A stretch of 64,000 nt of DNA from Amphiscolops sp. MND2022 (lineage: Eukaryota): NCBI GenBank assembly GCA_964187785.1, contig OZ076409.1, positions 13,146,001 to 13,210,000 on the forward strand, read 5' to 3'. Shown piece after piece: positions 1 through 64,000 of this stretch (its first letter is position 1; each line of letters begins with the position of its first letter). Under the pieces are notes generated by a model that saw nothing but the letters and a program-made list of their open reading frames with translations, made no database searches and had not been told where the DNA came from. Both the position numbers and the translations under genes were made by a program.

Positions 1-132
1 ATACGTTTTAATAAGAATAAAGACGCTCAATCTCGACACTGACTATTGCCGCGTACTTCAATTTCAAAATATCTTCGGGGCTTGCATGAAAATGAGCGAC
101 TTGGTCACCTCTCAGCACGGCTGCTACTTTTT

Positions 133-671
133 AGTCGGGGCTTTTCTAGTGAAAAGAGCCCGACTATTACAGTGGCTACTTTTTTAGTCGGCGCTTTTCT
201 AGTGAAAAGTGCCCGACTATTACAGTGATTAGTTTTTTTTTTCTTTTTTTTTGCGTCAGACTACAATCTCACTCTGATTGTTCCACTTTTCTTACAATCG
301 AAACTACTAAAACTACTACCATAAGGCCAAGTCCGGTCAGCAGAAATTACTGCAAAGAGGTCCCCACTTTCATTTTTTACTATTTTAACGTAACCTACAA
401 AACTGGACGAGACTAAAGGGTCCCTTTTGATTTTTTTTTCGGCATTGTGTGACTTTTTTTACGAAAATTTTTTAACGTCTAAAAAGAGTCCCCCTTTCGA
501 GTTTTTTGATATTCTGCAACAGAATATATGTTAATAAAGCCCAAAGGGTCCCCCTTTTACATTTTTTGGCACTATGCGACATTTTCTGTTTTTCAAGTTT
601 TTTTTAAAAAAAGTCTTTTGCGCTTTTTGAGCCTTAGATATAGCGCCGACTTTAGACGTTCCCGTCTTGTT
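133..671 (+). mobile_element. Helentron/HINE-like family A copy (53-bp duplicated 5' end; partial tandem unit continues to about 1170)
   Basis: T-run, AGTCGGCGC, nearby inverted GCCCGACT, then GCGCCGACT, hairpin AGACG-TTCC-CGTCT and TGTT. Confidence 0.7.
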
Positions 672-1202
672 TTCTTCTTTTTTCGTCAGACCACAGACCT
701 CATCGTTTAAGTACCACTTTTTACAGAAACTGATAAGACTACTCAGGCCAAGTCCGGCCAATGCAAACTTAGTGCAAAGGGGCCCCTTTCATTTTTTACC
801 TTTTTCACGTAACCTACAGAAGCGGAAAAGACCAGAGGGTCCCCCCTTTCAATTTATTTTGGCACTGTGCGAAATTATTTTCGAAAAATTTTTATTGTCT
901 TGAAAGAGTCCCCCGTCGAGATTTTTTGATATTATGCAACAGAATGTATGTTAATGAATCCCAAAAAGTCCCCTCTTTTTTTCGGCACTATGTGGCATTT
1001 TTCGAAAGAAAAAAGTAGGAAGTCTTTTTTCCAATTTTTTTTGTTCCCAGTCGGGAAAAAGTGATTTTCCAGTCATGTCGAGCATGAAAGGCACACTTTG
1101 GGTTTCTCGAAATTGTTTTCAAAGCTTTTCATGAATACGTCCCTGGCATATTTGAAAAACTTTGATTTCTGTTTAGGCTTTTACGTCTAATAGTCTGTTT
1201 TT

Positions 1203-1520
1203 AGTCGGCGCTTTTATTAACATAATGGCCCGACTATTACAGTCACTCGTTTTTTCTTTTTTAAAACACAGACTCGAAGCGACGACGGTAACGTTCAGCT
1301 AAAGGAAATTAAATACCACGGAAACCCATCTAGGTTTTTCCCAAAGGGTCCCTTTGGTTTTTCAATTTTAAAGCCTACAAAACCGGATGAGTGTAAAGGG
1401 TCCCTTTCGGTTTTTTTTCGGCACTGTGCGACTTTTCTCTAATTTTTTTGTCTCCAAAAGGTCCCCCTCCGATTTTATTTGAGCCATAGATATAGCGCCG
1501 ACTTTAGACGTTCCCGTCTT
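1203..1520 (+). mobile_element. HINE-like family A copy
   Basis: Same AGTCGGCGC...GCGCCGACTTTAGACGTTCCCGTCT termini. Confidence 0.7.
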
Positions 1521-1559
1521 CTTTTAGAAATAGTCCACGTCAGTGTTCTTTGAAGTACC

Positions 1560-2560
1560 AGATCCAGCCTTTTCTTGTACTTCGCCATCGCCAAACTGTC
1601 TAACGGTTTTTCGAAATGTTCAATTAGCTTCTCGCTTCCAATAGATGGCAGCCTCCCCTCCAGCATGGGCAATGTTTTAGACAGGTGTTTGAATGTACTA
1701 GTTAAAATGCCAGTTGTTGCTGGAGCTCGTCTTTTGAAGTTATTTTTTTTCATTACATCAACTGATTGTTGATCTTCTTCCAATTGATCGATATATGCGC
1801 AGCTTTTCGTAAAATTTTCTTAGTAAAAAAAACGCATTGCAGCCATGTACACCCTTGCGTATTCACAACTTCAAGAGACAAATGCGAACCAGTGATGTTC
1901 TCAAAATCTGGCTTCCGGCGTCCAGACTTTTAGAAGAATTTTTTCATTGATAAATGTAATTTATCCACAATTTCATGTTTAATTCGAATAAAGTCTGCAA
2001 GACGATGTAGACCATGAGCCAAACAATTCACTTGAAGAAGGTTTGGAAACATGCTTTTCTTCATATTCTCTCAAGTTTTATCATCTAGCTAGCCGCGTCA
2101 CTAACAAGAAGCCTCACTTTTGCATATGGAATTTTGTGTCGATAAATCTTTGTCAGGATGGAATTAATGAATTGTGTCATCATTACATTGTCGGTTTTTG
2201 GCAACTCAACGATTTCAATCAGTGAAGGTTTTCCATAGCCCTCATCATCCAGGAATCCAATAAATAGAGCTGCTAAAGATCGGCCCTGTACATTTGACCT
2301 TCGTCAACAACAAGAAATATATTTTTACCTCGTAGGCGTTCTTTAATTTTGTGGAGTGGTTCAGAGAACTCGCCTTGTTGAAGGTAGTTTTTTTGGAGGG
2401 TTGATTCACTGGGAGCTTTTTTCCGTCGTATTTTTCCAAAAATATCCGGGTAAATAACATCCTCGACCATATCCAGGTAAATAACATTTTCCGTCCATGA
2501 ATATGTTGCTTGATCATCTAGGAATGACTGACTGCGCAACTTTGCAGCAACATTGTGTGT
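1560..2560 (-). pseudogene. Decayed hAT-superfamily (CGGBP1-like) transposase
   Basis: Minus-strand fragments in the expected order: PSESTLQKNYL, IFLVVDE, LLVSDAAS*MIK, VNCLAHGLHRLADF (CxxH, about 1991-2030) and EVVNTQGCTWL (degenerate TRW). Stops and frameshifts present. Boundaries approximate. Confidence 0.8.
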
Positions 2561-3438
2561 AATCGATTACCTGCGGACAAACTTGACTAACAACTTGATG
2601 GTAATCGAAATGAATTTCCATACATTTCGCCCCCACTAACGTTGATACAAACGAAGATTCTGGTATTCGCTGTTTTTGCATAGTTGTTTTGTGTGTGAAT
2701 GTGTGTAGAATAAAATAGTTTGACTTATAGACAGAGATAACAGATAACACAACTAAAATGATGCAGTACTTCGCTTTATCAAAAAGTTCAGCTTGAAAAC
2801 AGACAATTCCTCTGTTGAAAGTAAACCTCAAACAGGCGCATTAGAGAGAGAAATTACTCAATTTGAGTGAAAAATTGAGAAGAAATTGAGTAATTGCATA
2901 AAAACCTGAGTACTCAAGAAAATACTAGGCCTAAACGAAACAATACAATCTGAAGTGAGCACCGAACTATGACAAATCTCACATATCAGCTGCAATTTGA
3001 ATTTTTAGCAAATGCTCAAACACTGCAGCTAAGGGAAAAGACTAATTGCAAACGTATCACAAAAGGCAAAGTTTTGTTCTCCAACAACTAAATTACCCAC
3101 ACAATGGTCCCCTGTGAACTTTTTTCGTAGTTCTTGATGCTGACGAAAAGAGGAAGATTATTGAATGGAAGACCTAGAGCCGTGCATTTCTTGAACACAG
3201 TGAAAATGCATTCAAAATACAGTGTCTCTTCAAGAAACATGCAGAAATGTCTTCAGTTGTGAGTGTTAAGAGCTACTAGACTAAAGTACTGGATTAACCT
3301 GAGAGACAAGACATCGAAAATATACTACCTATTTCTTGCGATCTATAAATTATGATCGGTAATCGTACATGAACTGAGAAGTATCTTGATTAATTAATTA
3401 TGTTACCAACAGCAACAAACAAAAGTCAAATTACAACG

Positions 3439-3843
3439 CAGTGATGGGGAATTATTGTTTTTTCCCAAAAAAGTGTTTCTTTTTTGAAAAAAAAAACGTT
3501 TTTTTTTCGTTTTTTTTTCAATTTTTCTTCCAAATTATTATTTATGTAGTTGTTTGAATAAAAATTATAATTTTCGTGCTTTGTCCACGCCAAGACGTGA
3601 TCGCAGCATTCCGTGGCTCATGCCCATTGTCGCAAAGTGCCGTTCCAGCTGGCACGACATCCCTCTCACACGTTGCACTGGGCTCGGGTAGTTCCACCAA
3701 CATTAATTTCGGTAAATTGTTGCCAAACTTGGTCTTTTTACCAGCATCAGTAAACATTTATAAAACATGCTTTTTTCATGTGTTTAAAACATTTTTTTTT
3801 CATGAATGTTTTTCATGTTTTTTTTTCATTTTTGCCAACCCTG
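3439..3843 (-). mobile_element. hAT deletion derivative retaining the C-terminal dimerisation-domain fragment
   Basis: CAG..CTG ends, TSD TTACAACG/TTACAAAG. Minus strand reads LERHFATMGMSHGMLRSRLGVDKARKL. Confidence 0.75.
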
Positions 3844-4860
3844 TTACAAAGATTCATTGTTCGTTTCAACCGAATGAATTCCGGGGCCCGGTTAACACCA
3901 TAAGAATGAATTCTGAAGCTTCCATTGTCGATCGACTCGGTATAACAATCACAGTGGAGCAAGCTTAAAAATATAGCTTAACCGATTAATCGTTTAAAAT
4001 AGCCGGTTAAACGGTTAACCGGCATCACATTCGTCCATCAAACAAAATGTGATTGTCTGCAAAAATTGGTGCGATGAATTTTTAACTGAAATTAGTTTTA
4101 ACTGAAACTTCGAATCAAAACAGAACGTAGCGTCCGCAATTTTTCAACTTGACCACAAATACGACCAAAAATTTCCAAAACTCTGCCCAGACCAGTTGTG
4201 GAAGCCTTTATATATTCTTCAGTTTGATTTTCAGACCTTTCTAGAGAGCATCAATTCATCAATTGGACTCTAATTTTTAGAACTAATTAGCGATTAATTA
4301 ACAGTGAATCAGTTAACCGGTTAACTGGTTCAGGCTCTAAATCAGAGCTTTAGTTCGTGCATTATGCGTCTCTCGTTTCGCATTAAACGTTACTGTACTG
4401 GACGATTTGCGTAGCGGTCCTTTTTTTAAACATCGAAACCCATGGGTGTCTCTTTCGGGTAATTTATGGAACTATGAGATTGAGAGTCTTCTCGATATTT
4501 CTCCTTCATCGAATTCGAAAGACTTGACTTTGGTCTTTTTAAGCCTCCAGCAGGGCGCCGTCTTGGACTTTCCCGGTTTGTTTTTAGTCAACGGTTTCAA
4601 TGAAAAAAGCACACTATAGTAATGCCTCTATTAAAGACCAGCAAACACTCACATTTCCAAAAATTTTATTACTTCAAACAAAAAACTTAAACCCGGTTTT
4701 TAACTTTCCATTCGGTGAAAGGGTACTCTTCCATTTTTAAATGCTTTTTAGCGAACATTTTAAAGTTATTTTATTCTGCCTTCGTTTGTATTTTTGACAA
4801 AAAGAAACTTTTCCCCAAAAATTGTTTATTATTTTGGGATTTCTGATATTTTACTATATA

Positions 4861-5904
4861 AACAAGCCGGGAACGGCCCAAGTCGGCGCCATATCTAAGG
4901 CTCAAAAATAGCAAAAGGACTTCAAAGTGTCAAGTATTCTCTTCTACAGTACCCGCGTGAGGAAAAAATTGAGAAAAAAAATCCCCAATTTTTTTAATTT
5001 TATTTGGTCTCCGGTAAGTCGCATAGTGCCGACAAATGTGATAGGGAGCCCTTTGGGAGTTTTTGAACATCCTTTCTTTTGCAAAATAAAAAAATGAAGG
5101 GGGCCCTTTGAAGACATTTAAAAAAATTGCGAAAAAAGTCCCACAAAGCCGAAAAAACCTGCACAAAAAAATTTTTGGTCATGGGCGGGACTCGAACCCG
5201 TCCTTCTCAAGCCGCAAAAAATCCTCCAAAAAATTAGAAGCAGAAGAAGCTACATTAGTGTGGCAGTTAGTGGAAGCCAGCTTATAAAGCTTATAAAATC
5301 TGTCACTTGGTTGGTCTTTAAAAAACAAGCCGGGAACGGCCCAAGTCGGCGCCATATCTAAGGCTCAAAAATAACAAAAGGACTTCAAAGTGTCAAGTAT
5401 TCTCTTCTACAGTACCCGTTTGAGGAAAAATTGAAAAAAAATCCGATTTTTTTGAAATTTTCTAAATTTTTTTGGTCTCCCGTAAGTCGCATAGTGCCGA
5501 AACATGTAAAATGGGGCCCTTTGGAAGTTTTTTAACATCCATTCTTTTGCAAAATAGACAAAAAAATGAAGGGTGGACCCTTTGGAGATATTTGCGAAAA
5601 AAGTCTCACAAAGCCGAAAAAAAATTGCACAAAAAATTTTGGTCATGGCGGGACTCGAACCCATGTCATTCTGCTTGTCAGACCTCAAAAAAGCCGTAGT
5701 GGCCAAGTGGCAGTGAAGTAGTGTGACACAGTTTAGTGTTAGTGCCGGTTTAGTGCCAACTTATAAAATTTATAAAATCTGTCAGTTCGTTGGTCTTAAA
5801 AAAAAGAAGTCACTACTATAGTCTGCGTTTTTCTTCGAAAAGCGCCGACTAAAAAGAAAAAAAGTCACTGCTATAGTCTGTGTTTTCTACGAAAAGCGCC
5901 GACT
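4861..5904 (-). mobile_element. HINE-like family A head-to-tail dimer
   Basis: Two units start AACAAGCCGGGAACGGCCCAAGTCGGCGCC (4861 and 5324). The terminal GCGCCGACTAAAA segment is duplicated. Confidence 0.72.
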
Positions 5905-6745
5905 AAAAAGGAGCAACGGTGAAGAGTCTGACCTTTGTGACCTCGCACGAGTGATTTTGAATCCACAGCTTTAAGTCGACTTTTGCGTGGTCATTTGTCT
6001 GCAAATATGATATCAGAGCTTGCCATGGAGATATAATATCCTCTGAAAAAGCAGAACTTTGAAAAGCAGAACTGTTTGTTTGGCCTCCGCCCACGTAACA
6101 GAAAAGCTAACTTTTTTCTATTTCGAGACTGAATGCAACAAAAATTGCCACATTGAAAAATTTTTTCAGTCGCTGAGCTTTGTTTCGTAAGTTTGTCACA
6201 AAGTTGTCGCTAATGTCTTTTATCGTGAAACAAGAAAGCATTTTATGATATTAGTATTCTGGTGCTGTAACGCATGACAAAGTTTATATATCCTTAATTC
6301 AATTTTCAGGCTCTGTCTTTCAAAAGTGAAAGGCCTCATCCAGAATTTTTCAAGGTAAAGAAGGGATTTACTTGAGTGATATCAAAACTCTGGTGTGAGT
6401 TTCACCCCACATTTATTTCATCCCTGATTCTAATTATACAAAAGCGTCTCGTTTTAACTACTCAATTAAGGACGAAACTAATGCCTACTGTCTAAATTGA
6501 GTTGATTTGATTGTCAGGTTCCGGCCGATAAAAATCCAGAATTGAAGATTTTATTACGCAAAGAGAACTCCTTTTTGAACGATTGACAGATAATGTGAAA
6601 TTTTAATTGCCTTGTTCATAAGTATTACAATTCCGATGAGTGAAATTTTTGGGTTACGTTCTCGTGGTTCACATAGCAAGCATCGTTTGATCATCTAATT
6701 GGTAATTTCTTTCAAGAAGCTTTTCTTTTGGCGCTAACATTGAAA

Positions 6746-6846
6746 TTGGGTGAACGGAAATTGGGAAATTAATTTGGGGTGAACGGAATTTGGGGAGAAG
6801 TGACATGGGGCGAAATGATATAGGGTGAAAGGAACATGGGGTGAAT
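6746..6846. repeat. Degenerate ~16-bp minisatellite (TGGGGTGAA..)
   Basis: About six diverged units. Confidence 0.55.
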
Positions 6847-7869
6847 GATAGTTAACCTAAAAATCTCTATAATTTCAAGTAATCTCAGAGATCCATTTAA
6901 CAGTCATAATTTGTAATTTCTTGGAATACAGAGCAGCATAAATTTGCATTTCTGTCAAAGCTGCAGTCGATGTTGAATTAAAAGCCATGCGTAGCTTTGC
7001 ACGAATTGGTGGCATATCTGATACGGCATGGAGTAGAGTTACAAGATATTTGAGTCTCCTTTCATTACTTCTTCTTTGGGGGAATGTGTTCAGGCACCGT
7101 GTGTGAACAATTGGTGTGTTTATTCCATACATGGGCGTGCCGACCAAGCAAGGTGAAATTTAATACAAAGCCCCAGGTTCGAAATGGGAAGGACATATTA
7201 CATTTAATCTCCCCTCCTCTCCAAGCTGCAAGAGTTCATCTAATTATATCTCTCCTACTTCAAAGACTTGGCTTTGAGAACACTTGTAATAAATGTTCCG
7301 AGCAGTCATTAACTCCATGGAAATGTGAGAACAATTACAACAGATTTTAAATTAGTATTACTGCCTTAAAATTTTGACGTTGATAACTTTCACCTTTTCA
7401 ATTTCACCAAAATTACCTTCAGATGACGCGGTATGGTCACTCGAAAGATATATCTTACATTTTTTCATCTAACATTTTTTTCTCACACTTGGTTAATCTG
7501 ATTGAGGAGGTGTTGATATTATCTTCCAACAGCGAAAAAAAGTAGTACATCCGATGTGACCAAAAAGCGAAAAAAACGTGAAGAGTTTTCTTCAACGGTG
7601 TAGATAGATGCCGAAAGTAAGGAAAAATCAGTATCCAGCTAACAAAGTGATGGAAGTCATAAAATCAGATAGGCAACGTTATTAGTCGGCGCATTTTTTA
7701 AGACACGAGTCGACTATGTCATGGATTTTTGTCAGTGTTTTTTTTCGATACACCTGAACTGTCCAAAATAGCTCTGCCAAAAGTTCTACCATTCAATTTT
7801 GGCAGTCTACATATTACCTTTGAACAGTAAAGGAGTTCCATTCGACAATAACGAAACTCATACTTGACC

Positions 7870-8125
7870 TAACGCAAACCTGGTATAACGCATTCCAAAT
7901 ATAAAGTATACCGGATACAACGTTTCTTGTAGAATTTTTCAATATTACAAAAGTGCCTTCTTTTGGACTTTTTGGCACGAACCGGATTTAACGCAAACCG
8001 GATATAACGAATACCCGATATATCGAAGACCGGCTATAACGACGCAACCCATCCAGGATTTAACGCAAATCGGATATAACGGATTCCGGGTATAACGTAT
8101 ACCGGATATAACGTTTCTTGTTTTT
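7870..8125. repeat. Short-period repeat (TAACGCAAACCGGATATAACG)
   Basis: At least five CGGATA(T/C)AACG motifs. Confidence 0.7.
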
Positions 8126-8199
8126 TTTTCCAAGACAGACGAAGCGACAGATTTTATCATCTTCTTTCAGCTTTCAATTTTGCTCAATTTTTTCAACTT

Positions 8200-10812
8200 G
8201 AATACACATTTCTCAGAACATACATAACATCTAACACATTGAATGTCTCATCATGAATATCGTATTCGATGAAAAAGACATCAGAACTACATGCGTCGTT
8301 TACAGACCTGAGAGTGTCAATGTCAATTTTTTTCTTGATGATTTTGAAAAATTACTCATTTTTGTGCTTGAACAAAAACATGATATCGTTATCATTGGTG
8401 ACTTCAACATTGACACAATGGTCCAATCCTGCGACTTGCCAAAGTACAAAAACGTTTTGAATTGTTATTTTCTTTTGGAGTTGGAGGTTTGTTCTGCCAT
8501 AAACAGAACGGACGACATTATCTTCAAAACTTGATGCTTGCAAAAACTTAAAGGGCCAAAAGCCCTAATTTTTTGTTTGATCAAAAATTTAGTTCGATTG
8601 ATGAAAGAAGTGAGTTAATGATCATGCACTGATCTAGACTACTACTACAAAAACACAAGCTACACAATCGTGCGTTGACCGTGTTGCACCGGAAAATGCT
8701 AGAAAGTTCAAGCAAGGAACAAGGATATCAAGCAAAATCAAAAATCAAATGAAACGAAGGGACAAGATTTTTCAACGAATGATCTGCACTCAAGTTGAAG
8801 AAAAGAAAGAGAAATATCGAAAAATCCGAAATGAGGATACACATTCTGTCAGATTTTCAAAGCGAGATTATAAATATGAAAAAACTAGGGAAAATCCGTC
8901 ATTGAAAAAACTTTATCAAGTTTTGAAAAAAGAGAAACATAGTTACTGACCACCTCTCAAAACCCCGAACGCTGGAACGTTTAGCCAGTATTTCAGTAAG
9001 ATTGGAGAAAAACTGGCAAAAACTTCAAACAAAACGGAGCCTAAACAACTGAGCGAATCCAATCGACCAATGGTCCGCGCATATACGAATGAGCATAAAA
9101 TAGAGGACATTCAGGAGTATCTGAAACCAAAACAAAGCACTGGTCATGGTGAGATCAGCAATGAAAATCTTGAATGCTGTTCGCCTATCATCGAAAAATT
9201 TTGAACTTAATTCAACAAATATATAGAGGACCGATTGTTTCATGAAACCTTGAAAATTGGTAAAGTCATCGCGTTCTTCAAAAATGGTGACAAAAATCAA
9301 CCTGATAATAATCGACGTATCAACTTTTGAATGCAATGAGCAATATTTTTCAAAAAATTGCTTTCGAAAGGAATGTCAACGTTCGTAACCAAACACATAA
9401 TTCTGTACCCCAATTAATTTGTTCGCAGAAAAAAACTACAACTGCACAAATGCAATCACTCAAACAACTGAATTTATAAGACAAAAAACTGATGAACGAA
9501 ATCGAGGTTATGTTGGTCTCATTCATTTGAAAACAGCGTCTGACACTATAGATCATGAATTGCAAAACTAAAACTGTATGGATTCCGTGGACCTATTCTC
9601 CATCTTCTCCAAAACTTTTCACAGATTCGCAATCAGTATGCACTTCATCAAGGTGAAACCTCTTCATTATCAACAGTAACAACAGGAGGGCCGCAGGGAT
9701 CTATTCTATGCCCTTTTCTTTTCTTACTGTTAATCAATGATTTACCGGACTGTATTCCAGAAAGTCGAATTGCACTGTTTGCTGACAATACCTCCCTGTA
9801 CAACTTCGGGCCTATCGCGAAAGATGACATTTCAACGCTGTTAGGATAACACTAAGCTAGTTCAGAGACAATAAATTGACCATTAACACCGAAAGACGTG
9901 AATCATCAGGCTTTGGAAACAATGAGCTTTTCCTAATTGAGGCGTTAGGTGCAGAAATTCTTTCGCAGTCTCATTGCAAATACTTAGGTGTTTATCTGGA
10001 CTCTATACTCATATTTGAAAAACACATAAAGCATGTAACAAACAAAAACGGATTATTTTTTGTGGAAAAGTATATAGGATCCGTGAACGTTTCCCGCGAT
10101 AAGGTCTTATCATCTCATTTCATTACGCTCATGCTCAATCAGTAGTTACGTCTGGTCTCACCAACATGTATCTACCTACAGAACGAATGATGGGCCTGTC
10201 GATAAAGCACCGCGAAGAATTTTCCGGGCTATCTTCTACCGACGAAAATGGGACACCCTACAAGATGTTTACACAAAACATAAATTCATTACTGTTTACA
10301 AATAGTTCACCGTGGAAGCGGTGAAAGAGTTATTACGATTCGAATGACCCGGGGTATATCTTGATACAAGTGTAGCCGGGCATGACTACAACAGTAGAAG
10401 AATACAAAAACGTCTGCTACCTTCTTTATATAACAAACGATCACACGTTTTCTAAAACAGCGACATTCAACAATTGAACTGAGAGAAGACTACAATTGGT
10501 TATATTTACTCAATTTTATTCCTTCGGAACTCAGGAACCTTACTGCGGAGTAAGTCAATAATATGAAAGAAACATAAATGAAGTCTACGTATTCGATAAC
10601 AAGAATCTATTCGAACTCGTTTTCTAATTCCACAAAACCTGAACACTTATTGAGAAATACAAAACGACGGTTGTTGTTCACAGCAAATTGGTTCTCATAG
10701 GCAAAATATCGACGAGCTGAAAAGCTCTTCTTCTGCCCTTTTCTGAAAGGTAGCTACAATTTTTGTATATAGTAAAACTTTTGGAATAAATAATCTATTC
10801 TATTCTATTCTA
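8200..10812 (+). mobile_element. 5'-truncated, decayed LINE (CR1/L2-like) with APE endonuclease and RT remnants
   Basis: CVVYRP..DIVIIGDFNID (APE), GGPQGSILCPFLFLLLINDLP, LFADNT (YADD equivalent) and KYLGVYLD. AATAAA at 10785 is followed by a (CTATT)n tail. Many frameshifts. 5' boundary approximate. Confidence 0.88.
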
Positions 10813-12170
10813 CATAAAATTCCACATAACTTGCGTAGAATGTAAAACTTTAGGATTAGGGTTTCACTACTATAAGGATTTTTGAGAAATCTTTATTGAA
10901 CGTTATAAAGTCACGTCCTCCGGGTACACTTTTGCACCTTATTTTGGCTTTTTGGGACTTTTAGTTTGAAAAATTTTCAATGTCTTCAAAGGGTCCCCTT
11001 CAATGTCTTCAAAGGGTCCCCTTCAATGTTTTGATATTTTGCAGCTGAATGGATGGTAAGAAATCCAAAACGGCGCGCCAATTCGGTCCAACTTATGGGA
11101 TTTTTTCGGGTACTGTAGAAGAGAATACTAGACACTTTGAAGTCGTTTTGCTATTTGTGAGTCTTAGGTATGGCGCCGACTTGGACAGTTTCCGACTTGT
11201 TGTGTTTTTAGTCGGCGCGTTTTTCTTCTTTTTTTTCAGTTTTTCCTCCACACAAACTCGAATGCGACGAAACTTTTGTTGAGTTTGTTCAACTGAGCGA
11301 ATACCTCGGAAACGCATCTAAGTTAGCGCAAAGTGTCTGTGATTTCAGAGGAATTCAATTTTTGTTTCCAAAAACGTTGGTCGCCAAATAATGCTAATTC
11401 AGATCACATTGGGTTGATAAGTCTTTCAGCTCCCTTTGTGGCAACTATCTTCACTTTTGAACTCTGAGAAAGCACTAGGAACCCAGAGATTGCCTCAGAA
11501 ACAGCCGTTGTCTGGAACCATAAACTGTGTTACGTGAAAAAAGGAGAATAAGTGGCAGTTATCTTTTTATCTGTTTCCTCAGAAGCACGGCAGGAGAAAG
11601 TGATTCGCGGCGAACTTTCAATCATTCGATAGTCAACACTCGCTTTTCTGATAATTTTCTTTCTTTTCCACGAACTTTCTTGGATTCATCATTATCATTT
11701 CAGTTCACAGAGAAACAAGAAGGATGCTAATAAGGCACTAAGAAGTAGGAGAGCATCATATGGTTTCCTTGACATTTCTGGCAGTGCGGGCGGAAGATGT
11801 CTTCTGTCATTTTTCCTACTTGGGTTGAACTTTCCTTTCACTTCCACGTTTTTAGTTCCATCGCAGTTCCGCAGTTGTTACCAAAAAGGTTCATATTAAA
11901 CAAGACGGGAAAACGTTAAATAACAATCTGCGTAATCTTTTTCAGAAACATAGTTTTTAGTATTTCATTGTTTTTTCTTGCTTGTATCCTGCTTCCTATA
12001 GAGCTGGTTTTTTGAAAATCAAGTTAATAACCATGATATCCATCTGTAATTCTAGCTCTTGCTTTCTATACGTATGGCTTCAATGAATTTCAAAAAATCA
12101 CAGAGCAACAGTGTAATAGAGGACTAAGACTGTTTATATTAATTAGTCTGCATTTTGTATTTACGTTATT

Positions 12171-12590
12171 ATTTTCCGCCTACATATAATGGGGGAGGAA
12201 AATCATGATCTGTGTTGCGTTTTTTTTTCACAAATTCTGCCAAATCTCCACGATCTCCAACCACTTCACTTAGTTACTTGACTATCTTGGTTACTTGACT
12301 ATTTTAGTTACTAGTATTTAATATTTCGTTTCACTAAGGAGGAGGCAGAGGTTCGAAAACAAGCGCTCCCATTTGTCCCAGCACGATATATCCGAACAAT
12401 TGACGTTATATCTGAAATTAATTGTGTTTTACTACGGAGGAAGCTGAGGTTCGAAAAACTTGCACCTTATCCGAATTTTGACATTATATCCGGGGTAAAC
12501 TGCGTTTTATCAAGGAGGAGGTGAATTTTCGATTAAGTGTCTATTTTTAGCCGATTGAAGGCGGAAAACACTGCGGTGCACAGTGAGATC
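12171..12590 (+). mobile_element. HINE-like family B copy containing a GGAGG..GAGGTTCGAAAA repeat
   Basis: ATTTTCCGCC at 12171 and GGCGGAAAA about 12560. Confidence 0.6.
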
Positions 12591-12642
12591 AATTTAGTTT
12601 GATAATTGAATTCCTTGTCACAAAACAAAATAGAAGACAACC

Positions 12643-15600
12643 TGGCGCAGTCAGAGTAACGATTAAGGTTAGTTCAAAAAAACATAAACTCGACAAAACG
12701 ATATGGAACGGAACACAGAAACTTACCATTACAATACTTGAAAAACAAGACCAAACCAATGCAAACATGCGGTGGCCGAATTTTGTACCATACAAAAAGA
12801 TTACAAAGGACATCGACTTCTCAACCATGAAAAACAGCAACGAAATACTGCCACGATACCGTGATCAACTGGAGAAAATAAAAGACATATTTTTGGGCGA
12901 TCGGAAAAAAGCCATTGCGCAAATGACACAAAAGATCAGAGGAGAACCGAGTCAACTACAACTTTACAGAATATGCACATTGTTTTGCGTACATTTCACT
13001 CCAGAAAAAATTTTACAACATAACAGCTGATTTTTTCGACCTCAAACGAGAAGACAGGGAATAAACCTCAGACGTCTGGAAACGGATCCTAGAAAAGGAA
13101 AACGACTGCGAGTTTGATGCAATAGCTGGAGTTGAACTTCTGGGGTCAAAATTTCTATTCCTCATGAGAATTTCTACCGGTGACTATGATCCCAAAAAAA
13201 TAGAAAAAACTACTTGTCGGTGGAAGCAATAACCGACGAAATACACGAATATATGTTTGCAAAACTAAACGACTCACCGAAACCGAAGAGGAAAAAAGAT
13301 TCGCTACCTCAATCAATTAAAAAACTAGTTGACAAACTAACGAAATTCAAGATGGTTCGCCAAAAGTGTTCACAATAACAAGAAGGTCCGCCCGGGGGGA
13401 AAGAAACGTGCGAAGTGCGGGGGAAAAAGGTCTTTTCTCAAAAAGTTGCAGGTACAGTAAAATAGCGTAAACCACGTAGAGGAAGTAAAAAGACAGCCGC
13501 GGGGGAGAAGACGACTGGTCACCGGGCAGCTTCCATTCGATAACACAGAAGAGCCATTCAACACGCTCAACAAAAAATACAAGTGTCCGGAATTCTTCAC
13601 AGTTACCACATTGGTCAACCGCCAGGCAATCAAATTCAACATAGACAGCGGTCGGTTCATTGGTAACTTTATTACCGATGTCGCATTTTAAGACAATATC
13701 ACCATTACGCCTACTGGAAACGACAACCGGATCAACTTGAAGGAAAAACACTGGCAAAAATCGAAATCGACGAAAAACAGAAACGTCTGGAAGTTCTGGT
13801 AATAACAAAGAAAATAAATCCCTTACCAGGCTTGCACTGATTGAAGAAGCGAGGGATAACACAGGATACCGCTACTCCAGATACAAAAAATTAAACATGT
13901 GAAAAAAGACCCAGATATAAAAACGCTAAAACACTGAAACAGAAATTGAAAAAATTGTTCTACTAAAACCACAAATTAAAGGATTGGAAGTAAAAGTACA
14001 ATTGAAGGAAGATGCAATATTCAAACAACAAAAAAGAAGACAACGATCCGTCGATAGGAAAATAGAAACGCTGAAGACACACACACGGCCATATTGGAAA
14101 AGCGAATACCATTGATAGAAAATCCTTGGTAAATCCGGCCGCCATCAGAATAAAAAAAGAATTGGTGAAAATTACACAAGACTCACGCGAAATAGCTAGC
14201 CGAAATTACTGTGACGAGAAACGCTCAAAAGCCAAATATGGAAGAGCCAGTTTCGAGAATGTCAGGACGAATCGCAGACAGCCCGGCAGACGAAATAAAG
14301 ATCTCTTAATGTGATTTGGACTATGAATAGGGCCAAAGTTTTTCATCGAGAGAAGCCCGAAACTTATGAATGTTTGCCGTAACCAGTGTCTTCACTGGGT
14401 ATTACCGTTCCCTTGAGGCTTGGACAGCTTTGCGAACATACCGACAATCTTCCAAACAAATCACCAACCACTGGACAATAAACACCTAGCATGGTTTAGA
14501 CGGCATATTGGTGGGAAAATAGGCTCAAAAGAACAACATGAAAAACTACTTGTTGTTTTAACCGTGCTGGAAACCTCAGATAAAGATTGAGCGAAAGCGA
14601 ATCCAAAAATTTCAGATCGGGGATTGAATGGATCGGTCACAGTTTTGACCAGAACGGCCGCTACAAGACAAGTTATTGGCGACAAAAAACTGAGAAGGCT
14701 CAAAAACGAAAAAGAACACATGTCGTTTTTTGAGGCCATTCAATACCTATCCAAATTCATTGATAATCCCGGAACACAACCACTGAAGAAAAAAACGAAT
14801 GGAAATGGACGGAAGAGCACATAAAAGTTTTTGAAAATTTTCAACAAAAAAGACGGCAATACCGTGTCTGCTCACTAAATTCAAAGTACCTGAAGGTCAA
14901 ACCAATCGACGCCACTACAAAAAGCCTTGGTGAAACTTTACAGCATGAACTGTCTCATCCACTGAATCGACCGACTTGATAAGGAGATGGTGAGAAATTG
15001 TTAAACCCGGTGTTTATCGAATGACCGTGGGGAAGGTGGAAGCGATACCACAAGCCAGGAAGCTTGCGGAACTGAAGAAAAGTAATCCAAAAACGATTAC
15101 AGCAAATTAGCAGGAACCGCGGTCGATGAGACTCACGATAACGACGTGGCTCACAACAGCGCGGCTTTCAACCTTAATTAGGACGAGCGGAGCAATAGAA
15201 AGTCGACCCACTTGGGAAATGGATCAACCAACACCGGCTCAACGGAACCAAAACAACACCTGACCGGGGCCCTATACAGCCTCAAACAGTCAGGACCGCG
15301 ATATACCGATTCCCATGGAAGAAGAAGAGGTTGACTCCGAAACAGACCCATTAGTCTTGGAAGTGCCAGCGGTTAACTGGCCACAATACGTTGGGGTCAA
15401 AAGTGTTCGGCACGTGAAAACAATACACGCATAGAGAAGAGCAGCGGAGGAAGATAACAACTGGGACTTGGAACAGACCGTACGAGAAACCAAAGCGTTT
15501 TTCGCAACGGACTTGCAGCTGCTATTGACGGGAACCACCAATGATGCAAACTTGTAGAAGACACTGGTTTAGCTACAACGACAACAACTTGTGGTGTGGC

Positions 15601-17670
15601 TACAGAAGAAAAGACTATCCAGCAGTTTCGGTCTCGTCTTCCTAGAAGACACGATTATCGCCCAAAAAATCTCACAAGCACAATCTTTAGCTCTACATAA
15701 AAGCACCCCGCAATAAATAGACTGTCACTCGCAGCACGGCACTTTTGGTGGCCGAAGATGAGAGAGGCGATACCGAAAAATTGCGAGACATGCATCACCT
15801 GCAAAATATTGGCCGGTAAGATTGTTGAATCTAACATACCAAGCAGGACGAATTAACCTGCCGCCGATCAACGGTTTCTATTGGACGAGCCACAGAAGGT
15901 CACAGAAGCCAACGCCAATTTTAGTTTGTTACCTTATCAGCAGTTCTGTAAATGGCCGGCGGTGAGCTTTTACAAAACTACGGTCGGAGAAACAGCAGTA
16001 AAATTTGTTGAACGATATAATCAGTTGAACAGCACACCAAAAACAATCAGAACAAACGAAACCACCACTTTTACGGGCCGCCCTACCAACATTTTTTTAA
16101 AAGCATTATATCAAATTAGTACTCGCGACACCGTATAAACAAACACCCACAGGCCTAGTAGAACGAGAAGTTAGAACATTGAACCAACGTCTCCTGACCA
16201 TTATCAATGCAGGCGAAAGATTCGGTTAAGGCCTTGGACATGTTGTTGGAGCTAATGAGAAAAACACAGCATACGATGCTATGAGGATCTGCATTTGAAC
16301 TTCACTACGGTCGACAACCAAATCTACTGCTAGTTGTTTTTTATCCGAATATGCACTTCCAAATTTAGATTCCTGGTGTTTTTTTCTAAAAAGAGGTAAG
16401 GATATTTACTGACTCCTGTGAAATTTTAGGTCAGACTCCTTTGCCAGAAACACCGCCAGCTCCACTGATTGAGTATACATGTTAGGTATCGGTTTTCGCT
16501 GAAACGGAACTTTCTGGTGGGTTTTCTAAAACATCGAACTTCAACAGGTTGCTTATCTCCGTCGGGCACAAAGAACACTCCAAACGGAAAGATGTTTTAT
16601 AGGAATTGTATTAAGAAACCAATTGCTGAATTTACACAGGAATGCAGCATTAGAGGGGCCGTTTCCCGGGGACAGAGCCGATTTACAAAATAACCATCAA
16701 AACAGCAGGAGATAACCGCAAGCGAATCGGACAACGAACCAGACACGCCACCAATGGAACCGAAAAGTCCCAGCAATCCGAAGCAAATAGACAACACCAC
16801 TGTCAAGAAGAGCACATCCAGTCGAGAAAGACTGAGGCTGCTAAGAGACCGGCTCAGCTCAAACTCCTCTCTAAGTTCGTCGGGAAAACACAAGTACTGA
16901 AATAGAGCACTCGCCCGTTGACGATCGTTACCGCCCAAAAAATGACACTGAGATAGACCGTGCCATAGACGCGCCGTCATAGAACTCATAATTGGAGACA
17001 AAACGGTACGTTAATCAAAAATTTCAATCCACACCCTAACAGAGGGGAAAGAAACAGTCTAGAAATCTCCGAACTAGAACTAGCAAGCAACCTGAGCTCA
17101 TGTCCTGAGCTAGAAAGTGACCTTAAAACATGAAGAAAAAACTGTACGCATATCCAAAAAAGTGACAAAAACTAATCCGGTCGTTAGATTTGATACCCAA
17201 TATGTCATGATTACAGGAAACACGGTAACAATACTGAACTCGAAAGCCACACTGTGTCAACTGGACATAGAGCTGCGATGGAAGACCAGCAGCGATGAAA
17301 GATTCATCAACAAACAGCAACCAGAAGTTACGCCAAAATCCACACCAAGGCAATAACAAAAGCGTTGAACGGTTACCTGTCTACGAAACAATGGATCAGT
17401 GGAGGAACAACCGCCACAGGGAACATCAACATAACCCCATTGGCCGAACATCAACCAATAGTAGAGGTGGAATGTAGAGGATGACTCAGGCTGCTTAAAA
17501 ATTCTTTAGTCAGCATTTGGTAATCGTTGTTTTATCGGTACCTGGTAACTAAGTACAGATGAAGAGGCAGCTTAATCATTTTGAATTAAAAAACAAGAGC
17601 AATTTATTTTGATGATTGGATTCCTTTTATATAACAATACAGAATACAACACACTGCTTCACCTGTTACA
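12643..17670 (+). mobile_element. Decayed Ty3/Gypsy retrotransposon (gag-PR-RT-RH-IN order) with probable short 3' LTR
   Basis: PBS-like TGGCGCAGTC at 12643, protease-like FNIDSG about 13640, integrase Zn finger RHFWWPKM..CETCITC about 15740-15802, core KWP..PKTIRTN..FTG and GLVER. PPT-like AGAGGTGGAA then TGTAGAGG at 17473 to ...TTACA at 17670. Confidence 0.8.
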
Positions 17671-19976
17671 TTCTCCAAAAAGTGAAAAAGATGAGTGAAC
17701 TTAGAGAAATGCGTGCCATGAGTATTTCGTAAATTGAGAAAATCACATTTGAATTAGATCGTAAATTTCTATACTTCCGTTTTGTAGCAGAAACACCTAC
17801 TTCTTAATAACACCTATACCTTACCATAGCTATCAGGAATATGCGAGACGTTTTGTTGCGTATTCCCGCATTGTTTTATCTTTTGATTTTCCGCAATCGT
17901 AACTGCATACTTTAGAAATTTAAATTTTGATGCCTAAAAGTTTCAACTGCGTTTTTCTCAAGAGTTGACTCTAATTTTTTTTAAAAACGCGGTTACAAGT
18001 TTGTTGTTTCATGAGCTGTTTTTGTCATCGGTACGCCTCGTTTTTAAACTACCCCACTCCCCATTCTATCACCTGAGCAATGCAAGCCAACAGAAACACA
18101 TTTTCAGTAGTTTTTGAGCTTGACTAATTGAATGAACACATTTTAAAACCATACTAACTTTTTTCTAACAAGAAATGTTATGATGTTAGTCATTTTGGTA
18201 AACATGAATTTGCATATTTTTCTCCATATTAAATTACGTTAAGCTGTATATTTTGTGGAAAAAAACGCAATATTCTCACAGTCATGGTATAGACCAACAA
18301 ACAACTATTTAAGCAGTAGTACTAAAATGTGATATGTAGATGGGTACTTTATCTAAGCGTTACAGTTGCCAAAACGTCACTTCTAATTTCTCGGAACATC
18401 GTTTTATGAGTCACAGAGAACAAATAAGAAAGTAACATTTCAAGTCAATGCAACACAAATCTTTAATTACCGTCTGCTGCATATTGGTAAAACCATAGCT
18501 TACCAACTGTAACTGAGCCGTCAGATATTCGAATTATGGCAGCTGCTAATTCCAGACCTCTTTGCTCCTTTAAAAAATAACGAAGACAATTCCAATTTAG
18601 GTGGTTTGAAAAGTCCTGAGGTTAGCAATATTTTCATTTTCCACCCAAACTTCACGGAGAAGGAACGAAACACATTCGATAATAGACTGGTCTGTGGTGG
18701 CTTTGTGTCGTCTTGAATATCAAGCGGGTGCCAACTTTCGCCGTTCCCGGCGTGTTGATTGTTTCGCATTAGAAACACTTTTTATAGGAGCGAAACAAAA
18801 GAATGTGAAGAATTTATTTGCTTAGATCACTAGAAATTTCGTTTTCGTTACCTTTTACGAAACGATATCGCATTTTAGCTTATCTATTAGGAATCATCTA
18901 TTGTTAAATGTGCAATAATTGGTATTTATTATGTACTTTTAAATATGGTTTTGAGAGAAATACTTCACTAACGAAATTTCAACAACTCGTCGAAAATCCT
19001 CTAAAATCACAGACATTCAAAAACGTTACATATTGAAACCGGATCTTTTCTGTTAATTTCTCGAGAGTTGGTGGGTAAAATAGGCCAGGACTGGAAAAAG
19101 GCGTCTTGATGAGTTGATTGAATACAATTAACTTTTTGACTCAATTTCGGTGTCTTTTTAGGATCTCATTTTATTAATTGAAAAAAAGAGTAATTGAGAT
19201 GGTGAACGCCGTTAATTCTAATCAATACGAAATTTTCGACGACGAAATTTCTGGATTTGGTAAAACGACATTTCTGACGACGAAACTTCTAGCGACGAAA
19301 TTTCCGCCACCTTCTGCATGCAAGACAGCAATAGACACGCATCCCAAACTGTAAGTTATCATATAAAATGCCTACAATAATTCGAAACTCCGTTTTCATT
19401 CATCAAATGGGTTTCATTGTTCAGGAGATTTGGTAGAGAAACATAATCCATGACTTGATTTCTCCGGCGAATTCTATTAGCTGAATTGGCTTTTTTCCGG
19501 TGGCTCTTTGAAAGTCTGCATATCGTACGACTGCATGACTGCAATATTTTATGCTAACCATGTGAGCGAATGGGTAATGTCATCGTGGACTCACCAACAA
19601 TCTATTTGAGGTTTGCTCAACTGAAAACCTCTCAAGAAACGAAAATTGAGAAATAGAATTTTGGGAAAGTTTTTTGGATTTTTCCTTTAAAAAGGTCCCC
19701 GGCAAATCGCATAGTGCCAGAAACCCTAAGGAGTCCTCTATGCTCGCAAAACGTTTTTTAAAGTAAAAATCGAGGGGGGTTAGATGAAAACAGTTTAGAA
19801 AAAAGTCGCATAGTACCGAAAAAACGCCGTTTAAAAAATCGGATACAGCGCAATAGTTTTGAACCTCCGCTTCCTCCTTAGTGAAACCCAATATTTTTTG
19901 GATAAAACGTCAAAATTTTAGATAGAGGGCAATTTTTTCGAACCTCGACTCGACCACCCCTTTAATGAAACGAAAC

Positions 19977-21829
19977 TGTGGAAATTTTAGTTTTAGGCGT
20001 CTACGAAAACCCATTGCTTTTGCGCGAAGTACATACGCTAGGCAGAACTATGTTAATCATGTTTTTAGACCGTCGTAATAGTGAAAACAGCTGAACAGGC
20101 TGACAATAGCATGCTTCGATATGGCTTATTTGGCAACCTAGGTATTTACTTAGTAAACGAAACTTCTTAGGTAGAATTAACGAGCTAGTGAGTGACGTCA
20201 GTGATGAAGTAATTCGAATCGACTAAGTCGGAGTCGATCCCTGAGAGCGAATTTTGCTAAGTCCTGCTTAAGAGCAAAAAGATTCTAAGATACACTATGA
20301 AAAACCAAACATCACAAATCTTTAAACCCCCCCCAAACGGTTTTTCTCAAAGACTATTTATCGTAGAGACCTAAATTTTGGCACACGTATACCTGAGCTG
20401 TTATGCTACCGATCTTTGAAAACGGAACCGAGCCGCGGCCCCTCAGTCCCGGGCTATTAGCACCGGAAGTGTAAGAATTTCGGAACCCTACGACGCGTGT
20501 AGGAGCGGCATGGACCCTAAGTGAATAAACTTCGAATGTTATGTAAATAGCCACCGGATGACCCTAAGATCATGAAACTTACCCAAGATGTTCACCTAAT
20601 AACCCTAAGTAATATACATGAAAGATACATTAATCGGTCCACCACGCGCGGAATAATGTTTGTTTAAGGCACGCGGGACCGGACGCGCGGGCCCGACCGA
20701 TAAAAGACCTTTGACCTTGGCTTGTAATACCTCAAACGAACCGGAATGATGAATGTAAGCGATTAATAACGTGAAGGGAACCATATTTGTAACCCATGCG
20801 GGGGTAACCGCCTTAAGTAAACAAACGATACGCATATCATGTAACTCGAAGACCATTGACCCTAGGACGATATAACTTGGCATGTGGCAACATTGGATGA
20901 GGGCAATTAACTTCAAGGTCACAGATGGACCTCAAGGTCATCCTGGATGCAACCTAGACACATAAAGAGAAACTTATGATAAAACATGTAAATCAGCGTC
21001 TTTGCGTGATAATTTATGCATTACAGCCAGGCGGAACGATTCGCGATGCATTACGCCCAAAAGGACGGAAAAGTAACCCTCACACGTAGAGAGCATGTAA
21101 ACCATGTAACTGAAGGTCATTAAACGATTGGCTCGATATTGGAAAAATCTTGGTTGACTTGAATTATTATTGAAATGTGAACTTTGTACAACCTTTGTTG
21201 AAGTATTTGTCGTTGGCGGCGAAGTATGTCTGGCCGAAACAGAACTAAGGCGCTGCCATACCATAAAAGGAATGAAACTACATGAAGTCAAAAGCATGCA
21301 AATAAAAGAGCGACATCGGTACAACAAAAATGCGGCTGATGGATAAATATCTCAGGGAGGGAAAAAGAGACCGAATTGAGACAGAAGAACGATTACGAAG
21401 TTAAGAGTAAGTTGAGCCGCGTGCGGGCAAGAAACCTACTCGAGATCGAATTTGACTTAACTGCTTCGTGAGAGCAGCGAATAAGTTACAAGTCCGGGAC
21501 TTGGAAATCTTTGAGTGAATCGTGATTTTGGCACAGTCTTGTCGAGTTATTGTATATAATTCATTCACCTGCTGGGCTATTGTTATTTGATTGAGAGTTT
21601 GTATACTGTGGAAACCTTCGACTTGTTATATCCAGATAACTCCTGAATTAGAGTTTTAACTGCAAGTAACTTTTCCATAGCATTTTTGGAGTCGAAACTT
21701 GAGCACTGGAGAGACTTTGTGAAAAGAGTACGCGATACGTGAACGAAACTTACTCACCAAAAACAAAACCTTTCTGTTAGAATCGAGCCATTGGGATCTC
21801 TCTCCAACCCACTAGCAAAAATTTCTACA
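19977..21829 (+). repeat. 5' LTR (1853 bp)
   Basis: TG...CA ends with a 12-bp imperfect terminal inverted repeat. Colinear with 26719-28374. Confidence 0.97.
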
Positions 21830-21830
21830 G

Positions 21831-21848
21831 TGGCGCTCCTGGGTGGGC
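21831..21848 (+). promoter_or_regulatory. Primer binding site, probably tRNA-Asn
   Basis: TGGCGCTCCTGGGTGGGC lies 1 nt after the LTR end. It is complementary to a tRNA 3' end ...GCCCACCCAGGAGCG-CCA, which resembles animal tRNA-Asn(GTT). Confidence 0.8.
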
Positions 21849-22031
21849 AATTTTCGTAATTCTGTATCGCTGTTATTTTGGAATTGTTTTACTGGGACTG
21901 TAATCCCTTGACGACGCGATCAAAACAAGCACATTATCTGATGAGGTTGATCGACTGAGAACGTTTTCGTACAACAGAACAAAGAGGTATCTCTATTGCA
22001 ACTAGTTGGTGCCTGAAGTAACGCCGTGGGT

Positions 22032-23816
22032 ATGGAAGACGAACAGCGACTTGCAATAATGGAGGCTGTCGCCCAAGGGGTGATACAGGGCCTCAACGGG
22101 AATGAGAATCGGCTGTTTGGCAATGGAGCAATCAGACCTGACAGCTTCCCCTCGCAGAACTATCCAGATTGGTCCCAATGGAAAACGCACTTTTACAGAG
22201 TTGGCAGAGCCAACGGATGGACTGAGTTGCAAGGTCTGCAAGCTGTGCCTGTGTGCTTGATTGGGTACGCATTAGACGAGTACAACGCTGCGCCTCGAGA
22301 ACTGAGAGAGCAAGTGGATGGGGAAGATGCACCTACGTTAGCTGCACTATTCAATCACCTGGGTAGAGAAATGGGGATGATGCGAAACGACCGTCTGGGG
22401 AAAGCAGAATTTAGAAAACTTCGACAACAACCAGAGGAAACCCTGAGGGAATTTGCCGGACGAGTGAGAAACATTGGAAAGATTGCCTACTCGGAGAAGG
22501 ACCCAAACACGAGAGACGAGTTGTTTCGGGAGAAGTTTCTCGAGGGTTTGAGCGATGTACAACTGGAAGTTCAGTTGTTGAAAGAAAACCCACAAACATT
22601 TGGGGATCTAGTGAACAGGGCCGTTGACTTGGAAGTTATTGCTCGAACAACACGTGGCCGTTCACGGAATGAACAAGAGAGGTACGAAGAGTTTGGAAGG
22701 CAGCAAGACTCAAGTTGTGAGTTCCGTGGTTATTCACCCGAACCGTGGAAAGAGGGGAAACACCAGCTCACAAGAAGAATGGACCAGATGACACAGATGA
22801 TGATGACGTTCATGGAAACTCTGTCAACAACTGTGAGGCCTGAGAAGCAGGCTGGGATGACAGACCCACCCAAACGTGAGGCCACCCTTGTGGCGACCGA
22901 ACAAAAATTCAAGGGGAATGGCGGGTTTGTAGCCGATATCTGCCCTGTTTGCGATGGTTTTGGACATTTTCCCCAGCAATGCCCCAAACGGCAGGTGATG
23001 GTCGAAGACGCTCCTGAGGTGCACGGGAAGTTGACAAGAGAGAAAGCTGCACAAATTGTTGAGAGGGCCGGCTTAGCAATTGAAAGAAAGGCGCTGAACG
23101 CTGTGTGTGTGGTAGACTGTTCTGGTTATAACAGCGGTGTTTTTGTGAAAGCCCGAATTGAGGGAAGAGAGATGGACATTTTGTTGGACACGGGAGCTGG
23201 CGTGAACGTGGTGGACTCAAGTACAATGGAATCGCTTAGACCCCCTGATGAGGTCAAAGAATTATGTGGAGAGTTGCGGTCTGTAGACGGTCAACCAGTG
23301 ACGACTAAAGGATTAACCCGACTGAATTTGCAGCTGGGACCCATGAAGGAGCAGGAAGAATTTGTGGTGGTTCCCCACTGCAAGCCATCAGTTATTCTAG
23401 GCTTGAACTTCGTGAAAAAGCATAGAATGATTTTTGACTTTGGGAAAGACGAACTGTCCATACCTCTTCTGTCCTCAGAACCGCTGACATTGAGAGTTGT
23501 TGCACAGCAATGGGGCGAAGACGGAGGAAGTTGTTACCAGCGGAGCACCAGTGACAGCCGTGAAAGCGCGGAGACTGAACTCTCACGGTCGACATCCTCC
23601 ACTCAGAACTTGCGCGTTCCCGACAGCAAGAACAGCAAGAATCCAAGATGGGATTCCGGAGAGAAACCGCCACCAAGGCGATGGGATGCAATGATAGTGG
23701 ACACAGATGCTGATTTCCGCATGGTATCGACAACAGTCTCAGAACAGGAGCGATGGCAGCGGATGCTCCATCGTTACTACCCTGAAACCTCAACAGGTGA
23801 CCCTTTTTGGCAATGA
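22032..23816 (+). CDS. gag: Gag-protease polyprotein (capsid-like region, CCHC zinc knuckle, retropepsin)
   Basis: Uninterrupted ORF, first ATG at 22032. Gag-like motifs DWSQWKTHF..ANGW and LRQQPEETLREFAGRV, knuckle CPVCDGFGHFPQQC (CX2CX4HX4C), protease LLDTGAG and VILGLNF. Confidence 0.93.
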   Translation: MEDEQRLAIMEAVAQGVIQGLNGNENRLFGNGAIRPDSFPSQNYPDWSQWKTHFYRVGRANGWTELQGLQAVPVCLIGYALDEYNAAPRELREQVDGEDAPTLAALFNHLGREMGMMRNDRLGKAEFRKLRQQPEETLREFAGRVRNIGKIAYSEKDPNTRDELFREKFLEGLSDVQLEVQLLKENPQTFGDLVNRAVDLEVIARTTRGRSRNEQERYEEFGRQQDSSCEFRGYSPEPWKEGKHQLTRRMDQMTQMMMTFMETLSTTVRPEKQAGMTDPPKREATLVATEQKFKGNGGFVADICPVCDGFGHFPQQCPKRQVMVEDAPEVHGKLTREKAAQIVERAGLAIERKALNAVCVVDCSGYNSGVFVKARIEGREMDILLDTGAGVNVVDSSTMESLRPPDEVKELCGELRSVDGQPVTTKGLTRLNLQLGPMKEQEEFVVVPHCKPSVILGLNFVKKHRMIFDFGKDELSIPLLSSEPLTLRVVAQQWGEDGGSCYQRSTSDSRESAETELSRSTSSTQNLRVPDSKNSKNPRWDSGEKPPPRRWDAMIVDTDADFRMVSTTVSEQERWQRMLHRYYPETSTGDPFWQ

Positions 23817-24534
23817 TGACGTCGACGGAGGACGCGGAAACCTGAAGTACAAAGAGATCGAAGGAGATCTATTGTCGTCCAAAGGTTGTTTGGCTCACTG
23901 TGTTTCGGCAGATTTCCACATGGGGATCGGAGTCGCCAAGCAAGTCAAAACGAGGTATCCCACTACTTATCCGAAGGATGTCAACCACAAGAGACAGCCA
24001 GTTATTGCGCAGTGGATTGAAGGAGAACGTCGTTACGTGTATCACTTGGTCACCAAACAACGATACTTCGAGAAACCGACCTACGAATCCGTGAAAACGT
24101 CGCTGCAACAGATGAGAACCCACGCGGAGTGGTCTGGGGTCCACAGAATAGGCCTGCCGAGGATAGGCTGTGGGTTGGATAAACTGAATTGGAGTGAAAT
24201 ACGAAGCCTAATTAAAGACGTCTTCAAAGGGAGTCACGTAGCTATTACAGTGTATGTAGTCCCTCAGCAGATCCCGACTCCCAATTGCGAGACTGACGTC
24301 GAAGAAGTTGGAAGCAGAAGGGGAGAACGCCCTTCGCCGACACCTTCCAGCTCGGAGCACATTGACGACTGGTTCGACAGGAACCAACAATCAGAACTGG
24401 GAAAGTTCAAGGAGCGAGTGTTGCGGTCTCTCCGGCACAAGAGGAGCGAGAATGCAGGATTGTGGTCAGTCAAACGCGGAGCGGCTCAGCCGGATGCCAC
24501 TGGACCGTACAAACGTGAAAAGATGATGGCTTAA
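23707..24534 (+). CDS. TARG1/OARD1-like macrodomain protein (ADP-ribose glycohydrolase); domain about 23842-24261
   Basis: 275-aa ORF with EGDLL, LAHCVSADFHMGIGVA, RYVYHLVTK, KPTYE, LPRIGCGLDKLNW and ITVYV. These are colinear with human TARG1 motifs GDLF, LAHCISEDCRMGAGIA, RYIYYLITK, KPTYE, MPRIGCGLDRLQW and ITVYT. Confidence 0.9.
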   Translation: MLISAWYRQQSQNRSDGSGCSIVTTLKPQQVTLFGNDDVDGGRGNLKYKEIEGDLLSSKGCLAHCVSADFHMGIGVAKQVKTRYPTTYPKDVNHKRQPVIAQWIEGERRYVYHLVTKQRYFEKPTYESVKTSLQQMRTHAEWSGVHRIGLPRIGCGLDKLNWSEIRSLIKDVFKGSHVAITVYVVPQQIPTPNCETDVEEVGSRRGERPSPTPSSSEHIDDWFDRNQQSELGKFKERVLRSLRHKRSENAGLWSVKRGAAQPDATGPYKREKMMA

Positions 24535-25336
24535 AGAACAACTATCACTTCGGGAGATTGACGTGTCTTTGGTTAGATGTATTTGACCCGAAACTTCGAC
24601 TCGGCTTGACGACTTTACGAAACATAGTGAAACTTTCCTTAATTTTACGTTTTTTTGTTTTTGTTTTTTCTATAAATCAGGTATCGCGCCACCCGTGAAC
24701 ACCTGAAACCCCCCTGTGACGTTGTTTCGAAGCGAGCAGAAGGGAAGAAAGAATTCTGAATTAGCAGTGCTAGGTATTAGAATTTTGGGTATTACTAAAA
24801 CAACGGCGCCTCGAAACAATGCCACCCCCCCAAGGCTCAAGGCATGTTCTTGCGTATAATTTTCACGACCCAACGAAACCTGTTCCTGAGGATTCCCCCT
24901 TCCAAAGAAAGTATGTCTCTTCGACGAATTATGACCCCTGCCCCATGTTTTAATCGCCCTGAGACACTCTTCTATCGAAGCGGTGTTCCGCCTTGACTAT
25001 ATATTTTTTTATTATCTACGATCAATCGACCTCCCCTCCCTAAAATGACTACCCCGATTTAATGATGCGGTGCAAAATCAGTGTTTTGTACCTAGTGATG
25101 AATCGTAGCCCCCAGATTTGCTTTGATTTAATTTTGTGCAGTATTTTTTTTGTACATTCTTTGACCCCTGCACCCTTCTCTTTAAAGGGGGTCTAGAATA
25201 CTCGACCGAACCCTGAATCGTACTCGTTCGTAAGCATTAAAGAGGACTTTCTCAAATTAGAGGCAGAGCTATGAATACGGTATTTCAATTTTAACGTAGG
25301 AAGTCGATGATGACAGATGATGTTTATACGGATGAA

Positions 25337-25639
25337 TTAAAGTAAGAAATATGGAGGGGTTGGCTCCCGCAGAGCACCCCAGAGTTTTTGGCGAGCAATG
25401 AGGAGACGAAGTTTTTGCACTCCCACCAGACCAATCTGCGATGTGGCGAGGTTCCTCAGGAAGATGATGAATTCTACCCAACCAGGGCTAAGGTAGTCCA
25501 GACATAACGCGCCCAATTCGCCCTCCACGGTCAGCTGGACCTCGTGATGCTCTGCAATTTCCATACGGGTGATCTCGAACACCACGCGGAAGTACTGAGA
25601 TTCCCAATACAGTTTCAATAGGAAAGGACCTTGTGCCAT
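25337..25639 (-). CDS. Hypothetical ~100-aa accessory protein (frame open upstream to 25813)
   Basis: ATG-initiated ORF MAQGPFLLKLYW... in a GC-richer island of the element's internal region. Shares motifs with the 26059-26352 ORF. Confidence 0.45.
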   Translation of the reverse strand: MAQGPFLLKLYWESQYFRVVFEITRMEIAEHHEVQLTVEGELGALCLDYLSPGWVEFIIFLRNLATSQIGLVGVQKLRLLIARQKLWGALREPTPPYFLL

Positions 25640-26058
25640 GTTGTTATTCTCGTTCTGATTTAGGCGCAGAGGAAAGCGTATGGATGTATAATTAAGCAGT
25701 ACCGAAACTCCGAGCTGGCGAAAGTTGACTGTGGTAAAAGAGTAAATATGTCGAGTAAACAAAACTTCCAACGACGAAAATCCCACTTCATTTAATTTTT
25801 GATTCTTTGACATACTTCTGAATACGAATATCTAAACAAGTAAAAGGAGAACCATTTAAAAACAACCCCGTACCCGAATGTTGCCGAAAGTACAGGAAAC
25901 AATTGTTTGCTCTCTAAACAGATCTCGAAGCAGCCCGTCGAATTAAACTTCACGAGTACTAAAATTTCAGAATAAGCATTTTTGTTGGCACGAATAGCAA
26001 GTAAAGTTCGAGTTTGTTTAGTATTATTATCGATTGATTTTTTCACCATTTTGCGTTC

Positions 26059-26352
26059 ATGGCTTTTATGGGACTGTATATAAGCAATTGGTACTTACCG
26101 AATTGGAATGAGTACGTACGAGTAGTAAGAATCTTCTGCCTCTTCGACCGGGCACCCATGACAGTGGAAGTATCCACCGCAACCCGTGGGCGGCGAGAAG
26201 TAGTAATACGCCCGGGAACAGAGGAGTGGAGGAGTCTGTCGGCGCTCCTCCGCGATTATCGAAGAACAGCGGGTAATCTCAATGCAACGGAGCGAGGTGC
26301 ACTCGAAGAACTCATGGCTTATATGGGAAGCTTTTATAGATTGACTCAGTGA
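26059..26352 (+). CDS. Hypothetical 97-aa accessory protein
   Basis: ATG-initiated ORF, GC-richer than its flanks, with AATAAA a few bases after the stop codon. Confidence 0.5.
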   Translation: MAFMGLYISNWYLPNWNEYVRVVRIFCLFDRAPMTVEVSTATRGRREVVIRPGTEEWRSLSALLRDYRRTAGNLNATERGALEELMAYMGSFYRLTQ

Positions 26353-26706
26353 AAAAAAATAAATAGTATTCGGTGTGGTATTTAACGATTTTTGTTATCC
26401 AGGCTTTTCAGTTTTTTTTTACTTTTTTACCAATATAATCTACTACAAATACGAACTTGAGTATTTTTTTTAAATTCTGACTTCGGTGCTTTTTTTTCTT
26501 TATATGATGTTTAAATTGCCTACGTTATTTTTTTATATTGATTTTTACCCTTCAAGGAACACTGTAGATATTATCAACGATCCGTGTTATTGTTTTTTTT
26601 TGGAAATCATTTGCTCAATGCCCAACCCCTATCATAACGTGTATGTGTAACCTAGATCCCACGGTTCTGCCAAAGACGTTAAGTTTATTCGGGAGAACAA
26701 ACGTGC

Positions 26707-26718
26707 AGAAGGGAAGAG
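26707..26718 (+). promoter_or_regulatory. Polypurine tract
   Basis: AGAAGGGAAGAG directly abuts the TG of the 3' LTR. Confidence 0.9.
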
Positions 26719-28374
26719 TGTGGAAATTTTAGTTTTAGGCGTCTACGAAAACCCATTGCTTTTGCGCGAAGTACATACGCTAGGCAGAACTATGTTAATC
26801 ATGTTTTTAGACCGTCGTAATAGTGAAAACAGCTGAACAGGCTGACAATAGCATGCTTCGATATGGCTTATTTGGCAACCTAGGTATTTACTTAGTAAAC
26901 GAAACTTCTTAGGTAGAATTAACGAGCTAGTGAGTGACGTCAGTGATGAAGTAATTCGAATCGACTAAATCGGAGTCGATCCCTGAGAGCGAATTTTGCT
27001 AAGTCCTGCTTAAGAGCAAAAAGATTCTAAGATACACTATGAAAAACCAAACATCACAAATCTTTAAACCCCCCCCCCCAAACGGTTTTTCTCAAAGACT
27101 ATTTATCGTAGAGACCTAAATTTTGGCACACGTATACCTGAGCTGTTATGCTACCGATCTTTGAAAACGGATACATTAATCGGTCCACCACGCGCGGAAT
27201 AATGTTTGTTTAAGGCACGCGGGACCGGACGCGCGGGCCCGACCGATAAAAGACCTTTGACCTTGGCTTGTAATACCTCAAACGAACCGGAATGATGAAT
27301 GTAAGCGATTAATAACGTGAAGGGAACCATATTTGTAACCCATGCGGGGGTAACCGCCTTAAGTAAACAAACGATACGCATATCATGTAACTCGAAGACC
27401 ATTGACCCAGGACGATATAACTTGGCATGTGGCAACATTGGATGAGGGCAATTAACTTCAAGGTCACAGATGGACCTCGAGGTCATCCTGGATGCAACCT
27501 AGACACATAAAGAGAAACTTATGATAAAACATGTAAATCAGCGTCTTTGCGTGATAATTTATGCATTACAGCCAGGCGGAACGATTCGCGATGCATTACG
27601 CCCAAAAGGACGGAAAAGTAACCCTCACACGTAGAGAGCATGTAAACCATGTAACTGAAGGTCATTAAACGATTGGCTCGATATTGGAAATATCTTGGTT
27701 GACTTGAATTATTATTGAAATGTGAACTTTGTACAACCTTTGTTGAAGTATTTGTCGTTGGCAGCGAAGTATGTCTGGCCGAAACATAACTAAGGCGCTG
27801 CCATACCATAAAAGGAATGAAACTACATGAAGTCAAAAGCATGCAAATAAAAGAGCGACATCGGTACAACAAAAATGCGGCTGATGGATAAATATCTCAG
27901 GGAGGGAAAAAGAGACCGAATTGAGACAGAAGAACGATTACGAAGTTAAGAGTAAGTTGAGCCGCGTGCGGGCAAGAAACCTACTCGAGATCGAATTTGA
28001 CTTAACTGCTTCGTGAGAGCAGCGAATAAGTTACAAGTCCGGGACTTGGAAATCTTTGAGTGAATCGTGATTTTGGCACAGTCTTGTCGAGTTATTGTAT
28101 ATAATTCATTCACCTGCTGGGCTATTGTTATTTGATTGAGAGTTTGTATACTGTGGAAACCTTCGACTTGTTATATCCAGATAACTCCTGAATTAGAGTT
28201 TTAACTGCAAGTAACTTTTCCATAGCATTTTTGGAGTCGAAACTTGAGCACTGGAGAGACTTTGTGAAAAGAGTACGCGATACGTGAACGAAACTTACTC
28301 ACCAAAAACAAAACCTTTCTGTTAGAATCGAGCCATTGGGATCTCTCTCCAACCCACTAGCAAAAATTTCTACA
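26719..28374 (+). repeat. 3' LTR (1656 bp)
   Basis: Copy of the 5' LTR with about 5 substitutions seen by eye, a 199-bp deletion, a +3 poly-C expansion and a 1-bp deletion. Confidence 0.97.
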
Positions 28375-28817
28375 GAAACTTATTTCGGATATAACGTCAA
28401 ACGTTGAATGACTATTGTATATCAAAAGTTTTGAAAAAATTATTGGATATATATTATTGACAAAACCTAATATCAGACGAAAATTGAGAAGCATTTAGTA
28501 GGAGGTTCAGGAGTTTAGTAGTTCTGTAAAAAGTGTCCACTACACATACATTCTGTTATCTGACGAAAGAAAACTTGTCACTGTAACACTCTTGTGTTAA
28601 AATGCGCCGACTAAAAATATCAATTCTTCGATTTCTTTGTCTTTTGCGGAATGAACTTTGTATTGAGATCGAAAATAAAAGTTTCTTCATGAAAGGTATT
28701 GAAAATTTGCTTCCACCCAATTAATGAAATTTATTTTTGATTTTCAGGCAGTCTTGCCAAATTAACATTTGGTGCTTCGACATAATCAATTTTTGGACCA
28801 TGTCATCTATCCCCCAA

Positions 28818-31414
28818 CAAGGTGTACCTGGGAGGGGAAATAGATGACATGGTCCCAATTTTTCGTTCAAAAAAGTTCCTTCAGCATTTTTTGTCGGTGG
28901 GTCGAATGATTAGCCGACAATCTTCATTGAATCTTAGTTCATTGTCACTTTTAAATCAGTAAAAAATCAATCTGTCTATTTTCTACTAATTAATATTCTA
29001 CGCAGCGCTTATATTTTCCATTGCATTTTGTATTGAATAAAGTTAACCTTTCGCATAGTTAAGGGAGATATGAAAATTTCAACGCGTCAAACAATATACA
29101 AATTTTATAAATCTGTCCGCACGTAAATTTTTTCCTGCTATTTAAATAACCACATTGTAACTAATTAAGTGCTCAAACAAGCGTCCGTGTTTTCACAAAA
29201 TGTTGAGAAACTTCGTGCTTATGTATTTACTACCTTTTAGTTATGAGGTCTGTGGTGCTGAAATGTATACAAAGATGAAAATCTGGGAAGCAATGTTTTT
29301 TCCTTCAGTAGACATTTTTCCATAAGCGAGAGACACCTGAAGTTGATAATCAGAAAATTCAACGGACTACTTTAATTTGCACAAGACACTTCGGTCATTT
29401 TCGGTTTTTGCAGCACAAAGGCCAAGTATTGTGGTATCTTGAAATTTCAGCCAATCACAGCTCGTTATCAATATTCGTTCACGTGACTTACGATAGAAAT
29501 GCGTTTTCGGAAATTTAAGCAACACTGTCGTGCAATTTCCGTTTATTATTCACTCAATGGAAAATCCTGTTTCTTTTCAGCAAAAAAGAAAGAAATTTGG
29601 GGAAAATATATTGGCGTTCTGCGCTGAGCCGCGGCGTCAAAGAAATTGCATCCCTAAGCTCAATATTTTGTGTTTATATCCGCAAAATATTACAGCCACT
29701 GCTCCATTAATAAAAAATGAGATATTCTTTCCTCGCCTGCAAAGTCGTCGTTTTTCGCCAAAGATGAACAATTAAGCATCACATCCCCCGTGTTTTCCTT
29801 TCCCTGTTTCGTCTTCACAACGGCAAATCTACACCGGCGCGAAATTTTTCAACGTACTTTTTTTAACATTTGACTGCAGTAAAAGTGATTGAAGAAAAAA
29901 AGTGACTTTGCGATGGTAAAATAGCATTTCAATTAGCTCGCATAAATTATTCCGGTGACGAAAATATGAAACTATTTGGACCATGATTCTTATCCCCCGA
30001 ACACAAAAACATTTTATGAGGTTTTTTTGTAATAATAAATAAGGGTTAAGAAGAAAGGTCCAACTATTATTTATTTAAAAAGTCTATGATTTTGCAAAGT
30101 TGAGGGATTTAAAAATTCGTTGAAACAGTTTTTGTAGTTACCAGGGATTCCGCAAAATCAATGAAGTCCTGGAATAATTCTCGTCAAATTTATTCCAGTT
30201 TTTCGAAGAAAAATTGTGTTTCATGAAAACGATTTACTGCGTGTTTTTTTTGAAAAATTCATCATCTTCGCTGAAACACTGATTACTCGTCAGTCAATGG
30301 GATTTTGAATGAAAAGAAATTCACTCTGAACAAGTCAACGAATTCAAAGGTTCTTCATAGAGCCACAAAAACACTTTTAAATTTTGAAGCCTTTTCCGCT
30401 TCTGTTAGACTTTTTAGATTCAGAGCTATTTCAGCGGTTATGTCTGCACAAGTGTAGATAATTGATGTCAATTAGCTTCGGTGATCATTTTTCTCAAATA
30501 AGAAGAAATTACAACGAACACTTTCAATGGATTTCAATTTTCACTTCAATGGATCTGCTTTTCCATTGTTTTTTTAAACTAATATTAGGCAAACTTTTTC
30601 CTTATTAGTATGGCAAAAAAATTCCGGAGGTCCTGATTGTTATTGACATCTAAGAAACGAAATCCTTATTCATGATAATCAAATTTGCCACTCACTTGAT
30701 AAAAATGACTCCTTGACTCTGTGACAAAAAAGGATACTTAGCTTTGTTCTAAAACTCTCCACGTTTTTACCGTCACATTGAAAGAGAATTTTCCGGTGGT
30801 TATCTTGTAACTGAATTCATCACACACACTATATCCATCAAACCAAATATACCATTTTACTTTTTGAGATACCCTTATCAGGGTATCCAATCTGGTGATT
30901 ATTCGTTGCGCCGGAAAATGTAATCATTCCCATCGCGCGGAAATTGAACTTCGTCCCTTATAGACTGGTTAAGTTTCATATCAGCGATTAGTTTTGTATT
31001 GGTTGTATACCCTTCGTCAAAACCAGCCATCTGCTTTGATTCGCTCCTGGCGCTAGAATGTACTAGAGCAGCATTTAGGGCACTTGACATTATTTTCCGC
31101 GCGTTGAATGGCTTGCGAAATTTTCGGCGCAATTAATGTTCGACGCGATGGGAATCCACCATCCAATTCCCGAAAAATCATGGATACTTTCAGGACACTC
31201 GATTATTTGAACCAGCCTATGCGAATTCCTACAATAATTCAGTCGCCTTCATCATCAGTGTGAAATAAACTTACGATGGAACAGATGTTACTGATTACTC
31301 TACCAAGAACCTTAGTCTTTATCTTCTTTGGGCGCTCCTGATTAGTTGCTCGTTAAATCACCAGTTAGTTGCTCATTTTGGACCATGTTTCTTATACCCC
31401 CCAGGTACACCTTG
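28818..31414. mobile_element. Putative decayed TIR DNA transposon (~2.6 kb)
   Basis: CAAGGTGTACCTGGG..ACATGGTCC at the left and GGACCATGT..CCCAGGTACACCTTG at the right. No TSD or transposase motif recognised. Confidence 0.5.
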
Positions 31415-33302
31415 TGTCGTATCCGCCCTCTCCCAACACGAAAAACATTATATTTTTAAAGAAAAATATTTCACTGATAAAAGAATTTTATATGGTTGTA
31501 AATGTTTTGAGGAATGTCTGTCTCAACAGCTGTTTTTACACTGGGGGGTGTATAAGAAACATGGTTCCTCATTTTTGTCCTTGTACCGACTTGGTAGTTA
31601 ACCGAATTGGTAATTAACCGATTTGAATTCCTGATGGATGTATTCTTCAACTTTTCTGCACCAATTCAACCAACGATGCTGCCCTTAATGCGATGACCTC
31701 TTACCGGCTAGTGAACACACCAAGTACTTTCTTTCATGTAGAAAGTGCTTGACCTCTCGCTACTAATATTGCAATTCGCAATTTTCAAAAATCTGTGGAA
31801 ACCGGAAATTAATAATTGTTTTTTATCTATGAACTGTAACAATTTCACATGACTGTCAATGATTTAAGGAAGAACCTACTAATTACGAGTTTCGATCCAA
31901 TAATTGAGAGAAGTTTGACATTTTCAAAAATTCAAAAATTTGAATGTCTCGTTAAAATATCGAATGAGTCAGAAATTTTAATAACCACTGTTTTATTTTT
32001 TTTCAAACTGTCAACTCCTATGGAAAAAATTGTTAACACTAAACGGACCGAATTTTCAAGTTTTAATTCGACTGTTCACCACTACACTACATTCAATTGA
32101 AATTGGTTATTTTCTGCCCATATTTGGAAAGAGTGCCTATCAAACTGCCTCGAAATGGCCTAAAAAAGATCAAATGACTAAAATGACAAAATTTCCAAAA
32201 GCCGCCACGAGTTTGAGTCCTTGCTTCAGCCATTTCGTGCCACAGTGTATTTTTCGTGCATTTGCAAAACCGGACGAGACTAAAGGGTCCCCCTTTTCAT
32301 TTTTTCGGCTTTGAGAATTTTTTTCCGAAAATTTTTGAATGCGTCCAAAGGGCTCCCTCCAATTTTGCAACAAACGGGATTTCCAAAAACCCAAAGGGTC
32401 GCCCCTCTTACAGTTTTCGGCATTGTGAGTTTTTTCAAAATGAATGTTTTTCGTCTTAAAATTAGGTTTTCTCAGGCCCAGCACGCTATATCCGAACTCA
32501 GTTTTTTTAAACCTTTGCTCTTTTACTGTTTTTGCAGCTTTTCATCAAACTTTTCAAAAGTTTTATAAGGAGTAGTCTCTCTTTTTAGTAGCCGCTTTCG
32601 TTAGAAAACGTTGATTAGAGTAGTGGCTTTTTTGAGGCGTGCGAACTCACAGATTTCTATAAATTTCTATAACTTGCTCCAATACGGGTTTCAGTACGGC
32701 CTCCAGTAGGACGGCCATTTGGTAAAGTGAATAATTACATTGCTGCAAAGCGAGGGTACGTGAGTTCGAATTCCAGAATGGACGTTTTTTTGCTATTTTT
32801 TTCGAAAGTAATCGAAATGACCGGGTCCCTTCAGTTTTTTTTTCGGTACTGTGAAACTTTGTTTTCGAAACTTTTTAAATTTGATCAAAAGACACCCTCC
32901 AGAACCTCCAAGTTTTTGGTTCGTGAAAAGCCGTTGCAGGCCTAAAGGGTCTCTTATAAGGTTTTTAGGCAGTATGCGATGTTTTTGAAAATATATTTTG
33001 TTTCGAAAAATTGTCTTTTTAAATATTTCCATTTCAGTAAAAAGTGATTTTCGGGTCTCAAGGGTATCTCCTCGGGTATTTTTTGGCACAGTATGATAAA
33101 GGAAACGTAACTCAGTAGGTTTGCTTTGAATATACAAAACAGATTGCTCTCTTTGAACATTGAGCGGATCTCCGACTTGGGCCGTTACCAGCTGCCTATT
33201 TTTTGAAATTTTCTGGCTTTTAAGTAAGTCTTAGTGCAAGTGAGATCTATGTAGATGTCCTTAAATGACTCCATTTTATCGCCACACTCCAATCCTCTTA
33301 TT

Positions 33303-33616
33303 ATTATCCGACCTACATTTTCAATGGGGAGGAAAATCATCATCTGTGTTGCGATTTTTTTCCAAATTCTGCCAAATCTCCACGCTCCATCACTTGACTC
33401 ACCACCGTAAGATCTAAAGTAAAAATGGGATTAGGATCAAAAGGGAATAAGATCTAAAATTTCAGGACGGGAATAAGGTCTAAAGGGAATAAGATCTAAA
33501 ATCACTAAATTTTAGATCTTATTTTTTAGATCTTGTTCCCCTCCCAAAATAGCTATGGCTCAAGTGATGGAGGCGAAAAGGGAGGAAAATATCCCGGTGC
33601 TTAGCGGGCGTCTTGT
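33303..33616 (+). mobile_element. HINE-like family B copy with internal TAAGATCTAAA repeats
   Basis: Family B termini. Near reverse complement of 53231-53595. Confidence 0.68.
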
Positions 33617-33919
33617 CATCATTCAAATGTTGCAAAAGTGACGTTCCTGACAATCTTAAAGGATTACGTACCAAATAACATAAGAGCAAATAACATAAAA
33701 ACGAAATTAGTCCCATTTAACATAAAAATGAAATAAGTTTCAAATAACATGAAATTAAAACCGAATACCCGGTTAAACAATTGAACTCAGAAAATTTCAT
33801 CTGTAATTTTCATACTTTTTCAGTGAATCTTTTGAATTGTGAATGCTTTTGACCACTAAAACTTTCTCGTAAACAATTTAATTTTTATGTTAAGTGAAAC
33901 TCATTTCATTTTTATGTTA

Positions 33920-34093
33920 CACTCAACTTTGTTCATAAGGATTACGTTTATAACGATATTCCGGTTATAGCGATAGAGTTTCACGGTCCCGGCTACTATG
34001 CTAGTATATAACGATTTTCGCATATAACGATATTCGTATATAACGATTAAAAAACGCCGGTCCCTGGGCAATCGTTATAAGCGGAGTTGAGTG
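33920..34093. mobile_element. Small Tc1/pogo-type MITE
   Basis: TA|CACTCAACT ... AGTTGAGTG|TA with internal TATAACGAT repeats. Confidence 0.65.
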
Positions 34094-35164
34094 TATTTGA
34101 AACTAATTTTGATTTTATGTTATTTGCTCTAATGTTATTTGGGAATTCACCATCTTGAAGGATTTTTAGAAATTTTCAGAAACATTTCCGAAGACATGAA
34201 AAACCGTTTGCAAATTCTATTTTCATGGACAATCTGAGTTGTTCTCAGATAACCAAAATTGCATTCTTCTATTGAAAGCATGAATTCTGCACAAAGTTTC
34301 ATTAGGACTCTGATAATCATAATTAACATTTGGAGTAAAGCTTCGCTTGGAAACGGTAATACGAATAATCGCTACAGTGATCCCTGGACACAGATGTTTC
34401 TAAATTAGACATTTTCTAAAACAGGTATTTCTAGGAATGATGTTTTTCATCCATTTTTTATCTGTTATGTTGCCTAGTTAATTTTTTGGAAGTAGGTCCT
34501 GATTATATATCTTATCTAGGCACGAGATAATAAATTACAAATTGCTTTGAAAATCGACATCCAGACTCCAAATGTTCAATTTTTTTTAGTTAGTATGCAA
34601 ATATTTTTATCGATTTTTTCCTGTAGGAACTTCTGCGGAATGTCATTATTAGCGATAACCCAACGCCAATTAATGGCATTTTTGAACCAAGGCATAAATC
34701 AAAGTTGTTTGAAGGCGATCATGCAAATAAGACCTGGTAATTTGTGACAATTAAATTCATTAAAGTGTTTGGGGTTGTAAAAGTTCCTTTAAAATCAAGT
34801 TTTGACTGCATATTTTAATGACAGTTTTGTCCTCGCCAGCTCACTCGAGTTTTTATTGTGCAAAACCTTAATCGTGTTTTGGTTTGAGGCTCAGTTTTGC
34901 ACATGGTTGTATTAAACGACAACTTAGCTTACCTAATTAATTAATTATAATTAATTCAAATGCTTTAGCCTGAGTTTTATAATAAAATGGGAAGCAAACT
35001 TTTCCTGTGGCCATGTTTTTATGGGGCATTTTGCTCAATTTTGATACAAATGCGTGGCAGTCAATTCCGAGTTTGGTTCTGATAAACTTGAAAGAGCTCT
35101 TCATCCATAGTCATTTGTCTTTTTAGGCCTTCCTGACTTATTCCGTGTGTACCTCTGCGTCAAA

Positions 35165-35605
35165 CAGAGTTGGAACCGGGTCATGATTTTCTACCCGAAG
35201 CCCGGCCCGAGCCCGTTTCAAAAATCCTAACACGACGCGATATTTTTGAACATTTTTAATACCCGACGAAACTGCCCGGAAACGAATTTGATACCCGAAA
35301 GTAGATTGTACATGATAATCAGATATAAGCATCATGAGAATTCAAAAATCCCAGTTTTTACAACAGAATTCAAAAATTCAACATCTAACATTTTTTGACA
35401 GACATCTGGGCTCTACGAACTGTGCGAATAAGACAAACTTGATTAAAATTTCGTTAACTTTGAGCGAATAAAAGATTAATGTATAAATTTTCAATTTATT
35501 TTCCTTATTGTTATACCCGGCCCGAAAAAATTTAAGCCCGAAAAAGCCCGGTTATAAGCCTGCACGGCCCGGTAACATTTAATGACGTGCTTGGTTCCAA
35601 CTCTG
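35165..35605. mobile_element. hAT-type MITE
   Basis: TIR CAGAGTTGGAACC/GGTTCCAACTCTG and perfect 8-bp TSD GCGTCAAA. Confidence 0.85.
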
Positions 35606-36394
35606 GCGTCAAATCATTCGTGTAACTGGATGAATTCTTGTTGATCACTCCTTTTTCTGCTCTCTTTATCTCAAGATTCTCTCGTACAGGCTGAGTGGGG
35701 TATTGTTGTCTTTTGATCCCTTTAATATGATCGAATCCGAAAATCATCTTACTGAAACAGGAAATATTTGTCAGAAATTCAAAGCAAAGATTTTTAATAA
35801 AGGCTGACTATAGTAAGTGTTCTTGGTTTGTTTTTAGTCGGCGCGTTTCAGTAAAAAGTGCTAGACTCTTACAGTGGTCTTTTTTTACAGAAAAGATTTT
35901 TTCTCCAGTCACTCTGTAACGTCCACTGATATAAAATATTGGTCACCCCGTAACGTCCACTTTTATAAAATTCACCTAACTGCGCCGATTAGAAAGAAGC
36001 GATGGCTTAGTGGTTAACGCGGATTTTCAGGCCTCGTTTTTTAAGTGCTTTTTTATGCTTACAAAGGTTGAGAAAACTAACGCGTCCCTCCCTTGGGTTT
36101 CTTCGGGATTCTATGTGACATTTTTTCTGCATTTTTTCATCCTCCTCGATTTTTATCAGGGATAGAGCGTTTCGCGAGAATATAGGATCGTTAAAGGATT
36201 TTTCGGCACTATGTGTAACATTCCTTGAAAAGGGAATTAGTTGATCTTTAGATGCGTTCCCTGACTCCTTTCGATATTGAAAAGATGCTGAGAACAACTA
36301 CTTATAATTTCGTCCTAATCCACAAAATGTTATAGTGACTCGACCAGAAAGGTGTTAAAGCAACCTGATGTTGATGGTGGTTGTGGTCAAGTGG

Positions 36395-36830
36395 CAGTGT
36401 TGTGCATTTCTTTTTTTAAGGAAAAAAGTTTTTTTATTTATAAAGGATCATTTAAATTATTGCATACTTTCAATACAAATCAAAACAGTATTGCAGACTA
36501 AAATTGCGATTCGTATTAAGATCTAAGCTTAATTTTTCCGATTTTTCGTGAAGTATTGGGCCCTTGGAAATGCCCTGTTTTCTTATAATTGAATACTTTA
36601 ACTTGAAAATTCTGAATAATAGATATTAAAACTTCCCAAAAAATAGATCGAGTTAACTCCGGTCTCTATCGCCGAGGTTGGATTCACATTAAGAGTACAG
36701 TTTCTTTTTATTTAAACAATTACTTTTCATTTAAAATATTTTTCCTTTAAATGAATCGCTTTTAAAGGTTGGAAAATTTATATGATCATTTAAATGATCC
36801 TTTATATTATCCTTTAAATGTAAAACACTG
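36395..36830. mobile_element. hAT-type MITE
   Basis: CAGTGTTGTGCATTT / AAATGTAAAACACTG with imperfect TSD TCAAGTGG/TCAAGCGA. Confidence 0.6.
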
Positions 36831-39372
36831 TCAAGCGATATAGGCGAACCAAGCGATTAAACAGGGATGTGAAACTCATGTATCAACTTACCGATTTACA
36901 ACGAATATTGTGAATTTGAAATTTACAATATTGGAAAATTCCAATGTCCATGTGTGCATCAAAAGGTCAAGTACATGACACAACTTCTTTTGAAAAAACT
37001 TCCCCTGTGGTTGAAAAAAGAGCTCAAAGTTTCCATCACAACTAATGTCGCAAGTAATTAAGTGGCTTGCTTGCCCATTTGTAGCGACATTTGTTTCGAG
37101 GATCCGCAACTTCCTCGAAAAGGTTTTGCACCAAATGATAGGCGCGGCCGGGGCATGGGAAAACTCATTGCTCAAATACTTCCAGCTAATTTTCACTTCA
37201 TCGAAGTTTTGCTCTGACGCATCTGGAAAGCCTCGGCGCTGTCCTACGCAACACGTTAGCTCTTGAAAGCCCAAAACGGGCACATCAAAGCTTCATCCAC
37301 GATGAAGATCTAATTGTCAGAGGTGTCCAACATCTTTTCAACATCAGAAGGAAGACACTGTCCTGTCATCATGAAACATTCCCCGAACAGGAAATCAGTT
37401 GATCTTCGTATGCGCCTTTTGAGTTCCTTGTTTCCTTCTGATGTTGAAAAGATGAGAACTGCAATATCCGTCCTAATTCTCAAGATGTTATAGTGACTTG
37501 GCCAGAAAGGGGTTGAAGCCACCTGATGGTGATGGTGGTGGTGGTCAAATGATCAGAGAAATGTTCAACAGATAGGTGAAACAAGCAATTGAACAAAGGT
37601 GTGAAAATATCAATGTTACAATAATGGAAAACTACATGTCCGTGAATTCATCAAAATGTCAAATACATGACACTGCGACTTGCCGACGACTTTGTTCGAA
37701 AAAAATGGAAACGTATCCGAAAAACTTTCTAGATATTTTACACAATTTTTGTTTTTGAGGTTTCCGGCTAAGGAAAACAAAACCGATCTGTGTGTCGGAA
37801 GCGTGATATCTTCCATTTTTTGGCCCTTTGAGTAGTTGAGAGTTTTCTGGTGGAAAAGAACTGCTGCTTCTTTCAGCACTGTGCGACTTTTCTTCGAAGA
37901 AATTTTCTTAAGGTCAAAGGGTGCCCCCTTTGTTTTTATGAATGTTCTCGGCTTGAAAAAAGCATTTGCCAGCTTAAAGCTCCGTTTTCGGCACTGAGAG
38001 ACTTTTTTACCAGAGGAAATTGAAAAAAATCAACAGATTAGGTTTTGGATATTCTCAGTTGGGGGAAATGTCGTTTTCAAGGGTTATGGGTATCCCTTAG
38101 CGTATTTTCCGACACTGTAAAATTGATAAAATTTTCACGATAGCGTCCCTTTGCATGTTGTTACTCGCTGTTATACAAAAATAGTTCCACATTCATAAAA
38201 ACTATATCCAAAAGTGTCAATTGGATTTTTTCAACACATTCAACAAATTGGATTTTGGAAATGGTTTTTTTCACTGACAGGGAGCCGACTTATGATCATT
38301 CCAGTTTATCAATTTACACTACTGTTGAATTATTATAGCCATTTAGGCCAATTAGTGGTTCAGCGATTAGCGGTTAAAGTTAGCGATTTCAAAACTCTGG
38401 CTATGAATGACTCATATAATTCATTCAACGTTTCCTTCGTCATAAACTATTCGAGGTTCCGGTTAATCAATGTTCGTAGCTGTTTATAAAATCAATGATA
38501 GCTTGGTATCTTGTACTCAGAAATTTGATTTAATTAGTTCAACACCGAGCTTCGCTTTTCAGTTTGAACCAAATTGTTCGCTTTTGAGGTCACTTCAAAA
38601 CCCGATTTGAAAAATTAGTTTTTCGACACTTCATGTGGAATTGTTTAAATTCAACATGGTTTGGATAAAAGTTGCTTGGTTTTTGCATGTTTCGGATATC
38701 TCGGTTGTCTATTAGTCTAATTTTAACGAAACTGCTGAAATTGTGCAATGTTCGACAAGTCAGCGCTAAATTTGTCTATGTCGAAGAATGAAACGGTGTA
38801 TCGCGGTTGGCTGATTTAGTCGCACAATTCTTAACTGTGGCTCATTCATGACTGCGCTCTAAGAAAAACTCTCAACACATTTTCTCAATTTTACTACATT
38901 TACGGACAATAGTAAAACAGCAATGATTCATTTTGTTGGTTTTTCAATTTAAAAAAACAACGTTTTTCTGAATCATTTCGTGAGGATGTTTTTCCTTTCC
39001 CCAAGTGGAATTTTGCATTTCTTATAAAGGCCTCTTTATGGTTTTTATTATGGATGCGTTTTTCAACTGAGGCAGACAAACAATTGAGCATTGTTCAAAG
39101 ATGTCAGTTCGGATATAGAAAATGGTCAACATTCAATGACATTGCAGATGAAGGAAGCAAGTGCTTTGTTGTTCCATGTTAAGCGGCATTGTTTGCGCTC
39201 TTTCGATTTATTGGCAGTTGATTTTTAGGCCACAATAGGCGGAGATATTTTTTCTCGTCTTTCCTCGATTTCACCACTTGTGCTGCGTAATTTTTAAAGT
39301 TTGTCGTAACCAGGTATGTGAAAAAATATTGAATTTGAATATATTGACAATAAGTATATTTTTTTGATTTTT

Positions 39373-39676
39373 AGTCGGCGCATTTTCCTTTAAGGAAAAA
39401 AGCCCGATTATTACAGTGACTAGTTTTGTTTTCGTCAGACAACAGAATGTATGCGTAGTGGACACTTTTTACAGAACTACTAAACTGCTACACCGGCAAT
39501 CGGAGACGCATCTAACTTAGTGCAAAGGGTCTCCTTTTTCATTTTCTCCACTATTAACGTAAGATATAAAACTGAAGTTTCAAAAAGCCCATAGGGTCTC
39601 CCCTTTTACAAATTTTAAAACATTGCGCTTTTTGAGCCTTAGTTATAGCGCCGACTTTAGACGTTCCCGTCTTGTT
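39373..39676 (+). mobile_element. HINE-like family A, short complete copy
   Basis: Both sub-terminal inverted repeats, the 3' hairpin and GTCTTGTT are present. Confidence 0.75.
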
Positions 39677-40176
39677 AGCTTTATACAACATAATAAAGTA
39701 ATTTTTATTCCAATGAATTTGTGTTTTGGGTCAATATTTTTTGATATTCATTTCAATGTTGGCAGGTATTAACACAATGTATTATTATGATCATTTAGGC
39801 AAACTACACAAAACTCAAATCAACTTCTTGGCCAGTTGTTAAAAAGTATTTGGATTTAGTTACTAGTCGTGTAGAAGGTGAAATTATTGATGGTTATAAA
39901 TACAGTCCAAGAAGTGTACAGACGAAATTTTTGCTCGAATATTTTATTACTCTCACAACATTACAACATTTAACAATATATTTAATAGATTTATTGTTAC
40001 CCAGCAATTAATTAATATATTCATTTTTAAAAAAATACAAATATTTAAATACAATATTTTACCTCCCTGCTCATAACCAGGCAAGCTTCGCCGACCACAT
40101 TGTTACCGAATATTTTCGTTCCTTACGTACCTATGCTGTTTCATCTCGAATACCGCCTATTATATTCGTGATTGAA

Positions 40177-40934
40177 TGGTGTGAAGAGAGAATGCGACCT
40201 AGAAATTATGCATGCGCTCTGCAAATTTGCAAAACCTTGATTAACTAAGTAAAGAATAGGATCTCAACATCTGCAAAAGACATCCGGAGACCCTGGAAGA
40301 AGTTTGGAATTATGCACAAGAACAGAGTTGGCAAGTTTGAAGAAAAAAATCGTTTTGAACACAGCGGGAAAAAACATGAATAAAACACATAAAAAACATG
40401 TTTTTTTTCGTTTGTATGTAGTTGTACTAAAATGCCATCGCAACGCGAAGTTTGCTGATATAGCGGGCAATCTGGTTTCGGCGATACCAAGTTTAGCCGG
40501 ATTGGAGCGACACTTTTCGACAATGGGGATGAGTTACGGGACTCTGAGGTCCCGTCTGGGAGTCGAAAAGGCCCGAAAGTTGTGTTTTTTGTATAAACAA
40601 CTGAATGTGATGTGATCTGTAAAGATTGGGAAAAAACATTTTTCGGAAAAAACATGTTTTTTTTAAAAAAAAAACCAATTCACGGAAAAAACACAATTTC
40701 CGTTTACTCAAACTTGCACAAGAACTCCGGTTGAGTACATAGTAAAACTTTACGACTCAATTCCTCGACGATTACAGCTAGTTTTTGCAAAAATAGGCTA
40801 TTCAACGAAATTTTAGTCTTTTTTCTACGTAATGGTATGTTTTGTATCTTTTTGGATACGTTTTGTTATATTTTTGATTTGATTTCATTTCAATGAAATT
40901 TTATACGGAGTTGCATTCTTTCTTCACACCACTG
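40177..40934 (+). mobile_element. Tc1/mariner deletion derivative
   Basis: TIR TGGTGTGAAGA(G/A)AGAATGC and its reverse complement ending CACCACTG|TA. Transposase C-terminus HPETLEEVWNYAQE..PVEYIVKLYDSIPRRLQLVFAKIGYSTKF*. A third TIR ends at 42589. Confidence 0.75.
40323..40716 (+). mobile_element. hAT deletion derivative (same family as 3439-3843) inserted in a Tc1 relic
   Basis: 8-bp TSD CACAAGAA. Reads PSLAGLERHFSTMGMSYGTLRSRLGVEKARKLCFLYKQLN. Right TIR truncated. Confidence 0.78.
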
Positions 40935-43900
40935 TACATTTGGTCTTTTGATGCCATATAATGTGGTTGGTTCTGTTGTTGAAGCTTGCGTGGGTTTATC
41001 AATCAATTGATTAAAATATTATAAAAATAGCCAATCCTGGTAGCTAATAATGTACAAGCCCTATTGGTATCCACGCCTTCGTGGTTTATAATAACCAGCT
41101 CGGTTAGTCGAGATACTTCTTGATAAGCTTTTTTGTATCTTGAAAACTGAGCTTGTCCCGGGTCGCTGTTCTTTTATGCCGAATATGACCCATTATAGGT
41201 TGTTTTTGAAGTGCGATACTGATAACTGATAAGAGTATAAAAGTATTACCGGCTACCTCTTTTCCATGCTTCCTTTCTGTACTGGATCACCGATGTCTGG
41301 ATTACTTTTCAAATTTATCGACAGATCGGCGAAATTTGGAAACAACAAACTTATCTTCCTGAAATTCAAACAACTTTGTTTTCATTTAATTAATACTTGA
41401 TCATATCAGTGTTTCCTCTTTATTTCGCAAAGAAATTTCCCACGGAAGACCTTATTCAAGTCAGCATTACTCTAACAAGCTTGTCTTGGGATTTTTGGCC
41501 TATAAAAGTTGTAAAATACAAGAATTTCAGGCTTTTATTTTGCCTGAATCTTATCAATCATCGCTGGCTCGCTGATACAAAAGCCAACTTCCAAAACATA
41601 CAATATTGAAGCTTGATGAAATTTCACTGACATTCACTTAGTTATGATATTAGCTTCCACAATACTGCTCGGCAGTGGGACTTGAACGCCAAATAGTGTC
41701 CATTACATGAAATCTTAGTGACAGCTTTTGTGTTAATTTCATCGTGTACAGGCAAAAGCGCCCCATTCAAAACACCAATTTTATACTCGAACCGACCTCT
41801 CTAATACCCGAGGAGTTGCATTTTTATTGCTTGAAGTTATTTGATTTTAATTATCCAGTTCCGACATTTTTACACCTTCCAATTCGGTATTACCAATGAA
41901 AACATGTCAACTTGTTAGCTTTGACATCTTTGAAAAAATATGTAAATTTGTTGATGAAGCAATTCGTCGATGCATTGTTTTAAAACGAAAAACTCAATTA
42001 TTTAATTGGAGTGGCGAAATTCCTTCAAGTAGGTGGTTAAAAAGAATCTACAACCCGTATTCGCCTTTGTTTGGGGCGCGTTTGACTGTAATTTGGGCTC
42101 TTATTACATTCTTTGGGTTTTCATTATTTTCTGACTAGGGGGGCGTTTTTGTCAGGCAAGCAATGTCATAGAATCTGAAATTCATCTTTGTTCTATCATT
42201 TAACGGTGCAATATTCGTAGCACAGCGGAATCTAAGCAGCCTATTGCATGTAAAGGTACAGGTATCGACCGATTTTGAAGAGCGGACTGGTAAATTTAAT
42301 CTGAAGAAGCATTGTGCGAAAGTTCATACCGTAGATGTAAAAACAATGCGACTATTGTCTTACCAAGTTGTTAAGTTGTTTACACCAAGACTTTCTGCAG
42401 TAGTTTCACCATGACAACAAATCGGCATCTTTGCACATGTTGCGTTCGCTTGTTTCTTGTCATGGGCTCATGCAAGCCGTTTCTGTATCAATGTACACCA
42501 AATTGAACCATTTCGAATAGTTTTGGAGATATGAGACTGCAAAATTAGCCTTTTGAGCAGCTAAGTCGCATTCTTTCTTCACACCACTGTACGTTGTATG
42601 TTGTTGGCACTTAGGAATTTTGAATCAAGATGAGCGAAAGTTCACAGCAAATTGGTAGCGTCAGTAATTATGAGAGCGCGTTATGGTTCAATATGTACTT
42701 TATTAGCTTTTATCCTTGATAAAAAGTGATATTTTTGTTTCCGCCTTCGTAATAAATTGAGAAACATGTTATCTGATTTGCAAATTCGGCGGTAATCAAT
42801 TTGAATCATAAAACGAGGCAGTGAAATTGATACGCAGATCTCACACATGATTTTCTTGAAACCTCTTTAAAAGTCACAGTTATGATCTCAAGTTCATATC
42901 TCGTCAATGTTATCGTCGTCTTACCAAACTAGCAGATGGTCGAATAGTTCAACTTAAGATCAATCGCAAACAAATTTGCCATCCTTCCAATGTTTGCCCA
43001 CGATAATCGGGCAAAAATGCCCCTCAAACACCCTAAACCCAGCCTTGAAATCGTCCCATGCTGCGCTTGAACTGCGGTCTGAGATTTTATATCAACACGT
43101 TATTGAATATATTGCCGTTTATATTAGAATTTGTGGCCCACAAAATAAGTATATTATTCGAAATTTACGTACGTTGTCCAGCTATATAGCCAAATGACGG
43201 ATTAGAGGCAAATGTTGGTTTCCAAAAGGGTTTTGTTATCGCTAAACTGCTCATATAAAAATAGCATTTTGACTGGAAAAGTTTTTTTCCCGAACTATTA
43301 AACGTTTGATTTTGAGTAGCTTTCAAAATGGAATGAACAATTTTGCAAGAATCCTAATTTTGCGAGAAAAAACAGGCTGGGTTTCACATAGAAGCGCGAA
43401 TAATGAATAACGGCTAAAATTCAATGTTTCAAGATAGGTTATGAGCATGACTTGGCTTTAGACTTTATTCCCGTTTTGCATTTAGACGTTATTCCTGCTA
43501 GCCGGGTTTACAGTGGTAAGATTTAAAATTGCTAATTAGAGGCGTCAAAACTCTGGTTTTGATTGTTTCGTGTGATCATTTTATAAAAATATCCGCATTC
43601 AACTGTGCGCTGAAACTTGTAACAGGTACCGAAATCAGTTACATTTTCTTTAAGAGCTTTGATTTTCTGAATTTTTGCGTCTTGAAGAACTTACAATGAG
43701 AGTTTGCTTATAAGTTCATCAAGTTTGATTTGTCACGTTTCGGTTTTTCGTTTGTCTCAGCACTTCCTAAACACTTTTACACGCCGGTTAGTTAGTTGTC
43801 TTCAATTGAGATTTTTTCCGGAAGCGTAGCCTGGAATTGTTGACTTTATTGATCATTTTTCCACGTCCTAGACTGGCTTCGCATTTTATGCTCGCTTTGT

Positions 43901-44632
43901 TTACACTGGCTTTCTTTATTCGCCCGACAATAAATCAAGCTTTTAGCGTTATCAAAGTTCCTGAAGTCCAAAATGGGTTAGATTCGAAACTTTTCATTCC
44001 AACTGGCGTGATCGGAGGAGAAAGCCTCTGAGGTATTGTACAATCTGCTTAGATTTCCGTGCAGTGTTGCACTTTCAATTGTTCCTTACAACTTCCGGGG
44101 TTTAGTCTATTTCCCTCTCAATTTTGTCACGAGTTTTCCCGTTTAAAATTACGTAATGACCTTTACAGGCGGCTGAGTGTTTTACGTAACAGTATTGCAA
44201 TTGAAGACTACAAAAGCGCAAATAAGCCCCGAATTTTATCTCTTATCGGGCGATGACTATCGATGGAGCATCACTTTTTGATGAGGAGTCAAGTAGGTAC
44301 TTGAGGAGAAGCGCTTTGGTTTTTACAATGATCAAAGTAAGTACCCCTAGTAGACAAAAAGCATATCATTCTGAAGTGAAGTTTGTCGGGATCTTGAAAA
44401 TCTCTTGTGACTCCTTTTCTCAGAAATGTTTTCAACTTCACTGCTAACGATTCTTCAGAATTCTATCTTCCCTTATTTTCCCTAGTACTTGCCCCAAACG
44501 GTATTTTGAGTACTTTTGAGTGTTATAATCATTTTCAAAACCATACTTTCCGACTAGCTCATCTCTCATAGTAACAATATAGTTATCATTTTTTAAAATT
44601 CCTGTCAAATTCTGCGGTCAAATTCTGTGAAG

Positions 44633-45011
44633 CAAGGCTGGCACGTTTGTTTTAAACTGTTCTAAACGGCAGTAAAAACATGTTTTAAACAGTAACAAAA
44701 AACATTTTTTCACGAGCTATGCCTCGCACCAAAGAAAAATCTTCAACCTGAAGAGTTCCGACAAGGCATGACTTACATAGAAAACTCTATTTTGGGCTTT
44801 ACCTATGATTCTGGAACAAATTTAGGTGTGGAGAAAGCTGGCACGCTCGCATTTTTCTTCTGGCAGACAGTTGAGCTCTGAATAGTTGTACTCTCTTTGT
44901 GCATTGAAATTAAGCTTTCAACCTTACTCTTGCAACAAACAGGAAAAAAACAATAAAGAAACAAATAAACATGTTTTCATTCGGATCAAAAACACGTTTT
45001 TCCCAGCCGTG
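44633..45011 (+). mobile_element. hAT deletion derivative, older copy
   Basis: CAAGGCTGG..CCAGCCGTG ends, TSD CTGTGAAG/CTGGGAAG, LGVEKAG remnant. Confidence 0.6.
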
Positions 45012-45186
45012 CTGGGAAGGTTCATCAATTGGTCCGTCGTGTTCTGATTTTTTGATCAACTGAGCAACCATTTACATTTTCATTAGTTTAGCCATGGATA
45101 GTATGGTAAATGGTGAATTATATCATGAAATAATCCGACGAAGTGAGAGCGAATTCCCCGTTCCTGCTTTCATTCAAAACTTCATT

Positions 45187-45478
45187 ATTTTCCGCCCACA
45201 TATTATGGGGGAGGAAAATCATGATATGTGATGCGTTTTTAAAACAAATTTTGCCAAATCTCCATCATCTTCATCCACTACTTGACTATTTTTGAACTAA
45301 AATAGTCAAGTAGTTACTAATGGTAAATTCTGCCACGATCTCCATCCACTACTTGGCTAGTTTAGTTATCTGACTATTTCAGTTACTACAATCAGTAGGT
45401 TTTGGGTTCGAATCTCGCTTCCGCCTGATTTTTTTTGATAAGGCGGAAAATATCCCGGTGTTTAGCGGGCGTCTTGTT
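45187..45478 (+). mobile_element. HINE-like family B copy
   Basis: ATTTTCCGCC ... GGCGGAAAAT, then a CCCG..CGGG hairpin and GTCTTGTT. Confidence 0.7.
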
Positions 45479-47005
45479 TATTGCTAATTGTGATATTGGC
45501 CAATTTCCATCACGGTGCGCAAGCTGCTTAGCAGTCAGACGCCCACTGCCATACAGAAGGTAACAAATTTTTTGTTATTTTTGTTACGACTAAAAATGCA
45601 GTCAACAGCAATAATTTGGACGCAATTTTGGTAACGAAATTATAAAAACCAAAATGAGCTCAGTTTAATCGATTTTACGTGCACCTTGTTCAAGGATTTA
45701 AAAAAATACAATAGAAAGTGATACGCCATACGATACATTTTAAAAAATACCAGATATTTTGAAATTATTGTAGAGCATGCATGTACACATGTATTGTGAG
45801 CATTTACATGCGGTGCATTTTCTTGTGCTTGTTTGCGGAGAAGATTGCGACATGATAGATGGCGACAAATATTGATCGCGTGATTATGTCTCTACCTGAA
45901 GAACCGTCATGACACGCAGGTAATCCTGTAAAAATTGAAAAATTGATCAAAATGATGGATTATAGAAATGATGGATGGAAAAAGATTGACTGCCGCTGAA
46001 CAAAAGGTCAATTGCGATGTTTCATATTTCCTTCAAAATGTAGATTTGATGCCAAATTTTGCAAATTGATTGATAGTTATATTGAACGTATGATTTTTTT
46101 GCCTTAAGCTCGATATGATGAGGATTCGTAGACAGTTCAAACGTATCTTTTCTGAAAAGACATTCTACATGCATTTGTCCTCATGAGAATGCTTAGTGCC
46201 AAAGATATTGATTTTCCGTCCATATTTACATACAGCTCAATTGTACTTCTTTCTACCGTTGCTCGCCATTTTTTTGTTAAAATGTACACTTCAACTACAA
46301 AAAACTCGTGATTCACAGTAGCAAACGCATCAAAGACATTTACAGGATGAAAGCGCTTGTTATATTTATCCAGCTTTTACTCCTAAGAAGCTCCTCATTT
46401 TTCTCTTCACCTAACCAAACAAATGTAAAGTTTGAATAAATAGAAAGGTGTTGTAACACTTCAACAACGGAATTCTCGTGGCTCTTTCAGCTTCATTACA
46501 TTGCCTTCGAAGTTTCAGGTTATTTATATTTTTGAATACGAATTTAAGTGGAACTTGTAATATTTATAAATAATTGTCCTGATAATCAGTTGACCGGTAT
46601 TCCCTCATAAATTTTTAACAATATAGAAAATTGAGAAAATACGAAAAAGTGGCTAATGTGTTTCAGTCTTTTCGTTATCCACTCGAAATTGCCTTGTTAG
46701 TCACCACTATATTGTTTGTGTCTTATTTCCCCCATGCCGTCGCGGGGGATAAGAAACAAGCTACAAATACCATTATGTCGACATCGTTTGCGCCGAAACT
46801 TTTACCCAAGAAAATGATTGATGTCGACATAATCCTATCTTTCACATATTGACTCCCAGTTAAAAGTTGCTCATTTTAATTTATAGCAGATAAAATTTGG
46901 GGCTTTCCTATACAATTTTAGCTTGTTCCAGAGGCGAATGTTTGCTTTTTTGTCAGAAAAATATCAAAAACCTGATAGTTTTTTTTGCTTCAAGTGTCGA
47001 AAAAC

Positions 47006-47566
47006 TAAAAGACTTGAGTTTGTGTCGTTGTATGAGCAGAGGTGTAAAAATTGATATTGTATTGAAATATATTGCAATTAAATACAATTAATATATTTAT
47101 TTAGTTGGAGCAAAAATACAATATATTTATTAAAATAAGGCAAATATTGTCAGAGCTCTACAATATATTGCGCAAAAAAATTATTCCAAAATAGAAAATT
47201 TCATTAATATGCATTTTAAACGGACTAGAAGTGAAAGACTATCAAGGGAGAAATTCACTAAGCTGTTCGCTAATTTCGAGAGTGTATACACACTCGAATT
47301 CAGCGAACAGCTTAGTGAATTTCTCCCTTGATAGTCTTTCACTTCTAGTCCGTTTAAAATGCATATTAATGAAATTTTCTATTTTTCAATAATTTTTTGC
47401 GCAATATATTGTAGAGCTCTGACAATATTTGCCTTATTTTAATAAATATATTGTATTTTTGCTCCAACTAAATAAATATATTAATTGTATTTAATTGCAA
47501 TATATTTCAATACAATATCAATTTTTACACCTCTGCTCATACAACGACACAAACTCAAGTCTTTTA
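47006..47566. repeat. 561-bp near-perfect palindrome without spacer
   Basis: Arms of about 280 bp centred on GTGTA|TACAC (47286/47287), with a few mismatches and one indel. Confidence 0.95.
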
Positions 47567-47890
47567 TTTATAAGTTCAGAAAATTAAGTTCTATTTAGAT
47601 TCATCTTTTAGGGTTTTAAGAGGGTTTTAAGCATTCATTTACAAGGCAAACATCCCAATGTTGTTTATTTGTATAAAGAAAGACTATAGTCTTTCTTTAT
47701 ACAAATAAACAACATTGGGATATTTGCCTTGTAAATGAATGCTTCTTTGCCCAATAAAATATTTCACAATCTATTGTTTTTCTAAAATATCGCAGGACAA
47801 TAATTACAATATATTTATTGTTGAAATTGAATCAAACAATATTTAATTTTTTTGAAAAAATATATTCAAATACAATATTTCACACCCCTG
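47037..47890. mobile_element. hAT-type MITE containing two fold-back palindromes
   Basis: CAGAGGTGT..ACACCCCTG ends and perfect 8-bp TSD TGTATGAG (47029-47036, 47891-47898). Confidence 0.8.
47629..47744. repeat. 116-bp palindrome
   Basis: 58-bp arms centred on AGACTA|TAGTCT, one mismatch. Confidence 0.95.
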
Positions 47891-49192
47891 TGTATGAGGT
47901 CTGCAAATTAGTTTTGCAAACGAGTGGCATCGAGAAACTATTCAAATATCTAACAAGCAGCATTCGAATCAGTTTCGATAATCTGAGTGCGTTGCAGCTC
48001 TAAAGTCTTTGAAGGATCATCATCTTCAGAACTAGAAGAGTTCTTGAGACAATGAGTAATACAAACGAGAAGTTTTAAATTTGCAAACATAAGTCTGCTT
48101 TCAACATGTAACTCCTTGTTTATCATGATGGCAGTTTTACTTGTGTTCTATTGTTCATACTTGCATCTGCAATTCGAAGAACGAATTTTTGATCTATTTT
48201 AAAATAGAATCACGCAATCATTCTGAAAAAAGCAATGCAATCATTGCAACAACACTCTTTCAAAACTTCCGAATTCAGAAGCTTCCCATTTTGTGAGAGT
48301 TTTTGGGGTTTCGTTGCGATTCAGCTCAAATACTGTTATCATTGCGAATTAATGGTACCATCTTCGTAGAAAAACTTTTGTTAATCTGAAATACTTTCCG
48401 CATCATTTCTGGACCACAATTTACAATCAACACCAAAAATTACTCGTTCATAAAATGAACGTTGCCTGTTTTTTTTCGAACAGTGGTGGTTACAACATAC
48501 AATTCACTGCAGTTTTTATACAATAGTCGTTTCATGCCCCCGTCAATGTTGCATTTGCGCGTCTAGTGAGAAATCGAAGCCACGTTTGTGAACTTTATAA
48601 GCACGACGAAATTTATTATGCCTCCCAATTTTTTGTAATGTTACAAGTTTGTGAAAGTCTGTCTACCTCCGCGAACAATGTGAATATTTTATGGGGATGG
48701 AAACAAAAACAGAGCAAGCTGATGAAAATTCGTTTTTGTTCGCCTTTGTTCAATAATTCATAACGTCGATATTCGAATCTAAAATCCAAGTGATTCTTGT
48801 TTCCCATCTCATATTCTCTCATTATTCCTTTACAATTTCCAACTTACTGTGCGCTAAATTCCCCATTTGTGAAATTACTCTCTTGGCGGCACTGGAATTA
48901 AACTTCACAGAGATTCATCTGGTTCGTTTTTCAGAAGTTTCTGGTTAATAGGCGGGACTTCGCATCGAGAAGTAATTAAGAATATCAAATTTACAAAATT
49001 AAGTATGTTACTTGTATTTGTTACATTTTTGTGTGGAGCATCCTGTACTTACATCACTGGGAAGTTATCTACTTTTCCTTTCGAGAGTTTTCAATGGCCG
49101 TTTCTGGAATTGAGTTTCTCTGAGTGAGTCATTTGATTTTATACGGCTGGGAAAAGCCAGGAATTCCCTTTTGGTGGAAAATATGACAAGTA

Positions 49193-49660
49193 CAGGTGAA
49201 CCCGCTCATAACGAACCGCTTGGTGCAAAGAAAAAAATCGTTATATGTAGAAGAACTTCGCTATAAACAAACCGAAGAAAAAAGTTGCAAAAACAGTAAA
49301 TATTAGCGTTTTTCAGAATAAAGGCAAATCGAAGTTTGATTTTTTCTGCATTTTAGACTTATTGAGCAATTTATTTCGCAAAATTTCGATTTCTTTCTGT
49401 CCTTCTTCCTGATCAAATTGTTTGGCAAAATAGTTATCCAATACATTAATTGAGAAAAGCCTAAATAGGTTGTTCATAGTAACATGCATAGTGCAAAATC
49501 GTGTATTTCTGAGAAATCAAGTTCGTTATGAGAGAATCCAATTCGTTATTAGCGTGATAATTATCACTTAAGTTATGAAGTAAAAACGGCGTGCAGCGAA
49601 ATCAGTTCGTTACAAAAGGAAATTCGTTGTAAGCGGATTCGTAATAAGCGGGCTCACCTG
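49193..49660. mobile_element. Tc1/pogo-type MITE
   Basis: TA|CAGGTGAACCCGCTCATAACGAA ... TTCGTAATAAGCGGGCTCACCTG|TA. Confidence 0.8.
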
Positions 49661-49806
49661 TATACTGTCTGTCAGTGTTGCTGAAAATAAATCCCTGATA
49701 CTAACCTAAATTGTGCTCCGGAATAGCGAAAAATATCCGGTCTGCGTTTCCAACAGAAACAGAAAATTTTAAATGTTTCTGCATGAGCCGGAGCGTTATT
49801 ACATTA

Positions 49807-50144
49807 AACAAGCCGGAACCGGCCCAAGTCGGCGCCATATCCAAGGCTCAAAAATGGCAAAAGGACATCAAAGTTTCAAAGTATTCTCTTCTACAGCACT
49901 AAAATTTTTTTTTGAAAAAAGTCTCACAACGCCGAAAAAAAACTGAAATGGGGGACCTTCTGGTCTCGTCCGGCATTGTATGTTATGCGGGAAACTTTTT
50001 GGTTCTGTTCCCTGGGCCAACAGGTGAAATTTGAAATTTTGTAGAATTTTTGGTAGAACTATTTTGGTCAGTTCAGGTGGTCTTAAAAACACTGACGAAA
50101 AGCCATGACTATAGTCGACTCTTTTCTCTAGAAAAGCGCCGACT
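49807..50144 (-). mobile_element. HINE-like family A copy
   Basis: AACAAGCCGGAACCGGCCCAAGTCGGCGCC ... AAAAGCGCCGACT. Confidence 0.72.
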
Positions 50145-50432
50145 AAAAGTTGAAATGATTTTTTTCATACTCAAGAATATAATGACTACTCAGCATGGTT
50201 CGGAACTACATATCAGATTTTACGTATCGAAACTAACTTAACCTCTGTTTAAAAATGGACACTTCGGATACATTGAGTGGTTTGACAAAAAAAACTAGTC
50301 ATTGTAACAGGCGGGCACTATTCTGATGAAATACGCCCACTAACAATTGTTTAGTGCTGGGGAGAAGGATTTGAGATGTACGTGCCGCGAGAAGATCAAA
50401 TGAAGAACATGTTACCTGTTTCGGGGTTTATT

Positions 50433-51208
50433 ATTTTCCGCCCATATTTCATATGGGAAAGGAAAGTATTTAAATCAAACGATTTTTTTTTACAAAATTT
50501 GCCAAGAATTGTTGTTTACGTAATATGAAGAAGTACATTCACAGAATTCAACTGACATAAATTTAGTTCCATGCGATATGTATTTGTAAAGATTTTTGGA
50601 CTTTTTTGGGAATGACGGAAATGACCCCATAATGACCCATAAATGACCCCGAAAATGACAAAAATTCAAAACTTTCCCAATTTTCACCGTTTTCATGCAT
50701 TTTTTGCCATTTTTTCGATAAACATCGTCGATTAGAATGTTGAAAACGTTCAACAAGGCACGAATTCGTTGTCCAATAGTATTCTGAAGAGATAAATTCG
50801 GTTTTTTAAAAGAAAAATTACCAAAAAAATGATTTAAAAATTCCAAAGTTTTTCGATTTTCAACGTTTTTATGCAATTTTTGTCAAATTTTCGATAGACT
50901 TCGTAGATTAGAATGTTGAAAACGCTTAACGTGACAGGAATGGCAGGAATTCGTTGTCCAGTATGCTTTTCCGAAGAGATAATGACTGTTTTCTAAATGA
51001 AAAATATATCAAATTGAAACCGAAAATGACAAAAAACCCAAAATTTTCCAATTTTCAAAGTTTTTTATGCAATTTTTGTCAAATTTTCGACAGACTTCGT
51101 AGATTGGAATGTTGAAAAGAGTCAACAAGGAACAAATTTGTTGTCCAGTAGTCTTTTTCGAAGAGATTTGGGGCGGAAAATATCCCGCTGGTCCGCGGGC
51201 GTCTTGTT
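50433..51208 (+). mobile_element. HINE-like family B variant with internal ~180-bp tandem units
   Basis: ATTTTCCGCCC ... GGGCGGAAAATATCCCGCTGGTCCGCGGGCGTCTTGTT. Three copies of GATT(A/G)GAATGTTGAAAA. Confidence 0.68.
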
Positions 51209-51542
51209 ACTGAAAAACGTTAGAAAATGGTTTCTGCCGATAATTTATGTAGAATTGGTAGATGACCCTTTCGAATTTTTTAGAGTTCATTTCAGTTACA
51301 GAGAAAATTTTGGGCGTTTTTTTTAATATTTGGCCGCCCAGGTGATAGTTTAAATCAGAGCAATTCGAAAGCTTCTACCAGACTTCTACAAATGACTAGT
51401 TTTGTCTCCAGCCTTCCGCTGATTTTTTTTAGTGGAGCTAGTATAAAGTGTGTCGTATTTGCGTTCACCCCATTTACAAGGCTAGACTGTACCCAATGCC
51501 CCCAAAGTCTTCGGGTCTTTTCGGTACTCTGCGACTTGTTTT

Positions 51543-52330
51543 AGTCGGCGCTTACGAAGTAAAAGCCTATTATAACAGTGGATTTTTAAGAGACAGATTT
51601 ATTTAATAATTATTGCAGATTTTAGTAACTTTCAACTGCCAATTGGCATAGAGGTTAACTCAGTTTTCCTAGAGACGACTTGTGGAGCAGGAGTACGTTG
51701 GTTTGAACCTCAAAATAAACCAAAAAGTTTTCATGCCAAAGTAGAGAGGAGAGCAAAGGTTCCCTCCTTTGGTTTTTAAATCTAAGTGTCACCTTGATTT
51801 TCAGCAGACTCAAATCGTTTGGCGAGCACAGAGTGCCACGTTAGGTTTTTTCGGCACAATGGGACAGCAAAAAAATTGAAACAAAAAATTCGAAAAAAAA
51901 TTTCATACATATTTTGTTTTCTTTTGTAATTTTCTGTCAAATAAAACTGCTTCCGAGTCTTTAGGGTGACCTGGTTGGGTATGTTTTGGTCATGTGGGAC
52001 TGATGAAAGTTTGATCCATACCTGTGGAAAAGACCGATTTTTCGGCACTGTGACATTTTTTCGAAAAAAAAATCATTTGGTCAAAGGGTTCCCGTACACT
52101 TTCAAACAAAGTTTTTGGCTTGGAAAAAATGTTTTGATAACTTAGAGGGTCTTTTTTGGGTTTTCAGCACTATGTCTATTTCCGGAGAAACAATGGTCTA
52201 CTTTGTTTCAAGAATTGGGTTTTTTGATGTTCGAGTATTTTCTGGCGCTGCGTCCCTTCGCATATTTGAAACACTTTGCTCTTTTTGAACCTTCAGCGGG
52301 GCACAAACTTGGTCTGCTCGGCTCGTGTAG
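51543..52330 (+). mobile_element. HINE-like family A, diverged copy
   Basis: 5' AGTCGGCGC, family-internal motifs and a degenerate 3' end. End approximate. Confidence 0.5.
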
Positions 52331-52505
52331 TTTTCCCACTTCATTTTTTGTTTTCGCAAGAGGCCAGAATGGTATCTAAAACCACCCGATATCTCGAATC
52401 AACATGATTAAGCTTTTTTTCTCAAATCAAAACATTTTAGATATCAATCCTTTAGATACTACTGTTTGTCCACATCTTACACGAAGTGGAAAACTGTAAA
52501 GTTAT

Positions 52506-52726
52506 GGCAAAAATGATCAGCTAAGTTACCATGCGAAGTATGGCACAGAAACGAAGCTACACGACTCTAATAACCAGTCTGTCGGCTTTGACAAGGGCGG
52601 CCACAGAGGAGTGTATAAGTGTGCTTTAGTCAAAACCTACAGACTGGTTATTACAGTCGCGGAGCTTCGTTTCTCTTCAACGTTTAGACGATTCAATGCA
52701 TGGTAACTTAGCTGATTATTTTTGCC
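52506..52726. repeat. Imperfect inverted repeat (MITE-like hairpin)
   Basis: GGCAAAAATGATCAGCTAAGTTACCATGC pairs with GCATGGTAACTTAGCTGATTATTTTTGCC. Inner TAACCAGTCTGT pairs with ACAGACTGGTTA. Confidence 0.75.
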
Positions 52727-53230
52727 TTAGTTTACCTAAGAATTATAGTTTACCCTGCAAAAAAAGAAAACCGAATCGCACGTTCTACGTTTAGACGCTT
52801 CCGTGCATGGTATTTTACCAGATCATTTTCTCCACAATTCAGCGGTTTTCGACTTCGTGTAGGATGAAGTGACGCCCGAAAATGATCAAATAAAATTAAC
52901 GCGCGGTTGCTGTCATGTAATAATTTCCTGTACGCGGTTTTTGTCAAGGTCTTATATGAAACAAACTCCCCGCTAATGTTTGGTTGCTTTTCGCCTCTCA
53001 AGCATGAGAAAAAAAATGAAAGGCAAAGTGTGTCAACAGCGTCATTTTTGATCTTTTAATGAATGAACTTGTTTTTCAAATCTTCGCCCGCTTTGAGCTT
53101 CGGGTGGATATTGAATGATGTAATTATATTTCAGTTCATCAAAGTTGAAAAGACACCCTAATTTTGCATTAATGGAAGTACGTGTACGGTTGCCTTGTGT
53201 CTTCTCCATAAGTCTGAAGTTGCATGAATG

Positions 53231-53595
53231 ACAAGACGCCCGCTAAGCACCGGGATATTTTCCGCCCTGTTCGCCTTCACCAACTGAGCCATAGCTATTT
53301 TAGGAAGGGGGGATATATAAAATATAGTGATTTTAGATCTTATTCCTTTTCGATCTTACTCCCGCCCTGAAACTTTAGATCTTATTCCCTTTAGATCTTA
53401 TTCCCTTTTTTGACTTTAGATATTATTCCCGCTGTATGCTATTTTAGTTACTTGACTATTTTAGTTACTAGTAGCTATATAAAATAGTCAAGTGCTCAAA
53501 TGGTGGAAATTGTGGAAATTTGGCAAAATTTGGAAAAAAACGCGTCACAGATCATGATTTTCCTCCCCCATTTATAAAATGTGGGGTCGGAAAAT
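53231..53595 (-). mobile_element. HINE-like family B copy
   Basis: ACAAGACGCCCGCTAAGCACCGGGATATTTTCCGCC ... TCGGAAAAT, with internal TTAGATCTTATTCCC repeats. Confidence 0.68.
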
Positions 53596-55853
53596 GAAAA
53601 ATATAGGCTGCTTTTTGGAAAACAGGGGCTCATTTTGTGAGTGATTTTTAGTGTGACCAATGGACCGCGTGCTGAATTGATTTCTTTGTTTGAAGCATTG
53701 TGTTTTTTGACATTTGTTTTCTTTACATTCTTTACATTACTCTTCAGTAGTAATCAACAAAACTCATCTGAAAAATTTTATTTAGACAATTGAAAGTCTG
53801 AATAACTTCGTTTTGAATGCAATCATTGTAAAAATGGTCATCGCTGACTCTCGCTTGAATTGTCACAGTTTTCAAACAAAGAAGTTTGTGAAATAAATCG
53901 AACTCTTTGAAACTTTTCATTCTGAAACACTGGCGTTTCTAATAGATTTGAGATATTGAACATCGTCAAAGTTGGCATTTGGCTTTCTTTCAAAACCCAT
54001 TGCTTTTTTCGCTTCAAAGGAGATCTCACGTCACAATCACAAAATTGAAACTGATGATTTAATTTCAAGAAAAGGAGTTGAGGATTTGAAATTTTGCAAG
54101 TTTTTGTTGATTCCAATTTTGAAATGAAAATATGTACATCTTGCCTCTATTACATGTGAAATAGCTATTCACAAGGACAGTTATGTTTCCAAACCTGCTT
54201 TTTTTGGAATATTCAACAGATTGAGCTTCGTATTTACAGAATCTTTTCTCTCTTGAATATCACAATCATCATAAAAGCGAGTTGGTTTAGGCGCCATGTT
54301 TAATAAATTTGAGGAAATTCAAATTTCCACATATTGTTTGCATTTGACATCTTGGCAAAACAAATTTTTCTTTTTTGCTAGACCGATTCCAATTAACGCT
54401 CAGCGGAAAAAACGACTACTGTTGTCTGTAGCCTGCGTTTGATGTATAGATAACATTCAAAGAAATGTTTCCATTAATTTTTAGATGGAAATTTCTGCCG
54501 TTGCAATTATTTCTACATATCCCTATGCAAATACCAGTTTACCCGTAGCCTTTAATAGCGTCAGGTGTTCATGTCACAATTCTGATTTTCACGTATGATT
54601 TCATTCAGTGCTGAAAAAAAGTCCTGCGCGAAAGATTGAATTTGAGTCAAAAAGCCCTTGTCAATTTTTTCACTCGATTAATTTCGAAACTTCTTTGATG
54701 AAGTAGAGTCACCAAAAAACATCTGGGACCCCAAAATTAAATTTGTTTTTCCACAAAACATTACAGGAATATGGAACCGCCTGTAACTACGAACTTGTAA
54801 ATGTGATGTAAACTTATTAATGTAAACGTTATAAAATGTTTGAATTTTATAACTTACTTGTGCATGAATAATTCGGTATGGTTTTTTGCATGGATAGTAT
54901 CAAGATTTTAGTATTTGAATTGAGAATATTCTAAGGATTGTTTTCTGAGTCTCTAAAAAGGGTAAATGTATGAAAATGTGTATTCTACTAGAAATATTAT
55001 CAAAATTTTATTTCACCTTAGTCGGGTTTTCTTTAAATGTTGAAAACGAGCAAGAAATTTGAAAAAACCACATCAGAAATGTCAGTCTGAAAACTATAAT
55101 TCAGAGCTCCAAGCGGTGCAAGTTCAGAAGCTATTACTGTTGCGAACCGAATGCATCGTACTACGCTTCTAAATTTTCTCAAAACTGTTCGTTACGTCTT
55201 TCCCGAAGAATGTAGACGTATTCACAATGCTATTGAAGCATTATAATAACATTGAAATTAGAATCGAACGATGCAAATTTTGTGAGAGTTTTGTAAAATT
55301 TATGCATTTTTTGTACCATTTTTAGCTGAAATTCGCAAATTTTGCAAGAATCTTGTAAGAGTTAGTGTCAAATAATGCATTTTCGTACAAGAATTTTTGT
55401 AAGAATTTTGCAAAAGATGTGAATTTTTTCAACTAGGGTTCTAATTTGCCGAGCTTAAAAAACATTTATTTCCCACGTAGCCCATTTATAACTTGAATTA
55501 GCAGTAACTTGAATTATATTGAGTTCTAAACGAAAAAAATGTTGACTCTCGGGATGAAAACTTGAATGTCGAGCTGAAAACGTCTTTTTTGTCCGTTTGG
55601 CGGCGTGTATTTAGTTTCATCATTTAGTCTAACTTTTTATCGTCGGTAAATGAAAATTATCACGAAAACAAAAAACTTGCACTATTGTTGAATACTGAAA
55701 ATACTGCAGGTATGGGCGTTTCTCTCAAAAATGCTGTCCTTTTTTGTTGGAAAACCTGGAAAATTAAGGGAATCTTGGGAACTTGATTGAATTTTCAGCA
55801 TCCTTGATTCCAAGAAGTGCGGTTTTCGAGTCTCTAGATAACTTCTTTTCACA

Positions 55854-56013
55854 CATAGAGTTGCTTAGCGGAAAATAATGAGCACCTAATTGGACGAAAT
55901 GATTAACGGCTCGAAATTCAAGTTTAATGACAATTGTCATTAAACTTGAATTTCGAGCCGTTAATCATTTCGTCCAATTAGGTGCTCATTATTTTCCGCT
56001 AAGCAACTCTATG
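55854..56013. repeat. 160-bp perfect palindrome
   Basis: 80-bp arms CATAGAG...CTCTATG centred on GACAA|TTGTC. Confidence 0.95.
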
Positions 56014-58599
56014 ATTAATCAATTGATTAATCAATTCTTTTCCAGGTTATTTATTCAAGGTGCCGATTTTTGCAACAAGTTTTCTCGAGCTAAATTTTCA
56101 GCTTGTATTCTTTCAGCCAACAAGGAGAATAAGTCTTATCGCATAATCTGGGAAAATAAATGGAAAAATGGATTGGTTATTCTATCAAAGAACTCGTTTA
56201 TTTGTGCTGTTTTCCCTCACAGTTTGTCGTTTCCATACAAAACTGTGAAGTGAGAGTTGACTACATACATGAACGCGTTTATTGTTCACGTGGAACGGAG
56301 GTTGGAAAAAGCGGGAAAACGGGAAGGAAGAAAACAATAAGTAAGATTTGTATTTGATTTAATTGCTTCTTCTAAATGGCCATTGAAAAGCCCTGGGCTG
56401 TTGAGAATTGGGTAGATACCGGTGCCCTATTGGTCGGATAGGTTGCAAGGCTATCCCATTTTGTTGACATAATTAGTTCCCTTTAGCCGCTTTCACTAGC
56501 TGACGCTTGCAACAGGCAGCGAGGGACAACCGACTAACTACTATTCCCATATACTACCCCTACCCCAATGGGGGGATAGGGGTACTGTAAGAGGTAGTTG
56601 GAACGGGGAGGTAGTATTTTGTTTAAGCGACCGCTGATACATAAAGGTATTTCATAACGAGCCAATCATATTTCATCATTTCAGCTGCTGCACACTTCAG
56701 CAATAATGTGTAAACTTTCATTTATTCCTTCAAATATTTCCATTTCCCAGCGTGATACAATACATTTGATTGATGAATGAATGATTGCTGTAGCTTTCAT
56801 TTTTTCATCCAAATGTTTCTTATTTCACCCTACTGACAGACTTTTCACTTCACAACATAATCCCCCAAATTGCCTGTTTTCATTTTACCTGCTGCGTGTT
56901 ACTTACCTGTTAAGGGTTTACCTACCAGCCACCCGCGCACGGCGTTATTTCTCCCGCCAATTTTCCTTCCTTTTTATCAGGGGCAAGACTCCGAAAATAA
57001 ATAAAGTCTTTCCCCGACGCGTGGGTTCTCTTCTGCTGTTCAATCAACTCAGCTTACCATCTCACCAATTTTTGTTTCAATTCCCAATTGGTGTCTACTT
57101 TTATGGCCAAATTTTTAACTCCCTCAGTTACACATAGGCATCGTTATATGATATTAGATATAGTTATAAATAACCGCAACTTTTCTCCTTCCAGTTTATA
57201 ACTCATCCAAGCAGTAAGGCAAAAATTTTGGAATTATTCGAATTTTCGAGGTTTACCTGCCTCCCATGTCTAATCAATCAAATGCATTTGATCAAAGAAG
57301 AAATCTTTCATTTCTTATTCTAGTCTTGAAGCTTTTTTCTCCCATTCAAGCAGGTATCAAAAACCGCTTTTCTAAGAATTCTTCTTTTCAAAATATATCA
57401 TCAAGCATGATACTTGATTGAACAAAGATGAATCGATTTGTGTTCCGTGCTTTGTTCGTCTACTTTACTATTTTCCTCGGAAGTGCAAGTTTAATAGAAA
57501 ATCATTCCTTTTACTGACACCCAAAAAACATTCATCACATTTTTTTCTCCAACGCACCGGTTACGTATTCGAATCAGTGATACAAGCTTCAATTGTGAGT
57601 AATTTTGTTCACGCCCCAAACATCTATTCATTCATTTTTTTTTCGAAAAAAGTTTATAGTCAAGCGGAACGACTTTTATTGTGTCGTCCTCTTAAAGAAT
57701 AGTAATTTGCGCCATTTTGATTGAACTACCGTGGAAAAAAGGTTGTTTCTGCACCTGAAAGCGGGGCGGTTTGGTTGTTGTAAGAGGTTTGTCCGAATAA
57801 GTTATCAAAAGAAGCATGAAAACAAATTTGGACACGGTGAAAATTTATGACATCACATGAGGTCACCGTGGAAGACAATAAATCCGACTGGAGCCTATTT
57901 ATTGTAATGGAGCCTATTTCTTTCTGCTCCTTATTTTTTTACTGACAAGACCGTACGTAATGAAACCACAATATAGTTTTGTTGATTAACTACATTCATG
58001 TACTTATAATTATATGGAAAATTTCTATGTTTTTTTAAAATGTAAAGTGTTTTTCAAAATGTCTTTTTGTGGGCCTCTGTGATTTTCTGAGGAATTTTTG
58101 ATACCCATCGTATAATTCGAGTCTCTCCTTATTCTTAAAACACCCGTCAGCAGTTACATGGAAAAATTAGTATATTACTGAGTTAGTTTTTTTCGTAATG
58201 GATCGGGTTTACTCTCAACAGTTGTTATTCAGTAGGGTGGCTCGCGCAAAGAAGGGAATTCAGAGGCCAGGTAGTTTGCAGGTAGTATGAAATTATATTT
58301 CAATAAAAATCTTTCCTTTATCTTTTCATCATCCTAATTCTCGAATTCAAAGGGTCTCTTTTGAATTCAAACACTGCAACAATCGAATATCTTTTTGTTT
58401 TCTTTTCCGTCAACAAGGGATCAATCTTGAACCACGTGAACTTCGCCATTTGAACTTGAAGTGCTTTTTTTGGACACTTCCCCCGTCTCTAGTGACCCTT
58501 ATCTTTTGGTGACACTGTGTCCCTTCTGTTTTTGGGAATGGAAAAGTGTATTTCTAGATTTGGGTGTCTCATACAATTATTTTGAAATGTTAAATATCG

Positions 58600-59095
58600 C
58601 TTTCCTTAGCAAATACAGACCATAGACTATAAAAGTGGCTTTTTTTGAGACCAGCGAGCTTCCCGTTTTCGCTTAAGTACGGTCTTTTGGCATAACAGAC
58701 TAGTGCGTGCCTGTCCAGCAAAGGTACTTGGGTTCGAATTCCAGAATGGACATTTTTTTTATTTTCGCAGAAATCAACAAGGCCAAATTGTCTTCTTTCG
58801 GGTTTTTTGACACTGAGCGATTTTCGAGAATCTTTGCATTTGATCAAAGGGTACAAAAATTGATGAAGAAAAAAAGGAAATAAAAAATTAGAAATCTTTT
58901 TATGTTCGGGTTTTTTAATGTTTCTTGTTTGGAAAAACAGGTTTTCGGGTCTCAAGGGTACACCTCGGGTATTTTTTGGCACCGTATGATGAATAAAAAG
59001 TTTCACAATAGGTGTCCATTTGAATATTTAAAAATTGAACTTTAATGTTCTTAAACCCTGAGCAGGGCGCCGACATAGGCTGCTCCCGTCTTGTT
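58600..59095 (+). mobile_element. HINE-like family A copy with tRNA-like cassette (related copy about 32587-33195)
   Basis: 3' end GGCGCCGACATAGGCTGCTCCCGTCTTGTT. Internal sequence colinear with about 32590-33190. Start approximate. Confidence 0.6.
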
Positions 59096-62000
59096 AAAAA
59101 TCTCTGCTTAAGTTGAAATATTGGCGCTGGTGAGGCATACTTTGTTCACTCGAGCTGCTGACAAACCCTCTCTTGCGTCATGTTCAAATAGCCAACACTC
59201 ACATAAGCTAGCGATATTGATAAGCGATTTCTGACTACCTCCAAAGAAGCGAATATAAAAAGCCATTATCACTTAGTAGTTTTCTTTTTAAACAAGGGGA
59301 AAAACTATCATCCTTCAACTCAAGTAGGAAAACTTAGTGTTCGAATTTTGGATGCTTTCAGTAAACGCTCACTGGATTTGCATTCCTGCAAAATTCAGAA
59401 TTGGTTTATCGAAAAGTTTTTTTAGTTGCAGAATTACTACGATTTTGTACCACGATGTTCAGATATTGCAGTATAACTCGGATGATTTCTTTTTGTTACT
59501 GTGGGTTGTTAGTTATTAAACCTCACAAAATAAATCTTCGCGATTGAAACAAAAAACCGATTGAAACTCTGAAAAATTGTATATGATGGCTCAACACTTT
59601 CCTTGAGCCTTTCTTAACAACATGGGCGTTACGCTGTAGATTGCGTGGAGAGGTTTGAAGATGTTGTAAGTTGTATTTTAAAACAAATACTTTGTTCATA
59701 TTGAAGAATTTTGACAGAAAAGTTTGCATCGAAGTGCAATTCTGATCGTAAAACTGTTTGTGCCTTAGGGGCGGGTGGTAAATCAAAACTAATCTGAAGT
59801 GCCAAAAATGTTTTCATAGCTGGTTTGAAAAGTTCTGAACGCTTTCAAAAAATAATTACTGTCATTATATAATAAAGATGCTTATCAATTATCAGATCTA
59901 CATTTTTCATCAGTCATTTTTTAGTATTCTTTTGTTTTAGTTTTCTTTTGTTCTAGCATGAAGAACCTAGTCAGTTTGTTAAAGCATGAATAAATATATA
60001 TGTATATACGTCATTGGTCGGTCCATTCTCCACCATGGTAGATATACCACTTATACTGTAACTATCCTTCCATATTTGGCCATCATTATCTGTATCATTC
60101 ATACAATCTTTCTTTTTCTTTGTCTGGGCGAAAATGTCAGCTCTGGGATGCCGCAAGGCTTTGGCCTGTAATGTCTGGAAACGAAAAATGATCAATGACA
60201 AGTAATGGAATTGAGGGAACTTCAGTTGGGTGATTCCCATTTATCTGCAGTCTTCTCTGCGCTGCGCTTCCAATGTGTGATTATTCCATGCGTGAAGTAT
60301 CTGCGGAATAAAGCAGTATAGAGTGTCCTCTACTGGTCGCCACCCCTAAGTCTCAACAACCATCCTCTGATCACCCCTACCCAACCCCCCCCCCCCTCAG
60401 ATGTGAATGGAGTCTACTACGATTAACTGAACCTGAGCTACTGAAGCATCCATCTCCACGTCTCTGTATTTCCCGCTAATCTGTCTGCTCCCTCCATTTG
60501 AGAGTGATTCCCGCTACTTGTAGAACTACCCCTTCACACATCAAAGTGTACCGCGCATGATTTTAATCATTACGACAGTCAGTTTTTTCGAGAATTGTTC
60601 TGACTGCAACCGAGATTAAAGAAGTAGGATTTCCCCATTAATGCATATTGTCTTCGATTCCAAGTATCGACAGCGTCAAATATTGAGAATTTTTCAAAAT
60701 CATAGCCTCAAATGTCTCAGTTTTCTGGGAATGAAAAATCTGGAAGGTCTCAGGCAAATGGTCTTCAATAATAGCTCCTTTTTTCATTGTTGACCTTCGT
60801 TCATCTTTCTGCAAAACAAAAAATCTTTGTAAAATTTTATAAAATGTTTACTGCATTTTCGATTTTCGTTTTCGATTTTGAGCAGCGGTTTTTTCAACGA
60901 AAAATGCTAGGTAACTGACGCAACTCAAATATTCTATCCAAATATGCTCAAATATTTGCTTAACTTCTGCATTTAGGGCATTATATGTATAGCTAGCTAT
61001 GTGAAAGTGGAGAATCACGTTTCTATAGTTTAGGTCATTCTAACCTAGAATATTTTGACGTGGGCTATTCTAACTTGACACCGGTTTGACTGACCGATTC
61101 ACTAAACAAATCCGTGGGACCCCGAAGTTATGAACAAACTTAAGGTTCTTCAATATTAACAAATTGGATATTTTGATAGAGAATGTTCATGCGGAGACCT
61201 TTTGAAAAGGACTAAAGGAATATTGATCAATATAGCAGAAAGATTTTTTAAAATAAAATCATTATTTTCTACAGTTTTCGTTGTGAAGGGTTTTATCGAG
61301 CCCTGAATCTGATTTTACGCTGCATAAACGCATTCAGAGTAATTATTAAAAAGTTTCGGAATGAAAAATGAAATTACTGCAAATTTGTCAAAACACCGAA
61401 GCCACCAAGAATATTGATTCCACAATAAACTCCTATTTTTTATGGCATATGATATATTAGAAGCTTTTCGTGGCAAATTCATCATTTTTTGCTTTGCCTC
61501 GCGTCGCTGGAAATGAAACTTCAAATGTTCTTCCGCTGATACAAGGAAGTGAAGCTCAAACTGTTCACATTTTCACACTTCCGGTTTGGTTTTTCACCTG
61601 TAGACAAAGGACAGCATTCGTTCACGTGATGTTTTTTGCCACATTGACTGGTTTATGGTGTTTCCCATTGTTAACTAATGAGGGAGTCACGTATAAAGGT
61701 GTTGTAAATGGAGAAACAAAGCACAATTTATTAGCAATACCGTGCTTGCTGTCTGTCAATTCACTGACATGACAATTCAAGGTGACAACCTGTTCTGACT
61801 CATATGACGTAATATTAAATCACTCGTTTATGTCAAAGTTTTTGTGAGCCTGGTGTTGAAAACAAACCATTCTGAGTTCCACACTAAAGGGAAAAGTTCT
61901 ACATAAATGAACCATATGTTCTAGTTAGGGAAAACTATTTGGGAATCAATCATTTGCTCTTATTAGTTCAAGATTTGAAGAGTTATCATAAAATGTATAC

Positions 62001-63852
62001 ATTAACATCATCTATTTTTATTGACCCAATTCTCGGCAGCTTCGAGCGACAAAGCTCAAGGAGAAAAATCATACTTTAGTTGAGAAAAAACTTGTTTTTT
62101 TGACGATTATTTTTATTTTCTGTGAAATCGAAGTCAGTTTTAAAAAGTAAATGTTCTAGACCATTTCCTCGTTTGATGTTCCCCTTTCGATACCGTTCGC
62201 ATATTTTGGCGTCAATTCGACTATTACCTCGATAAAAATCAATCCTGTTCAAAATCTTTACATTGTGTAGATTCACCGAAAAGGAAAATTGGAGAAAGCA
62301 TAATCTTGGCGGAAGTGCCCGCTACTTAGAAAGCTCTGTGTTTCCTTTCTGGCGAAATTAATTAGATTATGAGGAAAAAGGGAAATTAAGGAAGTACGCT
62401 ATCATGGATTTGTTCGTCAAACATGTAATTACCATGATCATCCTGTGACAGGGAAAGTCTTAATTCCTCGTGCTGTCTAATTTAATCCTTTTACTCAATT
62501 TGTTCACGTGTATTTACTTTTGTCATCACTTTTCCATCTGTACTAGATCACGCTTCATGTGGAAAAGTTCCGCAGTTAAAAAGTGTGAACAAGAATCACA
62601 TCAAGTTTTTGATGAACAGGCATCGAAAGTTTGATCTGATCAAGTTACCTAGTATTGGAAAATTCAGGAAGAAATGGTTCAGTTCCTGATAATTGCTGTT
62701 TTTTCTCATTTCAATCTTTCTGAAAGAAAAAACCCGTGCGTTTTGAAACCGCGATATGACATAAATCCGTTAGTCATATATCATGCATAGTTTATTCAAT
62801 ACTTTTTAAATCCATTCTTCACAACTTTTTGTTGACTTTCTTTGGCGTTTTCAGATCATTTCTGAAAAAAACTCATGTAATCTGAAACAATATTTTTAAG
62901 AGCTTGTTAGGAACTTTTCATATATTTTGGAACAGTTATGTAGAGTGTTGCTTTTAAATTCAAATTGGTTTTTTGCGTTATTTTTAGGCGACAACTTTTT
63001 GAAAATTGATGAAAAGTCCACATGTGGTATTTATCAAATTGTCTCGTAGTAAATTTACTCGATGTGTAACATCGCGACTATTACTCTAGCTTCATTTCAA
63101 GAGCGCCAATTGAGAATTTCTTTAAAAAACGACGCAATCATCTGATTTTTTCTTTACGCTCTGCGCTTGAAATGTTTCCGCTCTCATCGAATTTTTGCAG
63201 TTAATAAAATATACGGGATTTTCTGCGATGCGCAACCGACCGTTTTTTGTAACTTGCAACTGTTAGTTTTTGACCAAATTGAGACTTGATACAAACAAAC
63301 AACCACCACGGGGGAAGATATAAGTTGAATGGTTTGAAACGGTACTGAATTATTATACCAACTGAACGTTCTTACACAGCTCCCATAATTTAAGCAGTTC
63401 ATTTTCCTTTTCCGTCTCTCTCCGTTACTTACTTTCGAATTGAAATGCGCCGTAATATTAAGCTTGACGTTAAACACATAAACGTACTTGAGCTAACAAC
63501 ATAGCCACTTTATACCGTTTCCATTCATTCATACATATTCCTCGTGACATTTTCCTCTTTTTTATCAACCACTGATAACCACTCTCGTATATTTATTGCA
63601 TGATTCGAAAAATTCATTCAGGCTCGCTTCTTGCTACTGATTTCAGACGACGCCTCGTTGCACATTGGGCTGACTTGACTGTTCATTAAAAATGTTCATA
63701 AAACAACATCTGAGGTGTCTGTCCAGCAAATGCTACTGCCCATGTTTTACCTCCAATTTATCGATTCTCGTCGCAATGTTTAAGCATTGCAACCTCTTCC
63801 ACCAGTAGACGTTACGTCTTACATATTACGTAACGAACAAAGTACATGTTTT

Positions 63853-64000
63853 TAGTCGGCGCCTTTTACCTTAAGGGAAAAAGCCCGACTATTACAGTGG
63901 GTAGTTTGTTCAGTTCACGTTGAATGGTCCACTTTTTTGTTCATTTGTTAAACATTTTAGCCGAGATATTATCGTTTAGATATAAAGTTTCAAAGTTCGG
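63853..64000 (+). mobile_element. HINE-like family A 5' end
   Basis: TTTTTAGTCGGCGCC..AAAAGCCCGACTATTACAGTG. Confidence 0.6.

Follow-up and report, generated by a model that had tools for sequence, protein, structure and literature searches.

A pol-less, probably Ty3/gypsy-type LTR element from a family with a predicted TARG1-type macrodomain in its Gag–protease reading frame

The LTR element in the window, the 64,000-nucleotide stretch of DNA analysed here, is best explained as a young copy, with slight damage, that belongs to a non-autonomous Ty3/gypsy family of long standing and with multiple copies. The main open reading frame (ORF) of the family, of about 830 aa, encodes Gag (CA-CCHC), protease (PR), a linker, a macrodomain and a tail. 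We assign this explanation as a whole a probability of roughly 0.7. Direct observation covers the structure of this copy, its lack of reverse transcriptase (RT), RNase H (RH) and integrase (IN), the one-ORF architecture of the family and the domain-specific conservation. The initial annotation had described a recent non-autonomous insertion with its own capsid and protease and borrowed RT and integrase, a view that our data support and extend to a multi-copy family. The animal-type genome that it assumed is plausible. It missed the most interesting feature of the element, a TARG1-type macrodomain (Table 1), of a kind that Pol proteins can carry as well.

Table 1. Features of the element and its flanks, in window coordinates.
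Feature	Position	Strand	Basis or remark
Left target-site duplication (TSD), 5 bp	19972..19976	+	GAAAC, identical to 28,375-28,379
5' LTR, 1,853 bp, TG...CA	19977..21829	+	sequence, LTR alignment
199-bp LTR segment without counterpart in 3' LTR	20425..20623	+	global LTR alignment
Primer-binding site (PBS)-like motif, begins TGG, 1 nt past 5' LTR	21831..21847	+	sequence
Gag N terminus and capsid (CA) domain	22032..22650	+	AlphaFold model, Foldseek
CCHC zinc knuckle, C-x2-C-x4-H-x4-C	22941..22982	+	sequence; profile matches to retroviral NC
Aspartic protease (DTG), same frame as Gag	23136..23462	+	Pfam Asp_protease_2 E 1.3e-10; tblastn
Frameshift in this copy	23730..23745	+	ORF1 versus continuous sister proteins
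Predicted TARG1/OARD1-type macrodomain, catalytic Lys and pocket glycines retained	23845..24258	+	PDB 2eee E 4.5e-29; DarG model E 1.6e-13
C-terminal tail and stop of family ORF	24259..24534	+	shared end in family proteins
Possible internal polypurine tract (PPT), second exact 13-nt copy of PPT core	24736..24748	+	motif search
Antisense 100-aa ORF, common across family	25337..25639	-	18 clusters, 66-96% identity
Candidate 64-aa ORF in GC-rich island	26158..26352	+	TATA-like motif 26,077; AATAAA 26,358
PPT, 12 nt, adjoins 3' LTR	26707..26718	+	sequence
3' LTR, 1,656 bp, TG...CA	26719..28374	+	LTR alignment
Right TSD (GAAAC)	28375..28379	+	identical to left TSD

The element was confirmed at 19,977-28,374 with a length of 8,398 bp. 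Two LTRs with TG...CA ends, a TSD, a PBS-like motif and a PPT, all of which had been annotated correctly, identify it as an LTR retrotransposon. A search for the PPT core with at most one mismatch gave three matches, every one of them within the element, when 0.06 were expected and 0 of 100 shuffles did so. The LTRs account for 41.8% of the length (about 42% had been estimated) and differ by 5 substitutions over 1,653 aligned bases, or 0.3% divergence. This substitution count had been noted before, but a 199-bp deletion, a 3-bp poly-C difference and a 1-bp indel had been overlooked; the LTRs are unequal in length because the 3' LTR lacks the 199 bp. No host tRNA was found within the 64-kb window, and Rfam gave no match.

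The coding region combines traits of Ty3/gypsy elements, namely a retroviral/Arc-type capsid recognized by fold, a CCHC knuckle and an aspartic protease. The AlphaFold model of CA (mean pLDDT 78) had the Arc, MLV and PNMA2 capsids as its top Foldseek matches (best E 1.8e-3, probability 1.0). ORF1, previously called undisrupted, aligns with the closest sister protein up to approximately residue 570 (~23,740), after which the alignment resumes in a different frame, and ends at 23,816, downstream of the shift. As the sister proteins read across this site as one uninterrupted ORF, we rejected a programmed frameshift linking ORF1 and ORF2; the shift may reflect either a genuine mutation or a fault in the assembly. 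The element is structurally complete in its cis signals, but the copy is damaged by the ORF1 frameshift and the LTR deletion.

A six-frame Pfam scan of 23,817-26,718 and tblastn of this copy with seven Gag/Pol polyproteins revealed neither RT nor RNase H nor integrase, and none of the 89 retrieved family proteins matched these enzymes, as expected of a non-autonomous LTR element. Thus, the reported lack of these enzymes in the internal region was borne out; as to pol remnants in general, the scanned region holds the macrodomain, of a type found in Pol as well.

The same architecture recurs in public proteins. Gag, CCHC knuckle, protease and macrodomain share a single ORF in 42 of the 89 retrieved family proteins, mostly of ~830 aa, and the stretch from the protease Asp through the macrodomain Lys is in a single ORF in 54 of the 89 stored. 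Long ENA contigs carry 15 clusters with 69-96% identity across the ORF2 match, and the member proteins number 174 with fragments included. Family proteins lie on contigs of 67 distinct sizes, and median pairwise identity among the 42 Gag-to-macrodomain proteins is 89%, so most of these are not allelic duplicates. JGI metagenomes, IMG/VR and GTDB yielded no locus of this family. We consider it very probable that the element belongs to a replicating pol-less family.

The antisense ORF received no Pfam, NCBIfam or Atlas assignment, and its low-confidence model (pLDDT 52) had no fold match. Its substitutions were not more conservative than neutral in five of five comparisons (P 0.09-0.39), and for this reason we do not count it as a proven protein. 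For the candidate 64-aa ORF, the exact sequence from three starts was absent from the protein collection, and no Atlas match of at least 0.9 was found.

The macrodomain is homologous to human TARG1 (PDB 2eee; E 4.5e-29 over 144 residues), with the equivalents of the catalytic Lys84 and the second catalytic Asp both aligned and those of the pocket residues Gly43 and Gly123 present. The catalytic partner in TARG1 is Asp125. Lys84 is catalytic in TARG1 (PMC8501950). Among family proteins, which are ~90%-identical, non-independent copies, the Lys was retained in 66 of 66 and the Asp in 62 of 63. At the end of the ORF, the last five residues are identical in 30 of the 42 in-frame members. Human TARG1/OARD1 (C6orf130), bacterial DarG and RNA-virus macrodomains share the TARG1-type sequence and the Lys84 and Gly43/Gly123 equivalents; by contrast, the domain predicted here sits inside a retroelement polyprotein. 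The domain resembles an enzyme that removes ADP-ribose, a hint that the family is equipped with a counter-defence tool.

Selection was assessed against subfamily P0015, which is 60% identical. Identity reached 81% in CA, 71% in the macrodomain and 58% in PR, compared with 39% and 49% in the two long linkers. Substitutions were more conservative than neutral in CA (P 0.009), PR (P 0.0006) and the macrodomain (P 0.008) and not in the linkers (P 0.25 and 0.70), a pattern indicating purifying selection on capsid, protease and macrodomain, not on linkers. It appears fairly likely that the macrodomain has been kept by selection as an enzyme. The zinc knuckle is degenerate in the distant subfamily, with 6 of 14 residues identical. 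As the PR-macro linker is still homologous to that of P0015 (E 8e-25), loss of RT would be older than the subfamily split.

Macrodomains in insect gypsy Pol are annotated in databases. The nearest Pol (cluster P0016/P0049, 137 members, also on long ENA contigs) has the order PR-RT-RH-macro-IN; its macrodomain (P0049) is 51% identical to that of the family and is placed as its sister in the macrodomain tree (support 94/95). The cluster differs in having RT, RNase H and integrase, in a protease (P0049) only 27% identical to the family's and in an ORF without Gag, and it is known from proteins alone. The Ty3/gypsy placement, made for an element without RT, is indirect and draws on the Gag-PR and macrodomain relatives P0016, P0049 and P0273, which have the order PR-RT-RH-IN. 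Because the nearest Pol carries a 51%-identical macrodomain in this position, the family probably lost the enzymes flanking the macrodomain on both sides: RT-RH before the macrodomain and IN after it would have disappeared from an ancestral Ty3/gypsy element with the Pol order PR-RT-RH-macro-IN.

Had the parent been ordered Gag-PR-macro-(other)-RT, a single 3' loss would have sufficed instead of two flanking losses. Macrodomain-pattern scans yielded 21 and 24 loci at 29-53% identity; among these 45, tblastn found RT-RH only in L013 and protease similarity only in L012, and Pfam added Gag and protease for L014. In L012-L014 and L016, the macrodomain immediately follows the protease or occupies the corresponding region, a clade of the family with macrodomains of the L012-L014/L016 type was not rejected by the AU test (p 0.12), and the linker preceding the macrodomain in the family did not significantly match its P0049 counterpart (E 0.35). 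However, the family macrodomain is 51% identical to the RH-macro-IN Pol compared with ~33% to L013, and the best tree joins it to the former, which makes the single loss improbable. Very unlikely, in our view, is an autonomous family whose other copies carry RT-RNase H-integrase as a second ORF after the Gag-PR-macrodomain ORF, lost here by internal deletion. Other copies are known from proteins alone, and the absence of a downstream RT-RH-IN ORF covers this copy and, indirectly, a 3,372-bp contig; this copy has already lost 199 bp in one LTR, and an unrelated gypsy with the order PR-macro-OTU-like-RT-RH exists (L013/L014). Yet the macrodomain of the nearest Pol lies between RH and IN, so RT would be expected upstream, where the family has a ~130-aa linker. 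Two proteins, P0096 (PR-macro-tail) and P0283 (antisense ORF), are recorded for the 3,372-bp contig, which is too short to hold RT-RH-IN beside them. No Pol with a macrodomain more than 51% identical to the family's was found, and 12 of the 36 listed antisense-ORF proteins lie on a contig of the same bp as that of a family protein, versus 0 of 13 Pol proteins. Among the best 7,999 candidates, the best Gag-PR match in proteins of 992-2,830 aa was 22% identical, a blank that is weak evidence.

In a pol-less mobile family, element RNA would be co-packaged with the Pol of an autonomous helper and reverse transcribed from the PBS and PPT, and the TG...CA ends would be integrated. Because the Gag frame also encodes protease and macrodomain, both would enter every particle at Gag stoichiometry, and the protease could release the macrodomain. 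The latter may then act as an active ADP-ribosyl hydrolase that strips host ADP-ribose from particle proteins or nucleic acid; we put forward a counter-defence role tentatively, at somewhat less than even odds. The domain might instead be kept by such a family for a non-defensive job, such as RNA binding or packaging or the general removal of ADP-ribose while particles assemble or integration is repaired, or it might be a folded passenger. RNA binding by human TARG1 shows no sequence specificity (PMC5928194), and the selection tests speak for a conserved fold, no more; this reading is nevertheless somewhat unlikely, given that Lys, Asp and pocket glycines are retained even in the 60%-identical subfamily. 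It is also opposed by the presence of TARG1-type domains in two gypsy lineages, each with its own position in Pol, which points to repeated capture. Host use of the Gag-PR-macrodomain protein could also maintain the ORF, by analogy with the zebrafish Bik-1/Bik-2 Gags (bioRxiv 10.1101/2024.03.25.586437 and PMC13269885), and many open copies exist. However, this copy is young and frameshifted, with its TSD present and its cis signals intact, and many listed cluster members are short fragments, as is typical of transposition turnover; host use, although compatible with the best explanation, is highly improbable.

Comparison with known systems narrows what is new. TR-GAG elements, as defined by Chaparro et al. 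2015 (PMC4350172), are shorter than 4 kb with one ORF that codes only for a GAG precursor. The label TR-GAG-like in the initial annotation does not agree with this definition in length (8,398 bp) or ORF content, as the family ORF includes protease and macrodomain and an antisense ORF is present. Gag-only elements, which it called mainly a plant phenomenon, are not specific to plants, as zebrafish Bik-1/Bik-2 and mammalian MaLR also lack pol. TR-GAG (PMC4350172) and the sugar beet GAG/PROT-only families (PMC13570524) share with our family the LTRs, PBS, PPT, 5-bp TSD and a Gag ORF with or without protease; they likewise lack RT/RH/IN, and a close autonomous partner was not found. The present element differs in length (8.4 kb against <4 kb), in its LTRs of 1.85 kb, in the additional enzyme-like domain joined to Gag-PR, in an antisense ORF present throughout the family and in a host that is apparently no plant. 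BHIKHARI Bik-1/Bik-2 (bioRxiv 10.1101/2024.03.25.586437) and ERVL-MaLR (PMC11359688) are also multi-copy pol-less LTR families of animals that carry a gag or gag-homologous ORF and depend on a partner; they are described as gag-only endogenous retroviruses, whereas here the relatives are of Ty3/gypsy type and protease and macrodomain are kept. Fish epsilon-like endogenous retroviruses with macro-domain ORFs (Basta et al. 2009, as cited in PMC4977317) share a macrodomain on an LTR retroelement, but as an additional retroviral ORF, whereas here a family without RT or integrase keeps the domain. Thus, Gag-only LTR elements in animals are known already, and the new aspect is a predicted ADP-ribose eraser, selectively kept and fused to Gag. 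In the Creative Commons PMC/bioRxiv literature we found no paper on macrodomains of Ty3/gypsy elements or of non-autonomous LTR elements, which is not proof of absence; the term 'macro' is absent from the Oikopleura Tor paper.

Families of this kind offer classifiers no RT or integrase, and annotation may mistake their ORFs for OARD1-like genes of the host. What such an element retains shows what matters, because a non-autonomous element keeps only what aids its own spread in cis or its own particle. In this family, the retained parts include a TARG1-type macrodomain whose catalytic site looks intact and which is under purifying selection across a ~40%-diverged lineage. Macrodomains of RNA viruses act against antiviral ADP-ribosylation (PMC7232374), and SIRT6 contributes to L1 silencing by ADP-ribosylation (PMC4695847); a retrotransposon-borne eraser makes ADP-ribosylation restriction of LTR retrotransposons testable. 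It is a doubtful but consequential idea that the satellite pays its helper: it would have discarded RT, RNase H and integrase, retained the eraser from between them and moved it, together with the protease, into the Gag frame, and the amount of eraser in mixed particles would then far exceed what the helper produces by itself. If true, this would imply that an invertebrate defends itself against LTR retrotransposons through ADP-ribosylation, and that the non-autonomous element is cooperative rather than purely parasitic.

The element is a real, young and damaged copy of a pol-less family that encodes Gag, protease and a macrodomain. The LTR termini, target-site duplication, primer-binding site (PBS; here a PBS-like motif) and polypurine tract (PPT) described in the initial annotation were all found, and LTRs, put there at about 42% of the element, measured 41.8%. 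The claim of about five substitutions between the LTRs also held (5 in 1,653 aligned bases, 0.3%), but their full similarity did not: in the LTR alignment, the 3′ LTR lacks a 199-bp segment of the 5′ LTR, a poly-C run differs by 3 bp, and there is one 1-bp indel besides. The insertion is young, yet it has suffered at least one large deletion or is imperfectly assembled. No second copy was found within the 64-kb window.

Features of the element (window positions)
Feature	Position	Strand	Content
LTR element	19,977-28,374		TG start, CA end, same 5 bp on both flanks
PBS-like motif	1 nt past 5′ LTR end		TGG-led
ORF1	22,032-23,816		Capsid domain, CCHC knuckle, DTG protease
ORF2	23,698-24,534		Human TARG1/C6orf130 match, E 4.5e-29
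Antisense ORF	25,337-25,639	-	100 aa; 18 clusters, 88 members, 66-96% identity
PPT	adjoining 3′ LTR		12 nt

An exact 13-nt duplicate of the PPT core lies at 24,736-24,748, 2 kb 5′ of the genuine PPT and just past a splice-acceptor-like, pyrimidine-rich tract ending CAG at 24,680; a further copy with one mismatch occupies 24,314-24,326. The exact duplicate is possibly an internal PPT or a trace of recombination. Many dispersed short repeat families flank the element. Elsewhere in the window, a GC-richer, stop-riddled stretch (~12,600-17,400) with protease-, RT-RNase H- and integrase-like fragments, including weak integrase matches at 15,662-16,220 (E 0.05-0.4), is probably an old, unrelated LTR element. 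Near-perfect long palindromes, MITE-like or foldback, occupy 47,003-47,569 (arms 177+112 bp), 47,629-47,744 (58) and 55,854-56,013 (80), and a 120-aa frame at 40,253-40,615 (+), without a Pfam match, looks like a hAT transposase C-terminal fragment.

The Gag part of ORF1 gave an AlphaFold model (mean pLDDT 78) whose top structural matches were the Arc, MLV and PNMA2 capsids (best E 1.8e-3), and the protease matched Pfam at E 1.3e-10. When 23,817-26,718 was searched against Pfam in all six frames, Macro was the sole match, in one frame, and tblastn with seven Gag/Pol polyproteins matched the element only at Gag, protease and macrodomain; RT, RNase H and integrase are thus absent, as the initial annotation had proposed. 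ORF2, previously taken for an anonymous accessory protein, instead encodes a TARG1-type macrodomain. It keeps an Asp that we take to be the second catalytic residue; TARG1 residue numbers were read off the alignment on an assumed protein length. Aligned to human TARG1, ORF2 has equivalents of Lys84, catalytic according to a passage of PMC8501950, and of Gly43 and Gly123, named as ADP-ribose-pocket glycines in part of PMC5928194. ORF1, described earlier as undisrupted, tracks a sister protein to about residue 570, and similarity resumes in ORF2; the window copy is therefore frameshifted near 23,730-23,745, through mutation or assembly error, and the earlier description is wrong. Unless that frameshift is an assembly error, this copy would yield Gag-protease without the macrodomain.

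Searching longer proteins with ORF2 gave 19 matches; 15 clusters, whose ENA contigs measure 38-865 kb, are close relatives and hold 174 member proteins, fragments included. The family set comprised 89 of 322 stored proteins, each with at least a 55% match to a sister protein over at least 60 residues; two were the window's own. At the protein level, on which these counts rest (DNA-level structure being read from the window copy alone), a single ORF spanned Gag start to macrodomain in 42 of the 89 and protease Asp to macrodomain Lys in 54, and none matched RT, RNase H or integrase. The 42 full-span proteins had a median pairwise identity of 89%, and 30 of them shared their last five residues with ORF2. 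Within proteins of 992-2,830 aa, the family Gag-protease had two matches among the best 7,999 candidates scored, the better one 22% identical.

A distant subfamily (P0015, P0063 and P0066; ~60% identical, on short contigs) has the same layout. Its protease-macrodomain linker is homologous to that of the main family (E 8e-25), so RT was lost before the subfamilies split. Since then the capsid has kept 81% identity, the macrodomain 71%, the short nucleocapsid-protease linker 63% and the protease 58%; the two long linkers stand at 39% and 49%, and the tail at 22%. Against P0015, three domains showed changes more conservative than neutral: the capsid (P 0.009), the protease (P 0.0006) and the macrodomain (P 0.008). 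The linkers did not (P 0.25, 0.70). The neutral reference is a single-base expectation, the test stands in for dN/dS and the P values are uncorrected for multiple comparisons. Closer members gave a weaker signal (macrodomain P 0.04 and 0.11; one linker comparison also 0.045); across 39 of them, mean identity was 93% in the macrodomain and 82% in the adjoining linker.

The antisense ORF showed no conservative-substitution signal in five of five comparisons. Contigs equal in size to family-protein contigs carried 12 of the 36 antisense-ORF proteins listed versus 0 of 13 Pol proteins, measured against 67 sizes from the family proteins listed, with the P0015 cluster and repeated sizes left out; equal size is indirect evidence for the same contig. 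One such pair, a family protein and an antisense-ORF protein, has a contig size of 3,372 bp, leaving no room for an additional ~3 kb of RT-RNase H-integrase. The antisense ORF and a 64-aa ORF at 26,158-26,352 (+) are divergently oriented and lie in GC-rich islands on either side of an AT-rich spacer; the 64-aa ORF has a TATA-like motif, and AATAAA 6 bp past its stop.

Among the 19 ORF2 matches, the sole RT/integrase-bearing Pol belonged to P0016/P0049, a Ty3/gypsy cluster of 137 members in whose domain order (PR-RT-RH-macro-IN) a TARG1-type macrodomain follows RNase H and precedes integrase. Its macrodomain is 51% and its protease 27% identical to the element's, and a 28-row tree placed the family macrodomains as its sister (support 94/95). 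The cluster may be related to the parent or to the helper. If its order is ancestral, RT-RNase H and integrase would have been lost on either side of a kept macrodomain. The domain takes a second position, directly after the protease, in an unrelated AT-rich metagenomic gypsy (L013:1427-4543, L014:101-2874) with a SAP-Gag and a Pol of protease, TARG1-type macrodomain, OTU-like motif (our reading of the sequence, with no Pfam call), RT and RNase H. Its macrodomain is ~33% identical to the family's, and because an AU test did not reject its grouping with the family (p 0.12), two-flank loss from the RH-macro-IN order is the favoured rather than proven route. A Leu-Asn pair is the usual gag-pol frameshift site; in 9 of the 14 related Gags examined, the stop comes 0-8 residues from such a pair at the C terminus, whereas the family ORF runs on into protease, so its in-frame fusion is probably derived. 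P0125, P0144, P0104 (whose cluster has one member), P0131 and P0139 are single proteins that carry CCHC-protease but lack a Pfam RT, and two of them run straight into an integrase C-terminal domain, suggesting other gypsy derivatives with deleted pol. Two Logan proteins (P0018, P0019) also contain TARG1-type macrodomains, one fused with a TBP domain and the other with a PHD finger.

An RNA with LTRs, PBS and PPT can be copied and inserted by a helper's RT and integrase. As the element keeps all three, its RNA could be copied and inserted by those enzymes of a putative helper. The family would supply its own capsid and, given the single ORF, as much protease and macrodomain as Gag. The likeliest job of the macrodomain would be ADP-ribose removal from particle proteins or nucleic acid, an analogy drawn from the macrodomains of RNA viruses (part of PMC7232374); RNA binding, for which a section of the TARG1 literature (PMC5928194) speaks, is the main alternative.

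The TR-GAG-like label does not fit: TR-GAGs, as an excerpt of PMC4350172 defines them, are <4 kb with one GAG ORF, and the element departs from both features. A pol-less, Gag-bearing LTR element is already known in kind, because passages of the respective sources describe GAG/PROT-only families as common in sugar beet (PMC13570524), zebrafish Bik-1/Bik-2 as encoding gag without pol (bioRxiv 10.1101/2024.03.25.586437) and MaLR as pol-less (PMC11359688), and a reference title within PMC3286476 names a gag-only Culex element. Fish ERVs may bear macro-domain ORFs, according to part of PMC4977317. Among the open-access papers searched, none turned up that describes a macrodomain carried by a Ty3/gypsy element or by a non-autonomous LTR element; Repbase-type descriptions could already record such a case. 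PMC6431247, on large transposons, gave no match for 'macro'. The significance of the family lies in its kept macrodomain, not in its missing pol.
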